Part shown: in pieces, positions 1 to 64,000 of the stretch
Layout of the letters: the number at the start of each line of letters is the position of its first letter
Position numbering within the stretch: the stretch's first letter is position 1
NCBI GenBank assembly: GCA_964599915.1
Contig: CAZRHR010000005.1
Span: 3,145 to 67,144 of the forward strand
Source of the DNA: an uncultured Candidatus Competibacteraceae bacterium
Lineage (GTDB): Bacteria; Bacteroidota; Bacteroidia; CAIKAF01
DNA length: 64,000 bases
Direction of reading: 5' to 3'
Translations under genes and position numbers: made by a program
The notes under the pieces: model-generated
Databases searched by the model: none
The model's input: the letters and a program-made list of their open reading frames with translations, nothing else
Told to the model about the DNA's origin: nothing

Positions 1-144
1 GTAAGCAACACCTTCTAAACGCTTGGTGTTGGAGGTTTTGCGCAACAAACAACGCACTTCATATCCGGATTGCACCAAAGCGTGCACCACCCGGCTGCCA
101 ATAAAACCGGCACCTCCGGTTACAAAAATTTTTCCTTTGCTCAT
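1..144 (-). CDS. NAD-dependent epimerase/dehydratase (extended SDR), 5' part only; runs off the window edge
   Basis: Manual translation from ATG at 144: MSKGKIFVTGGAGFIGSRVVHALVQSGYEVRCLLRKTSN, containing the Rossmann TGGAGFIG motif. Not in the ORF track. Confidence 0.85.
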   Translation of the reverse strand, partial: MSKGKIFVTGGAGFIGSRVVHALVQSGYEVRCLLRKTSNTKRLEGVAY

Positions 145-453
145 GGAACCTGTTCAAATGATTTTTCAAGGTGAAATTAGCAAAAGGTTTTGACATGTCC
201 ACCTTATGTCAATGTCTTTGATTATGTTGGATTTATCTTTTGGGCGCCTGCCGCGTGATTCCCGCTAAAACCTTTTTATCTGCAAGTATTTTTTCCTATT
301 CCGCTTTTTGTTGTCTTGGGGCGGCACCGGGTGCTATGCGAAAAGCCCTTCGCCGAAAGCCCTACGCTCTGGCGCAAAATCCTGCGGCTACGGGGCTTTC
401 TGCGTCGCCCCCTGGCGCAGCGTTCCGGAAAGTCTTTGGCTGGCGGTCAGGAT

Positions 454-1647
454 TTAAATACCAAATTCGACCTGAAACATGAGCAACCAGCCATTTTCCT
501 GGCGACTCAAATCCCAAAAGGAACCGCGCACATCATACCCTAAAAATCCCTGCGCCTTGATGCGGTGATCTCGGATGTAGTAATTGTACCCCATGGCGGC
601 TTGCGACCGCTCCGGATAAAAAGCCCGCGCGGATGCATCCGGCACATACGTACTATAACGTCCTACAATTTCTGAGCGTTTACTGAGCATATATCCCGCG
701 GTAGCCATCCACCCATAGCCGGTAAATGGAACGACGTTTTCACTGGCCAGCGGCGTGCGGGGTGCATGCCGGTAAAGTAATTCCCCCAAAACACTGAATC
801 CTTTATATTTAAAGCATACATCCGTCATGGCGCTATACATGTCGGTGGGAACGTCCAAGGGTCTGCCCAGCGTCCCTCCTGAAAATCTTGCGTTTTGGTT
901 ATAGTGTCCCACCACACCCACAGATAATTTGGGTTTGGTTTCTCGTTCCAAATCTCCTTCGGAATACGCTCCTCCATTTTTAAATTTTCCCAAGGGCAGG
1001 TATTCTAGTCTCAGGGTGTAGGCCAGGCCATTGTCAAACGAAACACCACCTCGACCATCGCCAACGGTTAAAGCGGTTTTTACGCCCAAATAATGATTTT
1101 TAGCTTTGAGGTCATAATACCCGAAAAAGCCGAAATCCCGGTCCAAGGTGAGGAAGTTATTGGCCAAGCTGCGATCCGGCATTTGAAGATTTCCCGATGA
1201 GTTGACCCGTTGTCGGTTGCCCGGAAGTTTACTTTGACCAAAACCGAAATACAGGTTTTTACGCGGAAAATAATAGACCATGGCGTCGCGAACCGGAAAC
1301 GGGACGTCCCCATTGTCTAAGTTCATGTCGCTTTGGCTAAAGGAAAGCTGGATGTAGTAAGCCAGTTTCGGCGTGCCTACAAATCCATCGAAGCGCAAAC
1401 GTAACCTTCTTACCCTGGCCTCAAATGATTCTATATGTAAGTCTTCTCCGCTGGTGGAATACATGCCGAAACGGTTTTGCATCCTAAAGCGAAGGTTCAT
1501 GAGAAATAAAGAATCTTTGGAGAAACTAATACCGTTCTCGACATTTAATAAGGGTTGTTCATCTGATTCCACCTGAGCTGCCAAAGGCAAGCATCCCAAG
1601 CATGTAAAGATGAATCCCCATAACCCATGGGAACTTATGCGCTTCAT
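454..1647 (-). CDS. Phosphate-selective porin OprO/OprP family outer-membrane protein
   Basis: Signal peptide ending AAQ; motifs RVRRLRLRFDG, FGQSKLPGNRQRVNSSGNLQ and DRDFG; alternating beta strands; C-terminal QVEFGI. Confidence 0.8.
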   Translation of the reverse strand: MKRISSHGLWGFIFTCLGCLPLAAQVESDEQPLLNVENGISFSKDSLFLMNLRFRMQNRFGMYSTSGEDLHIESFEARVRRLRLRFDGFVGTPKLAYYIQLSFSQSDMNLDNGDVPFPVRDAMVYYFPRKNLYFGFGQSKLPGNRQRVNSSGNLQMPDRSLANNFLTLDRDFGFFGYYDLKAKNHYLGVKTALTVGDGRGGVSFDNGLAYTLRLEYLPLGKFKNGGAYSEGDLERETKPKLSVGVVGHYNQNARFSGGTLGRPLDVPTDMYSAMTDVCFKYKGFSVLGELLYRHAPRTPLASENVVPFTGYGWMATAGYMLSKRSEIVGRYSTYVPDASARAFYPERSQAAMGYNYYIRDHRIKAQGFLGYDVRGSFWDLSRQENGWLLMFQVEFGI

Positions 1648-1690
1648 GCGACCAAAGTTAGGGAATTGTTATGGAAGCTGTTTTTGGAAA

Positions 1691-3790
1691 TCAAGCAATC
1701 ACAGCGCCTGGCTGCGTAAGATTTTCCGGCGACATAAACACGAGTTTGCCATCGGGTTGTTCCGCCATCAGAATCATGCCTTCGCTTTCAATGCCTCTTA
1801 GTTTTCGTGGCGCTAAATTGATGAGCACACAAACTTGCTTACCTACGATTTCTTCCGGGGTATAATGGGCTGCGATGCCGGAAACCACCGTCCGCTGGTT
1901 TACCCCCACTTCTAGGGTGAGCTTTAATAATTTATCGGCTTTGGGAACACGCTCAGCAGCTAAAATAGTCCCGACCCGTAAATCGATTCGCGCAAAATCT
2001 TCATACGTGATGGTTTCCTTCGAAGGCGCCACTGCCATTTCTTGGTTGGTTTCTGCCGGTGTGTCTTGGGTGGGTGCTGCGGCCTGCGCCATGGCTTCTA
2101 ATTTTTCCATTTGGGCTTGTACGTCGGTGTCTTCGATTTTCTTAAAAAGTATTTCCGGAGTATTTAGGGTGTGTCCCACTTCCCATTCAATGGGGGCATG
2201 CCACCCATAACTGGTTTTAGGGAGGCCCAGCATGGAAAAAATTTTCTTGGATGAAAAAGGTAAATACGGTTGCAATCCTGCACCAAGATGGGCAATCAAG
2301 CGCACCATATCTTCCAGCACCACCCGAACTTGATTTGGGTCGGTGGCAAACCGTTTCCAAGGTTCATTTTCTGTAAGGTACCGGTTCCCAAATCGGGCCA
2401 ATTCCATCACATCCTGTAAGCCTTGTCGGAATTTATACTGGGAAATACTTTGGTCCAGCGCATCGTACATGGCGCCCACCTGTGCCTGTAATTTTTCATC
2501 TGAAAACTGTCCGGTGGATAGCAGTTTTCCTTCAAAATATTTGTGGTGTAAAATCAGTACCCGGTGGATCAGGTTACCTAAAACGGCCACCAATTCTGAG
2601 TTCACACGGGTTTGATAATCTTTCCATGTAAATTCACTGTCGCCGGTTTCCGGTGCAATAGAGGTGAGTACATACCTGAGTTCGTCTTCTCTTTCCGGAA
2701 GATCGGTCAGGTATTCATGTAGCCAAACGGCGTGGTTTCTCGAGGTGGAAATTTTTTGTCCTTCTAAGTTCAAAAATTCATTGGCAGGTACATTGTCCGG
2801 TAAAATAAAGCCACCATGGGCTTTCAGCAGCATGGGGAAAATAATACAATGGAAAACGATGTTGTCTTTGCCAATAAAATGGATGAGTTTGGTGTCCGGA
2901 TCGGTCCACCATTTTTCCCAAGGTTCTCCTTTTTCTTTGGCCCAGGCTTTGGTGGCAGAAATGTAACCAATGGGGGCATCGAGCCACACATAAAGCACTT
3001 TTCCTTCGGCACCAGGTAAAGGAACGGGAACGCCCCAGTCTAAATCGCGGGTCATGGCCCTGGGCCGTAAACCTTCTTTGAGCCAGGCTTGGCATTGTCC
3101 GCGAACATTGGATTTCCAAGTTTCTGCCACATGGGTTTGAATGGGAAATGCCCTTCCGGGAAAATCACCTGTTTCTATCCAAGCTTTAATCCATGCTTCA
3201 TGGTCTTGCATGGGCAAATACCAATGTTTGGTGGGCTTTTTGATGGGCGTAACGCCACTTAAAGTACTTATAGGATTTCCTAAATCATTGGGATTTAGCG
3301 TGGAACCACATTTTTCACATTGGTCTCCATAGGCCGAAGGATGGGCACAGACGGGACAGGTGCCTGTAATGTAGCGATCCGCAAGGAATACATTGAATTC
3401 AGGATCAAAAAACTGGTCGGATACTTCTTCTGTAAAGACGCCTTTTTCGGCCAGTTTTAAGAAGAAATCTGAAGCTGTTTTTTTATGATGTTCGGCGGAG
3501 GTTCGGTCAAATACATCGAAATCAATGCCCAATTGTTTAAAGGCTACTTGATTGATGCCGTGGTATTTGTCAATGATTTCTTGGGGCGTAATGCCTTCTT
3601 TTCTAGCGCGTAGGGTAATGGCTGCGCCATGTTCATCCGAGCCGCAGATAAAGGCCACTTCATGGCCATGAAGCCGTTGGTGACGAACAAAAATATCTGC
3701 AGGCAAATAGGCTCCGGCCAAATGGCCAATATGCAATGGGCCATTGGCATAAGGCAAGGCCGCCGTTATGGTAAAACGCTTGATGGACAT
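1691..3790 (-). CDS. metG: Methionine--tRNA ligase with C-terminal tRNA-binding (Trbp111-like) domain
   Basis: PYANGPLHIGH motif, Zn knuckle CPVC...CEKC, KISTS (KMSKS-like) motif, C-terminal DLRVGTI...ESEGMIL. Confidence 0.98.
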   Translation of the reverse strand: MSIKRFTITAALPYANGPLHIGHLAGAYLPADIFVRHQRLHGHEVAFICGSDEHGAAITLRARKEGITPQEIIDKYHGINQVAFKQLGIDFDVFDRTSAEHHKKTASDFFLKLAEKGVFTEEVSDQFFDPEFNVFLADRYITGTCPVCAHPSAYGDQCEKCGSTLNPNDLGNPISTLSGVTPIKKPTKHWYLPMQDHEAWIKAWIETGDFPGRAFPIQTHVAETWKSNVRGQCQAWLKEGLRPRAMTRDLDWGVPVPLPGAEGKVLYVWLDAPIGYISATKAWAKEKGEPWEKWWTDPDTKLIHFIGKDNIVFHCIIFPMLLKAHGGFILPDNVPANEFLNLEGQKISTSRNHAVWLHEYLTDLPEREDELRYVLTSIAPETGDSEFTWKDYQTRVNSELVAVLGNLIHRVLILHHKYFEGKLLSTGQFSDEKLQAQVGAMYDALDQSISQYKFRQGLQDVMELARFGNRYLTENEPWKRFATDPNQVRVVLEDMVRLIAHLGAGLQPYLPFSSKKIFSMLGLPKTSYGWHAPIEWEVGHTLNTPEILFKKIEDTDVQAQMEKLEAMAQAAAPTQDTPAETNQEMAVAPSKETITYEDFARIDLRVGTILAAERVPKADKLLKLTLEVGVNQRTVVSGIAAHYTPEEIVGKQVCVLINLAPRKLRGIESEGMILMAEQPDGKLVFMSPENLTQPGAVIA

Positions 3791-3823
3791 AGGACAAAGA
3801 TAAGGGAGGAAAGGGTTGGGTGA

Positions 3824-6013
3824 TTAATTTCCCAAATCTGAAATAAATTTTACCCGAATGAGCCGCAATTCATCTTCTTCATAAACGTCGCCATACTCAT
3901 CGATAAGTACTTGTACATCTGCGGATTCTGAATTTCTGAGCAGGTCATACATGTCCTCTACATCATCGCTATCTACCTTGTCACCAAGGAAATAACTTAG
4001 GTCGATGCGTGTGCCTGTATTCACAATGCCTTCCAGTTCATGGGCCAATTCTGCCATGCTCATGCCTTTGTTACGGGCAAAATCGTCCAATGGGATTTTC
4101 CGGTCAATGGCATGGATCACGGCCACTTTCATATCGGATTTGTTGGCTACGGATTTCACCACGACTTCTCCGGGCCGCTCTACTTCGTGGGTTTCCACGT
4201 AGTGGGCAATCAAATCTGCGAAAGCTTGTCCGAATTTTTTGGCTTTTCCTTCACCTACCCCATTGATTTTTTGAAGTTCATCTAAGGTAATAGGGTAGTG
4301 GGTTGCCATTTCCTCGAGGGTGGGATCCTGAAAAATGACAAAAGGCGGAAGTTTCATTTTCCTGGCCATGTCCTTTCTCTGGTCTTTGAGCAAGGCCATC
4401 AGGGTTTGGTCCAAGGCGCCGGCACCTTTTTCCCGATGCAAAATTTCTGCCTCTTCCGCTTCTTCGTCAAAATCCCGGTCTAAGGTGAAAGCCAATGACC
4501 ACGGATTTTTTAGAAAAGCCTGACCTTCAGGACCAAGGTATATGGTGCCGTAGTTTTCTATTTCTTTGGCCAGCAAGTTATGTACCAACGCTTGGCGAAT
4601 GACCGCATGCCAAAATTTATCATTTTTTTCTGCCCCTTTCCCAAACACTTCCAATTGGTCGTGCTTGTAAGTTTTTACGCTATTAGATAAGATTCCGCAA
4701 AGTACTTCCACCAAATGTTTGGCTTTGAAGCGTCCCCGAAGCATGCCAATGGTTTCCAACACTTGGGTGACATAAGGTGCCGCTTCGAAAGTGGTTTTTG
4801 GGTGAACGCAATTGTCACACATTCCACAATGGGCCTCGTTGTAGGATTCCCCAAAATAGTGGAGCAAGGCTTTTCTTCGGCAAGAAGAGGTTTCCGCAAA
4901 AGCGACCACTTCTTGCATCAGGAGCTTGTTAATTTCTTGTTCGGCTACGGGTTTTCCGGCCAGCAGCTTTTCTAGTTTGACGATGTCATTATAATCATAA
5001 AACGCCACACATTTTCCTTCTCCACCATCTCGTCCGGCTCTACCTGTTTCCTGGTAATACGATTCCAAACTTTTCGGAATGTCATGGTGTAGGATAAACC
5101 GAATATCCGGTTTATCGATGCCCATACCAAAAGCAATGGTGGCTACAATCACTTCTACTTGCTCATGCAAAAACAAATCCTGGTTTTTGGATCGGGTTTT
5201 TGAATCTAAGCCTGCATGATAGGGTACGGCATTTACTCCATTCACCACGAGGGTTTCCGCGAGTTCTTCTACTTTTCTTCGGCTTTGGCAATAGACAATA
5301 CCGGATTTGCCAGGGTTCGCTTTTACATACCGGATAATATCTCTGCTCACTTCTTTTTTGGGCCGGATCTCATAATAAAGATTGGGCCGGTTAAAGGAAT
5401 CTTTATAAATGGTGGCATCGGTCATGCCCAAGTTTTTCAGGATGTCATGCTGAACTTTGGGTGTGGCAGTGGCCGTGAGTGCGATGATAGGAACCCTGTC
5501 TATTTCTTCAATGATGGGGCGTAGCCGACGATATTCCGGACGGAAATCGTGTCCCCATTCGGAAATGCAATGGGCCTCATCAATGGCAAAAAAGGAAATT
5601 TGAATGGATTGAAGAAATTGGACGTTTTCCTCTTTGGTCAAAGATTCCGGCGCCACATAAAGGATTTTCGTTAAGCCCGATACAATATCTGCTTTTACCT
5701 TTTCACGGTCGGATTTAGATAGTGATGAATTGAAAAAGTGCGCAATACCGTCGTCCTCACCATGGCCACGGATGGAGTCCACCTGATTTTTCATCAAAGC
5801 AATCAATGGACTAACTACGATGGCCGTGCCCGGCGAAATTAGGGCTGGAAGTTGGTAGCACAAAGACTTACCGCCTCCGGTGGGCATAATCACAAACGTG
5901 TCCTGACCATCCAATATAGTTTGGATGATTTTCTCCTGCTGGCCTTTAAAAGCTTCGAAACCGAAATACTTTTTAAGCTGTACTCCTAACGATATATCTG
6001 CAACCTCACTCAT
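3824..6013 (-). CDS. recQ: ATP-dependent DNA helicase RecQ
   Basis: MPTGGGKSLCYQLP, DEAHCISEWGHDFRPEY, QETGRAGRDG, Zn-binding Cys cluster, RQC and HRDC domains. Confidence 0.97.
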   Translation of the reverse strand: MSEVADISLGVQLKKYFGFEAFKGQQEKIIQTILDGQDTFVIMPTGGGKSLCYQLPALISPGTAIVVSPLIALMKNQVDSIRGHGEDDGIAHFFNSSLSKSDREKVKADIVSGLTKILYVAPESLTKEENVQFLQSIQISFFAIDEAHCISEWGHDFRPEYRRLRPIIEEIDRVPIIALTATATPKVQHDILKNLGMTDATIYKDSFNRPNLYYEIRPKKEVSRDIIRYVKANPGKSGIVYCQSRRKVEELAETLVVNGVNAVPYHAGLDSKTRSKNQDLFLHEQVEVIVATIAFGMGIDKPDIRFILHHDIPKSLESYYQETGRAGRDGGEGKCVAFYDYNDIVKLEKLLAGKPVAEQEINKLLMQEVVAFAETSSCRRKALLHYFGESYNEAHCGMCDNCVHPKTTFEAAPYVTQVLETIGMLRGRFKAKHLVEVLCGILSNSVKTYKHDQLEVFGKGAEKNDKFWHAVIRQALVHNLLAKEIENYGTIYLGPEGQAFLKNPWSLAFTLDRDFDEEAEEAEILHREKGAGALDQTLMALLKDQRKDMARKMKLPPFVIFQDPTLEEMATHYPITLDELQKINGVGEGKAKKFGQAFADLIAHYVETHEVERPGEVVVKSVANKSDMKVAVIHAIDRKIPLDDFARNKGMSMAELAHELEGIVNTGTRIDLSYFLGDKVDSDDVEDMYDLLRNSESADVQVLIDEYGDVYEEDELRLIRVKFISDLGN

Positions 6014-6143
6014 GAATACCTCTTGTTCTCTTCTTTTCCTAATTAAGTTAAACGCTGCATATATTGAAATCTTGTGAATAACACCAGATTTTTTTTACAA
6101 CATTATCTTAAAACCTCGTATCCTAAATTTAACTAAACAATAT

Positions 6144-8330
6144 TTAATTTCCAAATTTTAGATGTCGGTTTAGGTGCGTGGTGATTTTTTCCATCAAATG
6201 CAACCTGTCTGGCCCTACTACGTTGTGTTTGTGGGTGGGATAAAGGAATAAGTCTACCGGCTTATTCTTGGCAATGCAGGCTTGAACAAACTCCATGGCA
6301 TGTTGGGGAACCACTACATCATCCTGTGCGCCATGAATCACCAAAATGGGCATGTTTACTTGTGCCGCTTTTCCTGTGAGCGCGGTGCGTGCATAACCTT
6401 CAGGATTTTCTTGAGGGGTATCCATATAGCGTTCACCATACATTACTTCATACCATTTCCAATCGACCACCGGGCCGCCGGCTACGCCACAAGCAAATGT
6501 TTTAGGATATTTGGTTAGCATGGATAAAGTCATGAAACCACCATAACTCCACCCATGTACCCCGATGCGGGTGCTATCTGTTTCAGGTAAAGTTTTTAGA
6601 TACTTGACCCCTTCCATTTGGTCGGCGACTTCTGCCACACCAAGATTCCGGTGTATCACGGACTCAAAATCATATCCACGATGCGCTGACCCTCGATTGT
6701 CCAACGTGAACACCACATAACCCTGCATGGCCATGTAATAATCCCATAAGCGTGCACCTTGTAACCAACCATTGGTGATCATTTGGGCGTGCGGACCTCC
6801 ATACACATAAATAAGTACAGGTTTTTTCTTTCCCGGATTCACGCGTTCATCAATGATGAGGCGACCATATAACGGTGTTTTTCCATCGGCGGCCATCACC
6901 GTTATCACTTTTGCTTTGGGCAAAACAAGTCCGGCTTTGGCAAAAGGAGAGGGCGCGGTGTACACTTGGATGGGCTTTTTCCCAATGGAAACCATATACG
7001 CTTCATAGGGCGATCCGGGGTGGTTCCCTTCCATCCAAACCTGTTTTCCGTCCGGGGAGAGTTGGGCAGTCCACATACCGGGTCCGGGATCCAGACGGGT
7101 CCATTTTCCAGATTTTACTTCCAGCCACTCAATGTTCCTATCCAAGGGGGAAGAACGCGTAGTTTGCAGTAAAAGATGGGTGCCCTCAGGATGAACACCT
7201 AAGATATCTACCACCTCAAAATCTCCATGGGTTAGGTTTTTTATTAGTTTTCCATCCTTGTGATACAAGTAAAGGTGATTGAATCCGGAACGTTCACTAT
7301 GCCAAACCAATACGTCTGGTTGTCTGGGTAAAAAGGTAATCGGATGCTCCGGTTCTACCCAGGCTTTGGCGGTTTCGGTGAAAAGGGTACGTTTGGCCAA
7401 ACCGGTTTTGGGGTCAAATGCCCGCAATTCTAAAGTGTCCTGTCCCCGGTTGAGTACCCCAACGTAGATTTCGTCACCTGTGGCATTCCAGGTTACGGAC
7501 GTGAGGTATTGATCTACAGGGCCTTTTACGTGTAAGTAAATGGTTTCCTGGGTTTGGGCATCGAAAATGCCAATTTTCACTTGTTCACTGGTCTCACCAG
7601 CCATGGGGTAACGAATAGGCGTCTGCTGGGCGATTCGTGTATCCGTAACGACCAAAGGATATTCTGCCACCATGCTTTCATCCTTGCGGTAAAAGGCCAG
7701 CTTTTTTCCTGCGGGAGAAAAAAACATCCCCTTTTGAATGCCGAATTCCTGCCGATGTACATAACCTGAACCAGATACAACACCTGGATTTTGTTCAAAG
7801 GTGACGGGTTGAGGTTCAGTTATGCCTGGTTTAATTAAAAAAATATTGGCACCACGTGTATACACGGTGTAGCCGGAAACCTCATGGAATTGTTCGTCAT
7901 TTCCGCCTTCAGGAATTTGGATGATACCAGCCGGGATGTTGGACACTTGGGGTAAACATCCGGGACAAGGCAGGCTCCATTTTTCTTTTAATGAAACCAC
8001 CCAGCGCTCGCCTTTTACCCGAAAACTCACCAATTCAGGCGTGAGCCATTGCAAGAGCGGGATGCGTGGCACGGCTAATCCGGTGGCTTTTTTAAACATG
8101 TCCAAAGTGGAAAGCATGGTTTTTTGCCCATTGTTTTGAATGGCCCACAGGGTGTCACGGTGCATCACGGTGAACTGCTGGGGTGAACGCCATGTGCCGC
8201 CGTACATGCGCTCAGTACGGTAGACATCGCCTTGCCCAAGGGTCGCATCGCGCAAAGTCAGGTTAGATTGTGCGGATACGCTTTCAAAACAAAGGAACGC
8301 AAGTCCCCAAAAGATGGCTTTCCTGGTCAT
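6144..8330 (-). CDS. S9B dipeptidyl-peptidase IV family peptidase
   Basis: DPP IV N-terminal propeller (YPMAGETS), nucleophile motif GWSYGGF, Asp motif DDVV, His motif HKHNV; signal peptide. Confidence 0.93.
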   Translation of the reverse strand: MTRKAIFWGLAFLCFESVSAQSNLTLRDATLGQGDVYRTERMYGGTWRSPQQFTVMHRDTLWAIQNNGQKTMLSTLDMFKKATGLAVPRIPLLQWLTPELVSFRVKGERWVVSLKEKWSLPCPGCLPQVSNIPAGIIQIPEGGNDEQFHEVSGYTVYTRGANIFLIKPGITEPQPVTFEQNPGVVSGSGYVHRQEFGIQKGMFFSPAGKKLAFYRKDESMVAEYPLVVTDTRIAQQTPIRYPMAGETSEQVKIGIFDAQTQETIYLHVKGPVDQYLTSVTWNATGDEIYVGVLNRGQDTLELRAFDPKTGLAKRTLFTETAKAWVEPEHPITFLPRQPDVLVWHSERSGFNHLYLYHKDGKLIKNLTHGDFEVVDILGVHPEGTHLLLQTTRSSPLDRNIEWLEVKSGKWTRLDPGPGMWTAQLSPDGKQVWMEGNHPGSPYEAYMVSIGKKPIQVYTAPSPFAKAGLVLPKAKVITVMAADGKTPLYGRLIIDERVNPGKKKPVLIYVYGGPHAQMITNGWLQGARLWDYYMAMQGYVVFTLDNRGSAHRGYDFESVIHRNLGVAEVADQMEGVKYLKTLPETDSTRIGVHGWSYGGFMTLSMLTKYPKTFACGVAGGPVVDWKWYEVMYGERYMDTPQENPEGYARTALTGKAAQVNMPILVIHGAQDDVVVPQHAMEFVQACIAKNKPVDLFLYPTHKHNVVGPDRLHLMEKITTHLNRHLKFGN

Positions 8331-8333
8331 GTG

Positions 8334-9104
8334 TTAGTCGAATCGAAGGTGTTTTACAGATTCTCCGGAGTCTCTGAGCTCCCGGAGGGCTTCAATGCCA
8401 ATGTTGAGGTGTTGTTCGGCAAATTTGCTGGTGACCTGCTTGTCGTTGGCGGCTGTTTTTACGCCTTCCGGAACCAATGGGTTGTCAGAAACCAGTAGAA
8501 GTGCGCCGTGTGGAATAGAGTTGGCAAAGCCGGTGGTGAAGATGGTGGCGGTTTCCATATCAATGGCGGTGGCTCTGATTTCCCTGAGGTAATCTTTGAA
8601 CTTGATGTCATGTTCCCAAACCCTACGGTTGGTGGTATACACGGTTCCGGTCCAATAATCGGCTTCAAATTTCCGGATCATCGCTGAAACCGCCATTTGA
8701 AGTCGGAAAGAAGGCAAAGCCGGCACCTCGGGCGGGAGGTAGTCATTAGAGGTTCCTTCTCCCCGAATCGCTGCAATCGGTAAAACCAAATCTCCAATTT
8801 TGGTTTTTTTCAACCCGCCTGTTTTTCCAAGAAAAAGGACGGCTCTGGGCTGTACCGCACTCAGCAAGTCCATCACGGTAGCCGCCATGGCCGATCCCAT
8901 TCCGAAATTTACTATGGTGATGTTTTCAGCAGTAGCCGTTTGCATCGGCTTATCTTTTCCATATACTTCTACCCCAAATTTTTCTGCAAATTTGTACACG
9001 TAATTGTGGAAATTTACCAAAAGGATAAATTGGCCAAAGGCCTCCAGAGGCGTTCCCGTGTATCTGGGTAGCCAATCTTTTACAATTTCTTCTTTGGTTT
9101 CCAT
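8334..9104 (-). CDS. amn: AMP nucleosidase (short Bacteroidota form, PNP/UDP family)
   Basis: WLPRYTG, NFGMGSAMAATVMDLL, RGEGTSNDYLP and DMETAT motifs. Confidence 0.9.
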   Translation of the reverse strand: METKEEIVKDWLPRYTGTPLEAFGQFILLVNFHNYVYKFAEKFGVEVYGKDKPMQTATAENITIVNFGMGSAMAATVMDLLSAVQPRAVLFLGKTGGLKKTKIGDLVLPIAAIRGEGTSNDYLPPEVPALPSFRLQMAVSAMIRKFEADYWTGTVYTTNRRVWEHDIKFKDYLREIRATAIDMETATIFTTGFANSIPHGALLLVSDNPLVPEGVKTAANDKQVTSKFAEQHLNIGIEALRELRDSGESVKHLRFD

Positions 9105-9138
9105 GCGATATCTTTAGTGTTCATTTGATAGACGACAA

Positions 9139-10554
9139 ATGTCCGAGAATTTGAATAATAATACGAAAATACCAAGGGTTCGTGTAAGGAACGAGGTAAT
9201 ATTGGTGTTTTTTTTATGTATAGGTTGGCAAGCGGCCGCCCAAGAAGATTCCTTACGGCTTCGTGCATTGTATGATGCAGCCCTCACCAGAGGGAAAGCC
9301 TACTTAAATTTATATGCTTTATGTAAAGAAGCACCGGGCAGATTGTCCGGTTCACCTGCGGCAGAAAAGGCGGTTCAACTCACCGCTCGTCAATTAAGAG
9401 AGGCCGGCGCAGACTCGGTGTGGCTTCAACCTGTAATGGTGCCCAAATGGACCCGCGGTGAAGTTGAGAAACTTAGTGCCGAAGTCGATGGAAAATCCTT
9501 GGTGTTTCAAGCATGTGCTTTAGGTAACAGCGTTGGAACGAAAGGTGTTTTAAAAGCAAAGGTGGTGATGGTTCCCAACCTTGATGCCTTAAAAACCATG
9601 CCTAGGGCCGCTATAGAAGGCCGAATCGTATTTTTTTACCAAGCCCCGGATCCCAAGCATGTAGATACTTTTCATGCATATGGCGGTTGTGCCGGCAGCC
9701 GATTGTATGGTGCGGATGCGGCCGCAGAAAAAGGAGCGGTTGCCATAGTGCTCCACTCTTTAACGTTGGCCCAGCATGGCCATGCCCATACCGGAACTTT
9801 GATTTACAAACAGATGGCCAAAGCCATTCCAGGGATGGCTCTTAGTCCCATTGCCGCAAAGGCTTTAAGAACCGCATTGACATCTCACCCGGATTTGGAA
9901 CTGCACATGGAAATGGATTGTCAAAACCATGGCATGGTGCCTTCTTTCAATGTGATTGGCGAGCGGTATGGAAGAGAAAAACCGGATGAATGGGTAGTGG
10001 TAGGAGGCCATTTGGACAGCTGGGACAATGGGGAAGGTGCCCATGACGATGGCGCCGGCGTGGTGCATGCGATTGAAACCATTCATTTATTCCACACCCT
10101 TAAACTTAGGCCCCGCCGGTCCGTTCGTGCCGTGTTGTTTATGAATGAAGAAAATGGAGCGTATGGCGCCTATGCATATGCGGAGTTTGCCAAAAGACAG
10201 AAACATGTTTTTGCCTTAGAATCCGATCGGGGCGGATTTACTCCACGTGGTTTTACCCTAGAAACGGATACACCGGAAGGGAAAAAGGCCTTGGCCAAAA
10301 TGCAAAGCTGGGCGCCCTTATTTGCACCTTACCTCCTTCATATTTTATCTTCCGGCGGAAGTGGAGTAGATGTAGGAAAAATGCGTGGCCAAGGTTGTGT
10401 ATTGGGCGGATTTATTCCGGATTCACAGCGATATTTCGATCACCACCACGCGCCTACGGATGCGTTTGAGTCGGTGCATAAACGAGAATTAGAGTTGGGG
10501 TCAGCGGCCATTGCCAGTTTAGTATGGTTGGTGGCTGAACATGGATGGGATTAA
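9139..10554 (+). CDS. M28 family metallopeptidase (carboxypeptidase Q-like, with PA domain); start codon uncertain
   Basis: GGHLDSWD, GAHDDGAG, NEENG, ESDRG and HHHAPTD zinc-ligand motifs. Confidence 0.9.
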   Translation: MSENLNNNTKIPRVRVRNEVILVFFLCIGWQAAAQEDSLRLRALYDAALTRGKAYLNLYALCKEAPGRLSGSPAAEKAVQLTARQLREAGADSVWLQPVMVPKWTRGEVEKLSAEVDGKSLVFQACALGNSVGTKGVLKAKVVMVPNLDALKTMPRAAIEGRIVFFYQAPDPKHVDTFHAYGGCAGSRLYGADAAAEKGAVAIVLHSLTLAQHGHAHTGTLIYKQMAKAIPGMALSPIAAKALRTALTSHPDLELHMEMDCQNHGMVPSFNVIGERYGREKPDEWVVVGGHLDSWDNGEGAHDDGAGVVHAIETIHLFHTLKLRPRRSVRAVLFMNEENGAYGAYAYAEFAKRQKHVFALESDRGGFTPRGFTLETDTPEGKKALAKMQSWAPLFAPYLLHILSSGGSGVDVGKMRGQGCVLGGFIPDSQRYFDHHHAPTDAFESVHKRELELGSAAIASLVWLVAEHGWD

Positions 10555-10568
10555 GCTGTTGTATCAAA

Positions 10569-11249
10569 ATGTTCAAAACCAAAAAAGAGCGGATATTCTT
10601 CATCCTAGCCGGATTTTTCATCACCAATGCGGTGGTGGCAGAGTTAATTGGAGGAAAACTCATTAGCGTGGGTCCATGGTCAGGTTGGGGTCCATGGAAC
10701 CTGAGTATTGGAATTTTGCCTTGGCCCATTGTATTTCTTACCACCGATTTAACCAATGAATATTTTGGACAAAAAGGGGTGCGGCAACTCACGTTACTGA
10801 CCACGGGTTTGATTGTCTATACTTTTTTAGTGATTTGGCTGGCCATGGGTTTTCCAGCCGCTTCTTTTTCACCTGTATCTAATGAGGCATTTTCCATGGT
10901 TTTTGGCCAAAGCATGTCCATCATTTTGGCCTCCCTCGTTGCATTCATGATGGCCCAGTTTGTGGACGTTTTTGTGTTTTGGTTTGTACGGAACAGGACG
11001 GGCAACCGGTTGCTTTGGTTACGTGCCACTGGGAGTACGGTGGTTTCACAAGGTATTGATACCTTTATGGTACAGGGTCTGGCATTTTATGTGCCGGGAA
11101 AAATCAATTTTGAGGAATGGGTAAGCATTAGCTGGAATGGCTATAGTGCCAAATTATTGATTGCGGTTATGCTCACGCCTCTCATTTATCTGGCGCATTA
11201 CTGGATTGATAAGTACCTAGCGGCAGAGAAGGATAAAGTTCAGGGTTAA
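10569..11249 (+). CDS. Queuosine precursor transporter (VUT/YhhQ family)
   Basis: Hydrophobic protein with ELIGGKL, FLTTDLTNEYFG, QFVDV and STVVSQGIDT motifs. ATG at 10569 is preferred over the overlapping 10545 start. Confidence 0.88.
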   Translation: MFKTKKERIFFILAGFFITNAVVAELIGGKLISVGPWSGWGPWNLSIGILPWPIVFLTTDLTNEYFGQKGVRQLTLLTTGLIVYTFLVIWLAMGFPAASFSPVSNEAFSMVFGQSMSIILASLVAFMMAQFVDVFVFWFVRNRTGNRLLWLRATGSTVVSQGIDTFMVQGLAFYVPGKINFEEWVSISWNGYSAKLLIAVMLTPLIYLAHYWIDKYLAAEKDKVQG

Positions 11250-11756
11250 GAGAAAAGAGGCATACTTTGCATGTTTTCTTTTTGAAAGGGCGATTTTAAA
11301 TTTTTATGCTTGGGAAGTGACGCTTTTATTTTGGAAATCCTTTGCCGTGGATGGTGAAGTACACTTGGTGTTGTTCTCTGTTTTTTGGTGGTCCCCAGCA
11401 TAGTTTTCTTTTGGAAGGCACACAGGTTGTTTGGCTTTTGTGTTTATAATCGTTTGTCATGAAATTCTTAGTTTTTTAAAGACAAGCATTTTGTGCACTC
11501 CGCCTTTCATTTTTACATCTTAAAACGTGGGGAATAATAAGAATCGGTCTGGCTTGAAGCAGCCGTTAGGTTTGGCGCTTCAAGCGAAAGAGGGCTGAGC
11601 AGTTTGGTGTGACTCATTATTTAAAATTTAAATTGGGATGGGTATTTTACTTTCCCACCACTTTTTCAAAGGGTTTTAGTTTTCCAAAGGATGAATGGAA
11701 AAAGTCTTGTATTTCCAGCTCTTTATTAAAGATGCTCTTTTCTCCTTAGTGGGGGC

Positions 11757-11788
11757 AAAAAAAAGCCGCTCCCCGAAGGAAGCGGCTT
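11757..11788 (-). terminator. Intrinsic terminator of the large T9SS cargo gene
   Basis: Stem AAGCCGCT/AGCGGCTT next to an A-run (U-tract on the minus strand), about 22 nt past the stop at 11811. Confidence 0.85.
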
Positions 11789-11810
11789 ACAGAAGTTTAC
11801 ATTGAAAGCC

Positions 11811-14800
11811 TTATTCGATGATGATCTGACGCACAGCGCGCAGGTTTACATCGGTGAGCTCAAGGGTGTACATACCTGTAGACAAATGCGCTACTGGAAT
11901 AGAAAGCACCTCTCCGGCGGTTAGGTTAGCCGCAGATAGGGTGGCAATGGTTCTTCCGGTGACATCGTACAAGGTAATAGATGCTTTGGCGGAAAGGCCT
12001 GCATCTAAACGAAGTCTTACTACTTCGGAAGCAGGGTTAGGCCAAATTTCTAATGCAATACCTTGCGCTTCTTCAATGTTTACATTGGTCGCAGAGAAAG
12101 GATTGGTTGCGGTAGCAGAAGCACCACACTCATCGGTCACGGTAAGCACAACGTTGTAATTTCCGGGCTGGCTGTACACATGGGTTACATTTGCACCGGT
12201 TCCGGTGTTGCCGTCGCCGAAATCCCAGCTGTAGTTGATGCCATTGCCTGTACCTGTTGCGCTAAAGATTCCGGTAAGGAAAGACACGCTTGAGGTGAAG
12301 CTGGCAGTAGGCGCAGGGAAGTTGGTAACCTGAATGGTATCTTCAGAAGAACCACAAGAGGAAACAACGGTGATGATGTATTGGTCTGCGGCAGTCACCG
12401 TGATGGTAGCATCGTTAGAGAAGTTGCTCCAGAAATATTGAGCACCGGATACCGCAGGGCTACCAAGGGTAACAGACTGGTTGGCGCATTTCTGAATGTC
12501 TGGACCTAAGGAATACGTACCAGCTGCAATAAACTCATCTACACCAATATCCGGCGTGGATGTGTTACGGCCATCTCCATCGAAATCTTGGGTAACACCG
12601 GCATAAGGTGCACCGGCATTGTCTAGCGCCGCTTCACAGGTATGCAAATCAGAACCATTAAACGCCGGATCTACAGAAACTGAGTTCGCGTCTTTGTTTG
12701 TTGCGCTTTGGTAGGCGGCCAAGTTGGCGTAGTTGGTGGTTCCCCATGTCACTAAATCTGCACCGGTGGTGTAGAGGTTATTGTGGTCAGAGGTTCCCAC
12801 ATTGAATGGTGATTCTACCCGGAAGGCTGCACCACCACCAAGCTGTGCCAGGTTGTTGTTCCAGCTGTTAATGCCATTGGCAATGATGTTGCTTGGGCTG
12901 TCATTGTGAATGTACAGGGCTACATCATCTGCGTCGGGGCCCATCATGGCTACAGAATTGTGTACCACATCCAGGCCTTGACCTCCGGTAATGTCGATAC
13001 CTACATTGAGCACGGTGGCATTGGTGTTACCCATATATACCGAGTTGTTGGCTACGACAAACGGATTAGAAAGTGGTCCATTCACATTGTATGCCACGAT
13101 TCCAACGCCACCAAGGTTGTCGTCGAAGGTGTTTAAGGTGATTTCACCAGAGGAGTAGACGTCTCTAACATATACTCTGAAAGGTGTGCTTCCTGTGCGT
13201 GTAGAGGAGAAGTGGTTGCCTGTAACTACAGGATTTTGTTGGCTGAACAAACCTGCACCCAACAAGAAGTAGTTACGAATGGTGTTGTTTTCGATTCTGG
13301 TACCCGATTCTGGTTGAGAAATCGATGGGCCACCCATGGATACACTACGTGTTCCACCAATAATTACGTTGTTACGAATAACATTGTCATTGTCTACAGC
13401 CACGGTGGAGCGGAAAGCCCAACGATTGGAGTTGTCGGAAGTGGCTAAGGTGTCAGAAATAACCACACAATGCTCTACGATATTAGAGTCTGCGCCACCG
13501 AGATAATCCACAATAACGGAAAATGCGGGGTTGTTCATGCGCATGGTCATGTAGCGAATGGTGTAGTAGTCTCCACCGGAGAAGCGCGCTACATAGTTGG
13601 TCGCCGCATTGGTGGCAGGAGACACAAGGGTTACAGAGTCTGCGTCAACTGCTTCAGATTGGAAGATGACTCTTGCACCTGCGGTAGCTGGTGTAAAGGG
13701 CAACAAATCCATTTGGGTGTTGTATGTACCAGACCTTAGATTGAAAGTGGTGGTATTACACACCCCTCTTTGGTTAATGGCTGAAACTGCAGCAGCCAAA
13801 TTGGCAAAGTTAGGTGCATTGCCTCCCACGGTGTAGGAGCCGGAAAGTCCGAGATACAAGGTAGAAGTGAGGGTGTCGTTAAAGTTTACGATATCGGCTT
13901 GTCCGTTAGGTGAAGACGTCCAAACTTTAAGTACATCTGCATCTTGGAAGTTTCCTGTTCCAATCACCACATTGGCATTGGCACCAGAAGCGATGTTACC
14001 TGTCCAGTTGAAGGTGGTTACAGCGCCTCCATTGACTTGCCAAGAAATATCTAATGCAGTAAGTGCATTAATACCGGGATTGGTGACATTGACTTCAATG
14101 CTATTGGCCAAGCTGCATCCACCTTGGGTAGCTGGAGAAATCAATGAAGCAATGCCTGCGTCATCACTTGCTACAGGAATAATGGTGATGTTATAATCTT
14201 CTGTTTCGCCGTAACCATAGGTTCCGCAAGGGTTCACGTTCATGCTGCTCCATGTTTCGGCCAGTACCACCCGCATCCGGGTAACGCCGGGAAGCGCTGT
14301 AGAAGGAATAGTAATGGTTCCGGTATGGTTTCCTAAAGCACCGGGGCTTTGTGCGATCAGGTCGAAACGCTCTCCGGGATCTGTTAACTGACCATTTTGG
14401 TTGAAGTCAATAAATACAGTGGCGTAGGAAGTATAGGGTCCACCGCAAGAAGAATGATTAACCACCACGTTATAGGTGGAGTCGTTGTTGGCTACAAGTC
14501 CTGCTAAAGAAGAATAGTTTGTGTAGGTAGCACATCCTGCAGGAGAGGGATTATTGAACGTTCCGAAAGTAACGCCACCGATGTGGGTGTCTCCTGTGGA
14601 TGTCGCATTGCTAGGGCAATAGCAGGTAAGGAAGCTATTTACGTTCACTTGTATAGGCTGGGTCGTATCAGACACCCCTGAACAAGTAGCAATGAGGCGG
14701 TAAAACGTAGAAGCTGTGATTTGGGTGGTCAGGGTGGGGTTGGTTTCTCCCATCATGTCGGCCCAAACGGTTCCATTGGCAGACGATTGCCACTGCATGG

Positions 14801-15446
14801 TAAGTCCTGTTCCCGCGCTAAGACCTTGAGAAGACAAGGTGAAGTTGGTGGCGGGACAAATGGAGGCCGGCCCCGTCAGCGTTCCTGCGCTTGGTGGTGC
14901 AGTACAGGCGTTATTGACTACGTTGATGGAATAGTCTTCCGTTTCACCAAAACTGGCAGAAGTACAGTCGCTGGCTTGGGTGGGCACGTTGGTTCCACCA
15001 AAGTCATAAATACAGCGAACCCGGAGACGATAGGTGCCGGAGGAAGCCGTAAGCGGAATGGAAATAGAGCCATTGGCTGAATAGTTGGCTCCGGACCACG
15101 TAGTGCCTAAAAATTCACCTGCATCTTGAAAGTCCTGGTCATTGTTCAAATCTACCCACAGGGCAATGTGTTGGTAGTTGTAACCGAGGCTTGTTGAATA
15201 AGCCGTTGGTGTACCTGCGGTGAGGGTAGGGGCGGGTAATGAGGTGAAGTTGTCATAGGAACTTCCACAAGCCGAAGCATTGTTCAAAGAGCCGAGGGTG
15301 AAATTGAGGATTTCATCTCCCCAACTACAATCCGCTACAGGAACACAGTACTGCCCAAAGGCTGTACTGCCTGCGAGCAAGCTTCCTGCCAGCACGAGCC
15401 CCAAGCGTGTCCCGGTGTCCCGGGTGAAGGGTAAAAGTCTAAGCAT
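11811..15446 (-). CDS. T9SS type A cargo protein: two GEVED domains, Ig-like domains, right-handed beta-helix, PKD domain, CTD
   Basis: Two GEVED-type motifs (GETEDYSINV, GETEDYNITI); parallel beta-helix repeats; SWDFGDG PKD; C-terminal IWPNPASE...G.Y...IIIE. Confidence 0.88.
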   Translation of the reverse strand: MLRLLPFTRDTGTRLGLVLAGSLLAGSTAFGQYCVPVADCSWGDEILNFTLGSLNNASACGSSYDNFTSLPAPTLTAGTPTAYSTSLGYNYQHIALWVDLNNDQDFQDAGEFLGTTWSGANYSANGSISIPLTASSGTYRLRVRCIYDFGGTNVPTQASDCTSASFGETEDYSINVVNNACTAPPSAGTLTGPASICPATNFTLSSQGLSAGTGLTMQWQSSANGTVWADMMGETNPTLTTQITASTFYRLIATCSGVSDTTQPIQVNVNSFLTCYCPSNATSTGDTHIGGVTFGTFNNPSPAGCATYTNYSSLAGLVANNDSTYNVVVNHSSCGGPYTSYATVFIDFNQNGQLTDPGERFDLIAQSPGALGNHTGTITIPSTALPGVTRMRVVLAETWSSMNVNPCGTYGYGETEDYNITIIPVASDDAGIASLISPATQGGCSLANSIEVNVTNPGINALTALDISWQVNGGAVTTFNWTGNIASGANANVVIGTGNFQDADVLKVWTSSPNGQADIVNFNDTLTSTLYLGLSGSYTVGGNAPNFANLAAAVSAINQRGVCNTTTFNLRSGTYNTQMDLLPFTPATAGARVIFQSEAVDADSVTLVSPATNAATNYVARFSGGDYYTIRYMTMRMNNPAFSVIVDYLGGADSNIVEHCVVISDTLATSDNSNRWAFRSTVAVDNDNVIRNNVIIGGTRSVSMGGPSISQPESGTRIENNTIRNYFLLGAGLFSQQNPVVTGNHFSSTRTGSTPFRVYVRDVYSSGEITLNTFDDNLGGVGIVAYNVNGPLSNPFVVANNSVYMGNTNATVLNVGIDITGGQGLDVVHNSVAMMGPDADDVALYIHNDSPSNIIANGINSWNNNLAQLGGGAAFRVESPFNVGTSDHNNLYTTGADLVTWGTTNYANLAAYQSATNKDANSVSVDPAFNGSDLHTCEAALDNAGAPYAGVTQDFDGDGRNTSTPDIGVDEFIAAGTYSLGPDIQKCANQSVTLGSPAVSGAQYFWSNFSNDATITVTAADQYIITVVSSCGSSEDTIQVTNFPAPTASFTSSVSFLTGIFSATGTGNGINYSWDFGDGNTGTGANVTHVYSQPGNYNVVLTVTDECGASATATNPFSATNVNIEEAQGIALEIWPNPASEVVRLRLDAGLSAKASITLYDVTGRTIATLSAANLTAGEVLSIPVAHLSTGMYTLELTDVNLRAVRQIIIE

Positions 15447-15567
15447 TGTCTTAAGATTTAAGTAAGATTACCTTAAATTTAAAGACATAAAATCTAACTG
15501 CCAAAATAAATGCACGGACTTTTCTGAAAGCATAGAAAATCAAAAAGAAAAGTTTATTATTTAATTT

Positions 15568-16371
15568 CTATGCTTGTCCTACTTTTTTCTTCATGTCTTC
15601 CATGTCTTGTTGTAGCTTTAATACAGCCCGCTGTATTTCATCTCCCGGAATTTGAGGCTCAGGTAAGTCCGCAGAAATAAAATGTACAAAGCTCCAGATT
15701 TCTAACAACTCTTGCAGGGCGACTTCATAGGGCGGATAAGCCGGATTGGTAGAACACAACATAAGCGTTCCATGCGATGGTATTCTGTTTTGCACAATTT
15801 TAAAAACGGCACCTTCTTCACGGGTCACCACAATGCAAGGGGTGCCACTTTTCAGGTTTGACCAATCTTGCACATACGCGCCTGTAACCCAGGAGCCCGG
15901 TGCCACCGGTGGCATAGAATCTCCGGCAATCTGAAACGTACGATATTTTTTTTCCCGGTCTAAAAAAGGAAGGTGAAAAGCGGGCAACACCGAAATAAAG
16001 TCAGGATCCGCATAGCCTGCTGTATAGCCTGCTTTGGCTTTTATTCCGACCAATTCTATGTTCTCACGGTTATGGCTGTCCAATGTTGTGGCTAAAATGC
16101 GAAGCTTTCGGCCGGTAATGTCCACATCATATTGATGGGTCATTTCCTCCAATTTATTCGATGTAAACCCTGAAATATCCTCTGTAAGCAACCGCTCCAC
16201 GGAGATTTTGAAGAAGCGCGTAATCTTGAGCAGCGTATCTAAGCTGGGCTCGGTTGCGCCATTTTCGTAAGCACTATACGTGGTACGCTTGATCCCCAAC
16301 ACGGCGGCTACCTCTTCCTGAGAACGACCCCTGTGTTTGCGTAAAGTTTTTAGGTTGGTAGCAAAGTACAT
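15568..16371 (-). CDS. XRE-HTH + S24 peptidase repressor (Bacteroidota non-canonical LexA-like)
   Basis: HTH NLKTLRKHRGRSQEEVA...YENGATEP; Ala-Gly cleavage site KAKAGY; catalytic GDSM Ser and VFK Lys; divergent from dinB. Confidence 0.9.
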   Translation of the reverse strand: MYFATNLKTLRKHRGRSQEEVAAVLGIKRTTYSAYENGATEPSLDTLLKITRFFKISVERLLTEDISGFTSNKLEEMTHQYDVDITGRKLRILATTLDSHNRENIELVGIKAKAGYTAGYADPDFISVLPAFHLPFLDREKKYRTFQIAGDSMPPVAPGSWVTGAYVQDWSNLKSGTPCIVVTREEGAVFKIVQNRIPSHGTLMLCSTNPAYPPYEVALQELLEIWSFVHFISADLPEPQIPGDEIQRAVLKLQQDMEDMKKKVGQA

Positions 16372-16447
16372 GCGTAGTATTTTGAAGATAAAATTGGGAA
16401 AAAATTGCAACAATGCCTAATTTAATGACGCTTTTTTGACAGAAATA

Positions 16448-17605
16448 ATGGCAAATAATCGCTTTGTGCTTCATATAGACATGGATGCCTTTTTTGTGGC
16501 AGCAGAATGTTTACGTAATACGGCCCTGCAAGGGAAGCCACTTATTATTGGTGGAATCGGTGACCGTGGTGTGGTTTCCTCCTGTTCGTATGAAGCCCGG
16601 AGGTTCGGGATTCATTCTGCCATGCCCATGGCCTTGGCCAAACGGCTCTGCCCTCATGCCACGGTGTTGGGTGGTGACATGGAGTATTATTCAAAACTGT
16701 CCGGACTGGTTACGGCGGTTATTCAAGATACCGCACCCTGTTTTGAAAAGGCTTCGATTGATGAATTTTATGTGGACCTCACCGGCATGGATCGTTTTTT
16801 TGGCTGTGCGCAATGGAGCAAAGAACTACGGGAAAAAATTACCCGTGAATGTGGCTTGCCTAGTTCTTTTGGTCTTTCGGCCAATAAAACGGTGTCTAAA
16901 GTGGCCACCAATACCGCCAAACCCAACGGAATGAAGCAGATTCTCCATGGCGAAGAACGTGGATTTTTATCTCCGCTTCCCGTGGCAGATTTGCCCATGG
17001 CCGGTCAAAAAACGGTCGCCAGATTGCGGGACATGGGGGTCGTGTACATCAATACTTTGCAGGCCATGCCGCAATCTTTAATGATTCAGGGTTTTGGATT
17101 GCCGGGAAAGATTTTATGGGAAAGGGCACAAGGTGAGGACAGTCGACCCGTGGTGCCCTACCAAGAACAAAAATCCATTGGCGTGGAAGTGACCCTTGGT
17201 CGAGATAGTACCGATGCAGCTTATTTACAGCGTCTTCTCACAGCCTTAACCGAAAAGGTAGGTTTTCGACTGCGTAAAACACGTAAACTCACAGGCTGTA
17301 TCGCAGTAAAAATCAGGTATTCCGATTTTAATACCCACACCCGCCAGCTGAAAATTCCTTACACAGGAAACGACCAGACCCTGTTGCCTTACGTGCGTCA
17401 ATTGTTTACCCAGTTGTACGATCGTCGACTACGCATTCGACTTGTCGGGGTCCGCTGCACCGACTTGGTACATGGCAGCCCTCAATTGTCACTTTTTGAC
17501 CATGAATCCAAACGCTTACACTTAGATGCTGCCTTAGATCTTGTGCGCCGCAAGTTTGGTGAAAAGTCTGTCCAGCGTGCGCATTACCATGGTCTTAAGT
17601 TTTAA
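16448..17605 (+). CDS. dinB: DNA polymerase IV (Y family)
   Basis: HIDMDAFF, SYEARRFGIHSAMP and SIDEFYVD motifs; little-finger C-terminus. Confidence 0.95.
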   Translation: MANNRFVLHIDMDAFFVAAECLRNTALQGKPLIIGGIGDRGVVSSCSYEARRFGIHSAMPMALAKRLCPHATVLGGDMEYYSKLSGLVTAVIQDTAPCFEKASIDEFYVDLTGMDRFFGCAQWSKELREKITRECGLPSSFGLSANKTVSKVATNTAKPNGMKQILHGEERGFLSPLPVADLPMAGQKTVARLRDMGVVYINTLQAMPQSLMIQGFGLPGKILWERAQGEDSRPVVPYQEQKSIGVEVTLGRDSTDAAYLQRLLTALTEKVGFRLRKTRKLTGCIAVKIRYSDFNTHTRQLKIPYTGNDQTLLPYVRQLFTQLYDRRLRIRLVGVRCTDLVHGSPQLSLFDHESKRLHLDAALDLVRRKFGEKSVQRAHYHGLKF

Positions 17606-17711
17606 GTGAGGTGCATGTAGCAGTTGTTCTTCTTCTTTTTTCACCCATCCATGCGTTGTTCTTTTACCTTTCTTTTGGCCCTAAACAAATAATGAGTATA
17701 AAAGACGGGGC

Positions 17712-17744
17712 TTTGATGTGACCATGAAAATGCGCGTATATTTG
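17712..17744 (+). promoter_or_regulatory. Bacteroidota housekeeping promoter for galE
   Basis: TTTG (17712-17715), a 21-nt spacer, then TATATTTG (17737-17744): matches the -33/-7 consensus. Confidence 0.75.
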
Positions 17745-17768
17745 GCCTAACCAACAAGCTTTAAGGTT

Positions 17769-18791
17769 ATGCGTATTTTGGTCACCGGAGGTACAGGTTA
17801 TATTGGCTCCCATACCGTGGTTGCTCTTTTAGAAGCGGGTCACCACGTAATAAGCGTAGACAACCTAAGTAATTCAGAAGCTTCCGTCAATGAACGAATT
17901 ACAGACATTGTAGGACATGGACCCTCGTTCTTTGAGGTGGATTTATGTGACCAAGTTCGCCTGCGCGAAGTATTTGAGAAGGTTGGTCCCATCGATGGTG
18001 TGATTCATTTTGCCGCGTTCAAAGCGGTGGGAGAATCTGTGGCGCAACCCCTTCGTTATTATCAAAACAATGTAAACGGGCTTCTGAGTTTGCTTGAATG
18101 CATGACAGAATTTGGGGTAGGACAACTTGTGTTCTCTTCCTCTTGTACAGTGTATGGCACGCCTGAACAGTTGCCTGTAACCGAACAAGCACCTTTGCGG
18201 CCTGCACAATCTCCTTACGGTGCCACCAAACAGATGGGCGAGCAAATCATTAGCGATTGGGTACGTGCCCATCCACATGCGCGGGCCTTATTGTTGCGGT
18301 ATTTTAATCCAATTGGCGCACATCCTTCCGGAAAAATTGGAGAATGGCCACGAGGCGTACCCAATAACCTGGTGCCATTTATTACCCAAACCGCCGCAGG
18401 ATTAAGGGAACGACTTCAAATTTTTGGGTCGGATTATCCAACCCCGGATGGTACCTGTATTCGCGATTATATTCATGTATGTGATTTGGCGGATACGCAT
18501 GTATTGGGATTGTCGCGATTGCCACATCTTTTGCCGGGTGGGCAGGTAAGGGCTTTGAATGTTGGGACCGGTTCAGGTACTTCTGTGTTGGAAGCAGTGT
18601 TGGCTTTTGAAAAAGTCAATGGCGTGCCGGTTCCCCGTGCCTTTGCTCCCAGACGCGAAGGAGATGTGGTACAAATTTGGGCCGATGCTACCACGGCCAT
18701 GGAAGTCCTACAATGGACTCCGCGCTTTTCCTTGGAAGATGCCATGCGGACCGCCTGGCTTTGGGAACAAAACCTCAGAAAGCATACCTAA
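17769..18791 (+). CDS. galE: UDP-glucose 4-epimerase
   Basis: TGGTGYIGSH, AAFKAVGES, SPYGATK (YxxxK), LRYFNPIGAH and GTCIRDYIHV motifs. Confidence 0.96.
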   Translation: MRILVTGGTGYIGSHTVVALLEAGHHVISVDNLSNSEASVNERITDIVGHGPSFFEVDLCDQVRLREVFEKVGPIDGVIHFAAFKAVGESVAQPLRYYQNNVNGLLSLLECMTEFGVGQLVFSSSCTVYGTPEQLPVTEQAPLRPAQSPYGATKQMGEQIISDWVRAHPHARALLLRYFNPIGAHPSGKIGEWPRGVPNNLVPFITQTAAGLRERLQIFGSDYPTPDGTCIRDYIHVCDLADTHVLGLSRLPHLLPGGQVRALNVGTGSGTSVLEAVLAFEKVNGVPVPRAFAPRREGDVVQIWADATTAMEVLQWTPRFSLEDAMRTAWLWEQNLRKHT

Positions 18792-18873
18792 AAACTGGTT
18801 TTCAACGTTCTCAAGTTGATAAGCTTTTGTAGCATGGTCCCGGTGAACCAAGCCATGCCTGTATTTTTGTCAT

Positions 18874-20214
18874 ATGCGGCTCGGTCTGTCTTTCAAAATA
18901 CTTTTGTGGGTATTGGTTTTCCCTTTGTTGGGGATGGCTCAGTCGCGCAGTGGTTTGGAGAAGAAAAGAAAACGCCTTCAGCAGGATATCCACTACACCA
19001 ATAAGCTTTTACGCGAGAACAAGAAAAAGCAAGAAGCCTCTACGGCCCAGCTTCAAAAAATTGCGTTGAATATTCAGCGGCGCACCGAGCTAATGGGCAC
19101 CTTGGAAAAGGAACTTTCCTTGATGGAAAGAGAGATTGATAGCACATTGAAAGAGATTCAGCAGCTGGAAACAGGGCTCGAAAGGCTTAAGAAGGATTAT
19201 GCCGCTTTGGTGCGGCGCACCTATATTTATGGTAAAACCCATCACCGTTGGGTTCGGATTCTTTCGTCTCAGGGTATGGGCGAGGCGCTTCGCAGGACGG
19301 CCTATTTCGAGCGGATGGAGGAAGTGCGGCGTTCGAAAGCCATTCACGTGCGTCAGATGCGGGATACCCTTGCGCAAAGGGTGAATCAATTGGAACAAAT
19401 TCGGATAGAAAAGACCGGAACTTTGGAAGAAATGTCTGCACAAGCTGCTGCGCTGGCGGCCGAAAAGACGGAGAAAGAAAGACAGGTGGTGGCTTTGCGC
19501 GCCAAAGAGGGTGAGCTTATGGCGGCTATTCGTAAAAAGCAGGCTGAATCTGAACAACTTTCCAGAAAGATTAATGAAATTATTCAGCGTGAAATAGCCG
19601 AGGCTCGAAGAAAAGCGGAGGCAGAAGCCAAGCGAAAAGCTGAAGCGGAGGCCAAAAGGAGAGCCGAAATGGAGAGGGCACGTGCCAATTCCACATCAGG
19701 GACGGGCAATACCACGACCTCTTCCACACCATCCGGCGGATCTTCTTCCCGGCCAACGGCGCCCCCGTCCCTCACGGAAACGCCTGAAAGTGCAGCTTTG
19801 TCCCGTGATTTTTCTTCCAACCGTGGCAAACTCCCTTGGCCGGTGGAAAAGGGAGTGATTACCGGAAAGTTTGGGAGACATCCCCATCCTGTTTTTTCTC
19901 ATGTAGAAATACAGCGCGACGGCGTTGATATCAGCACGGAGCGCGGCGCCGGTGTACGGGCAGTGTTTAGAGGAGAGGTTTCCACGGTAATTCGTATGCC
20001 GGGTTACGAACATGTGGTGATACTTCGGCATGGACAGTATATGAGTGTTTATGGAAACTTAGCCTCAGTGAGCGTGAAAAAGGGGGATGTACTACAAACC
20101 CGACAAAAAATGGGCGTGGCGTATGAAGATGAGTCTTCCGGTCGAACCCAAGTACATTTTCGCGTCATGGCGGGAGAAGTGGCGGAAAACCCCGAACTTT
20201 GGCTTGCCAGATAA
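18874..20214 (+). CDS. envC: Murein hydrolase activator EnvC family (coiled coil + degenerate M23 domain)
   Basis: Signal peptide, long coiled coil, Ser/Thr-rich linker, C-terminal GKLPWPV...RDGVDI...VHF M23-like domain lacking the full zinc motif. Confidence 0.85.
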   Translation: MRLGLSFKILLWVLVFPLLGMAQSRSGLEKKRKRLQQDIHYTNKLLRENKKKQEASTAQLQKIALNIQRRTELMGTLEKELSLMEREIDSTLKEIQQLETGLERLKKDYAALVRRTYIYGKTHHRWVRILSSQGMGEALRRTAYFERMEEVRRSKAIHVRQMRDTLAQRVNQLEQIRIEKTGTLEEMSAQAAALAAEKTEKERQVVALRAKEGELMAAIRKKQAESEQLSRKINEIIQREIAEARRKAEAEAKRKAEAEAKRRAEMERARANSTSGTGNTTTSSTPSGGSSSRPTAPPSLTETPESAALSRDFSSNRGKLPWPVEKGVITGKFGRHPHPVFSHVEIQRDGVDISTERGAGVRAVFRGEVSTVIRMPGYEHVVILRHGQYMSVYGNLASVSVKKGDVLQTRQKMGVAYEDESSGRTQVHFRVMAGEVAENPELWLAR

Positions 20215-20221
20215 GTATCTT

Positions 20222-20545
20222 ATGGACATTGAAGTTTTTGAACAACGCCTCGAGCAATTGGATAAAGATGCTCTTGTCACTTTTGTCATTCGCAGGCAAC
20301 ACCAGTTTTCACCTGAGGAAAAAGAAGTGGTTCAACGCTTGGTATCGGCCAAACTGCCTCCCGATGTTTGGCAAGTTCACGTTGAGAAACTTCGAAGAGA
20401 TGGTGTGGATTTAACGCCCTTACATAAGCCCAAGCTATCCACCCCAAAAACGTCCAACACCAACAATCCCCTCATGATATGGTTGCTTATTTTTTCCTTG
20501 GTGGTGGGTTTGGGTGCGCTTGTGTATTCTTCTGTATTTCGGTGA
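20222..20545 (+). CDS. Small hypothetical protein with a C-terminal transmembrane anchor
   Basis: ATG lies 7 nt after the envC stop; helical N-domain, basic linker, hydrophobic C-terminus LMIWLLIFSLVVGLGALVY. Confidence 0.65.
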   Translation: MDIEVFEQRLEQLDKDALVTFVIRRQHQFSPEEKEVVQRLVSAKLPPDVWQVHVEKLRRDGVDLTPLHKPKLSTPKTSNTNNPLMIWLLIFSLVVGLGALVYSSVFR

Positions 20546-20572
20546 TTTTTTCTCATTCCCGATTTTTAACAT

Positions 20573-20609
20573 AAAAAGAAACGCCCGTAGTAAACGGGCG
20601 TTTCTTTTT
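20573..20609. terminator. Bidirectional intrinsic terminator
   Basis: Perfect 16-bp inverted repeat AAAAAGAAACGCCCGT / ACGGGCGTTTCTTTTT between convergent genes. Confidence 0.9.
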
Positions 20610-20619
20610 AGCTCATGAT

Positions 20620-21543
20620 TTATTGCCACACGGACACATCTTCATTGTACCAAGAGAAATGACGCTGCATAATGGCGTCTTTTTCCGAACGGATATAATC
20701 TATAAAGGCTTTTCCTACGGGCGATAATTTTTTGTTTTTTAGCCATACCAGACGCCATTCAGAAGTAAGGGGCAGGCCGGGGTAAGGGATAATTTTTATT
20801 TCGTGGTTGGCCAACTCGTTGTGTAAACCAATCAGGGGAAGAATGGAGTAGCCCAACCCAGCGATAATGGCTTGCTTTACTGCTTCATTGGAGGTAAGCT
20901 CAAGACGTTTGCGGGTATGTAATCCGGATTGCTTTAAGAAGCGTTCCATTTCTAGGCGCGTGGCAGAGCCTTCCTCCCGGTAAATCATGGGGACTTGGTT
21001 GAGTGGGGGAGGTGTATTAGACGCTTCTTTTCCTCCGACCAGATAGAGCTTATTCTGAACAAGCACCTCGGATTCTACGGCAAAATTATCGGGGATCATA
21101 GAAAGCAAAGCAAACTCTACTTCGTGTTTTTTCAACGTATCTACTACGTTGACCTTATTGCCTACGTCTAAGGTCAGGTCGATGCCGGGGTTTTGTTGAA
21201 TGAAGCCGGATATAAAGGCAGGTAACACATATTTTCCGGTAGAGGCGGTGGAAATGGTGAGGCGTCCGGATAGGATTCCTTTGTAAGCTAAGGTTTTATA
21301 GTTGATGGCCTGTACTTCATTCAAAATTCGTTCTGCCATTTCGGCCACTTCCATACCAAAATCAGTGATATAAATCTGTCTGCCACGAATACCGGTTAGG
21401 GGTATATCAAATTGTTCTTGAAAGTTTTTCAATTGAATAGATACAGCCGGCTGGGTCATGTGTAAAATTTCTGCCGCACGGGTGATGCTTTTATGCTGAA
21501 CGACCTTTAGAAATACATCAAGTTGGTGTAAAGTATAGTGCAT
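20620..21543 (-). CDS. LysR-family transcriptional regulator (CbbR/CmpR-like subgroup)
   Basis: YTLHQLDVF...SITRAAEILHMTQPAVSIQLK HTH; STGKYVLP and REEGSATR motifs typical of CbbR-like proteins. Confidence 0.9.
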   Translation of the reverse strand: MHYTLHQLDVFLKVVQHKSITRAAEILHMTQPAVSIQLKNFQEQFDIPLTGIRGRQIYITDFGMEVAEMAERILNEVQAINYKTLAYKGILSGRLTISTASTGKYVLPAFISGFIQQNPGIDLTLDVGNKVNVVDTLKKHEVEFALLSMIPDNFAVESEVLVQNKLYLVGGKEASNTPPPLNQVPMIYREEGSATRLEMERFLKQSGLHTRKRLELTSNEAVKQAIIAGLGYSILPLIGLHNELANHEIKIIPYPGLPLTSEWRLVWLKNKKLSPVGKAFIDYIRSEKDAIMQRHFSWYNEDVSVWQ

Positions 21544-21570
21544 GATGTTTTATTTTTTGTTCCATTTGTT

Positions 21571-21585
21571 ATAACTGAAATTTAT
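21571..21585. promoter_or_regulatory. LysR recognition box ATAA-N7-TTAT
   Basis: ATAACTGAAATTTAT is a dyad with a T-N11-A core, 27 nt upstream of the LysR start codon. Confidence 0.65.
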
Positions 21586-21778
21586 ATTTAATGTTCATAT
21601 GTATCGCTATAATTTATATTATTTTTTGCTATTTAATTTTTATTGGCCAATAAATTATTTAAAATCAATATTTTATAGTTATTTGTTTTTTGAAATAATT
21701 TCCGTTTGAAATGATGTTTTTTCACTCTCTGATTATGATGTGGCATTTTTTTATAATGTTTAGCTTATGTTTTTTTTT

Positions 21779-21822
21779 AAAAAAAAGTAAACCCTAGCAC
21801 ACTTTTAAAATGGCTAGGGTTT
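21779..21822 (-). terminator. Intrinsic terminator of pheT
   Basis: 10-bp inverted repeat AAACCCTAGC/GCTAGGGTTT with an adjacent A-run, just past the pheT stop. Confidence 0.7.
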
Positions 21823-21849
21823 GTTGTATGATGTCTCTACTGACCCGAA

Positions 21850-24291
21850 CTAACTTCGTAAATGCACTCCTGCTTCTTCCTTTAACAGTGCCATGATATT
21901 TTTCATTAATTCTTCCACTTCTTCTTCTCTCAAAGTCCTGGAAGCATCTTCAAATTGAAGGGATAGGGCATACGAGGAATGATTTTCGGGAATACCTTTG
22001 CCTGTATACACATCAAAAACTTCCAATGCAGAAAGCAGTTTACGTGCTTTTTTACGGATGATCCGATCGAGTTGTTCAAATGAAATCTCGTTGGGGACGA
22101 GCAAGGCGATATCTCTTCGAATTCCCGGGAATTTAGAAATTTCCATGTAGGTTTTGGGTCCGCTTGCTCCCCAAGAAACGGCTTCATCCCAGCAAATTTC
22201 AGCCAGCCACACCGGTTGCTTTATATCGAAGGATTTGAGCAGTTTTGTTGTGGGGGCGTAGATGCTGGCCAATCTTTGGCCTCTGGTGTCTAAGTGCCAT
22301 ACCCCTTGAAAAGCTTCCGTGGAAGCGCCGGTAGTGGTGGTTTCAACTTCAATTCCAAGGTGCGATAGTACACTTTCCACCAGACCTTTGATGTCGAAAA
22401 ATCCGGTTTCATGGGGTTTCTGCTGCCATTGCATGGGTGCGTGCAAACCGGACAGCAGTATGCCTAACCTTTTCTTTTCTACATAATGTCCTTCTTGTCC
22501 TTGCGTGGCGCGTTGGTAGGTTTTTCCCAGTTCAAACAGAGGTAAATGCAATTGCCGGTGGGAGATGTTGTGGGAGGCCACTTGCAGCATGGAGAGTTTT
22601 AAATCCGGACGCATGAGATCCAGGTCGCGGCTCAAAGGATTGGCCAAGCGCACCCAATTTTCTTCTGGTTCCGTTTGCAAAACCATCATTTTTTCCGAAG
22701 AAACCAAGGATAAGGTCACCATTTCACTAAGGCCCTTGGCGGAAAGGAGATGCTTTACCTGAATTTCTTTGTTAAAGTCCCCTTCTTTTTTCTGCAATGG
22801 AATATTGGCCATGAGTGCTTTTCCAAGCGGAATACGGTCGAATCCGGCAATCCGAATAACCTCTTCTGCTAAATCGGCCGGTCTGCTTACATCGGGTTTG
22901 AAACCGGGGACGGTGACTTCTCGGCTTTTGCCGGTCTCTTTTACCTGAAAACCTAGGCTTTGTAGGATGTTGACCTCTTCCTCTGGGGAAAAGTAAACGC
23001 CAGCCAATTTTGAAATATAGTCTGGCAACAAAGTGATTTTTTTAGGCTGGGGCATGTCCTGCGAAAACTGCTCTTGCACCGCCAAACAGGTTCCTCCTGC
23101 GTAAGTTTGAATTAACTGTGCTGCCAAGTACAGGGCTTGTGGAATGGCAAAAGGGTTAGCGCCTCTTTCAAAGCGAAAGCTGGCGTCGGTATGCAAGCCG
23201 TGTCTTTTGGCCATTTTTCGGGTGACGCCCGGATGAAACCATGCGGATTCCAGAAAAATATCGGTGGTTTCGGTGCTTACACCAGATTCTGCGCCTCCAA
23301 AAACTCCTGCGAGACAAAGGGGCTTTTCTACATCGGCAATGACAAGGTCTTCCTCATGCAGGGTTCTTTCTACCTCGTCTAAGGTGGTCAAGACTTCTCC
23401 CGCTTTGGCTCGGCGCACCTTAATGATTTGTCCTTTAATTTTTTGGGCATCAAATGCATGAAGGGGGTGTCCAAGGAGCAACATCACATAATTGGTGACG
23501 TCCACCACATTGTTAATAGATTTTACCCCAAGACTGGTCAATCTATGTTTCAAAGCGTCCGGAGACGGCCCTACTTTTACGCCTTTCAGTGTGAGTCCTG
23601 CATACCTTACACATGCACTTTCATCTAAAATTTGTACCGGAATACCCGTTTCCTTGTTTTGGGAAGGCGCAGGCACCTCAGGTTCTGAAAAATGGTGTTT
23701 TCGTTTTTGTTGTTGAAGCCACGCAGCCACATCTCTTGCAGCTCCAATATGGCAGCTAGCATCAACGCGGTTTGGGGTGATGTTAATTTCTAAAATCGTA
23801 TCCTGTGTCACTTCAAATACGACTGCAGCAGGTGTTCCTGCGGTCCAATGGTCAGGCAAAACCATAATACCATCGTGGCTTTGACCGAGTCCAATTTCGT
23901 CTTCGGCACAAATCATTCCATGGGACGGTACCCCACGGATTTTAGCAGCTTTAATGACCAACGGCGTTTCGGCACCTGTTGGATAGAGTGTGGCGCCGGG
24001 CAAAGCCACCACTACAGTTTGGCCCGCGGCCACATTGCTGGCACCACATACAATGGTTTGTACTTCTTCAGCACTAACTTGTACTTCACATACTTGCAAG
24101 CGATCCGCATCCGGATGCTTGGCTACGGATTGAACTTTCCCAACCACCACGCCTTGGAGCCCTCCTTCAAGAGAAGAATAGGTTTGGATATCTTCTACTT
24201 CTAGCCCCGTGCGGGTAAGGATATCTGATACTTCTTCTGCTGAAAGGGAAAGGCCTAGCAGATCATTTAACCATTGAAGGGAAAGTTTCAT
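21850..24291 (-). CDS. pheT: Phenylalanine--tRNA ligase beta subunit
   Basis: MKLSLQWL start, HPDADRL, VCGASNV, ITPNRVD, SFRFERG and C-terminal FDX-ACB domain (RRDIALL...FDVYTG). Confidence 0.97.
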   Translation of the reverse strand: MKLSLQWLNDLLGLSLSAEEVSDILTRTGLEVEDIQTYSSLEGGLQGVVVGKVQSVAKHPDADRLQVCEVQVSAEEVQTIVCGASNVAAGQTVVVALPGATLYPTGAETPLVIKAAKIRGVPSHGMICAEDEIGLGQSHDGIMVLPDHWTAGTPAAVVFEVTQDTILEINITPNRVDASCHIGAARDVAAWLQQQKRKHHFSEPEVPAPSQNKETGIPVQILDESACVRYAGLTLKGVKVGPSPDALKHRLTSLGVKSINNVVDVTNYVMLLLGHPLHAFDAQKIKGQIIKVRRAKAGEVLTTLDEVERTLHEEDLVIADVEKPLCLAGVFGGAESGVSTETTDIFLESAWFHPGVTRKMAKRHGLHTDASFRFERGANPFAIPQALYLAAQLIQTYAGGTCLAVQEQFSQDMPQPKKITLLPDYISKLAGVYFSPEEEVNILQSLGFQVKETGKSREVTVPGFKPDVSRPADLAEEVIRIAGFDRIPLGKALMANIPLQKKEGDFNKEIQVKHLLSAKGLSEMVTLSLVSSEKMMVLQTEPEENWVRLANPLSRDLDLMRPDLKLSMLQVASHNISHRQLHLPLFELGKTYQRATQGQEGHYVEKKRLGILLSGLHAPMQWQQKPHETGFFDIKGLVESVLSHLGIEVETTTTGASTEAFQGVWHLDTRGQRLASIYAPTTKLLKSFDIKQPVWLAEICWDEAVSWGASGPKTYMEISKFPGIRRDIALLVPNEISFEQLDRIIRKKARKLLSALEVFDVYTGKGIPENHSSYALSLQFEDASRTLREEEVEELMKNIMALLKEEAGVHLRS

Positions 24292-24394
24292 AAGCGTTTT
24301 TCGCTGTAAAATTTTTGCGCCTGTAAAAATACGCATGGAAATGGCAGTTCCAACCTAATTCCTGTTTATTCGCCGAAGTGTTTAAGTTTGTAAT

Positions 24395-25708
24395 ATGGGT
24401 GATAAAAAAAGAAAAGCCAGATTTCTGGCCTTGCATTGGCAAATTTTGATTGGAATGGCCCTTGGACTGGGCTGGAGTCTTGTGGCAGTGCGCCTTGGTT
24501 GGCAAGAATGGACTTTGGATTGGATCAAACCCTTTGGTACCATATTTATGCGTATGCTCAAAATGGTTGCGGTTCCTTTGGTTTTGGTTTCACTTATTCA
24601 GGGTGTAGGTAGCCTGGCCGACCTCAGTGCATTGTCTCGCATGGGTTTGAAAACGGTAGGGCTGTACATGTTTACAACCGTGGTGGCTATTTCTTTAGGT
24701 TTGGGTTTGAGTGTGGCTTTTGAGCCGGGAAAGGCGTTATCCCCACAAACACGAGAACAACTGCTTGAAAAATATGGCCAAGGCTTGGTGGAAAAGCAAA
24801 CCCAAATGGCCCAACAAGATTCCGGGCCGCTTCAGTTTTTGGTGGATTTGGTTCCAGAGAATTTTTTCAAAGCCACTTCCGATAATACATTCATGCTTCA
24901 AGTGATTGTATTTGCCTTATTTTTTGGGGTTGCTTTGATCATGGTTCCGCGCGAAAGAGTGCAAGTGGTAAGAGATTTTTTTGATGGGGCCAATGACATC
25001 ATTTTAAAAATGGTGGATTTAATTATGTTGTATGCTCCTATTGGTGTTACAGGACTTATGGCGGGCGTTTTGGTAGAAATTTCAGGAAATGACCCAAGCG
25101 CCATGTCCGGCATTTTATGGAGCCTCTTAGGCTACTCACTTACCGTAGTGCTTGGACTTTTTTTATTGATTTTTGGCGTGTATCCTATGCTTCTTTTGGC
25201 GTTTTTACCCTCTTATCGAAACTGGGAAAAGATACGCCAGTTTTATGCGGCCTTAATGCCGGTACAGATGCTTGCGTTTTCTACGTCCAGCAGTGCGGCC
25301 ACCCTGCCGCTGAACATGGAGCGGTGTGAAGAAACCCTTGGTTTGAAAAAGCAAACGGTGGGCTTTGTATTGCCTTTGGGTGCTACCATTAACATGGATG
25401 GTACGAGTTTGTACCAAGCCGTAGCGACCGTATTTATTGCCCAAGCTTTTGGAATGGATTTGACCTTGGGTCAATTGGGCACCATTGTGCTTACCGCCGT
25501 TCTTGCTTCGGTGGGTTCTGCGGCTGTTCCGGGTGCCGGGATGGTGATGTTGGTGATTGTTTTGTCTTCTATAGGTTTAAGTGTAGAAGGCATATCATTG
25601 GTTATGGCCACGGACCGTATTTTAGATATGTTGCGAACTGTAGCCAATGTAACCTCCGATGCCACAGTGGCTACGGTGGTAGATGCGGGAGAAAAAAACA
25701 CGCCATGA
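24395..25708 (+). CDS. Dicarboxylate/amino acid:cation symporter (DAACS, GltP family)
   Basis: AFSTSSSAATLP, LPLGATINMDGT and DRILDMLRTVANV motifs. Confidence 0.95.
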   Translation: MGDKKRKARFLALHWQILIGMALGLGWSLVAVRLGWQEWTLDWIKPFGTIFMRMLKMVAVPLVLVSLIQGVGSLADLSALSRMGLKTVGLYMFTTVVAISLGLGLSVAFEPGKALSPQTREQLLEKYGQGLVEKQTQMAQQDSGPLQFLVDLVPENFFKATSDNTFMLQVIVFALFFGVALIMVPRERVQVVRDFFDGANDIILKMVDLIMLYAPIGVTGLMAGVLVEISGNDPSAMSGILWSLLGYSLTVVLGLFLLIFGVYPMLLLAFLPSYRNWEKIRQFYAALMPVQMLAFSTSSSAATLPLNMERCEETLGLKKQTVGFVLPLGATINMDGTSLYQAVATVFIAQAFGMDLTLGQLGTIVLTAVLASVGSAAVPGAGMVMLVIVLSSIGLSVEGISLVMATDRILDMLRTVANVTSDATVATVVDAGEKNTP

Positions 25709-26619
25709 CAAGTATTCGTGCATGGTTGGTTCGCTTAAGTCTTCCTGCCTTGCGCATGACCGTGCAGCCCGAACGCAGGTCAGTAAGGGCCATGCGGGTT
25801 GGAATGGAGGGTTTTTTAAGTCGTTTTCCTAAACCTTCGCCTTTCATTGAAACACACTTTTCCTTGACCAATCTAGCGGGGAGAATGATACATAGCCATG
25901 CTTCTGCTTTTCCGCAGGTGGGCATACTTTATTTTCACGGGGGCGGTTATGCCATGGGTTCCAGCCGCACCCATCGTTTTTTAGCTGCCAGATTGTCAGA
26001 GCGCTTAGGTGTTCCTGTCTTTTTACCCGATTATCGTTTAGCCCCTGAGCATCCCTTTCCGGCTGCGGTGGAAGATGCCGTGCTGGCCTGGCAGCAAATT
26101 CCAGCGGCTTATCCCCACCTTACCCATTGGTTGATAGGTGGTGATTCTGCGGGTGGAGGACTTGCTTTGGCTTTGCTTCAAGAAATCAGGAGATTAGGTC
26201 TTTGTTCTCCCATAGGTACGTTTTTATTTTCGCCTTGGGCAGATCTTTATTCAGGACATGCAGCACATAAAAAGTTGGAAAAAAAGGATCCTTACTTGGA
26301 TGTGCCCATCATTCGGTCTTGGGGCATTCAATATGCGGGCGAACACATTGGACATCCTTTAGCTTCAGTAATTGGTGGAACTTACACGCAGGCCGGTCCG
26401 ATTTTACTACAAGTGGGCACCCATGAAATCTTGTACCAGGATGCGTGTATGCTGCGGGATGTTTTGGAACATACGGTGGGTGTAGAACTCCAATTTTCAC
26501 CATGGAAAGGAATGTTTCATGGATTTCAAATGTGTGAAGGATTTTTTCCCGAAGCAGGAAAAGCTTTAGATGAATTTGCCGTTTGGGCGCGACAGGTCAT
26601 CCAAAAATCAGTATCTTAG
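25705..26619 (+). CDS. Alpha/beta hydrolase (HSL-family esterase)
   Basis: HGGGY oxyanion motif, GDSAGGGL nucleophile elbow, E/H catalytic residues (THEIL, MFHGF). Confidence 0.92.
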   Translation: MTSIRAWLVRLSLPALRMTVQPERRSVRAMRVGMEGFLSRFPKPSPFIETHFSLTNLAGRMIHSHASAFPQVGILYFHGGGYAMGSSRTHRFLAARLSERLGVPVFLPDYRLAPEHPFPAAVEDAVLAWQQIPAAYPHLTHWLIGGDSAGGGLALALLQEIRRLGLCSPIGTFLFSPWADLYSGHAAHKKLEKKDPYLDVPIIRSWGIQYAGEHIGHPLASVIGGTYTQAGPILLQVGTHEILYQDACMLRDVLEHTVGVELQFSPWKGMFHGFQMCEGFFPEAGKALDEFAVWARQVIQKSVS

Positions 26620-26623
26620 AACC

Positions 26624-29098
26624 ATGCGGGCCTTCGTTTTTTTGTTGTTTTTTATGCTTTCCCTCGCAGTTTCTGCGTTTTTTCATTGGGGCTGGGGTAC
26701 ATTACCTCCTTTCGGTAAAATCCTTGACCCCGTAAACGGTCTATGGGCTAATGCCGAAACTAAACAACATTATGCACAAGCCGACTTCCGTTCTTCCAGG
26801 GTTCAAGCGCCTGTAGTGGTGCGCTACGATGAACGTTTGGTGCCCCATATTTATGCGCAAAACGAGCATGATTTGTTTTTTGCCCAAGGGTTTGTTACCG
26901 CTCGTCATCGACTCTGGCAAATGGAGTTTACGGCCTTATTTGCTGCGGGTCAGTTAAGTGAAGTATTAGGGCCACGCGCCCTTGCTTTGGATCGGTCCCA
27001 GCGAAGAAAGGGTTTGGGCTATGCGGCAGAACTTAGCCAAACAGAATTTTTACGCGACCCACGTACCAATGCGGTGTTGCAAGCTTTCACTGATGGCGTA
27101 AATGCGTATATCGGGCAGTTAAGTTATCGGGATTTTCCGGTGGAATATAAATTATTGGATTATGCTCCAACGCCTTGGACTCCGCTGCGCTCCGCATTGA
27201 TTTTAAAGTATATGGCCGATTTATTGACCGGTGGTGATACCGATGTCGCCTTGACGGAGGTTTTTCATGAACTTGGTGCAGTACAACTTTGGGAAGATTT
27301 TCCGGATCGGATCGAAGAAGATTCCGCCGCTATTGTTCCCCCTGTTTCGTGGGAAGCACATAATATCATTTTAGATACCGCTTCTGTTCCATGGGTTCCC
27401 GTTTGGCCCCCGAAGCGCCAGGGACCTGGATTAAAGTCTTTTCCCTCTCTCATGGGTGTAGATTCCAATGTGGCGGTTCCATCAGATGCTATTCCGGCCG
27501 CTCCGGTTCCTTCGGAGACCTCACCACCAGCGGAATCTCCCTCGCGTCCGGAACCCAGAGGGTCCAACAACTGGGCGGTTTCCGCACGAAAGTCAGCCAC
27601 GGGTGCACCCTTACTTGCCAATGACCCCCATTTACCGCTCAACCTACCTTCGATTTGGTTTGAAATGCATCTTCATGCGCCAGACATAGATTGTTATGGG
27701 GTGTCTATTCCTGGAACGCCCACCTTGATTATCGGATTTAACAATAGGGTGGCTTGGGGTGTAACCAACGGAACCATTGATGTAAAAGACTGGTACACGG
27801 TTACATTCAAAGATAACCTAAGGGAAGAATATTTATATGACCAGCGTTGGTTGCCGGTGACTTACCGGGAAGAACGCATTAAGGTTCGGGGGCAGGATGA
27901 AATCATAGATACGGTTCGTTATACTTTGTACGGCCCCATCTCTCATGAAGACACGCTGATTGCGGGAAAAAGGACAGGTTTAGCCATGCGCTGGACAGGC
28001 CATGACCCAGCCAATGAATTGCTTACATTTTATTTGCTGAACAAGGCGAAAGGGTACGAAGATTACCGGGCTGCTTTGTCCTATTTTGCTTGTCCGGCTC
28101 AGAACTTTGTATTCGCAGATATTTCAGGAAATATTGCCATGGTCCAGCAAGGACGAATACCTCTTCGTTGGCCTGGGCAGGGAAAAATGGTCATGGATGG
28201 TCATTTGCCGGTGTATCAATGGCAAGGATATTGGGACGAGGCTTGGATTCCACAAGTGAAAAATCCACCACGTGGTTATGTGTATTCCGCCAACCAATAT
28301 CCCACGGATAGCAAGTTTCCCCTTTATTATTCGGGTTGGTTTGAGCCTTATAGACATCTTCGCATCGCTGAACTTTTGGCACAGCCAGGTCCATTTACCG
28401 TAGAAGACATGCAGCGCTTTCAACTGGATGAAGTGGTGATTCGCGCCCGCATGTTCTTACCTGAGCTGTTAATGCATCTAAGTGATTCTGTGAAACAACT
28501 TCCCGGTGCTCAGCCTTGGTTAGATAGCCTAAATGCATGGGATTTTCGGTATCATGCCTCCTCAGTCCTTCCGGTATTTTTTGAAAACTGGTATCAGGAA
28601 GTAACGCAGGCCATGCTGGCTCCTTATGTGGAAAAAAACTTATTGACGCCCCAGCCTGATGCGCTGTTCAGGAAATGGAAAAAGAATCCCCAACCTTCTT
28701 GGGTCTCCGATGGTTTTATTCAAACGCTGAATGTGTTTTCAGCGCCTTCTTCTTCGGAGGTCTGGTGGAAAGAAAAAGAAACGCGACTGCAGCACATGGC
28801 GAAGATTCCTGCTTTTGGCTCCGAAGTTTTGGAAGTCGGGGGCAATGAGCACGCCTTAAATGCCATTACCAGTACGCATGGTCCTTCGTGGCGGATGGTG
28901 GTGTCTCTGGAGAAAAGTCCTCGTGGTTGGGGCGTGTATCCCGGTGGCCAATCTGGAAATCCAGGTTCACCCTTTTATTTATCTCACAATACCGTTTGGT
29001 CCAAAGGCTCATATTATCCTTTAGAACGACTCGCTCCGGACGCATGGCGTGCTCGTCCATCGGCAGGAGTGCTTACCCTAAACCCAAGTAATCCATGA
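26624..29098 (+). CDS. Penicillin acylase / AHL acylase family Ntn-hydrolase (S45)
   Basis: YDERLVPHIYA, DLFFAQGFVTARHRLWQME, autocleavage site G-SNNWAV, ANDPHL and PGGQSGNP motifs. Confidence 0.93.
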   Translation: MRAFVFLLFFMLSLAVSAFFHWGWGTLPPFGKILDPVNGLWANAETKQHYAQADFRSSRVQAPVVVRYDERLVPHIYAQNEHDLFFAQGFVTARHRLWQMEFTALFAAGQLSEVLGPRALALDRSQRRKGLGYAAELSQTEFLRDPRTNAVLQAFTDGVNAYIGQLSYRDFPVEYKLLDYAPTPWTPLRSALILKYMADLLTGGDTDVALTEVFHELGAVQLWEDFPDRIEEDSAAIVPPVSWEAHNIILDTASVPWVPVWPPKRQGPGLKSFPSLMGVDSNVAVPSDAIPAAPVPSETSPPAESPSRPEPRGSNNWAVSARKSATGAPLLANDPHLPLNLPSIWFEMHLHAPDIDCYGVSIPGTPTLIIGFNNRVAWGVTNGTIDVKDWYTVTFKDNLREEYLYDQRWLPVTYREERIKVRGQDEIIDTVRYTLYGPISHEDTLIAGKRTGLAMRWTGHDPANELLTFYLLNKAKGYEDYRAALSYFACPAQNFVFADISGNIAMVQQGRIPLRWPGQGKMVMDGHLPVYQWQGYWDEAWIPQVKNPPRGYVYSANQYPTDSKFPLYYSGWFEPYRHLRIAELLAQPGPFTVEDMQRFQLDEVVIRARMFLPELLMHLSDSVKQLPGAQPWLDSLNAWDFRYHASSVLPVFFENWYQEVTQAMLAPYVEKNLLTPQPDALFRKWKKNPQPSWVSDGFIQTLNVFSAPSSSEVWWKEKETRLQHMAKIPAFGSEVLEVGGNEHALNAITSTHGPSWRMVVSLEKSPRGWGVYPGGQSGNPGSPFYLSHNTVWSKGSYYPLERLAPDAWRARPSAGVLTLNPSNP

Positions 29099-29502
29099 GA
29101 ACCTTCGGATTTTATAGTACTATTTTGCTTTTGGGAACAAGCGGCGCCTGGGTTTTAGGTTGGATAGCTTTTCCGTTGGTTTCGTTTATTGCTGCCTACT
29201 TTTGGCGCCCATCTTGGGCATGGTTGTCTGGATTTCTGGCAGGTGGATTTGCTTGGGTTATCCTTGCTGCCGCCATAGATAGCTACACCGAAGGGGTGAT
29301 GGGAGGTAAAATCGCGTCCTTATTTTCTTTGGCGCCGAAAAGTTGGATCGCGCTCCTTTTAACCGGGCTAGTGGGGGGATTAGGTTGTAGTTTCCCATCT
29401 GTTTCTGGCAAATGGCTGTGGAAACTGCGTGAAGATCAGCGGCAAAAACAGCGGTATTCCAGGCGGCCAAGTTCTGTTTTTGGCCGCGTGATAGGAAGAT
29501 AA
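29095..29502 (+). CDS. Hypothetical membrane protein
   Basis: ATGA overlap with the acylase stop; three to four hydrophobic segments and a basic tail. Confidence 0.7.
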   Translation: MRTFGFYSTILLLGTSGAWVLGWIAFPLVSFIAAYFWRPSWAWLSGFLAGGFAWVILAAAIDSYTEGVMGGKIASLFSLAPKSWIALLLTGLVGGLGCSFPSVSGKWLWKLREDQRQKQRYSRRPSSVFGRVIGR

Positions 29503-29529
29503 ATACGAAAGACCCCCAAAGGGAAACAT

Positions 29530-31140
29530 TTACCAAGTGATGATGACCTGCCCTTGTCCGGAGTTGAATCCGCCTTGCTGGCTTGGTGAGGTTCCTGTGT
29601 TGAAGCTGCCGCCACCGGCACCTCTGCGACATTCGCCAGTATGTCCGCCGCTGGCGCCGCCGGAGTAGCCACCACCACCACCACCCTCGCAATTTCGGTT
29701 TCCGCTTCCTCCTCCCCCAAAACCTCCGAAAGTATCACTTGGCCCACCAATATTGCCACCAGTTGCCCCGAGAATTGCACCTAAGCCACCTTGGCCATAA
29801 TATCCATTTCCTCCATTGGTGAGCCAGCCTCCCCCACCTCCTCCATTGGATTGAGCGAGTCCAGCTCCTCCATTCCCTCCAGAACCACCTATCGCATTGC
29901 AGGTGCTTCCACCGCTAGAAGAAGATAACCCGTCCATGCTGTGACTGCCGTTGGTTCCATAGCCACCTCCACCACCAGCAGCAATCATTAAGTTGGATGA
30001 TGTTGGAGATGTTCCGTTGAATACAAAACTTCCTCCGCCTCCTCCGCCACAGCTACCTTCCGTTCCGCCCATTTGTCCAACAAGAATGCCTAATACTTGG
30101 CCCGCACTTACGGTAAACGTTCCCATGGTTCGAGCGCCTAAGCCTCCACCACCTGTTCCGCCGCCTCTGGCGCCGCGACAATCAATGGTGATGGTACAAA
30201 CGCCAGGAGGAACCGTCCAATATTGAATGCCGCCAGTTACGGTGACCACGCCATTTCCATACGCACTGTTGCATTGGCTTTGGCTGGGACCATTAATGCC
30301 TGTTGCACCACAAGGTGTGAAGGTGCGGTTACCTCCGGAAATACAATTGAGCACAGTGATGGTTTGCACGCTGCTGTCCACACAACCTGCGGAATTGGTG
30401 GCTACAAGTTTGGCCGTATAAGTACCGGGGTTGGCCCAAGTAACAGAGGGATTTGCACTGTTTGAAGTGGCCGGGGTACCGGAGGTAAAGGTCCAAGCGT
30501 AGGTTAGCCCAGATTGGGTTGGCGTAAAGGTAACGGCTTGCCCAAATCCTACGGTAGTTGAAGACGCGGTAAAAGTTCCAACAGGGTTGGAAGCCGTCAC
30601 GGCCAGGTTGCTATAAGAAGAGGCACCACAGTAATTTACAGACGAAACACCGATGTTTCCTGTGGTTTGGGTGAAATTGACCGTAATGGTGGTATCTGTT
30701 CCTCCTGATACAATAGTCGCTCCTGCGGGAACAAGCCATTGATAACTTGTTGCGCCGGGCACACCAGCGATGGTATAAACTTGGTTGGTGGCATTGGCGC
30801 AGACAGAAGCCGCACCAGAAACTAAACCCGGCATAGGGGGTGCTTGGGTACAGCTGCAAGACACGTCTTTCCAGCCTGAATTGGTATAAAAAATTTGTAA
30901 GCAGTCACTTGTGGTGTTGAAAACCAAAAGACCATGCGCGGGATTGGCAATGGTATTTCTTTGGGTGAGGGTCATCCTTGGAGGCAAAACGCCCCCTTGG
31001 GTAGATTGAATGTCTAGGATCGAAGAGGGGTGGGGTGGGTTTGAGGCGCCAATGGTCACGCCGTTGCTTTGTGCAAAGGTGATTGCGAATCCCGAAAAAA
31101 CTAAAAATATAGTCTTTAATACTGTGGTTAAAAATTTCAT
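29530..31140 (-). CDS. Secreted Gly-rich protein, paralog 1 (N-module + PKD-like/PKD + ALK/LTK-like glycine-rich domain)
   Basis: Signal peptide ending FAQ; ILDIQSTQGGVLPPRMT module; Ig/PKD repeats; FTPCGATGINGPSQSQCNSAY followed by poly-Gly runs. Confidence 0.8.
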   Translation of the reverse strand: MKFLTTVLKTIFLVFSGFAITFAQSNGVTIGASNPPHPSSILDIQSTQGGVLPPRMTLTQRNTIANPAHGLLVFNTTSDCLQIFYTNSGWKDVSCSCTQAPPMPGLVSGAASVCANATNQVYTIAGVPGATSYQWLVPAGATIVSGGTDTTITVNFTQTTGNIGVSSVNYCGASSYSNLAVTASNPVGTFTASSTTVGFGQAVTFTPTQSGLTYAWTFTSGTPATSNSANPSVTWANPGTYTAKLVATNSAGCVDSSVQTITVLNCISGGNRTFTPCGATGINGPSQSQCNSAYGNGVVTVTGGIQYWTVPPGVCTITIDCRGARGGGTGGGGLGARTMGTFTVSAGQVLGILVGQMGGTEGSCGGGGGGSFVFNGTSPTSSNLMIAAGGGGGYGTNGSHSMDGLSSSSGGSTCNAIGGSGGNGGAGLAQSNGGGGGGWLTNGGNGYYGQGGLGAILGATGGNIGGPSDTFGGFGGGGSGNRNCEGGGGGGYSGGASGGHTGECRRGAGGGSFNTGTSPSQQGGFNSGQGQVIITW

Positions 31141-31158
31141 TTTATAGTAGTTAGTTAT

Positions 31159-32697
31159 TTACCAAGTAAAAATAATTTGTCCGTTTCCGGTTTGGAAGCC
31201 TGATGTATTGGTTTGGTTGGTGCCGGAATTGAAGCTTCCGCCACCTCCGCCGCCCCAGCCGTTAGATGCGCCACCGCCGCCACCAGAGTATCCTCCGCCG
31301 CCCCCGCCGCCATAGTTTCCACCACCGCCACCGCCGCCAAATCCACCGCCGCCAGCGTGTTGTCCATTGCTGCCTCCAGCTCCACCATTTACGAAGGAAA
31401 ATCCTGGTCCGCCTACTGCACCGTCTCCACTAGGAACCAAGCCATTGCCAAAAAAGCCGCCGCCCCCTCGCCCTGAATTGGTTCCACCGTTATTACTTCC
31501 CCCTTGGCCTCCTGTTCCTCCTGAATTTCCCCCCGATCCCTGCCCCGTTCCTCCTGAGGTGGTGGTAGGGGCATCGCTTCCTCCAGAAAGGCCTCCACCG
31601 CCTCCACCGCCACCAGCCACCACAATGGGTTGACCTGCCAACGCTACGAAGCTTCCTCCCCCGCCCCCGGTACTTTGGCCATTATGACTTCCACTTGAAT
31701 TGTTGTTCAATCCTTGCTGTCCCACCAAAATCTGATAGGTTTGCCCTGGTGAGACATTCACCGTACCAATAATTCTAGCGCCTCGACCACCTTGCCCCGC
31801 ATTTCCATTTCCCCCTTGTGCACCGCGTACCTCCATGGTTACAGCACACACGCCTGCCGGAACGGTCCAGTTGACGATACCACCTGTATAATTGAATGTA
31901 GCGGAGCCTCCCGTTACACAATTCGATACCGTCACATTTTGGTTTACCGTTGCGGTACAACCTTGTGTGGAAATGAGGGTATGCGTAACAGCATACGTTC
32001 CGGCATTGGTCCAAGTAACCGAAGGGCTCGTGGCGCTTGAGGTGGAAGGTGTTCCACTTGCCATGGTCCAGCTATGCGTTCCTGCACTGGTATTTGGAAC
32101 CAAGGTGGTTGCCCCATTGGTGGTGGGTGTTGCCGGAGATGTGGTGAATCCCGCATCAGGCGTTTGTACTGAAATGGCTGTAGAAAAGGGGGATGCAGCG
32201 CCACAGGTATTGCTGCTGGTCACGGTGATGTTTCCTGATACCGCACCGGAGATGGAAACCGTAAGGCTGGCGGTTCCTTGACCGGAAGTGATGGTCATAC
32301 CGGACGGAACGGTCCAAGTGTATGCGCTCGCTCCTGCGATCTGAGGCGTAGTAAATACTAATCCTGTAGCACCAATACACATGCCGGTGGACGGCATTTG
32401 AATACTGCTTGAGGGCGCAGGCGCAGAAGTGCATTCGCAGGCCATGTTCACCCAATTTCCATTGATTTGGGTTTCAACACAGGATGTGGTGGTGTTATAA
32501 ATGACCAAACCTGTGGCAGGTGCCACGATGGCATTTCTTTGCGCTGTAGTAAGCCTAGGTAATAAAAAACCTCGATCAGAAAAGTCCAATTCCAATCCCG
32601 CGCTTGGGTCAGGATTGCCCGGTTGTGTTCCCATTTTTACGCCTTGGGCAAAAAGGCCGGCGCTGCAAAACAACGCAAAAAGTATATTTCTTACCAT
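31159..32697 (-). CDS. Secreted Gly-rich protein, paralog 2
   Basis: Same architecture (LELDFSDRGFLLPRLT; PKD; GGGGGG runs); ends GQIIFTW. Confidence 0.8.
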   Translation of the reverse strand: MVRNILFALFCSAGLFAQGVKMGTQPGNPDPSAGLELDFSDRGFLLPRLTTAQRNAIVAPATGLVIYNTTTSCVETQINGNWVNMACECTSAPAPSSSIQMPSTGMCIGATGLVFTTPQIAGASAYTWTVPSGMTITSGQGTASLTVSISGAVSGNITVTSSNTCGAASPFSTAISVQTPDAGFTTSPATPTTNGATTLVPNTSAGTHSWTMASGTPSTSSATSPSVTWTNAGTYAVTHTLISTQGCTATVNQNVTVSNCVTGGSATFNYTGGIVNWTVPAGVCAVTMEVRGAQGGNGNAGQGGRGARIIGTVNVSPGQTYQILVGQQGLNNNSSGSHNGQSTGGGGGSFVALAGQPIVVAGGGGGGGGLSGGSDAPTTTSGGTGQGSGGNSGGTGGQGGSNNGGTNSGRGGGGFFGNGLVPSGDGAVGGPGFSFVNGGAGGSNGQHAGGGGFGGGGGGGNYGGGGGGGYSGGGGGASNGWGGGGGGSFNSGTNQTNTSGFQTGNGQIIFTW

Positions 32698-34202
32698 GTG
32701 ATGGTTATTTGGCCATTTCCACTTTGAATTCCCGAAGCTCCGGAAGTGTTACTTCCGCTGTTAAAGCTTCCTCCACCTCCACCTCCCATGGCGGAAGGGC
32801 CTGTTCCATAAGGAACACTGCCACCACCTGAATATCCACCACCGCCGCCGCCAGAATGGGTTCCACTGGGATACCCGCCGCCGCCAAATCCACCACAAAC
32901 TCCGCTACAGGTTCCGGCAGGACTGGATAAAACGCTGGTCCATCCTTTTCCTGCGCCCGGACCCACCCCATTGCTTCCGCCGCTTCCACCGGCATTAATA
33001 TTTCCCCGGTCAAATGTGCCTGACGTAGCAGTGGTTCCATTGACGCCGGGTGCATTGGTGGGATTTCCTCCGGAGGAACAAATAGCTCCGCCCCCACCAC
33101 CGCCAGCTGCAATGAGCAGTTGATTAGATCCTTGTACATACACAAAGGAACCTCCACCTCCGCCACCGCCATTATTGGCATCGTTTGTTCCCCAGTTTTG
33201 TCCTTGTCCTCCCACGATTAGATTTAAAACGGTACCCGGCGTTACCGTAAAGGTTCCCACTTGCTGTGCACCTAGCCCTCCAGCTTGGGTGCATGGGTTG
33301 TTTTTTCCTCCTTGTGCCCCTCTGGCATCAATGGTAATGGAACATACATTGGCAGGTACCGTCCATTGAACTACGGAACCTGTAAACGAGGCGGTGTGAC
33401 TTCCTCCGGTGATACAATTGCTTACCGCAATGTTGTTGGTTACTGTGGCGGAACATCCTTGAGCTGTTACCAAAGTATGCGACACAGCATAGGTACCAGC
33501 GACAGTCCATGTAACAGATGGACTGGTGGCGCTTGAAGTTGCCGGGCTTCCACTGGCCATGGTCCAGCTGTGGCTACCTGCTGTTGTGTTTGGCACCAAG
33601 GTTCCTGCATTGTTGGTCGAGAAAGTAGTCGGCGAGGTGGTGAAACCAGCATCTGGGGTTTGTACAGAAAGGGCCACAGAATACGCCGCTGCATTTCCGC
33701 ACGCATTTCCAGCAGTTACAGTCATATTTCCTGATACCGCACCCGTAATGGAGGCCGTTATACTTGCGGTTCCTTGTCCATTGGTAATGGTCATGCCCGC
33801 AGGCACGGTCCAGGTATAGGAATTGGCACCGGCAATTTGTGGTGTAGTAAATACCAATCCTGTTGCTCCAATACACATCCCTGTAGTAGGAGATTGAATG
33901 CTTACTGAAGCGGCAGGCGGCGCCGTACATTCACAGGCCATGCTCACCCAGCCACTTGGCGTGTACATTTCAGCGCAATTACTGGTTAGGTTGTAAATCA
34001 CCAACCCCGCTTGTGGGGAAGAGATGGCATTTCTTTGTAAAACGGTCATGCGGGGAAGTAAAAGTCCTCCTTGGGTACTTTCAAGTTCAAGAATGGCGGA
34101 AGGCTGAACGCTACCCGGTGTTCCTCCAATTTTAACACCTTGTGCATTTAGCGTGAGGAGGGTTCCCACCCATCCAATTAAATAAAAGCCAACACGTCTC
34201 AT
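32691..34202 (-). CDS. Secreted Gly-rich protein, paralog 3
   Basis: Same architecture; stalk is highly similar to paralog 2; ATG at 34202; stop overlaps the next start by 7 nt. Confidence 0.8.
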   Translation of the reverse strand: MRRVGFYLIGWVGTLLTLNAQGVKIGGTPGSVQPSAILELESTQGGLLLPRMTVLQRNAISSPQAGLVIYNLTSNCAEMYTPSGWVSMACECTAPPAASVSIQSPTTGMCIGATGLVFTTPQIAGANSYTWTVPAGMTITNGQGTASITASITGAVSGNMTVTAGNACGNAAAYSVALSVQTPDAGFTTSPTTFSTNNAGTLVPNTTAGSHSWTMASGSPATSSATSPSVTWTVAGTYAVSHTLVTAQGCSATVTNNIAVSNCITGGSHTASFTGSVVQWTVPANVCSITIDARGAQGGKNNPCTQAGGLGAQQVGTFTVTPGTVLNLIVGGQGQNWGTNDANNGGGGGGGSFVYVQGSNQLLIAAGGGGGGAICSSGGNPTNAPGVNGTTATSGTFDRGNINAGGSGGSNGVGPGAGKGWTSVLSSPAGTCSGVCGGFGGGGYPSGTHSGGGGGGYSGGGSVPYGTGPSAMGGGGGGSFNSGSNTSGASGIQSGNGQITITW

Positions 34203-34378
34203 GACCAAAATATAGATTTAAGAAAGGAAAGGTACTGCCATTTCGCTCTAAACTCAAATGTTCTACCCCTTGGTTTTGATAAAAATGTCCTGTTTTCTTT
34301 CGGGACAATGTTTAACCTTTGGTTTTCTTACCTGGGTACTTTGTTTTAAAAATCAAGGGGGCGACTTACCTTTGGCCT

Positions 34379-35563
34379 GTGAAATCGCGCGGCCTTTTTA
34401 TCCTGCTTTTTACGGTTTTTATCGATCTTTTTGGGTTTGGCGTGGTGATTCCCATTTTACCCAATTATGCGACCCGTCTATCTGGTTCAGAAGTAATGGC
34501 GGGCGCCATTGTGGCCATCTATGCTTTGGCCCAATTGGTTTTTAACCCTATTTGGGGTGCGTTATCAGATAAATATGGTCGCCGACCGGTGATTCTTGCG
34601 TCCAACTTCATAAACATGTCCGGGTTCTTTTTACTTGGATTTGCAGACGACATTCCGACGCTTCTTTTTTCCCGTCTCTTAAGTGGGATTGGCTCAGGTA
34701 ATATTTCTGCTGCTCAGGCTTTTATTGCTGATATTACGCCCCCAGAAAAAAGAGCGAAAACCATGGGGCTAGTGGGCGTTGCCTTTTCCTTTGGATTTAT
34801 TTTTGGTGCGCCCATTGGTGGTCAAATCTTTTCCCATTTTGGTTTTTCATGGTTGGGCTGGGGTACCGGAATTCTTTGTGCCCTGAATCTTCTTCTATCT
34901 ATTTGGATTTTACCCGAATCCCTTAAGGAAAAAGCCAGTCACATTAAAATTGTTATTTTTCCGGTTCGGCAAATTTGGCAAACGGTTCTTCATGACCGGG
35001 GAACAGGTTTACTTTTCCTGATGGGATTTTCTTATGCGGCCTCTTTTTTCTTATTTCAGCTTGCCGCTAATTTGGCATGGGAGCAGGAAAAAGGATTAAG
35101 TATGGAAACCATTGCATGGCTTTTTTCGGTCATCGGCTTGTCTTCAGGATTAACCCAAGGTTTGGCGATAGGTCCTTTGACCAAAAGGTTTGGTGAACTG
35201 CATCTGATTCGCTTTGGGATTGGCCTTTTTATAAGTATTCTTTTGATTTATCCATGGATTCCGCAAGGTTGGATGGCGTTGGAAGTGATCCTATTGGCCG
35301 GTTTGGCCTTTGCCAATGGCTTGATCAATGCACCGGGCCTATCTTTATTAAGTCAGCGGCACGATCGGCAATCGCAAGGTCGGGTGATTGGATATTACCA
35401 GTCGGTGAGCGCCTCCGCACGTGTCGTTGGTCCTTTAACGGCCGGCCTACTTTATCAAATTTGGTTTCCTTTGCCCTTTTGGACTGCTGCCGGATTAATG
35501 AGCGTAACGCTGTTTCTGCTCCTCCGGTTTTGGGGGCATTCACCCAAAGTGGTCGCCTCTTGA
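34379..35563 (+). CDS. MFS transporter, DHA1/TetA-like subfamily
   Basis: Motif A GALSDKYGRRP, SRLLSGIGSG and motif C FSFGFIFGAPIGG; about 12 TM segments. GTG start at 34379 follows a TACCTTTG box. Confidence 0.9.
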   Translation: MKSRGLFILLFTVFIDLFGFGVVIPILPNYATRLSGSEVMAGAIVAIYALAQLVFNPIWGALSDKYGRRPVILASNFINMSGFFLLGFADDIPTLLFSRLLSGIGSGNISAAQAFIADITPPEKRAKTMGLVGVAFSFGFIFGAPIGGQIFSHFGFSWLGWGTGILCALNLLLSIWILPESLKEKASHIKIVIFPVRQIWQTVLHDRGTGLLFLMGFSYAASFFLFQLAANLAWEQEKGLSMETIAWLFSVIGLSSGLTQGLAIGPLTKRFGELHLIRFGIGLFISILLIYPWIPQGWMALEVILLAGLAFANGLINAPGLSLLSQRHDRQSQGRVIGYYQSVSASARVVGPLTAGLLYQIWFPLPFWTAAGLMSVTLFLLLRFWGHSPKVVAS

Positions 35564-35620
35564 AAGCGAAGAGGAAAAGGACAATTTGGTAAAAAAGCGA
35601 GGAATAAACTTTGTATTTGC

Positions 35621-36991
35621 TTATTTCAGCCTAGATTGGTGTGCACCGCCTGTCTCCAGTCGCATCCCACGAACGTTGGGATTTAGGTTTTCGCCGTCCC
35701 AGGCGAGTTCCCCATTCACCCACGTGTTGGTGATTTTTGCAGGGAAAACATGGCCGTCGAAGGGACTCCATTTGACCCGGCAAAGCAAGGATTCTGGGGT
35801 TACATGGGTTTCTTCCGAAAGGTCCACCGCTACTAAATCGGCATAATAGCCAGGGCGAATGAAACCTCGGTTTTTCACTTGAAACCTAAGGGCTGGATGA
35901 TGGCACATTTTTTCGACCAAAAATGGCAGGTCGCAAAATCCTTTTTGGGCCATTTCCAGCATAGCCAATAAGCCGTGCTGCACCAATGGACCTCCGGATG
36001 GGCAAGAGAAATAGGAATTGGACTTTTCTTCCCAGGTATGTGGAGCATGGTCGGTGGCGATGATGTCGATGCGGCCATCGTGCAGCGCCTGCCAAATCAT
36101 GTCGCGGTCATAGGCCGTCTTTACGGCGGGATTCCATTTTATACGGCTGCCAAGTCGGCTGTAATCTGCGTCGGTAAAATACAGGTGATGAATACAAGCT
36201 TCTGAGGTGATTTTTTTAAAATCTAGCGGCCCCGAGCTGAAAAGTTGGGTTTCTACCGCGGTAGAAATGTGTAAAATGTGGATGTGGGCATCCGTTTCTT
36301 GTGCCAATTGGACGGCCTTTTGGGACGATTTTAAACAAGCTGCATGGTTTCGAATGTGAGGATGTGCCTGAATGGGGACATTTTCCCCGTAAATGCAACG
36401 GTATTGTTGTTGACGTGCCCGAACTTCCCCTTCATCCTCACAATGCAGGGCAATGATGCCTTTGAAGCGGGAAAAAAGTTCCCTCAAAACGCCTTCGTGG
36501 TCCACCAACATGTTTCCGGTGGAGGAACCCATGAATATTTTTAACCCGCAAAAACGACTAGGGTCTGCGGCCAACACCGCTTCGAGATTTTCATTGGAGG
36601 CCCCAAGGAAAAAGGAATAGTTGGCATGGCTATCCCTTGCGGCTATGGCCATTTTTTCTTCCAGTTTTTCAGCAGAAAGGGTAGGGGGAACCACATTGGG
36701 CATTTCCATAAAAGAAGTAATGCCGCCTGCTACAGCCGCCGCAGATTCTGTTTTAATGCAACCTTTATGGGTAAGGCCGGGTTCCCGAAAATGCACTTGG
36801 TCGTCGATGAGACCGGGAAGGAGGTATTTTCCTTTGAGCGAGGTGATAGGTAAATCCGCAGGTGGAGCCTGCTGGCCCGGAACATGAAGCGCTTTTATTT
36901 TTCCGTCACGTATTTCTACGTCTAAGGTTTGAATTTTTCCTTCGTTTACAATATGGGCACCTTGGAGGTAGTGGTTAGGGAGGGTGTTCAT
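35621..36991 (-). CDS. pyrC: Dihydroorotase (amidohydrolase superfamily)
   Basis: DDQVHFREPG, EMPN, KIFMGSSTGN, KWNPAVK and ATDHAPH motifs. Confidence 0.85.
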   Translation of the reverse strand: MNTLPNHYLQGAHIVNEGKIQTLDVEIRDGKIKALHVPGQQAPPADLPITSLKGKYLLPGLIDDQVHFREPGLTHKGCIKTESAAAVAGGITSFMEMPNVVPPTLSAEKLEEKMAIAARDSHANYSFFLGASNENLEAVLAADPSRFCGLKIFMGSSTGNMLVDHEGVLRELFSRFKGIIALHCEDEGEVRARQQQYRCIYGENVPIQAHPHIRNHAACLKSSQKAVQLAQETDAHIHILHISTAVETQLFSSGPLDFKKITSEACIHHLYFTDADYSRLGSRIKWNPAVKTAYDRDMIWQALHDGRIDIIATDHAPHTWEEKSNSYFSCPSGGPLVQHGLLAMLEMAQKGFCDLPFLVEKMCHHPALRFQVKNRGFIRPGYYADLVAVDLSEETHVTPESLLCRVKWSPFDGHVFPAKITNTWVNGELAWDGENLNPNVRGMRLETGGAHQSRLK

Positions 36992-37002
36992 GACAAAGGG
37001 GT

Positions 37003-37731
37003 TCAGGTATTTTTATACGGTCGTATCGAGGAGAGTCTGAGTCGGATAACGCCTAAAATGGCTTCTCTAACAATATTGCCTGAAATTTTTGAGGTTCCTT
37101 CTTGTCGGTCGGTAAAGATGATGGGTACTTCTTTCAGTTTAAAGCCCATTTTCCAGGCGATGTACTTCATTTCAATTTGAAAGGCGTAGCCTTTGAAGCG
37201 GATGTTGTCGAAACGAATGGCTTCTAACACACGTCGGTGGTAACATTTGAAGCCTGCGGTGGCATCGCGCACCGTCATGCCGGTAATAAAGCGAACGTAA
37301 GCGGAAGCGTAATAGGAGAGGAGCACCCGGCCAATGGGCCAATTCACCACATTTACTCCCGTCACGTAACGCGAGCCGATGGCAATGTCTGCCCCATCTT
37401 TTACGGCTTGGGTGAGTTTTTCCAAATCATCCGGATTGTGGGAAAAATCGCAATCCATTTCACAGATATAGGTATATCCATGAGACAAACACCAAGAAAA
37501 TCCGGCCAAATAGGCTTTTCCAAGTCCTTCTTTACCTTGTCTTTCCAGGATAAAAAGACGGTCGGGAAAAATTTGCATTAATTCTTTTACTTTTTCCCCC
37601 GTACCATCCGGCGAACGATCATCTACAATAAGGACATGGATGCCGGAGGGCAAAGACATGACCTTCCGGATCATGCGTTCCACGTTTTCAATCTCATTGT
37701 ACGTGGGTATAACTACGATTTCTTTTGACAA
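37003..37731 (-). CDS. Polyprenol monophosphomannose synthase-like GT2 glycosyltransferase
   Basis: VIPTYNE, VDDRSPDGT, EMDCDFSHNP and DATAGFK motifs. TTG start is inferred. Confidence 0.9.
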   Translation of the reverse strand: MSKEIVVIPTYNEIENVERMIRKVMSLPSGIHVLIVDDRSPDGTGEKVKELMQIFPDRLFILERQGKEGLGKAYLAGFSWCLSHGYTYICEMDCDFSHNPDDLEKLTQAVKDGADIAIGSRYVTGVNVVNWPIGRVLLSYYASAYVRFITGMTVRDATAGFKCYHRRVLEAIRFDNIRFKGYAFQIEMKYIAWKMGFKLKEVPIIFTDRQEGTSKISGNIVREAILGVIRLRLSSIRPYKNT

Positions 37732-37793
37732 GGCGATGGGATATATTAAGTACAAATATAAACCACCACTAAAATTTGTCTTAATTTTACGCC

Positions 37794-38186
37794 ATGAAAG
37801 CCTCATATTTTTTCATTTTATTGGCATCTGCCGCCCTTAGCAGGCTTTCTGCGCAGGTGGAAGTCACCTTTGGTCCGGGCATAGAAGCCCATGTGGAGCA
37901 ATATGTGGCGACAGCCGCCAAATCTAAATCCAAAGGCTTTCGGGTTCAATTGCTTTCTTTGAACGGCCCACAGGCCAAAGATGAAGCGCAAAGGGCAAAA
38001 ACCCTTTTTCAGCGCAGCTGGCCCGACCATGCGGCGTACATGATTTGGGATTCACCCAACTGGAAATTGCGTGTAGGCGATTTTCGGACCCGACTCGACG
38101 CCACCCTCTTTTGGAAGCAGGTGTACCTTCAATTTCCTCAGGCCTATGTGGTTATGGATGAAGTGAAACCCCGGCAGGAAAAATAA
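37794..38186 (+). CDS. SPOR domain-containing protein
   Basis: Signal peptide; GFRVQL...PNWKLRVGDFRTRLDA SPOR pattern. Confidence 0.85.
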   Translation: MKASYFFILLASAALSRLSAQVEVTFGPGIEAHVEQYVATAAKSKSKGFRVQLLSLNGPQAKDEAQRAKTLFQRSWPDHAAYMIWDSPNWKLRVGDFRTRLDATLFWKQVYLQFPQAYVVMDEVKPRQEK

Positions 38187-38189
38187 GTC

Positions 38190-38801
38190 ATGAAATCCAG
38201 GCAAGTCGGATTGTATTTCGGGTCGTTTAATCCGGTGCATATTGGGCACATGGCCATTGCCAATTATATGGTGACGGCCGGTGGTATGGACGAGGTTTGG
38301 TTTGTGGTTTCGCCAAGAAGTCCGTTCAAAGAAAAATCAAGTTTACTACCGGATTATCATCGGTTAGAAATGGTCCATTTGGCCATTGGTGATGATCCAA
38401 GGATGCGGGCTTCCAACATTGAATTTGGCATGCCACAGCCTAATTATACCAGCCGCACCCTTGTCACCTTGAAGGAAAAATATCCGCAACACCATTTTCA
38501 TTTGATGATGGGTTCAGATAATTTGGCCGGATTCCATAAATGGCATCAATATGAATTTATTTTAGCGGAATTTCAGTTGTTGGTGTATCCAAGGCCGGGT
38601 GCGCCTGCCGGAGATTTGCAGCACCATCCTTCTGTACATATCGTTCAGGCGCCGCACATGGACATTTCCGCCAGCTTTGTGCGGGAACATGTACAAGCAG
38701 GGCAGGACATGCGTCATTTTTTACCACCCAGGGTGTGGGCTTATTTGGAGGATAACCAATTGCTGCGAAAGGTGAAACCTACGCGAAAAAGTGAAAAATA
38801 A
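38190..38801 (+). CDS. nadD: Nicotinate-nucleotide adenylyltransferase
   Basis: FGSFNPVHIGH, LMMGSDN and ISASFVR motifs. Confidence 0.95.
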   Translation: MKSRQVGLYFGSFNPVHIGHMAIANYMVTAGGMDEVWFVVSPRSPFKEKSSLLPDYHRLEMVHLAIGDDPRMRASNIEFGMPQPNYTSRTLVTLKEKYPQHHFHLMMGSDNLAGFHKWHQYEFILAEFQLLVYPRPGAPAGDLQHHPSVHIVQAPHMDISASFVREHVQAGQDMRHFLPPRVWAYLEDNQLLRKVKPTRKSEK

Positions 38802-38846
38802 ACTTTCCCTATCGGGCATGCCAAAAATGGATTGTACTTTTGCAGC

Positions 38847-39410
38847 ATGGATGTAATTCGGCAAGCCTTCGAGGATCATTTGTTTACAGTACAGCGTAGC
38901 ATGGAAAAATTGCTACCCGCGCTGGAACAAGCATCTCAGTTATGCAGAGAGAGCTTAGCTGCCGGGGGTAAAATTATCCTTATGGGCAACGGGGGTTCCG
39001 CGGCGGATGCCGAGCACCTTGCAGCCGAATTTACCGGCCGGTATGAAATAGAACGCAAAGGACTTGCTGCCATATCACTTACGGCAGGAGCACCATCCGT
39101 TACCAGCATTGCCAATGATTATGGTTTCGATCGGGTGTTTACCCGCCAGCTGGAAGCTTTGGGTCATAAAGGCGATGTCTGCATAGGCATTACTACGTCA
39201 GGGAAATCTCCCAATGTAGTGCGGGCTATGGAAAAAGCCCGAATGATGGGATTACATACCATAGCTTTTACCGGAAGAGATGGGGGAGACGTACTGGAAT
39301 ACGCCGATGTGGCTTTGGTGGTGCCATCCGATACGACCTCCAGAATTCAAGAAGTACATATTTTGCTGGGTCATTGTTTGGTGCAAATGGTGGAGCGGCG
39401 CGAGGCATAA
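38847..39410 (+). CDS. gmhA: Phosphoheptose isomerase (SIS domain)
   Basis: GNGGSAADA.H.AAE, ANDYGF, TTSGKSPNV and RIQEVHILLGH motifs. Confidence 0.9.
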   Translation: MDVIRQAFEDHLFTVQRSMEKLLPALEQASQLCRESLAAGGKIILMGNGGSAADAEHLAAEFTGRYEIERKGLAAISLTAGAPSVTSIANDYGFDRVFTRQLEALGHKGDVCIGITTSGKSPNVVRAMEKARMMGLHTIAFTGRDGGDVLEYADVALVVPSDTTSRIQEVHILLGHCLVQMVERREA

Positions 39411-39756
39411 CGGATAAAAGGAATTCTAGCATCCTGCGATTTTCACGTCCACATTCTTTCAAAGAAAAAATCCTAAGCTGATTTTCAGGATACATCCATG
39501 CCAAGGGGTGAAAGTTTTATGCCTTTTAAATGCTCCATAATGTCCTATTTAATTGACCCGCAAAGTCAATTTTACTATTATAGGCCATTTTATCTTTAAA
39601 CATATGAAGATAAAATGGGCATGTAGTTTAACAAATAGTCGCTGGAAAGTATTGAATGACTTCTTTACTTTTTCCCTTTAATTTTTCGTTAAAAAAGTTT
39701 AGGATTTTCATGGCGATTGATTATGTTTGCCTATTCAATCGGTTAATTTTTCAAAC

Positions 39757-40761
39757 ATGATGAAACATTTTACGCTTATCGCTGCAGGAATTGCTTCTGT
39801 AGCCACCCTATCTGCCCAGCGTCCTGCGAATGGCGGACAAACCCTGCTTTCCGCTCCTATTGGAAGCATCACTGCTGAGAAAGCGGATTCCAACCTACTT
39901 CCAGGTTCTTTCCTTTCAGGAAGTTGTAACAACTTTTACGTGATTGGTGCACTTGGTACTTCCGGAACTGACTCCGTACCAGGTTTCGTATTTGGTGTAA
40001 ATGGCTTTTTTGACCTTTCTAAAGGGTACTTATTCAATGGAAATGGTACAGTACCAGGAATTGGTGTAGCCACAGGTATCAAGTTGATGCTAGATACGTC
40101 TGCGTCTAACACAGGTGGATCTTATGTAGCCCGTATTGTAAGTGGAACTGGTTCTGTTTTAGGTACTTCTGATCCTGTTGCTTATGCGAATATCGACACC
40201 GTTCCAGGTCAGTTTGGTTTGCCTATCACGCCTTTCACTTTCTCTACCCCTGTAACGGTTAGCGGTAACTTCTACGTATTGGTTGATGTGTTTGCCGACA
40301 CTTCTTCCGGTATTGCCATCATTTCTAATGGTTATGCTTGTGGTGATGACAAATCTTACGAGGTATTCATCAACAGTAATGGTAATCAATCACTTGCTAA
40401 AATTTCCGGTTACTGGAAGCAGCCAGGTACCACCACGCCTTTGTTGGCTGATCCCTTCATCGGTGTACAAGTTCAAAATTTCCTTGGCGAAACCGAAATG
40501 CTTACTCCATCTTCTTTGATGGCGTATCCAAACCCAGCCAACGAAACTACCGTGTTTTCTTTCCACAGCAATGCCGAAGGCACTGCCCAAATCGAAATCC
40601 GTAACCTTGCTGGCCAATTGGTATCTGCTACTTCTTCTGACGTAATGAACGGTCGTAACGAAGTGAGCATCAACTTGACCAACATGTCAAATGGTGTATA
40701 CTCCTACCATGTAACCGTAGGTGGTGAAACCAAAACGGGTAAATTGGTGGTAAACCACTAA
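39757..40761 (+). CDS. T9SS type A cargo protein with an uncharacterised passenger domain
   Basis: Signal peptide ending SAQ; C-terminal AYPNPANE...NGVYSYHV...KLVVNH. A TATGTTTG -7 box at 39722-39729 supports the later start. Confidence 0.85.
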   Translation: MMKHFTLIAAGIASVATLSAQRPANGGQTLLSAPIGSITAEKADSNLLPGSFLSGSCNNFYVIGALGTSGTDSVPGFVFGVNGFFDLSKGYLFNGNGTVPGIGVATGIKLMLDTSASNTGGSYVARIVSGTGSVLGTSDPVAYANIDTVPGQFGLPITPFTFSTPVTVSGNFYVLVDVFADTSSGIAIISNGYACGDDKSYEVFINSNGNQSLAKISGYWKQPGTTTPLLADPFIGVQVQNFLGETEMLTPSSLMAYPNPANETTVFSFHSNAEGTAQIEIRNLAGQLVSATSSDVMNGRNEVSINLTNMSNGVYSYHVTVGGETKTGKLVVNH

Positions 40762-40787
40762 TTCACAACCATAAAATTCCTTATTTT

Positions 40788-40821
40788 GAGAGCCGTCCCA
40801 CCAAGGGCGGCTCTCTTTATT
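40788..40821 (+). terminator. Intrinsic terminator
   Basis: Stem GAGAGCCGTCC/GGGCGGCTCTC followed by TTTATT. Confidence 0.8.
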
Positions 40822-40828
40822 CAAACCC

Positions 40829-43390
40829 ATGCTTCACATGAGAAAAATACTGGTTCACTGGGGATTGGCACTGAGCTTCCTTGGCGTAAGTAGCCCAATC
40901 TTTGCCCAAACATCCATCTATGCTAAGTTTCCTTCAGGGTATCATCAGCCCGAAGCCTTGAAACAATTAACCGAGCATACCATTACGCCTCCTGCCGTTA
41001 GTCGCATAGATTCGATGGTTTCGGGTTCACATCCCAAAGCAGGTGATATGTATTTGATTGGCACCAATGTTCCTGTATCTATGTCCTCTGAAACGCATGG
41101 TACTTGGACTTCGCAGGATGGATATGTTACCTGGCGCTTACACTTGAGTTCACCCGGTGCGCAAGCCCTAGGTGTGTTGTATCAATCGTTTCGTATTCCG
41201 GCTTCTGCTGCATTCTTTGTCTATCATCCGGATCGGAATCACAAGTCGCGGGCTTACACGGCGGCCGATAATCCCGGAGGAGATGCCTTTTCCACAGAAG
41301 TTATTGTAGGAGAATCTATTATTTTAGAATATTGGGCGCCCGCATGGGAGGCCACCCGCCCGGACATCCAATTGGAAGGGCTTACGTACATTTTTCGTGA
41401 AGGGCATACGTTTCGTCCTAGAAATGCCAGCGATAATGGCTCCTCTGCCAATTGCCATGTAAATGTCAATTGCTCAGAAGGTAACAACTGGCAGGATGCC
41501 AAAAGAGGTGTCGCCAAAATCATTGTGATAGATGGCAATGCTGCGGGTTTATGCACAGGGAGTCTGGTAAACAATACCGCCCAGGATTGTAAAAATTATT
41601 TTTTAACGGCTCAGCATTGCGGGTCAGGCGCTTCCGCCACCAACTTCCAGCAATGGCAGTTTTATTTCAATTTTGAATCGTCCAATTGTTCCAACCTGAC
41701 CAACAGTCAAGCCAATAACGTGGATAATCAAGTGGTCACAGGCTGTACCAAAAGGGCTACGAGTGCCGATGCAAGTGGGATTAGCACCTCAGATTTTTTA
41801 CTTGTGGAATTTAATTCCGCCATTCCCTCGAATTTTAATCCATTTTACAATGGTTGGGATCGCGTAAATACCCCCGCTTCCTCTGGTGTCGGCATTCATC
41901 ATCCCAGTGGTGACATCAAGAAAATTTCCACTTATACCACTACGTTGGGCAATGACAGTTGGAATCCTTCGCCGTCTGGTACCCATTGGCGGGTCACTTG
42001 GGCCGGTACGACCAATGGCCATGGGGTTACAGAACCCGGCTCTTCCGGAAGTCCATTGTTTAATGCCAGCCGGAGGATCATTGGCGACTTGAGCGGCGGC
42101 GGTTCTTTCTGTAACAGCGTACAGCCCGGTGGACAAACCGTTCCGGATTTATATGGAAAATTCAGTTATTCTTGGGAAAGTGCAGGGAGCTCTAACGCAA
42201 GGAGATTGCGCCCATGGTTAGATCCTGCAGGGACCAATCCCAATACTTTAGATGGCCGAAATGCATGCACCGGAACGCCACCACCTGTGGGTGGATGTGA
42301 CACCGTGAGCCGGTTTTCACCTAGTGCACATACAGCTTCCGCCCTTACCGCTCCCGGCGGAACAGGTTGGCTGGCCGGAAATAACTCCTACAATGATTTG
42401 GCGAAAGCCGAAGCCTTTTTGCAAACCGATTTTCCTGCCGGATATCAGTTGACCGGCTTCATGCTGTATTTTCATGCCGCTACTGGAACGGGAAATATTA
42501 CCGTAAAAATTTGGCAGGCCAATGGGACCGGAGGCGCTCCGGGTACTGTTTTGGCACAAGGTTCCGTACCCATTTCCAGTATTCCTACCAACGGAACACC
42601 CTTGGTGCTGAATCTGAATACACCCATTCCTATTTCCAGTAATTTTTACATTGGGCTGGATTTACCCACAGGTACAGGAAACACTGTAGGATTATATACT
42701 ACTGCCGCCAATGAACCCGCCATCAACAGCGGGTGGGAGCAGTATAGCGATGGGAATTGGTTTAGCTATGAAACTTCCTACAATGCCAAATTTGCCCACG
42801 CTATTTTTGCCATTGGATGTCCGCAAAGTACCTCAGGCCAAGCGCCAGTTGCCAATTTTACCGGCACACCTTTGACCTTACCTGCCGGAAATAATGTAAC
42901 CTTTACCAATACCTCTACCAATAATCCAACGTCTTATAGCTGGAGTTTTAGTCCGAACACCGGAATTACTTACCAAAATGGAACCACATCCACTTCGGCC
43001 AATCCGGTGGTTCGCTTTGCAAACCCCGGTCAGTACAGCGTCACGTTAACGGCGACCAATGCTACCGGTAGTGATAGCGAAACCAAAACCAATTACATCA
43101 CCGTGACTTCAACCATGGGGGTAGAAAATGAGCAAGCCAATGGTTTGCAGGTGTATCCGAATCCGGCGTCTAAAGCGTTGTATTTGGACCTTGGGTTTAC
43201 CACTTCCGTTGCCGGACATTTACAAGTATTTGACCTGGCAGGTCGGGTACTTATGACCCAATCATGGGTTCAGGGCTCCGCTTCTGCTACTTTACCACTT
43301 GAATCTCTGCCCAATGGGGTGTATGTGGTTCAGCTCACTTTAGAAGGTGGCCAACGATTCATGCAAAGGTTTGTAAAAACCACTCCATAA
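40829..43390 (+). CDS. T9SS-secreted lysyl-endopeptidase-like serine protease (Achromobacter protease I type) with PKD domain and CTD
   Basis: Propeptide; CHVNVNC; catalytic TAQHC, SDFLLV and TEPGSSGSPL; PDLYG; PKD domain; VYPNP CTD. Confidence 0.9.
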   Translation: MLHMRKILVHWGLALSFLGVSSPIFAQTSIYAKFPSGYHQPEALKQLTEHTITPPAVSRIDSMVSGSHPKAGDMYLIGTNVPVSMSSETHGTWTSQDGYVTWRLHLSSPGAQALGVLYQSFRIPASAAFFVYHPDRNHKSRAYTAADNPGGDAFSTEVIVGESIILEYWAPAWEATRPDIQLEGLTYIFREGHTFRPRNASDNGSSANCHVNVNCSEGNNWQDAKRGVAKIIVIDGNAAGLCTGSLVNNTAQDCKNYFLTAQHCGSGASATNFQQWQFYFNFESSNCSNLTNSQANNVDNQVVTGCTKRATSADASGISTSDFLLVEFNSAIPSNFNPFYNGWDRVNTPASSGVGIHHPSGDIKKISTYTTTLGNDSWNPSPSGTHWRVTWAGTTNGHGVTEPGSSGSPLFNASRRIIGDLSGGGSFCNSVQPGGQTVPDLYGKFSYSWESAGSSNARRLRPWLDPAGTNPNTLDGRNACTGTPPPVGGCDTVSRFSPSAHTASALTAPGGTGWLAGNNSYNDLAKAEAFLQTDFPAGYQLTGFMLYFHAATGTGNITVKIWQANGTGGAPGTVLAQGSVPISSIPTNGTPLVLNLNTPIPISSNFYIGLDLPTGTGNTVGLYTTAANEPAINSGWEQYSDGNWFSYETSYNAKFAHAIFAIGCPQSTSGQAPVANFTGTPLTLPAGNNVTFTNTSTNNPTSYSWSFSPNTGITYQNGTTSTSANPVVRFANPGQYSVTLTATNATGSDSETKTNYITVTSTMGVENEQANGLQVYPNPASKALYLDLGFTTSVAGHLQVFDLAGRVLMTQSWVQGSASATLPLESLPNGVYVVQLTLEGGQRFMQRFVKTTP

Positions 43391-43410
43391 AAGACAAAGT
43401 TCTTCTTGAT

Positions 43411-43440
43411 AAGGGGATTCCGAAAGGTTTCCCCTTTTTT
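43411..43440 (+). terminator. Intrinsic terminator (imperfect stem, GAAA loop)
   Basis: AAGGGGATTCC-GAAA-GGTTTCCCCTT followed by a T-run, 20 nt after the protease stop. Confidence 0.7.
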
Positions 43441-43513
43441 GCTGATGATAAAATCGTGAATGAAATAGATAATCTAAAGGACGGTCTGGAGCAGCCTCGG
43501 ATTTGGTTTATAT

Positions 43514-44146
43514 CTAGCTTGCTGCGGAAGAAAATGGAAGGACTTTTCCATAGATCCAAACGCCTCTTTTTTTATCATGGTAAAGTCCACAGAAATGGGT
43601 TTCGTTTTCATCGTTTTCATCCCAGTGGTTCATGTATCGTTCTGCAATAGCCACTTTTTCCGGCGTATTTAGCCAACCAAAAACAATCGCCACCAAGTAC
43701 AGGATTTTTTCTTTGTAGAATTCAGACTCGGCTTTGGCATAGGTTTCTGCCTGCCGGAAAATGTTTGTATAATTCATTTCCCCTTCCAGATCTTTTTTGT
43801 TTTCTATCCACCACTTGGCTTCGAATAAGAGATATTTTACTTTTTCAGATTCTTTTAATGCGACCAAGAGGTCGGCCCGGCCTTTTTCTCCTTTATCCTT
43901 AGTGAGTGCATATTCTTGGAGGGTGGTAACCTGTGCTTGATAGCTCCTGACGATGGCATTGTTTAGTAAGCCAACCCAGGCCGTCTCATTCCAGTCGAAA
44001 GGGCTGTCTTTTTCACTGACCATGGTGGAATGAATCATGCTTAACTCTTGTTCTAAGCCACCTAAGGTTTTTTCAAAGAAGGGCAGTAAATCGAGTTTTT
44101 CCAACTCAGTTTTCCTGAAAAATGACTGGTAGATACGTGGTTTCAT
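43514..44146 (-). CDS. Hypothetical protein with a PD-(D/E)XK nuclease-like motif set
   Basis: GRADLL, LLFEAK and downstream QAETY (QxxxY) motifs; visibly AT-richer than its neighbours. Confidence 0.6.
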   Translation of the reverse strand: MKPRIYQSFFRKTELEKLDLLPFFEKTLGGLEQELSMIHSTMVSEKDSPFDWNETAWVGLLNNAIVRSYQAQVTTLQEYALTKDKGEKGRADLLVALKESEKVKYLLFEAKWWIENKKDLEGEMNYTNIFRQAETYAKAESEFYKEKILYLVAIVFGWLNTPEKVAIAERYMNHWDENDENETHFCGLYHDKKRGVWIYGKVLPFSSAAS

Positions 44147-44382
44147 TGGGTTTAAAGGATGTAGGGTGAAAAAATGTATTTGGGGTTGAGATAGAAGATA
44201 GGGAATTTTGGTTCAAAGGGATGTAGCGTGGAAAAATACATTTGAGATGTAGCCGTCAAGGTGTGAGAAATGGGCCATTCGACTTCCCATTATGCGTAAA
44301 AGAGGGTCTCGATGAAATAGAACCAACCCATGAGTAATGCCTATTGGGATTAAAAAAGCGCCATTCAGCCGGCGATTTTCAC

Positions 44383-45879
44383 TCAATAACTAATCACAAT
44401 CATTCCATTTCCCACCCGAGTTCCTTGGGTGTGTACCACATTGGAGGTTCCAGTAGGACTTACATAACTGCTTCCGCCTCCGGCACCCTCAAAGCAGCCG
44501 GAACCACCGCCATACCATCCACCGCCACCACCGGTACCAGACCAACCCGCATTTGAGCCTCCAATGCCAAAACTCCCATTGTTGTTTCCGCCACAAGAAC
44601 TATGGCCTGTGGGGCCTGCGACTCCACCGGCTGTTTGGGTTCCACCCGCACCGGTATATTGACAGGAAGAACACGAAAAATTACAACCATTTCCACCTGT
44701 AAGTCCTCCTCCCGGGCCACCGGGTGCTGAATTGGTTCCGCAGTTGGAACCTGTTCCGCCACCACCGCCTGCTACTACAATCCTATTGTTAAGGCTGGTG
44801 CCGGCACGTCGTATATCTGAAGCGCCTCCCCCGGCGCCATAAGTAGAACCTCCTCCATTTCCTCCTCCATTAAATCCTCCAGTGGAAGAATTGCCTGCCC
44901 CTCCTACATAGAGGTGTAAAATTTCGCCGGGCGTCACTTGCACCCGGGCTTGTACCCGGCCTCCTAAGCCCAAGGAAGCACTGCTTGACGCAAATCCTTG
45001 TCCCCCATACACATCTACATCAATATACTGCACGCAGGGTGGAACCGTAAATGTGGTTGAACTTCCTGAAAAATTGAAAGTGGTACTTTGCCCTTGTGGT
45101 TGGGCAGGACAACTGGTGACCGTGACGGTTTGGCTTACGGACGTGGTACAGCCATTTTCAATTACAACAAGTGACAAGGTATAGGTTCCGGCGGACGTCC
45201 ACGTCACTGCGTTTGAAGCGTTGGTAGAGGTGCCGGGTGTGCCACTGCCAAAGGTCCAAGATAAAGTTCCACTGGCCGTGGTACTGATGGTGGCAGGTTG
45301 ATTTAAGATAGGTTGGGTTGGCGTGACGGAAATGGGTGCCGCCGGTAGCGCATTTACTGTAAGTACTGTGGTGGCCACCTGGCTGGTGCAACCAGAAACA
45401 ACGGTAAACAATTGATAGGTGCCGGACTGGTTGGTTTGTACAGAAGAAAGCGTTACCGATGCGTTATTGCCGGTAAAACCATTCGGGCCGCTCCATACAT
45501 ACGTTGCTCCCGCCTGAGGCGTTGTACTTAGGGTAACCGCCGATCCCGCACAAACAGAACCTCCGCCGGAAATGACCGGCAAGGGTGGAGCAATACAATT
45601 TCCACATACTTCGTTCCAGCCGTTTGAATTATACACATTCAAACATTCTGAATCGGTATTAAAAATGATAAGGCCAATCGCTGGATTTTGAATTTGGTTT
45701 CGCTGGGCAGTGGTCAGCCTGGGTAAAAGGGCACCCGCTTGAACACTTTGAACATCGAGTACCGATGAGGGATGCGGATTTTGGGTATTGATACCCACGG
45801 ATTGCGCAGAAACAGATGAGGTTAAAACAAAAACTGTTGAAACTAGCGCAAGGGAAATCAAAGGGCTGTTTGACCGCAT
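44383..45879 (-). CDS. Secreted Gly-rich protein, paralog 4
   Basis: VGINTQNPHPSSVLDVQSVQAGALLPRLT module; Ig/PKD domains; Gly-rich tip; ends GMIVISY. Confidence 0.8.
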   Translation of the reverse strand: MRSNSPLISLALVSTVFVLTSSVSAQSVGINTQNPHPSSVLDVQSVQAGALLPRLTTAQRNQIQNPAIGLIIFNTDSECLNVYNSNGWNEVCGNCIAPPLPVISGGGSVCAGSAVTLSTTPQAGATYVWSGPNGFTGNNASVTLSSVQTNQSGTYQLFTVVSGCTSQVATTVLTVNALPAAPISVTPTQPILNQPATISTTASGTLSWTFGSGTPGTSTNASNAVTWTSAGTYTLSLVVIENGCTTSVSQTVTVTSCPAQPQGQSTTFNFSGSSTTFTVPPCVQYIDVDVYGGQGFASSSASLGLGGRVQARVQVTPGEILHLYVGGAGNSSTGGFNGGGNGGGSTYGAGGGASDIRRAGTSLNNRIVVAGGGGGTGSNCGTNSAPGGPGGGLTGGNGCNFSCSSCQYTGAGGTQTAGGVAGPTGHSSCGGNNNGSFGIGGSNAGWSGTGGGGGWYGGGSGCFEGAGGGSSYVSPTGTSNVVHTQGTRVGNGMIVISY

Positions 45880-45914
45880 AAAAATTATTTTATTGACTCA
45901 ATGTAGACCAGTAA

Positions 45915-48629
45915 CTAGGGAATCAAATTGATGTTCCCATTGAGAATGGTTTCCGTACCAGAAACATCTCTCACCCGAATGCGATACACATACACATCGG
46001 ATTTGAGAACACCACCCAAATTGTCACGAGAGCCATTCCATGGTTTGTTAAGGTGGTTTGTGAAATACAACAACTCGCCCCAACGGTCAAAAATCCACAT
46101 TTCATATTCCACGAAATTCATGCCTTGCGCCATAAACGTATCGTTCATGCCATCGCCATTGGGGGTGAACGTGTTGGGCACGTAAATGGCCGGCATATGT
46201 TTAATTTCGATAGGGAAATTCACCTCTGCCGTACATCCCCATTCATTGGTGATAAGCAAGTATCCCATGTAGGTGCCCGGTTCTGTGAAGGAATGAGAAA
46301 AACTGGATTGTGTGTACACTGCGCCATCACCGGTTTCCCAATACCAACTCACGGGTGGGGGAATGGAGGCTTCTGAAAACTGAACCACGGGATTTAAAAT
46401 CGTGGTTACCTGAGGTGAGGTCACAGGTACGGCAATGGGTGTGGGTAAAACTACAATGCTCTTGCTGATGGTATCTGAACAATTGTAGGCATTGGTTACA
46501 ATCAATTGGACGGTATACGTTCCAGCATTGTACGTAACTACTGGACTTGGGTCCGTGGACATGAGGTTGTTGTCCAAATCCCAAAGATAGGTGAGGTTGG
46601 TGCCGCTTCCCGGAACGGATAAATTCCCTAGTTGCATGGTAAAGGTTTCGCATACGGGGCCTGGCGGTAGGTTAAAGTCTGCCACGGGGTCATTATAGAC
46701 CTCAATGGTGAGTGCGTCTGAAGCCGCTTTTCCACAACTATCTGTTACAGTTAATAAATACTGTGTGGTGGTAGCCGGTAAAAGATTTTGTAAATCTAAG
46801 GTGGTTGAGCCATCTGACCAAGCATACTGGAGTGTTGGCCAGCCGCCTGTAACTACGGGGTTAATGTTGGAGGTAAACCGTGGGCAGGTGACAAAAATGT
46901 CCGGGCCAACATTTACCGTGATGGGATCTAGATTTCGTATGGTAAGGGTTTGGGTAAAGGGAACGGTGGTGCCGTCACATAACGTATCGACAATGGTTAA
47001 AGTAAGGGTTTCATTTCCTTCTGGCGCCCCATCGGCTAAACCATTGATGGGAATGGAAATGCTGGTTTGATTGGGGGCAAAATTCACGATGGTACTTAGG
47101 TTGGGATAATCCGTTCCATTGGTTGCTGTACCTGTGATTTGTATAGGAGCCGTAAGGGGTTGGTCGGTATTGACATTTCGGGTAATGGTGAAGGTGGCGG
47201 TTCCACAATCTTCAATAATTGAGGTCTTGTCCAAAGTAAGACCAAACCCTGCCGTGTTGGGCGCAAGGAAAGTAATAAAAGTGGAATCGGTATGGCTGGT
47301 GCCACACACATCGGTTACGGTAAAAGGAACCCATCCGGTGGCAGTAGGGACGAAGGTGTAGTTTTGGGTGGTGGCAGCCCCATTGTTCCAACTAAACGTG
47401 TAAGTGGGCGCACCGCCCGTGTAGGTTCCATTTAAGGTTCCTCCGTTACAATCCAACGTTTGGTTGGGACCTGCATCTGCAATCAAAGGCTGGTAATCCT
47501 GAATCAAAAAGCTAATGGCGGTAGAAGCTGTGTTGCAGCCAGTGCCTTGTACATTGATGAGAATGGTTTCGCTTCCTTCTACCAAAGCATCTGTAATGGG
47601 AACGATATTGATGGTGGCGGATGCCTGTCCGGGCGCAAAGGTGATGGAACTTGGGATGTTCTGATAATCCACCCCATTGGTGGCGGTACCGCCAATGTTT
47701 AGATTTACCGTTAAAGGCGTATTAAGGTTATTGGTTCGGGTAATGACAAGCTGAGCGGTTCCGCAACCTTCATTGAGCAAGGTATCAATGGCTGAGGTGG
47801 TATTGTTGGCTACGGCAAGGGATAAGTTGGTCGATTGAAATGAACCCGCTTGAAGAAAAACCGCAGAATTCAAAGCCCCGTCTAAAGCATCTGCTACTGC
47901 CAGTGTAATGGTGTACGTGGAGCAAGGAATTACCCGCACCGCAGCCCAAAGAGGAACGGTTGCGCCACCAAAATTATGCCCTTGGTTTTGGTTGCAGTTA
48001 TCCACATAATACTGACAGTTTACACAAGGACCAGTGGCACATCCCCAGTTTTGGCCGTTGTTTACATTGTTGATGGTTACCGGTGTATTGGCTGTTCCTG
48101 GAACAATGGCTACATTCTGATTCACATAATTTCCACCGGCCGGATTCGGGCCAGATAAAAAGAAAGCAAAGGCATCATTGAAAGAGGAGTTTACGTAATC
48201 ATTATATTCTGAAGACGCGAACACATATCGAAACTTGATGGTGTCTCCTTGTGGGATAAAATTGAAGGTTAAAACTGCCGCATTATTGGTGTTAATCCCA
48301 TTAATCAACTGAGAAAGTGGAGGAAAACCAGGTGTGCCTGCACCCGTTTGAAAGTTTCCCGGAGCAAAGCCATTGGGCGGATTAATTTGGCAAGTAGATA
48401 GCACAATGCCACTGGTTAAACCCAGATTTGAACCAGCTCCATTGAAGGTCCCAATTTGGGTATTCGGATTGCCTTGAAAGGTTACATTTGAAATTTGCGC
48501 TCCCGCCCCGACCAGTACATTTTGTACGTATTGGGTCGGCGTTTGCCCACCTGCCGTAGTTACCTGTGAAAAAATAAACTGTGGAAGGGCTAGAAAGCTA
48601 AATAGGATAAAATGTAACCAGTGTTTCAT
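45915..48629 (-). CDS. T9SS type B (gliding-motility-associated CTD) cargo: choice-of-anchor L, Calx-beta-like and PKD domains
   Basis: FRYVFASSEY...FNDAFAFF (choice-of-anchor L); two Calx-beta-like repeats (GTATNGVDY / GTATNGTDY); YVPNTFTPNGDGMND...IFDRWGE CTD. Confidence 0.88.
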   Translation of the reverse strand: MKHWLHFILFSFLALPQFIFSQVTTAGGQTPTQYVQNVLVGAGAQISNVTFQGNPNTQIGTFNGAGSNLGLTSGIVLSTCQINPPNGFAPGNFQTGAGTPGFPPLSQLINGINTNNAAVLTFNFIPQGDTIKFRYVFASSEYNDYVNSSFNDAFAFFLSGPNPAGGNYVNQNVAIVPGTANTPVTINNVNNGQNWGCATGPCVNCQYYVDNCNQNQGHNFGGATVPLWAAVRVIPCSTYTITLAVADALDGALNSAVFLQAGSFQSTNLSLAVANNTTSAIDTLLNEGCGTAQLVITRTNNLNTPLTVNLNIGGTATNGVDYQNIPSSITFAPGQASATINIVPITDALVEGSETILINVQGTGCNTASTAISFLIQDYQPLIADAGPNQTLDCNGGTLNGTYTGGAPTYTFSWNNGAATTQNYTFVPTATGWVPFTVTDVCGTSHTDSTFITFLAPNTAGFGLTLDKTSIIEDCGTATFTITRNVNTDQPLTAPIQITGTATNGTDYPNLSTIVNFAPNQTSISIPINGLADGAPEGNETLTLTIVDTLCDGTTVPFTQTLTIRNLDPITVNVGPDIFVTCPRFTSNINPVVTGGWPTLQYAWSDGSTTLDLQNLLPATTTQYLLTVTDSCGKAASDALTIEVYNDPVADFNLPPGPVCETFTMQLGNLSVPGSGTNLTYLWDLDNNLMSTDPSPVVTYNAGTYTVQLIVTNAYNCSDTISKSIVVLPTPIAVPVTSPQVTTILNPVVQFSEASIPPPVSWYWETGDGAVYTQSSFSHSFTEPGTYMGYLLITNEWGCTAEVNFPIEIKHMPAIYVPNTFTPNGDGMNDTFMAQGMNFVEYEMWIFDRWGELLYFTNHLNKPWNGSRDNLGGVLKSDVYVYRIRVRDVSGTETILNGNINLIP

Positions 48630-48687
48630 GGGAAAGTGCTAAGGCTATAACCAAAGATAAGAGATTAACTTAAATCTTACCAGATTT

Positions 48688-49914
48688 TTAAGAAAAACTT
48701 AACCCCCTTTTTATCTGTTCTAAAACTTGTTGGCTGGTCAGTGGCTCTAAACTAAACCAGTTGTTAATCAGGTTTTTGGTTCTTGTTAAATGGGCTTCAT
48801 CCCTGACCCATTGGAGGTAAGCAGGAATGAGGTCATGTGGACTTTTACCGCTATATGCAATGCCCAATCTTACAAAGTTTTCCGCCTCCCTGCTTCGTTG
48901 AAAATGTGGCCCAAACAACACAGGTAGGCCATATACGGCCGGTTCTAGGACATTGTGCACTTGTTTCCCAAAGCCTCCGCCCACATAAGCTATTTTCCCC
49001 CAGCGGTAGCATTTGGATAATTCTCCTAAAACATCCATTAAAACCACACGGGGTGAGGTCCAAGGCGCCCCTTTTTCCAGTGCGGTCCAACGTTGTGTTT
49101 TTCCTTCCCATAGCTTTTCCAAATGAGAAAGAAAGGCTAGATCTATTTTATGTGGTGCAACCACCCAGGTCATGGACGGATCCGCCGCTATGAGGGCCTG
49201 TAAACCAGGAAGATCCTCAGGCCAAATGCTTCCTGCAATGGCCGTTTGTGCCGGTAAATGCCAAGCTGGTTCATTTTTCCATGGCCCTTCAGCAATGGCT
49301 TTCACCCTTTCTACGCGTGGATCTCCATCGCATTGAATGGGGGACAGGGTACGCAAATGGGTCTTGCACCAATGAGCCGTTTCTTCGTCTTGGGCGGAGA
49401 TGAAGGCCGCTTTTTCTAAGGCTTTTCGCCATGGAGCTGCCCACCATTTTTCTAAAAACTTGGATTTTCCCCAACGGGCCGCCACCAGTCCTACGGGGAT
49501 TTTTCGCTGGTGTAACCCTTCCCACATGTGTAGCCAGATTTCCGCTTTTACAAAAATCGCCAGCCTTGGACGTGTTTCGTCCAGAAAATGGGCCACTGCA
49601 CTTGGCGTATCTACCGGAAATCCTATGACTGCGTTGGCAGGAAACTTTGGACCAGGTGAAAAAAAACCTGAAGGCGAGTAAAAGCTAAGTACAATGGGGA
49701 GCTCTGGTTTCCAAGCATGCAGTGCTTCTGCCACAGGACGAATTTGTTCCCATTCTCCTGCTGACGCACAATGAAACCATACGGGCGAATCCAGCTTGGC
49801 CGGCTTTGCTTTTCGCATGGCCATGCGTCCACGTGCTCCGGCATGAAAGGGTGCCAAGACTTCCTCCAGTCTTTTTAAACACACCATGCCGATCCCGTAT
49901 AAAAAGCGAACCAT
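48688..49914 (-). CDS. kdtA: 3-deoxy-D-manno-octulosonic acid (Kdo) transferase
   Basis: WFHCASAGEWEQ, FVKAEIW, AYVGGGF and HNVLEPAVYG motifs. Confidence 0.92.
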   Translation of the reverse strand: MVRFLYGIGMVCLKRLEEVLAPFHAGARGRMAMRKAKPAKLDSPVWFHCASAGEWEQIRPVAEALHAWKPELPIVLSFYSPSGFFSPGPKFPANAVIGFPVDTPSAVAHFLDETRPRLAIFVKAEIWLHMWEGLHQRKIPVGLVAARWGKSKFLEKWWAAPWRKALEKAAFISAQDEETAHWCKTHLRTLSPIQCDGDPRVERVKAIAEGPWKNEPAWHLPAQTAIAGSIWPEDLPGLQALIAADPSMTWVVAPHKIDLAFLSHLEKLWEGKTQRWTALEKGAPWTSPRVVLMDVLGELSKCYRWGKIAYVGGGFGKQVHNVLEPAVYGLPVLFGPHFQRSREAENFVRLGIAYSGKSPHDLIPAYLQWVRDEAHLTRTKNLINNWFSLEPLTSQQVLEQIKRGLSFS

Positions 49915-50666
49915 CAGGGATTGCGAAACTCGATATGCCTAAATTTATTCCTCGGGTAAAAGGGGATAATCCAGCCCGCTTTTACACCTAGCATCCACTC
50001 CAACCGATGACCTTGGTCCTGCGTGCCTAAATCGAATTGATAACCACGTAAAGAGGATACGAAAAGCTGCATGACCTCAAGGTGAACGAAAAAGTTGATG
50101 GTTTTGGAATTTGAAAAATGGGTGTACCCCACAGATTGAGAAAACATCGCGCCTGCCGATAAGCGGTCATAGCCACGTAAGTAATCCCCTTCCAATTGGG
50201 GGACAAATCCGCTGAGCACGGAAATGCGGTTATGATATTCAGTGTAGCCGGCTCCCAATTGTAGGTGCAGACCGGAATTAGGATTATAATTTTTAAATGG
50301 AATAATTTTCCCCACGGTGGCCTGAAATGCCATGCCCCGAAAACTAACATCCACCGCTGGAAAAGATCCGTCGCCCGCAATTAAGGGAAGCACATTGGAT
50401 AGCAAAGCGGCTTCTTTGGGTGCAGAGCCAAAAAAATAATGTCCTGAACCTCCAACCAACCAATTGGATGCCCATTTATAGCGAACATCTCCACCAATGA
50501 GGTAGGCTGCATCATACCTTTCTCCCAAACTGCCAATGGGCACCATAAAGCCACCTGAGGCTGAAAGGGTAAACACCGAAAGTGAGCTGTCCTTTGGGCT
50601 AACATTTTGCCCACAAAGGATTTGCCCCCAAATGCCCAAAAGTAGAAATTGCCACCCTTTTTTCAT
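49914..50666 (-). CDS. Hypothetical outer-membrane beta-barrel protein
   Basis: Signal peptide and amphipathic beta strands; its stop overlaps the kdtA start (TGATG). Confidence 0.65.
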   Translation of the reverse strand: MKKGWQFLLLGIWGQILCGQNVSPKDSSLSVFTLSASGGFMVPIGSLGERYDAAYLIGGDVRYKWASNWLVGGSGHYFFGSAPKEAALLSNVLPLIAGDGSFPAVDVSFRGMAFQATVGKIIPFKNYNPNSGLHLQLGAGYTEYHNRISVLSGFVPQLEGDYLRGYDRLSAGAMFSQSVGYTHFSNSKTINFFVHLEVMQLFVSSLRGYQFDLGTQDQGHRLEWMLGVKAGWIIPFYPRNKFRHIEFRNP

Positions 50667-50734
50667 TGCATAAAAATAGCGCATTTCCATGGATTTGGAA
50701 CATGCGCTATCCTTGAAAAAGTGTTTGGATTAAA

Positions 50735-51178
50735 TTATGGAATCAGGATGTTGGCGAATTCTCCTGAAATGACCAAGGTATCTTGTGTGGTTGGGTTCAC
50801 GTTGGCCGCAGATACGTTGAATGAGCCGCTGGCACGTGTCTGGCTTCTGGCACTTAATGTGATGGTGCCTGAAACCCCCAAATAGGTATTCGTAATATTG
50901 GAAGTATCTGGAATATAGACAAAGGGTGCAAAACCTTGGAAGGTAAAATCCCCCATGTTGATGGTTCCCTGTTGATCTGGCATGGCCATGGACAAATTGG
51001 CGCCGTCTTTTATACCGGCAATGATGAGGGTATCGCCTTCTTTACGCCCAAGTTGGGTGGAAGACTCCCATGCGAACCCATCGATAGTGGCATCAAGGCT
51101 ACCCAAAACATTGAGCTTATCGCAGCTGCTCAAAAGTCCAAGACCGATAAGGCCTCCGATCCAATAGATTGATTTCAT
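50735..51178 (-). CDS. Lipoprotein, beta-rich (possibly DUF6252-like)
   Basis: Lipobox LSSC followed by ATIDGFAW...LIIAG. Confidence 0.7.
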   Translation of the reverse strand: MKSIYWIGGLIGLGLLSSCDKLNVLGSLDATIDGFAWESSTQLGRKEGDTLIIAGIKDGANLSMAMPDQQGTINMGDFTFQGFAPFVYIPDTSNITNTYLGVSGTITLSARSQTRASGSFNVSAANVNPTTQDTLVISGEFANILIP

Positions 51179-51278
51179 GCGTTTTTTGCGGCAATATACA
51201 ATTTTCTCTTTTTCTTAAGCCAGGGGTTAAAAGATAAAAGGCTGAATCTCTCGTCTTAGCGGCAATCTTTTTATTCCA

Positions 51279-53399
51279 TTAAAGTGGCAGGTTCATCTCT
51301 TTGATTAACCGGTCTCCACCCATTTGTTTATGAATGACAAAGCAAACATACCGGATGTCAGCTACAATGTTGCGGCATCGATCCGGATCATAGATGATGT
51401 CGCTCATGGTGGATTCCCAAGAACGGTCGAAGTTTATGCCAATCAATTCTCCTTTGGCATTAAGTACAGGGCTTCCTGAATTTCCTCCGGTGGTGTGGTT
51501 GGAGGCGATGAAGGCCACCTGAAGCTCGCCTTCCGCATTGCCATAAGGACCCCATTGATTGGATTTAAGCAACGCCACGAAATCTTGACCCATGTGGAAA
51601 TCCGGATCGTTGGGCAGGTATTTTTGAAGCATTCCTTTTGCCGTTGTATACCAATGATAATACACGCCATCTGCGGGGAAATAAGGTTGCACTTTTCCAA
51701 AGGAAATCCTCAATGTGCTGTTGGCATCCGGATATAGTTGGCGTTGGCCGGGATGGTCTAAAAGATGAGACACGTACCGCTGTAAAAGCACGTCTCTTTG
51801 GGCAAAAGTTTTCTTCGCGTTGGGTTCGAGTACATTGATTCTGGTGTCATCTAAGGCTTTCACCAGCAGCATTACAGCATCTTTTTGCATTCTGCGCGCG
51901 GCATGCCCATCGGGGTGTTCAAGGGCAGTTATCACGGACGTAGAATCTGCGAAAATACTTTCTTTATACAGAGCTGCTGTGTATTTACTTAGTCCGGTGG
52001 CGCGGATGGCGCGGACTTGCTCGGTGGGCAAATATTTCTCAGGGGTGTGTTTTAAAAAGGAGGGCCACACCGCCTCAAAAATGGCCGCATCTACTGCTTT
52101 ATCCCATTGCCCATAAAAAGCACGCGCTTGAAGGATGAGTTGGTCGGCCAAAGGTTTTAATTTCCCCTCTTTCTGTAGGTTGTTTTGTTCGAAGGTAAAC
52201 TTCATGAATTTCTGAGCAAACCCTAGAATTTCCGGACCCGAGGAAAAAAGTTCACTGTAGGTATTGAGCGCCATTAAATCCTCAGAGGATCCGGCATAAA
52301 GTTGATTGAATAAGTGCAAGACTTCTTGGGGGCCGCCGGACATTAAATAGGCGTTTTCCTGGGCCAATTTTACATCCATGGCCCCTAGTTTTTTAAGTCC
52401 CCGGTTTTCTCCAATCCATTTTTTCCAGTAATTGGCAATGCGACTTTGTTTGGCGGCATATCTGAGGGTAAGGGCTTCCGAATCACGCATGGCGCGGTTG
52501 ATGACAGATAAGGCGCGATCCCGAATCTCTATGCGTGCCGGATTAATTTTCTCCATTAATAATTTTACCGCGGCGGCGGGTAGGTATTGTTCCGTTCTAC
52601 CGGGAAAGCCATACACCATGGTAAAGTCATTTTCTTTCACGCCATTTAGGGAGACTTGTAAATGCCGAATGGGGGAATAAGGCTTATTTTCCGGGGCGTA
52701 AGCTGCCGGAAGGTTTTGGGCATTGGCGTAGACCCGAAACACAGCAAAATCTCCTGTATGCCTAGGCCACATCCAATTGTCTGCATCATACCCATACTTT
52801 CCTATGTAAGAGGGAGGCGTGAGAACAAGTCGAATGTCTTTAAAAGTTTCTTTTACAATAAGTTGGTATCTATTTCCATAAAAAATGGGTTTGATTTCGG
52901 CCGAGTAATGCGTCCCTTTGGTGGCATCTTCAATGATGCGACGCATGTTTTGCTGTCTTTGGGCTTCATTATTTTCCGCCCCCATTTGGACCATGGAAGT
53001 AACATCTTCCATTCGCACAATGCGGGTTGCTGTAAGTCCGGGGCAGGGAATTTCATCCTTTGGCGTCACCGCAAAGAAACCATCTCTGAGATAGTTTTTT
53101 TCCAGTGAGCTGGCTTGTTGGATATAATAATAACCACAATGGTGATTGGTAAACAACAGACCTTGAGACGATACCAACTCAGAGGTACAGCCTCCACCAA
53201 AAATAAATACGGCGTCTTTTAAAGAAGCTTGGTCATTGGTGTAGAGGTCTGCGTAAGGAATAGATAGCCCCATTTTTTGCATGTTGGCTTGTACAGAGGC
53301 TGGCATGGCGTAAGGCAACCACATGCCCTCTACTGCCCAAACATTTGCAAAACAAAAACTTACAATAATAGCCCATCCGGTGAGAACGACATTGCGCAT
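51279..53399 (-). CDS. S46 family dipeptidyl peptidase (DPP11-like)
   Basis: EGMWLP, TNHHC, DNWMWPRHTGDF, TTGGNSGSPV and GINFDR motifs. Confidence 0.95.
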   Translation of the reverse strand: MRNVVLTGWAIIVSFCFANVWAVEGMWLPYAMPASVQANMQKMGLSIPYADLYTNDQASLKDAVFIFGGGCTSELVSSQGLLFTNHHCGYYYIQQASSLEKNYLRDGFFAVTPKDEIPCPGLTATRIVRMEDVTSMVQMGAENNEAQRQQNMRRIIEDATKGTHYSAEIKPIFYGNRYQLIVKETFKDIRLVLTPPSYIGKYGYDADNWMWPRHTGDFAVFRVYANAQNLPAAYAPENKPYSPIRHLQVSLNGVKENDFTMVYGFPGRTEQYLPAAAVKLLMEKINPARIEIRDRALSVINRAMRDSEALTLRYAAKQSRIANYWKKWIGENRGLKKLGAMDVKLAQENAYLMSGGPQEVLHLFNQLYAGSSEDLMALNTYSELFSSGPEILGFAQKFMKFTFEQNNLQKEGKLKPLADQLILQARAFYGQWDKAVDAAIFEAVWPSFLKHTPEKYLPTEQVRAIRATGLSKYTAALYKESIFADSTSVITALEHPDGHAARRMQKDAVMLLVKALDDTRINVLEPNAKKTFAQRDVLLQRYVSHLLDHPGQRQLYPDANSTLRISFGKVQPYFPADGVYYHWYTTAKGMLQKYLPNDPDFHMGQDFVALLKSNQWGPYGNAEGELQVAFIASNHTTGGNSGSPVLNAKGELIGINFDRSWESTMSDIIYDPDRCRNIVADIRYVCFVIHKQMGGDRLIKEMNLPL

Positions 53400-53523
53400 A
53401 CCTATTTTTTTTCGTGTCCTCAAAAGTAGGATTTCCCACGGTAAACCTCACCCAAATGCGTTGCGAAAAAAAAGTTCAGCCTTCGTGATTTTTGAAAATA
53501 ATTGCTGTATTATTGCAAGTGAC

Positions 53524-53916
53524 ATGGGTGTAGTCTCAAAAATCACAAACGATATCTCTGTTTCTGTTGAAACCAAGTTTCGAGAGAAGCAATCTGATGT
53601 AGCCAATGGCTACTTCCTTTTTTCTTACTTTATCACCATTGAGAATTTGGGACAAACGCCTTGTCGTTTATTGAGAAGGCATTGGCATATTTTGGATTCT
53701 TCCGGTGAGTACAGAGAAGTAACCGGAGATGGTGTGGTAGGCGAACAGCCGCTTCTGCGCCCGGGTGAGCGATTTTCGTATGAGTCTGCTTGTAATTTTA
53801 CTACGGAGATTGGTAAAATGCATGGTACGTTTTTCATGGAAAACTTGCTGACCCATGCTACTTTTCAGGTGACTATTCCTGAATTTTTAATGGTTATGCC
53901 AGCTAAGCTTAACTGA
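53524..53916 (+). CDS. apaG: ApaG domain protein
   Basis: YFITIEN, LLRRHWHI and GDGVVGEQP.L.PGE.FSYES motifs. Confidence 0.93.
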   Translation: MGVVSKITNDISVSVETKFREKQSDVANGYFLFSYFITIENLGQTPCRLLRRHWHILDSSGEYREVTGDGVVGEQPLLRPGERFSYESACNFTTEIGKMHGTFFMENLLTHATFQVTIPEFLMVMPAKLN

Positions 53917-54070
53917 TTTTCTTCTTTTTCCTTAGTTCGTCTTTAAAACCGCTTGATTTTAGATGAAGCGCTGTATCTTTCATGAAAACTTAGCCGCAAA
54001 AGGTTGAGAATTAAGAATTGATAAGACGAAAAACTTTTTACACCCACCTTTCAACTTTACCTTTGCGTTT

Positions 54071-55654
54071 ATGAATCCACGCATGATCCGCTTTATTATT
54101 CTGTCCATGTTTTCAGCCATGACAGGTTTGGTGGGCATTCAAATTATTTGGATTCGGAAAGCGGTAGAACAGCGAGAAGAGCAATTTAACCAAGAGGTTT
54201 TTGCAGCATTGGCTTCTATTTCGCAGGCGTATGAAAAAGAGGTTTGGGCCAAGCACATTGAAAAAATGTTGGATTGGTCATCGCTCGAGTCTGGCGTTCA
54301 GGGGATGATGGATTCGTTGCACCAAGTGACCCTTTGCCAGCCTAAGGATTCTATGCCAGGTTTTACCACGACCCCGGAGGGAGAGGTTTATCTTCAATTG
54401 AACTGGGAAGGCGGCTATCCATTTGCCCGTGCACCGCGCGGCCCTTTTGGTGAAGCACAAAATAATCCTTGGGTCAATCTTCAAGATGAAGGAAACAACA
54501 ATTATATAGAGAGCCTCGACCAAACTTACCGTGTGCTTACGGAGAGCCGTGATTTAATTGGCAACATGCTCCAAAACTTGGTGAGTCGATTTGTGTTTAC
54601 CAACCAGCAGGAAGTAGATAGTGTCTTGCTGGAAAAACTTGTGGCCGGTGAATTTCATGCGCGTGGGATAAAAATGCCCATTCAATACACAGTTTACCAT
54701 CCGTATAAACAAGAAATGAGGTTTGGAAACCTTCAGCGTCGCAAGGACATGGAGGAGTCGCCTTATCGCATTTCATTGGGTTCAGAGCCGTACCCAAACG
54801 CCTTCGAACTGGTACTTTTCTTTCCACAGAAAAACCGTTTTTTACTTAGCAACATCATCTTTTTGTTGATTGCTTCGGCCTTTCTCATTCTGATTATCAT
54901 CGGCTCTTTTGCTTATACCATCAATGTGATTTTCAAGCAGAAACAGGTACAAGAAATTAAAAACGACCTTATTAATAACATTACACACGAGTTAAAAACG
55001 CCCATTTCTACTATTTCCCTCGCCGTGCAGGCCATGTCAGATCCGGGTATGCGGGAAATTGTATCCCTTCGGGAAAAATACATTGGCGTGATCAGAGACG
55101 AAAACCATAGACTGGGGCAGTTAGTTGAAAATGTTTTACAGTCGGCCGTCTTCGACCGTGGTGATTTCCGGCTGAAAGTAAAACGCATCGATTTACATCA
55201 ACGCATTGATAAAGTCCTTTCCAGTTTATCTATGCAGGCCCAAGCGAAAGGCATTCGAGTGAATAGAAATCTACACGCCAAGCAGGTGAATGTAGATGTT
55301 GATGATGTAATGATGACCAATTTGTTTTTCAACCTTGTGGACAATGCCATCAAATACGCCTCCAAAGACAACCCTTTTGTCACCATATCTACCTGGGACG
55401 AAGCACATTATTTTTGTTTTGAGGTCGCAGACAACGGCATTGGGATTTCTAAGGATGACCAAAAACGAATTTTTGAAAAATTATACCGCGTTCCTACAGG
55501 CAATGTGCATAATGTAAAGGGCTATGGACTAGGCCTCAGTTATGTAAAATCTATTGTAGAACGCCACCATGGTGAAATTTCGGTAAAAAGTGCCCTGGGA
55601 GAAGGCAGCCGATTCACCGTAAAAATCCCTTTAAAACAACCTGAACAATCATAA
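54071..55654 (+). CDS. rprX: Sensor histidine kinase (HisKA + HATPase), RprX-type
   Basis: Two TM segments; THELKTPIS H-box; NLVDNAIKY, DNGIG and GYGLGL motifs; paired with an RprY-like regulator. Confidence 0.8.
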   Translation: MNPRMIRFIILSMFSAMTGLVGIQIIWIRKAVEQREEQFNQEVFAALASISQAYEKEVWAKHIEKMLDWSSLESGVQGMMDSLHQVTLCQPKDSMPGFTTTPEGEVYLQLNWEGGYPFARAPRGPFGEAQNNPWVNLQDEGNNNYIESLDQTYRVLTESRDLIGNMLQNLVSRFVFTNQQEVDSVLLEKLVAGEFHARGIKMPIQYTVYHPYKQEMRFGNLQRRKDMEESPYRISLGSEPYPNAFELVLFFPQKNRFLLSNIIFLLIASAFLILIIIGSFAYTINVIFKQKQVQEIKNDLINNITHELKTPISTISLAVQAMSDPGMREIVSLREKYIGVIRDENHRLGQLVENVLQSAVFDRGDFRLKVKRIDLHQRIDKVLSSLSMQAQAKGIRVNRNLHAKQVNVDVDDVMMTNLFFNLVDNAIKYASKDNPFVTISTWDEAHYFCFEVADNGIGISKDDQKRIFEKLYRVPTGNVHNVKGYGLGLSYVKSIVERHHGEISVKSALGEGSRFTVKIPLKQPEQS

Positions 55655-55673
55655 AAGTTTTTAAATTGGCCTT

Positions 55674-56387
55674 ATGGAAGAGATTAAACCTCGCGTACTT
55701 CTTGTAGAAGACGAAATAAATTTAGGTAACGTTCTTAAAGATTATCTGGAATTCAAAGGATACCAGATCGATCTTTGTACCAATGGTGAGGAAGGTTTCG
55801 ACACCTTTACCAAGAACCGATACGACCTTTGTATCCTGGATATCATGCTTCCTATAAAGGATGGTTATACGCTGGCCAAAGAAATTCGTCAGGCCAACCA
55901 AAGCATCCCCATCATCTTTCTCACAGCAAAAAGTTTACCGGACGACCGCATCGAGGGATTTAAAGCCGGAGCAGATGATTACCTCACCAAGCCTTTCAAC
56001 ATGGAAGAGCTGTTATTACGGGTAAAAGCGGTGCTTAAGCGTACCTCTGGATTGCCCGGCGTGGCAGAAGATGATAAAGTGTTTGACATTGGTGCTTATC
56101 ATTTCGACTCCACCCGTCAGATGTTAACTTTGAAAAATGTTGGGGAAGACCGTAAGCTTACGTCCAAAGAATCAGAGCTTCTGCGTCTTTTGGCTTTAAA
56201 TCTGAACAAAACCCTTGATCGCACCTTGGCGTTGAAAACCATTTGGGGCGACGACTCCTACTTCAACGCACGCTCTATGGATGTGTACATCACGAAATTG
56301 AGAAAATACCTCCGTGAAGATCCCAGATTGGAAATTTTAAATGTTCACGGCAAAGGATTTAAGCTTTTGGTGAACGAAACCAACTAA
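55674..56387 (+). CDS. rprY: OmpR-family response regulator, RprY-type
   Basis: Receiver D in LDIMLP, ADDYLTKPF, and the Bacteroidota signature WGDDSYFNARSMDVYITKLRK. Confidence 0.85.
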   Translation: MEEIKPRVLLVEDEINLGNVLKDYLEFKGYQIDLCTNGEEGFDTFTKNRYDLCILDIMLPIKDGYTLAKEIRQANQSIPIIFLTAKSLPDDRIEGFKAGADDYLTKPFNMEELLLRVKAVLKRTSGLPGVAEDDKVFDIGAYHFDSTRQMLTLKNVGEDRKLTSKESELLRLLALNLNKTLDRTLALKTIWGDDSYFNARSMDVYITKLRKYLREDPRLEILNVHGKGFKLLVNETN

Positions 56388-56396
56388 ATCGCCTTC

Positions 56397-59303
56397 ATGG
56401 CTGCTTTACGGGTACTTTATTGTTGGCTCATCAGCTTAATGTTGGTTGGGCAGGAGGTTCCTGTACGTAAAATTGGTGTAGAGGAGGGCTTGCCTTCTCA
56501 GCGCACTTTCGATGTGGTTGCTTTGCCCAATGGATTCATTTGGACGGCCACTTCTGCCGGACTTGTACGGTTCGACGGAAAGGAAAGTCTGGTATTCACT
56601 ACGTCTGAAGGACTTCCGGACAACAGCATTAAACGCATGGCTTATGATCCTCAAACCCAGTCCCTTTGGTTTTTAACCTCTAGGGGAAGAGTGGGTTGGG
56701 TTACGGCGCAGCATCAAGTTGTTTTACCAGAACAACCCAAGTTAAGAAGACTTGAGATGGTTGATTTGACGCCAGGATTACCCGGTTCCATGTGGCTGGC
56801 CGATGCCAATGGCGAAATTTTATGCTACCAGAATCAGCGTATCCAGCATGAAACCCGAATGGTACAAGGAAAAGTGGTTGGCATGGTTTGCGATTCTACT
56901 GGCAAGCTTTGGGTGCTTTCTAACCAACCTGCTGCCCTTTGGTCTTTTCAACCTAACACCCAGAAAGTCCCGGGTTTAGTCTGGCAAAGCCCAACGGAGA
57001 AAGTGATGAGCAGGCCGGTACTCCTTTCCAATGGCGACCTGGCCTGGTCGACCCTTTCCGGGCTTTGGCGTTTTCAACCCCATTCCAGCCATCCCCGCCC
57101 CGTCTTTTTAACCGATGCCTTTCAACAAACCCCTATTCATTGCCTTTTGCCCGACGAACATGGAAAAATTTGGGTAGGAACACCCGAAGGTCTTTGGCTG
57201 ATTGGACGTAAAAATGGAAGCTTCCAGCCTTTGAAAAGAATTTTACAGTCCTATCAAATGAAAGCCTTATCCAAAGATTTTGAGGGAAACATTTGGGTAG
57301 CCACAGCCAATTCCGGGGTATTATATCTTCCCGATCAACAGATGTCGGTTCAATCTTATGGGAGCAAACCGGCAGATCATGTGATTCAAGCCATGGAAGT
57401 TACCCCCGATGGCCGGTTGTGGGCCGGTAATATCCAAGGTGTGGTTTTTTACGGCGTACCTAATGAGCGAGCTGTACCCATTACCTTGTCCCAACGAATG
57501 CCAGTGTTGAAACTTTGTCAGGCAGGAAACCACATGTGGATTGGCACGGAACAAGGATTATATCGGTCGGATCAACCAAAAAAGCCCATTTGGCCCCGGG
57601 AAAAAATTACGGCCTTGGCTACTGATGGTGCAGACTATCTTTTTGTGGGTACGCCACAAACCCTTCATCAACTGCATGTGCCTTCGCAAAATTGGAAAAC
57701 CTATTATACCGGCGCTATATCTAGCATGTTTTGGCATCCTTTTGAAAAAGCATTGTGGATGGCCACCCCATTGGGCATTCAGCGATGGACACCCCAAGGT
57801 GCACAACGTTTAGTATCTGTAGGTTTACTTCAGGGACAAGAGATTTCAGATTTATGTTACGATGCAGAGCGAGATATGGTTTGGGCCAGTACTTTGGGTG
57901 CCGGAATTTGGGGGCTTCAGGGGAAACAGCCGCTGTTGCATATTTCCAGTAGACAAGGACTGGTGTCCGATATGATTTTTTCCATGCATTTGGATGATGA
58001 TGGACATCTTTGGGCCGCCACACCCAAGGGCATTCACCAACTTGTGTTTTCCGGGCGTCAGGTGGCCCAATTGATTTTATGGGATAAAACCCATGGCTTA
58101 CCTTCCTATGAGGTCAGTCAGGTGAAATGGTTTGGAGGTAAAGTTTTCGCAGCCACGCCTGCGGGTGTGGTGTTTTTTGAACCCCAAAAACCAAAAGAAG
58201 ATGTGACGCCACCGCCTGTTTTTATCAATAGATTATTCGTTAATAACATGCCCAAGCCAAGGGCAGATACCTTGTGGCTAGATCCTTTTGAAAACAACTT
58301 ACAAGTGGATGTTAGAGGTATTTCTTACCGAGATCCATCTGGCATTCGATTTTCTTATGTACTTGAGGGTTTAAGCCCTACGCCGGTCATGACTTCTTCC
58401 GGGAATTTATCTTTCCAAGCCTTGGCGCCAGGCTGGTACACGCTTTCTATTTTGGCCATGGACAGAAATGGACTGACCAGCCAAAAACCGGCCAAACTAA
58501 CCATCTATATTCAACCTGCTTTTTGGCAAACCCTGGCATTTAAAATTTCCGTTTTTCTTTTATTGGCAGCCGGAATTGGTGTGTTGTTCTACCTTAGGTT
58601 AAGGTGGGTGCGTCGTCGGGAGCGAGAAAAGGCTGCTTTTACCAGGACCTTAAATGAATTGAAGCTCACAGCCCTAAAAGCGCAGATGAATCCTCATTTT
58701 CTTTTTAATTCTTTAGGCTCCATTCAAAACCTCATTAATACGGACCGGAAAAAGGAAGCCAACCAATATTTGGCAAGGTTTGCCAAATTGTTGCGCATGG
58801 TTTTAGATCAAAGTGAAGAGCGAGAAGTAACATTAGCCGAAACCATGGCCCAATTGGAGCTTTATTTACAACTAGAAAGTTTGCGGTTTTCGGAGGCATT
58901 TACCTATCAAATTTTTGCTCCCTCCCAACCGCAATCCATTCCCATGCCTCCCCTTATGATTCAGCCCTTTGTGGAAAATGCCATTAAACACGGATTACTT
59001 CCCAAAGGGAATGGCGCTCATTTAATGATTCGCTTTGAATTGCGGCCGGACCAGACTTTGTACTGCTGTATAGAAGACAATGGGATTGGTCGCGTGCAAA
59101 GAGAAATTCGCAAAGGACAAAGTCGGGCCGACCATGTGAGTAAAGGCATTTCCATTACCCAAGACCGCTTACAATTGCTGAATGACCTTTCTGCGCGAAA
59201 AACCCAATTACATATCACAGATTTATACGATGCCCAAGGCCATGCCGCAGGAACAAGGGTGGAATTGATTTTGCCTCTGCCAGAAACGTTTCAACAGCCT
59301 TAA
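56397..59303 (+). CDS. Beta-propeller/YYY sensor with a LytS-type histidine kinase domain
   Basis: Reg_prop repeats (EGLPDNS, GLVSDMI), YYY domain, TM segment, LKAQMNPHFLFNSL, IQPFVENAIKHG and DNGIG motifs. Confidence 0.9.
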   Translation: MAALRVLYCWLISLMLVGQEVPVRKIGVEEGLPSQRTFDVVALPNGFIWTATSAGLVRFDGKESLVFTTSEGLPDNSIKRMAYDPQTQSLWFLTSRGRVGWVTAQHQVVLPEQPKLRRLEMVDLTPGLPGSMWLADANGEILCYQNQRIQHETRMVQGKVVGMVCDSTGKLWVLSNQPAALWSFQPNTQKVPGLVWQSPTEKVMSRPVLLSNGDLAWSTLSGLWRFQPHSSHPRPVFLTDAFQQTPIHCLLPDEHGKIWVGTPEGLWLIGRKNGSFQPLKRILQSYQMKALSKDFEGNIWVATANSGVLYLPDQQMSVQSYGSKPADHVIQAMEVTPDGRLWAGNIQGVVFYGVPNERAVPITLSQRMPVLKLCQAGNHMWIGTEQGLYRSDQPKKPIWPREKITALATDGADYLFVGTPQTLHQLHVPSQNWKTYYTGAISSMFWHPFEKALWMATPLGIQRWTPQGAQRLVSVGLLQGQEISDLCYDAERDMVWASTLGAGIWGLQGKQPLLHISSRQGLVSDMIFSMHLDDDGHLWAATPKGIHQLVFSGRQVAQLILWDKTHGLPSYEVSQVKWFGGKVFAATPAGVVFFEPQKPKEDVTPPPVFINRLFVNNMPKPRADTLWLDPFENNLQVDVRGISYRDPSGIRFSYVLEGLSPTPVMTSSGNLSFQALAPGWYTLSILAMDRNGLTSQKPAKLTIYIQPAFWQTLAFKISVFLLLAAGIGVLFYLRLRWVRRREREKAAFTRTLNELKLTALKAQMNPHFLFNSLGSIQNLINTDRKKEANQYLARFAKLLRMVLDQSEEREVTLAETMAQLELYLQLESLRFSEAFTYQIFAPSQPQSIPMPPLMIQPFVENAIKHGLLPKGNGAHLMIRFELRPDQTLYCCIEDNGIGRVQREIRKGQSRADHVSKGISITQDRLQLLNDLSARKTQLHITDLYDAQGHAAGTRVELILPLPETFQQP

Positions 59304-59428
59304 GTGACATGTTGCCGGATGTAGGCTCGTCTTTGCCATGCGCCCTTTTCCAAAGAGGATAATGGAATATTTGGGCACGAAGTAAATGTTTTATAAGGGC
59401 TTACCCTCGTGGCTGCATATGAAACGAA

Positions 59429-60145
59429 TTAGCGCTTGAGTTGCGCTTCCATGGTTTCCTTATCGGCATAACCCACATGGTTCCAAGTTTCTTTCCCATC
59501 CCGGAAAACGCGAATGACTGGAATAGCCTCAATGCGAAGCAGGCCGGATAAATCAGGATTTTGGTCTACATCGATGCGGACCAATTTTAGGTTGTCGCCG
59601 TATTTTTTTTCTAAAGCCTCTAGGTCCGGTTTCATTTGCATGCAAGGTCTGCACCATGGGGCGTAAAAATCTACGAGAACTTGTGGGTGGCTTTTGATGA
59701 GCGCCTCATATTCTTCCATGCTCATGCCTTTGATTTGTCGAACAACCGGTGGCGCTTCTTCCAAGGTAAGTCCGGCGGCTTTCCACTTTAGCAAGCCTCC
59801 CTCCAGTTCGTAAACCTGCATAAAGCCATTTTTTCTAAGCATTTCAGCGGCACTTTTGCTTCTGCCGCCACTTAAGCAATAGACAAAATAGGGTTTGCTT
59901 TTGTCGAAACCGCCCATGGCTTGCTCGAAAGTGCCATCTGAAAAGTTCAGGTTTACAGCCCCTTTCATATGCGCTTCATCAAACTCACCGGTACTGCGCA
60001 CATCCAAGATGATAGCCCCTTGGGTTTTGGCCAATTTTTCAGAAAAGCTTTTGGCATCGAGCACCTGTTGGCTGGTGGATGTGCCACAAGCGGCCAAAAA
60101 GGTCAATATCATCAAAGTAAATCCGGAACGCAGCATAAAATTCAT
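59429..60145 (-). CDS. Rhodanese-thioredoxin fusion lipoprotein
   Basis: Lipobox LAAC; rhodanese ILDVR...YCLSGGRS...LEGG; thioredoxin VDFYAPWCRPC. Confidence 0.9.
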   Translation of the reverse strand: MNFMLRSGFTLMILTFLAACGTSTSQQVLDAKSFSEKLAKTQGAIILDVRSTGEFDEAHMKGAVNLNFSDGTFEQAMGGFDKSKPYFVYCLSGGRSKSAAEMLRKNGFMQVYELEGGLLKWKAAGLTLEEAPPVVRQIKGMSMEEYEALIKSHPQVLVDFYAPWCRPCMQMKPDLEALEKKYGDNLKLVRIDVDQNPDLSGLLRIEAIPVIRVFRDGKETWNHVGYADKETMEAQLKR

Positions 60146-60193
60146 TTTAATAGGCTTAAATATACCAAGGTTCTATGAACCCGAAAAATCAAA

Positions 60194-60412
60194 TTACTTT
60201 TTTCTTTTTTGGAAGAAGCGATGGATGTCATCGCCCAAAGACCATCCGAATAGGGCCCCAAATCCTCCCATGAGGTATGGATTGCCTGTAATTGCACAGC
60301 CCTCAGGGGTGCAACCTACCCACCACCAATACGCCAATCCGGCGCCAAGTCCCAGGGCTGCCGGAATAATCCGAAACAGCATTTTTTTCCAATGATACAT
60401 TGATAGTTCCAT
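60194..60412 (-). CDS. Small two-TM membrane protein with a CxxxxC loop (DUF6132-like); start uncertain
   Basis: GLGAGLAYWWWVGCTPEGCAITGNP...GALFG. Confidence 0.7.
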   Translation of the reverse strand: MELSMYHWKKMLFRIIPAALGLGAGLAYWWWVGCTPEGCAITGNPYLMGGFGALFGWSLGDDIHRFFQKRKK

Positions 60413-60456
60413 ACACCAAAATTAGGCATGTTCTTCCTTGGTTTCCGTAACCAAAG

Positions 60457-61815
60457 TTACTTAAACTGCCAGCTGACTCCCAGGACGCCTCCCATTTGGA
60501 CGGGGTTGATGCGGGTAAAAGGTGCATGACTTAGGTTGGTGGCTGCGTATCTGGAGATTAGACCAAGGCGTATCTGGATGGGCCAGTGTCGGGGTTGGAA
60601 AGAAGCGCCAACTTGCCATTCTAAATCTAAGCGAAAGGGATTGAGTCCTGCGGTTTGTCCTACTTCGGCCCTTGAAGTCGCTCCGGTGGCCCATACCTCG
60701 TTGCGCGTTTGCACACCGGCACTTCCGCCCACTTGTCCCCAAAGTCCAAGTCTTTGGTTTTTATTTTTCCAAGTAAGCCCAACATGGATTGGAAACTGAA
60801 TCCAACCCATGGTTTGCTCAAGGCTTTGGGTGGTTTCGCCTAGGACGACATCTGTACTGAGCGCCGGACCGTCACTTTCTATGGAATTGAGGTTGGGTTC
60901 TATCCAAAGCCCTCGCAACATGCCCCATTGGGTGAAAATATGGGTTTGTAGGGTATTGGCCGGCAAAAGGTTAAACGGATGGGTGGCGATGTGTTCGCGC
61001 GAGGTACGTACCTCAATGGTCTGGTATTGGATGCCTGTACTCCATTGCCAACCCCAAGGTGAGTTTTTAAATGTTCTTTGACCACGAATCTGCAGTCCAA
61101 GCTGCCATTGTATGGGGTTGGTTTCTGTCCATCCTTGTCCTCCACCAAACGCAGGCAAATAGGGCCCGCCTGTTTGTTCTACCCCGGCCAACTGTCCAAG
61201 GAGTCCTGTTTCTAAACCCAGGTGCCATTGGGTTTTTATTTTGTTTTGGGCTAAGGTTTCTTGTTCGGGGAAGACGTTTTCGAAAATCGCCCATGCAGAG
61301 GCTTGTTCATTCTCATTCAAGAAAAATGCAGGAAAAGGACGGTAAAAATTCAGGGGTTCAATTTGAATGTTGATTGGAGTAACCGGTTCATCTTCTCTGT
61401 TTAAACCGGGAAGTAAGCTCGTCTTTTTACCCAAAACAGACATACTTTGCGAAGGTGCGGTCGTGATGTTCGGTTTTAGCGGGGAGGGTACAATGGTTTT
61501 CGGACGCAATGGCTGCGAAACATGCCCGGTAGAAATTTCAGGGCTAGGGCTATGGGTTTCACGCTGACGTTCTGCGACTTCCAAAGAAGGGACAGAGGTT
61601 TGGCTGGTTGTGCTTCCTAACCACCAACCCAAACCAAAGAGGCAGACAGAAAGTGTGGGGACAAACACCCAGAAAAACCTTCGATTTCGTCTTCTCTTTT
61701 GCTGAAGCAGCAGTTCTTCACTTACCCCTTCCCATACATGGGCAGGCACCCTGACTTCATGGTGCTGGAGTTGGTCTTTGAACCACCGGTCGAAACGAAA
61801 GGCGCCCTTGTTCAT
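60457..61815 (-). CDS. Putative anti-sigma factor with a TM helix, disordered linker and C-terminal OM beta-barrel (Dma/Reo-like)
   Basis: ATGA overlap with the ECF stop; N-terminal FD..FK..L..HE...P..VW..V; RRR followed by a TM helix; S/T/P-rich linker; beta strands ending GVSWQFK. Confidence 0.75.
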   Translation of the reverse strand: MNKGAFRFDRWFKDQLQHHEVRVPAHVWEGVSEELLLQQKRRRNRRFFWVFVPTLSVCLFGLGWWLGSTTSQTSVPSLEVAERQRETHSPSPEISTGHVSQPLRPKTIVPSPLKPNITTAPSQSMSVLGKKTSLLPGLNREDEPVTPINIQIEPLNFYRPFPAFFLNENEQASAWAIFENVFPEQETLAQNKIKTQWHLGLETGLLGQLAGVEQTGGPYLPAFGGGQGWTETNPIQWQLGLQIRGQRTFKNSPWGWQWSTGIQYQTIEVRTSREHIATHPFNLLPANTLQTHIFTQWGMLRGLWIEPNLNSIESDGPALSTDVVLGETTQSLEQTMGWIQFPIHVGLTWKNKNQRLGLWGQVGGSAGVQTRNEVWATGATSRAEVGQTAGLNPFRLDLEWQVGASFQPRHWPIQIRLGLISRYAATNLSHAPFTRINPVQMGGVLGVSWQFK

Positions 61816-62387
61816 GCGTGGTTCCATTTTCCATGTGGTACCAAATCCGGCATCGTTTCCCGAATGCGGTGTTGCAATTGTTGCCGGGCCCTTGCCAGCT
61901 GAGATTTGGAGGTGCCTTCTGAAATGCCGAGCATGTCGGCAATCTCCTTATGTGCGTATCCTTCAATGGCGTAGAGATTAAAGACCATGCGGTAACCATC
62001 GGGCAATTCACGCACCAATTGGAGCATGTCTTCTACATTCAAATAGGCATCGACACTTTCGATGGGTTCCGTTTCAGGAAGGTTGTCATGGAGTTCGGAA
62101 GACCAATGAAGTGGATTTTTCTTACGGAATCTTTCCAGTGCCGTGTGCACCATGATGCGTCTAATCCAGCCTTCAAGGCTTCCTTCACCCCGAAAATCTC
62201 TTAAATGGCTGAATACTTTGACAAATCCATCCTGTAAGTTGTCTTGGGCTTCAGAGACATCTCTTGAAAAACGAAGACATACGGCATACATTTTAGGGGC
62301 AAAAAGGTGATAAAACTTGGCGTAGGCCTTGTGGTCTCCTTTTTTGCAGGCTTCAAGTATCGTATCTATGTGTGCGTTATTTAGCAC
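61812..62387 (-). CDS. ECF-type RNA polymerase sigma factor
   Basis: [47 protein letters not shown] and SKSQLARAR motifs. GTG start at 62387 is inferred. Confidence 0.92.
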
Positions 62388-62601
62388 ATTCTCCCGGTCT
62401 AAAGTGTTTAATGCCAGCCGCCTCTGCGCTGCATGCATTTCCATAGGTTTTACCGTCGCAGCCGCAAACCGGGTCGTATTGCATGGTGCAAATTTTATCC
62501 GGTTGGGGTGTACCCATACAATCAACGGGTGCCTCACGCTGTTTGGATTTACATCCGGTGGCTAGGCAAAAAAGCGCAAATCCGATCAGTGGAAATTTCA
62601 T
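62377..62601 (-). CDS. Kazal-type serine protease inhibitor lipoprotein
   Basis: Lipobox-like LATGC, then C-x9[22 protein letters not shown]...GEC (Kazal consensus). Confidence 0.88.
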
Positions 62602-62648
62602 CGCTAGGTTTTGGCGTTGTTTCACAAAAAACAAGTTCTGCAAGGTAC

Positions 62649-62684
62649 AAAAAAAAGAGGCTGTCTGGTGAAAGACAGCCTCTT
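62649..62684 (-). terminator. Intrinsic terminator of the upstream T9SS cargo gene
   Basis: 12-bp stem AAGAGGCTGTCT/AGACAGCCTCTT with an A-run. Confidence 0.85.
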
Positions 62685-62703
62685 CTCATTTTTAAAAATA
62701 AGG

Positions 62704-63999
62704 TTATTGAACCAAGATCCGCAAAGTAGCAGTTTGCTCTCCTTGGTTTACTTGCATGAAGTAAACGCCGGTGGCATAACCATCCATTTGTTTGGTGAAA
62801 GAGCCGGTTACCATAAAGGTTTCCATTTGTCTTCCTTGCGCATCCATGATAGATACGGACGCCTGATTCCAGTTTTCAGGTAATTGCACATGCAACGCAC
62901 CTTGGGTTGGGTTTGGACCGAAAGTGATGCCCAAAGATTGTGCATCGGCAAAACCTAAACAATTGACCACCATTAGGTCGTCGGTAGCTGTTCCGGTACA
63001 TCCGTTGTTATCTACAAACGTGTAGGTGATGACGTAATTGCCGGGGTTGGTATTTGGGTCAAACGAGGTTCCGGTAACGCCAGTTCCAGAGAACACGCCA
63101 TTGCTTGGGCTACCACCTGCTAAAGATACAAGACCATTGTTGGTACATACAGAGTCAATACCCAAGTCTAAACTTACCATCGGTAAAGGATTTACGGTAA
63201 TGGTTACGGAAGCCGTATCGCTGCAACCGTTGCCGTCTGTGCCAATGACCAAGTAGGTATCCGTTCCTGCAGGTGTGAAGGCCACGCCATCTTGTACATT
63301 GTTGTTCCAAGTAAGGTTGGGGGCACCTGAAGCGGTAAGGGTTACGCTGCTACCTTGACACACACTGTTGCTGCTGGATTGAATAGCAACCACAGGGGCT
63401 AGGTTTACGGTTGGAGTTACAGATACAGTGTCTGTGCAGCCATCAGGTCCGTAACCAATGACAGTGTAGGTAATGGGCTGTACAGGGAAAGCTACGCCAT
63501 TTTGTACACCATTGTCCCACGTATAGGTTGAAGCGCCTGAAGCGGTTAAAGTGAAGTTGGCTCCTTCGCAAATGCTGTTAGCAGATTGTTGTACGGAGAC
63601 AGTTGGGTTGGTTCCCACCGGAATAGTTACAGAAGCTGTATTGGAACAGTTGTTCTGGTCTGTACCTGTCACCGTGTAGGTAAGGGTGGAAGAGGGCGTA
63701 AAGGCTACACCATTTTGTACGCCATTGTCCCAGCTGTAGGTATTCGCACCGCCACCTGTCAAGGTTACGGAAACACCGTTACAAGCTGTAGTAGGAGAAG
63801 AGCTGGCGGTTACGGTAGGTAGCGGATTTACCGTTACGTTTACTGGGGCTGAGGTAATGGAACATCCATTTCCTATCGCGGTAGAAACGGTGTAGGCACC
63901 AGCCGTGTTTACGGTGATACTATTTCCAGTCGCATTGTTGCTCCAAGTATTTCCAGAAGCAGCGGAGCTGTTAAGCTGTACAGAACCACCTTGGCAGAA
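62704..63999 (-). CDS. T9SS type A cargo protein with tandem Ig-like repeats, 3' part only; starts beyond the window
   Basis: The frame is open to the window edge; repeats of TLTASGA.TY.W.NGVQNGVAF; CTD FGPNPTQG...GVYFMQV...ILVQ. Confidence 0.85.
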   Translation of the reverse strand, partial: FCQGGSVQLNSSAASGNTWSNNATGNSITVNTAGAYTVSTAIGNGCSITSAPVNVTVNPLPTVTASSSPTTACNGVSVTLTGGGANTYSWDNGVQNGVAFTPSSTLTYTVTGTDQNNCSNTASVTIPVGTNPTVSVQQSANSICEGANFTLTASGASTYTWDNGVQNGVAFPVQPITYTVIGYGPDGCTDTVSVTPTVNLAPVVAIQSSSNSVCQGSSVTLTASGAPNLTWNNNVQDGVAFTPAGTDTYLVIGTDGNGCSDTASVTITVNPLPMVSLDLGIDSVCTNNGLVSLAGGSPSNGVFSGTGVTGTSFDPNTNPGNYVITYTFVDNNGCTGTATDDLMVVNCLGFADAQSLGITFGPNPTQGALHVQLPENWNQASVSIMDAQGRQMETFMVTGSFTKQMDGYATGVYFMQVNQGEQTATLRILVQ

Positions 64000-64000
64000 A

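Follow-up and report, generated by a model that had tools for sequence, protein, structure and literature searches.

The window, i.e. the whole stretch of 64,000 nucleotides that was analysed, contains a trio of minus-strand genes that encode, in this order, a 74-aa Kazal lipoprotein (ATG 62601 to TAA 62377), a 191-aa ECF sigma factor (GTG 62387 to TGA 61812) and an anti-sigma factor of 452 or 456 aa with a predicted outer membrane (OM) barrel (60457..61815). The Kazal and sigma genes overlap by 11 nt and the sigma and anti-sigma genes by 4 nt. The coordinates of both overlaps, which the initial annotation had described, hold, and the three genes can be regarded as the interlocked, tightly coupled unit that was proposed there. 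The GTG start of the sigma gene agrees with the N-termini of its orthologues. For the anti-sigma gene, the public gene call uses the ATG at 61815 (452 aa), which overlaps the sigma stop codon as ATGA, and an alternative ATG lies at 61827. The trio is preceded by the intrinsic terminator of an upstream T9SS-cargo gene (62647..62684, minus strand; 12-bp stem AAGAGGCTGTCT/AGACAGCCTCTT and a T run). This strong terminator had also been noticed before, and our scan recovered its 12-bp hairpin at 62655-62684, followed on the minus strand by T8, 48 nt from the Kazal ATG. The hairpin is kept in the sister species L112. The Kazal, sigma and anti-sigma genes are probably co-transcribed in the window's genome. 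On the same strand follow the genes of a 72-aa membrane protein (60412-60194) and of a rhodanese-thioredoxin lipoprotein (60145-59429), both co-directional with gaps of 44-48 nt, which are possible further members of the operon in the window's genus only. The pair is also located 3' of the anti-sigma gene in L112 and is absent from the other genera.

The Kazal lipoprotein

The first gene was assigned by Pfam matches, alignments, AF2 modelling and PDB matches. The protein has a signal peptide and a lipobox (LATG before C17), and it exceeds the gathering cut-offs of both Kazal family models (MEROPS I1), Kazal_1 (PF00050; E = 3.5e-8, 33.8 bits, cut-off 21) and Kazal_2 (PF07648; E = 3.6e-7, 30.6 bits, cut-off 22.8). 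The AF2 model has pLDDT values >90 over residues 30-74 (91-94 over 30-70), and its top Foldseek matches in the PDB are all Kazal inhibitors, with TM scores (target) of 0.80-0.85. Furthermore, a profile of 47 relatives matches ovomucoid, leech-derived tryptase inhibitor (LDTI), SPI-1, rhodniin and others in the PDB with E values of 1e-9 to 1e-18. By sequence and predicted fold, the protein is therefore a Kazal domain. The reactive loop reads C38-T39-M40-Q41-Y42 and aligns with C-T-L-E-Y of the ovomucoid third domain (OMTKY3), so that the P1 Met that had been proposed is corroborated as Met40 by the profile alignment with ACTLEYRPLCG. Y42, P44, V45, C46, G47, T52, Y53 and N55 are invariant in the 47 Kazal sequences, Asn55 being the spacer residue that stabilises the loop.

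Classical Kazal domains contain the disulfides C1-C5, C2-C4 and C3-C6, from which known non-classical Kazal domains deviate as well. The domain in the window has six cysteines in a non-classical pattern: it contains C2, C3, C4 and C6, which do not vary, whereas C1 and C5 are missing here and in all sigma-linked copies, but are both retained in an 8-Cys sister form. Two extra cysteines, C28 and C48, are invariant or nearly so, and judging from the sequence they could form a bond that replaces the C1-C5 disulfide. The residues P2-P1-P1' are TMQ, PAN, PAV, PQI and IQI among the sigma-linked copies, and due to this variation a single conserved target of the sigma-linked Kazal proteins is not indicated. 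In the literature searched, there is no inhibition assay for any member of this bacterial Kazal family.

As acidic residues after the lipidated Cys are the mark of surface export in Bacteroidota (PMC9308784), the stretch CKSKQRE that follows here without any acidic export residue makes a periplasmic location more likely than exposure to outside proteases. According to a scan of the window's own genome, this is its sole Kazal gene, and the same is true for most sister genomes.

The sigma factor and the Dma-type anti-sigma factor

Based on Pfam, NCBIfam and its orthologues, the second gene encodes an ECF (group IV) sigma-70 factor that has, by its domain matches, regions 2 and 4 only (Pfam Sigma70_r2 6.3e-13, r4_2 7.3e-17, Sigma70_ECF 4.5e-9; NCBIfam TIGR02937 91.7 bits, cut-off 42.9). 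It is similar to Das1 and EcfO and resembles the ECF21 type. Orthologues with 41-57% identity are found throughout the order, and the sigma factor of an unrelated lineage, L046, is 46% identical to that in the window. When 301 genomes of the class were sampled, 166 of them contained orthologue matches to this L046 protein.

The third gene was assigned by Pfam, AF2, Foldseek and a conserved N-terminal motif. The protein matches OMP_b-brl_2 (PF13568; E = 4.8e-8, 33.7 bits, cut-off 27), and the AF2 model contains helices at 6-17 and 25-68, a region with pLDDT <50 at 71-190 and a barrel at 194-451 with a pLDDT of ~90. The N-terminal 45 residues, which include helix 6-17, are predicted to be cytoplasmic and carry the motif D-x-x-F-[RK]-x-x-L...PP-x-x-VW...KRR, which is kept across the order and in L046. 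Then follow a hydrophobic transmembrane (TM) segment, FFWVFVPTLSVCLFGLGWWLG, inside the predicted helix 25-68, and a tether of ~120 aa that is rich in Pro, Ser and Thr, predicted to be disordered, unalignable and variable in length among orthologues. The C-terminal barrel of ~260 aa has 8-10 predicted strands and ends in ...SWQFK with an aromatic residue. Foldseek matches the barrel to OmpA, OmpX, OmpW, NspA and Pla with E values of 1e-6 to 1e-4. We did not regard the omptin-like matches (Pla, OmpT) as a sign of protease activity of the barrel, since their identity is only 6-10% and the scores of further small barrels are just as good. When homologues of the anti-sigma protein were sought by words, only the protein itself and one relative with 86% identity were returned. 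When judged against the published definition of Dma factors, i.e. a sigma-binding cytoplasmic N-terminus of ~40 residues, a TM helix, a disordered tether and an OM barrel (PMC13088901, PMC10927553), the anti-sigma factor has the four-part Dma architecture according to its sequence and model. By analogy, its N-terminus is predicted to bind the sigma factor and the protein to span both membranes. For Dma1, the location across the membranes has been examined by fractionation or tagging (PMC10927553).

The promoter and the putative regulon

In three genera of the order, the motif GCAAC-N17-C[AG]TC[TA] is located 10-15 nt before the Kazal ATG. In operons without Kazal, the GCAAC-N17 motif precedes the sigma gene, and in two genera it stands before a different first gene. 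At class level, GCAAC-N17-CRTCT was seen ahead of the sigma orthologue at 22 or more of the 30 loci. An ECF-type promoter had been expected in 62602-62650 of the window as well. The leader with the putative promoter (62602..62646, minus strand), which has the block TTTTGTGAAACAACGCCA in common with the sister species, did not bear this out for the consensus: a position weight matrix (PWM) built from 16 sites scores <0 before the Kazal gene, and only a degenerate ECF-like motif is present, which consists of GCAGAAC (62641-62635), 18 nt and CGCCA (62616-62612). Moreover, neither the exact pattern nor a strong PWM match was found anywhere in the window's genome. Since the consensus promoter is absent in the window's genus, it can be assumed only by analogy with the sister genera that the Kazal gene is transcribed there in a sigma-dependent manner. 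A scan for the exact pattern in 27 genomes of the order gave a ~2.5-fold enrichment over a reversed-pattern control. The regulon candidates, which are pattern matches only, comprise T9SS cargo including an M43 peptidase, a glycosyltransferase and an aspartyl-protease-like lipoprotein, and no clear protease theme emerged among the candidates predicted in these 27 genomes.

Conservation of the linkage and distribution of Kazal lipoproteins

The adjacency of the three genes, which the initial annotation had put forward for a neighbourhood check, is conserved: the order Kazal-sigma-anti-sigma is present in four of the seven genera of the order, and in the three of these other than the window's genus the Kazal gene lies between the conserved promoter and the sigma gene. 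In the loci read, the spacing of the Kazal and sigma genes ranges from a 14-nt overlap to a 12-nt gap, which leaves no space for a separate promoter. Three of the seven genera and two species of a fourth have the operon without Kazal, and the 135-145-nt leader of these two species contains no Kazal remnant. The slot of the first gene is filled by Kazal, by a different protein of 210-236 aa, or by nothing in this order, and by NigD in Bacteroidales; the alternative first genes of the sister genera have no match in Pfam. A slot as variable as this is more readily explained by an output gene than by a part that signalling requires. In the unrelated lineage L046, the genes occur in the order sigma-Dma-Kazal behind the same promoter, and the Kazal protein is of the 6-Cys type with Met at P1.

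At class level, Kazal was found near the sigma gene in none of 30 sampled loci. Among the best 80 Kazal lipoprotein loci across Bacteroidota, two adjoin this sigma gene and 78 are located elsewhere, and therefore the link between Kazal and sigma is not general. The 6-Cys subtype accounts for 47 of the 85 domains in these 80 loci; we rejected it as a generally sigma-linked form, since the subtype is common and nearly always located elsewhere. Kazal inhibitors had been called uncommon in bacteria, which does not apply to Bacteroidota, where small Kazal lipoproteins are encoded at >587 loci. Their contexts are mixed: no protease gene is a constant neighbour, and an M28 aminopeptidase gene adjoins in 5 loci only. 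Other copies in the phylum lie next to lysS, an M28 peptidase gene and others, and in two sister genera Kazal genes follow rsmG and a 2-hydroxyacid dehydrogenase gene.

Possible function of the Kazal-sigma-Dma module

With moderate confidence, we interpret the locus as an envelope-stress module of the Das/Dma type (EcfO/Reo, ECF21), in which the Kazal lipoprotein acts as a sigma-driven inhibitor of serine proteases in the periplasm. In such a module, the N-terminus of the anti-sigma factor would hold the ECF sigma factor at the inner membrane, while the disordered tether would cross the periplasm to the OM beta-barrel. A disturbance of the envelope would lead to proteolysis of the anti-sigma factor, and the sigma factor thereby freed would switch on the operon that encodes it, along with a small regulon. 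The Kazal gene appears to have been inserted, in this order, downstream of the autoregulated promoter and ahead of the sigma gene, so that Kazal would be made whenever the system fires. The lipoprotein is most likely attached to a membrane on its periplasmic side, and in the operon it takes the slot that NigD lipoproteins have in Bacteroidales. As judged from its sequence and model, it most likely inhibits S1/S8 serine proteases in the canonical (Laskowski-type) manner and would thereby shield periplasmic proteins under envelope stress, possibly including the exposed Dma tether. Candidate endogenous targets in the window's genome are eight subtilases and one HtrA-like protease. Kazal might conceivably also feed back on sigma signalling, and the arrangement with Kazal as first gene hints at a possible role for proteases in the envelope-stress switch.

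Other readings assign the Kazal protein a larger or a smaller part. It could belong to a protease-sensing loop in the periplasm, in which a serine protease cuts the Dma tether as site-1 protease, the sigma factor induces Kazal and Kazal blocks the protease. That an inhibitor-like gene heads the operon in four genera (with the autoregulatory promoter seen in three), that a linkage in another order exists in L046, that Dma1 of Bacteroides thetaiotaomicron shows growth-phase-dependent proteolytic fragments (PMC10927553) and that the tether is predicted to be disordered across ~120 residues would all go along with a loop. However, the module runs without Kazal in most Bacteroidia (Kazal at 0/30 loci) and in three genera of the order, the reactive loop differs among the sigma-linked copies, and no evidence in our analysis links a protease to Dma cleavage. 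We therefore regard this loop as unlikely, and as similarly unlikely the idea that Kazal within it both protects the envelope and ends the signal. The narrower claim that Kazal is a dedicated inhibitor of the serine protease that cuts Dma tethers, and that the module would hence be an envelope sensor gated by a protease and limiting itself, seems rather doubtful to us.

Kazal might instead not be an inhibitor at all, but a disulfide-rich partner, e.g. of the Dma barrel or tether in the way RseB acts on RseA, or a NigD-like lipoprotein that remodels the envelope. The profile also matches agrin, follistatin and RECK, where Kazal-like modules bind without inhibiting; moreover, one classical disulfide is gone, P1 has shifted towards Ala or Gln among the linked copies, and Bacteroidales fill the slot with non-inhibitor lipoproteins. 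We nevertheless consider this very unlikely, as neither the canonical loop C-T/P-x-x-Y-[DE]-P-V-C-G nor the Asn that stabilises it varies and the best structural matches are to the true inhibitors GmSPI-2 and LDTI. Similarly, there is little chance that the gene is a passenger that landed behind a handy promoter and is functionally unconnected with the sigma system. The majority of Kazal lipoprotein genes in the phylum do sit in unrelated contexts, and two species of one genus have kept the operon and lost Kazal, but four genera whose sigma factors are only ~50-57% identical have retained the protein intact, with every structural residue, no second Kazal gene accompanies it in the window's genome or in most sister genomes, and the second linkage in L046 has another gene order.

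The favoured reading, a Das/Dma-type module with a periplasmic Kazal inhibitor, touches on a gap that the describers of Dma factors have stated themselves, namely that the activating signal and the cleaving proteases are unknown (PMC10927553). A Kazal gene beside sigma and Dma genes, kept in several genera and independently linked elsewhere, is a cheap and concrete lead on Dma cleavage. If Kazal were indeed the dedicated inhibitor, the lineages bearing it would point to the class of site-1 protease for the whole Dma family, which would then be an S1/S8 enzyme, e.g. HtrA/DegS-like. Beyond that, the small Kazal lipoproteins form a family that is widespread in Bacteroidota and uncharacterised, and the conservation of the autoregulatory promoter GCAAC-N17-CRTCT across the class makes regulon prediction possible in uncultured members.

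Comparison with known systems

Among the known Kazal inhibitors, the closest are the Galleria silk protease inhibitor 2 (GmSPI-2; PDB 4HGU/2M5X), which is 50% identical to the Kazal domain in the window, and LDTI (1AN1, 2KMO), with an rmsd of 1.0 A over 37-38 residues to both 4HGU and 1AN1; the Anemonia elastase inhibitor (1Y1B/1Y1C) is another non-classical Kazal protein of this kind. They have in common the loop Cys-Thr-P1-x-Tyr-x-Pro-Val-Cys-Gly and then the helix start Thr-Tyr-x-Asn-x-Cys. In the true inhibitors GmSPI-2 and LDTI, the disulfide that is lost here is likewise missing or is shifted. The domain in the window has one extra Cys directly after CG (C-G-C) and another ~10 residues before C2, and the 8-Cys sister form combines the LDTI-like pattern CxC...C-x3-C with retained C1-C5. 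Unlike the known inhibitors, the protein is bacterial and lipid-anchored.

The RpoE-RseA-RseB/DegS-RseP system of Escherichia coli likewise contains a membrane anti-sigma factor that is inactivated by regulated proteolysis and a periplasmic modulator of this cleavage encoded in the same operon. However, RseB does not inhibit proteases and RseA does not extend as far as the OM. There is no homology, and the likeness is functional only.

Nearest to the locus are Das1-Dma1 (BT_4720/BT_4721) and Das2-Dma2 of Bacteroides thetaiotaomicron and EcfO-Reo of B. fragilis and Phocaeicola vulgatus, i.e. published pairs of a sigma factor and an envelope-spanning anti-sigma factor (PMC10927553, PMC9308784, PMC13088901), of which the Dma factors (anti-sigma proteins that span two membranes) were described in Bacteroides only in 2024 (PMC10927553). 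Das/EcfO systems autoregulate and also drive an adjoining lipoprotein gene, NigD2/BT_4719 in the case of das1 and the nigD gene M0N98_03762 in the case of ecfO (PMC10927553, PMC13088901, PMC9308784, PMC13114119). The module shares with them a sigma gene translationally coupled to the anti-sigma gene, a short N-terminus that is here predicted to be cytoplasmic and to bind sigma, a single TM helix, an extended disordered tether and an OMP_b-brl_2 barrel, an autoregulated operon with a lipoprotein gene (here judged by the promoter of sister genera) and the restriction to Bacteroidota. It differs in its larger barrel domain of about 260 aa and in the consensus promoter, which is degenerate in the window's genus. 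In comparison with the NigD-EcfO-Reo operon, the first gene encodes a 74-aa Kazal protein, with no NigD domain according to Pfam, while the Kazal_2 model has no match in 14 control genomes including B. thetaiotaomicron. The initial annotation knew of no description of this arrangement, which is correct for the addition of Kazal, but not for the sigma/anti-sigma pair, which is already known from Das/Dma and EcfO/Reo. What is new is the Kazal gene at the head of the operon, which is specific to this lineage.

Gene Organization of the Probable Operon

Three genes follow one another on the minus strand: an ORF of 74 amino acids with the Pfam domains Kazal_1 and Kazal_2 (62601 to 62377), an ECF sigma factor ORF of 191 amino acids (GTG at 62387 to 61812; Pfam Sigma70_r2, r4_2, and ECF, with which the NCBIfam models agree), and an ORF of 452 amino acids for an anti-sigma factor of the dual membrane-spanning (Dma) type (ATG at 61815 to 60457; Pfam OMP_b-brl_2). 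Re-reading of the ORFs confirmed the coordinates and overlaps of the initial annotation. The sigma start overlaps the Kazal stop by 11 nt, and the anti-sigma ATG lies within an ATGA shared with the sigma stop (4-nt overlap); the public gene call takes 61815, and the protein would have 456 amino acids if it started at the alternative in-frame ATG, 61827. The terminator that had been proposed upstream of the Kazal gene is present as well, a hairpin with a T8 run (62684-62655, minus strand) which lies 48 nt upstream and ends the preceding T9SS-cargo gene. Because of both overlaps, this terminator and the analogy with the sister genera, the three genes are probably co-transcribed.

Downstream of the anti-sigma gene (59429-60412, minus strand) lie two more genes, with gaps of 44-48 nt, in an arrangement found only in the window's genus. 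One encodes a membrane protein of 72 amino acids that contains a GC-x4-GC motif (VGCTPEGC), the other a rhodanese-thioredoxin lipoprotein. The proximity of two periplasmic thiol-redox proteins to a Kazal lipoprotein rich in disulfides may be meaningful or may be a coincidence.

The Kazal Lipoprotein

The Kazal protein begins with a signal peptide and a lipobox, with C17 as the lipidated cysteine. In a search with a profile built from 47 relatives, Kazal inhibitors of solved structure were hit at E-values of 1e-9 to 1e-18, namely ovomucoid domains, LDTI, rhodniin, the Anemonia elastase inhibitor, silk protease inhibitor 2, and CrSPI-1, and the alignment of CTMQY with CTLEY of the ovomucoid third domain supports the earlier assignment of Met, here Met40, as P1. 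The AlphaFold model has a pLDDT >90 for residues 30-70; every Foldseek match in the PDB is a Kazal domain, and the best fits are non-classical Kazals (4HGU and 1AN1, rmsd 1.0 Å). Invariant among the relatives are Y42, P44, V45, C46, G47, T52, Y53, N55, C57, and C72, of which N55 is the counterpart of the loop-stabilising Asn33 of ovomucoid. The protein belongs to a 6-Cys form that lacks the C1 and C5 cysteines and has two other conserved ones, C28 and C48 (CGC motif), whereas an 8-Cys form in sister genera additionally keeps the LDTI-like CxC…C-x3-C pattern. Since the residues directly after the lipidated cysteine are basic (CKSKQRE) and not the carboxylates that mark surface lipoproteins of Bacteroidota at this position (PMC9308784), we infer that the lipoprotein faces the periplasm. 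These sorting residues argue against surface exposure, and thus disfavour a role against outside proteases at the cell surface.

Distribution of the Kazal-Sigma Linkage

The source genome is a 2.7-Mb Bacteroidota MAG from an order with 27 species genomes in seven genera, 23 of which contain the Kazal gene, mostly in single copy. The sigma gene directly follows it in 13 of the 20 fetched loci, which fall in four genera, with the two reading frames overlapping by up to 14 nt or lying up to 12 nt apart, and the order is Kazal-sigma-Dma wherever all three genes are readable. The adjacency is therefore conserved across four of the seven genera; in the other three, the sigma operon lacks the Kazal gene. 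In two genera the 8-Cys gene is coupled instead to a 2-hydroxyacid dehydrogenase gene after rsmG, and the first gene of the sigma operon is an unrelated one of 210-236 amino acids without Pfam match. In one genus and two species of another, the sigma operon has no first gene, and its leader of 135-145 nt contains no Kazal remnant. The coupling in the former two genera, in which the 8-Cys gene overlaps the stop of the D-2-hydroxyacid dehydrogenase gene (loci L006, L007, L009, L012, L013, L014, and L019), is a conserved and odd combination of a cytoplasmic enzyme with a lipoprotein.

Outside the order, no Kazal gene was found within 1.5 kb of the sigma gene in 30 loci from other families of the class. 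The initial annotation called Kazal inhibitors uncommon in bacteria; this does not apply to Bacteroidota, where the small Kazal lipoprotein is widespread, with >587 confirmed loci among the matches listed. Among the best 80 of these, two adjoin this sigma factor; one belongs to the same order, the other (L046) to a different lineage. A single additional locus has an ECF sigma gene of any kind within 5 kb. In L046 the same promoter, the sigma gene, and a gene for a Dma-type protein are followed after a 97-nt gap by a 6-Cys Kazal lipoprotein gene with P1 Met, and therefore the linkage also exists in another gene order. Some Saprospiraceae and Marinoscillum carry the Kazal unit in multi-domain proteins or tandem gene arrays (L066 5111-5800; L069 5001-5740; L038; L090); the query has five matches within a single Saprospiraceae ORF of 277 amino acids, and at one locus three Kazal lipoprotein genes stand in tandem.

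The Promoter Motif of the Sigma Family

Just upstream of the operon's first gene lies the motif GCAAC-N17-C[AG]TC[TA], usually with T or AT before it and an A-rich stretch after it, which is of the ECF type in form: its -35 element contains AAC and its -10 element CGT or CAT. It is located 10-15 nt upstream of the Kazal ATG in three genera and upstream of sigma in operons without Kazal; at least 22 of 30 class-level loci, and L046 too, have it upstream of their sigma orthologue. Sequence and position evidently mark the motif as the promoter through which this sigma family autoregulates, and its location upstream of the Kazal gene in the sister genera indicates that this gene was inserted between promoter and sigma. 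In the two genera with the alternative first gene the motif precedes that gene, and an LVIVD-repeat gene has a second copy, in divergent orientation, upstream of it. In these back-to-back pairs (g4 and g5; L104 2233-2311, L107 5229-5317, L108 2151-2239) one copy serves the 210-236-aa gene, sigma and Dma, and the other the divergent gene of 461-520 amino acids. In L142 (G077:C11) the motif is at 3235 (minus strand), ~1.2 kb upstream of sigma, which suggests yet another kind of first gene.

The ECF-type promoter that had been expected upstream of the window's Kazal gene was not borne out. The motif is degenerate in this genus: the region reads GCAGAAC-N18-CGCCA, and TCGACC-N16-CGCCA in the sister species; both share the block TTTTGT[GA]AA[AT][CA]AACGCCA 10 nt upstream of the Kazal ATG. 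With a PWM made from 16 sites, in which true sites score 17-42 bits, the region scores <0; a scan of the whole own genome gave no site >20 bits, and neither genome of the genus (G000, G013) contains the exact pattern. Despite this divergence, sigma region 4.2 does not differ from its counterpart in the other genera.

In sister genomes, exact matches to GCAACC-N16-CRTCT, a pattern ~2.5-fold enriched over a reversed control, also lie 7-60 nt upstream of other genes (L125, L132, L133, L138, L128, and L137), among them genes for T9SS-cargo proteins that carry Por_Secre_tail (an M43 metallopeptidase and Ig/DUF7619 proteins), for a GT4 glycosyltransferase, and for an aspartyl-protease-like lipoprotein. 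These genes may be part of the sigma regulon.

Relation to the Das/Dma Systems

The sigma/anti-sigma pair is of an already known kind, the Dma family, whose described members pair with ECF21 sigma factors: Das1-Dma1 and Das2-Dma2 of B. thetaiotaomicron and EcfO-Reo of B. fragilis and P. vulgatus (PMC10927553, PMC13088901, PMC9308784). Four elements define the family (PMC13088901), namely a sigma-binding region at the N-terminus, one TM helix, an extended disordered tether, and a beta-barrel at the C-terminus. The AlphaFold model of the window's anti-sigma factor shows this layout, with a putative sigma-binding N-terminus, helices at 6-17 and 25-68, pLDDT <50 at 71-190, and a barrel at 194-451 (pLDDT ~90) that matches the OmpA, OmpX, OmpW, NspA, and omptin barrels in Foldseek. 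Its N-terminal motif D-x-x-F-[RK]…PP..VW…KRR is kept throughout the order and doubled in some members; the ~30-residue putative sigma-binding motif (IDxxF..L….PP..VW..I…L) stands twice in tandem in L113, L114, L115, L119, and L120 (alignment A3, columns 1-80). Of 301 genomes sampled across the class, 166 contain matches at E ≤ 1e-45 to the sigma factor of L046, which is 46% identical to that of the window; this fits the published presence of Dma1 in nearly all Bacteroidota. In one genome a sigma orthologue (G147:C17:11212-11736) lies inside an 861-aa open frame, in which sigma and Dma are presumably fused as in the published Dma3.

The initial annotation had proposed a feedback loop, in which a protease signal frees the sigma factor and the induced inhibitor damps this signal. 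This is a legitimate minority hypothesis, as the tether of Dma proteins forms a long disordered stretch in the periplasm and Dma1 occurs as proteolytic fragments, for which the responsible proteases, including the site-1 protease, and the signals are unknown (PMC10927553); no evidence in this analysis ties a protease to the signal. Since the first-gene slot is variable and Kazal is absent from most Das/Dma operons, we argue that the Kazal gene is an output rather than a core part of signaling. Envelope stress would then switch on the sigma operon and lead to production of the Kazal-type inhibitor, whose probable task would be to shield the periplasm from serine proteases; eight subtilases and an HtrA-like enzyme are encoded in the genome.

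The arrangement had also been regarded as undescribed. This does not hold for the sigma/Dma pair, but the literature search gave no paper linking a Kazal domain with a bacterial ECF sigma or anti-sigma system, and the new part is thus the joining of the Kazal gene to a known pair. In the published systems, which are induced by outer-membrane stress such as antibacterial toxins or BamA inhibition, the sigma factor autoregulates its own operon and is a strong inducer of a small number of lipoprotein genes, among them one that adjoins the sigma gene (NigD2/BT_4719; nigD M0N98_03762). By analogy, the simplest reading of the locus is a published Das/Dma module with a different co-transcribed lipoprotein.
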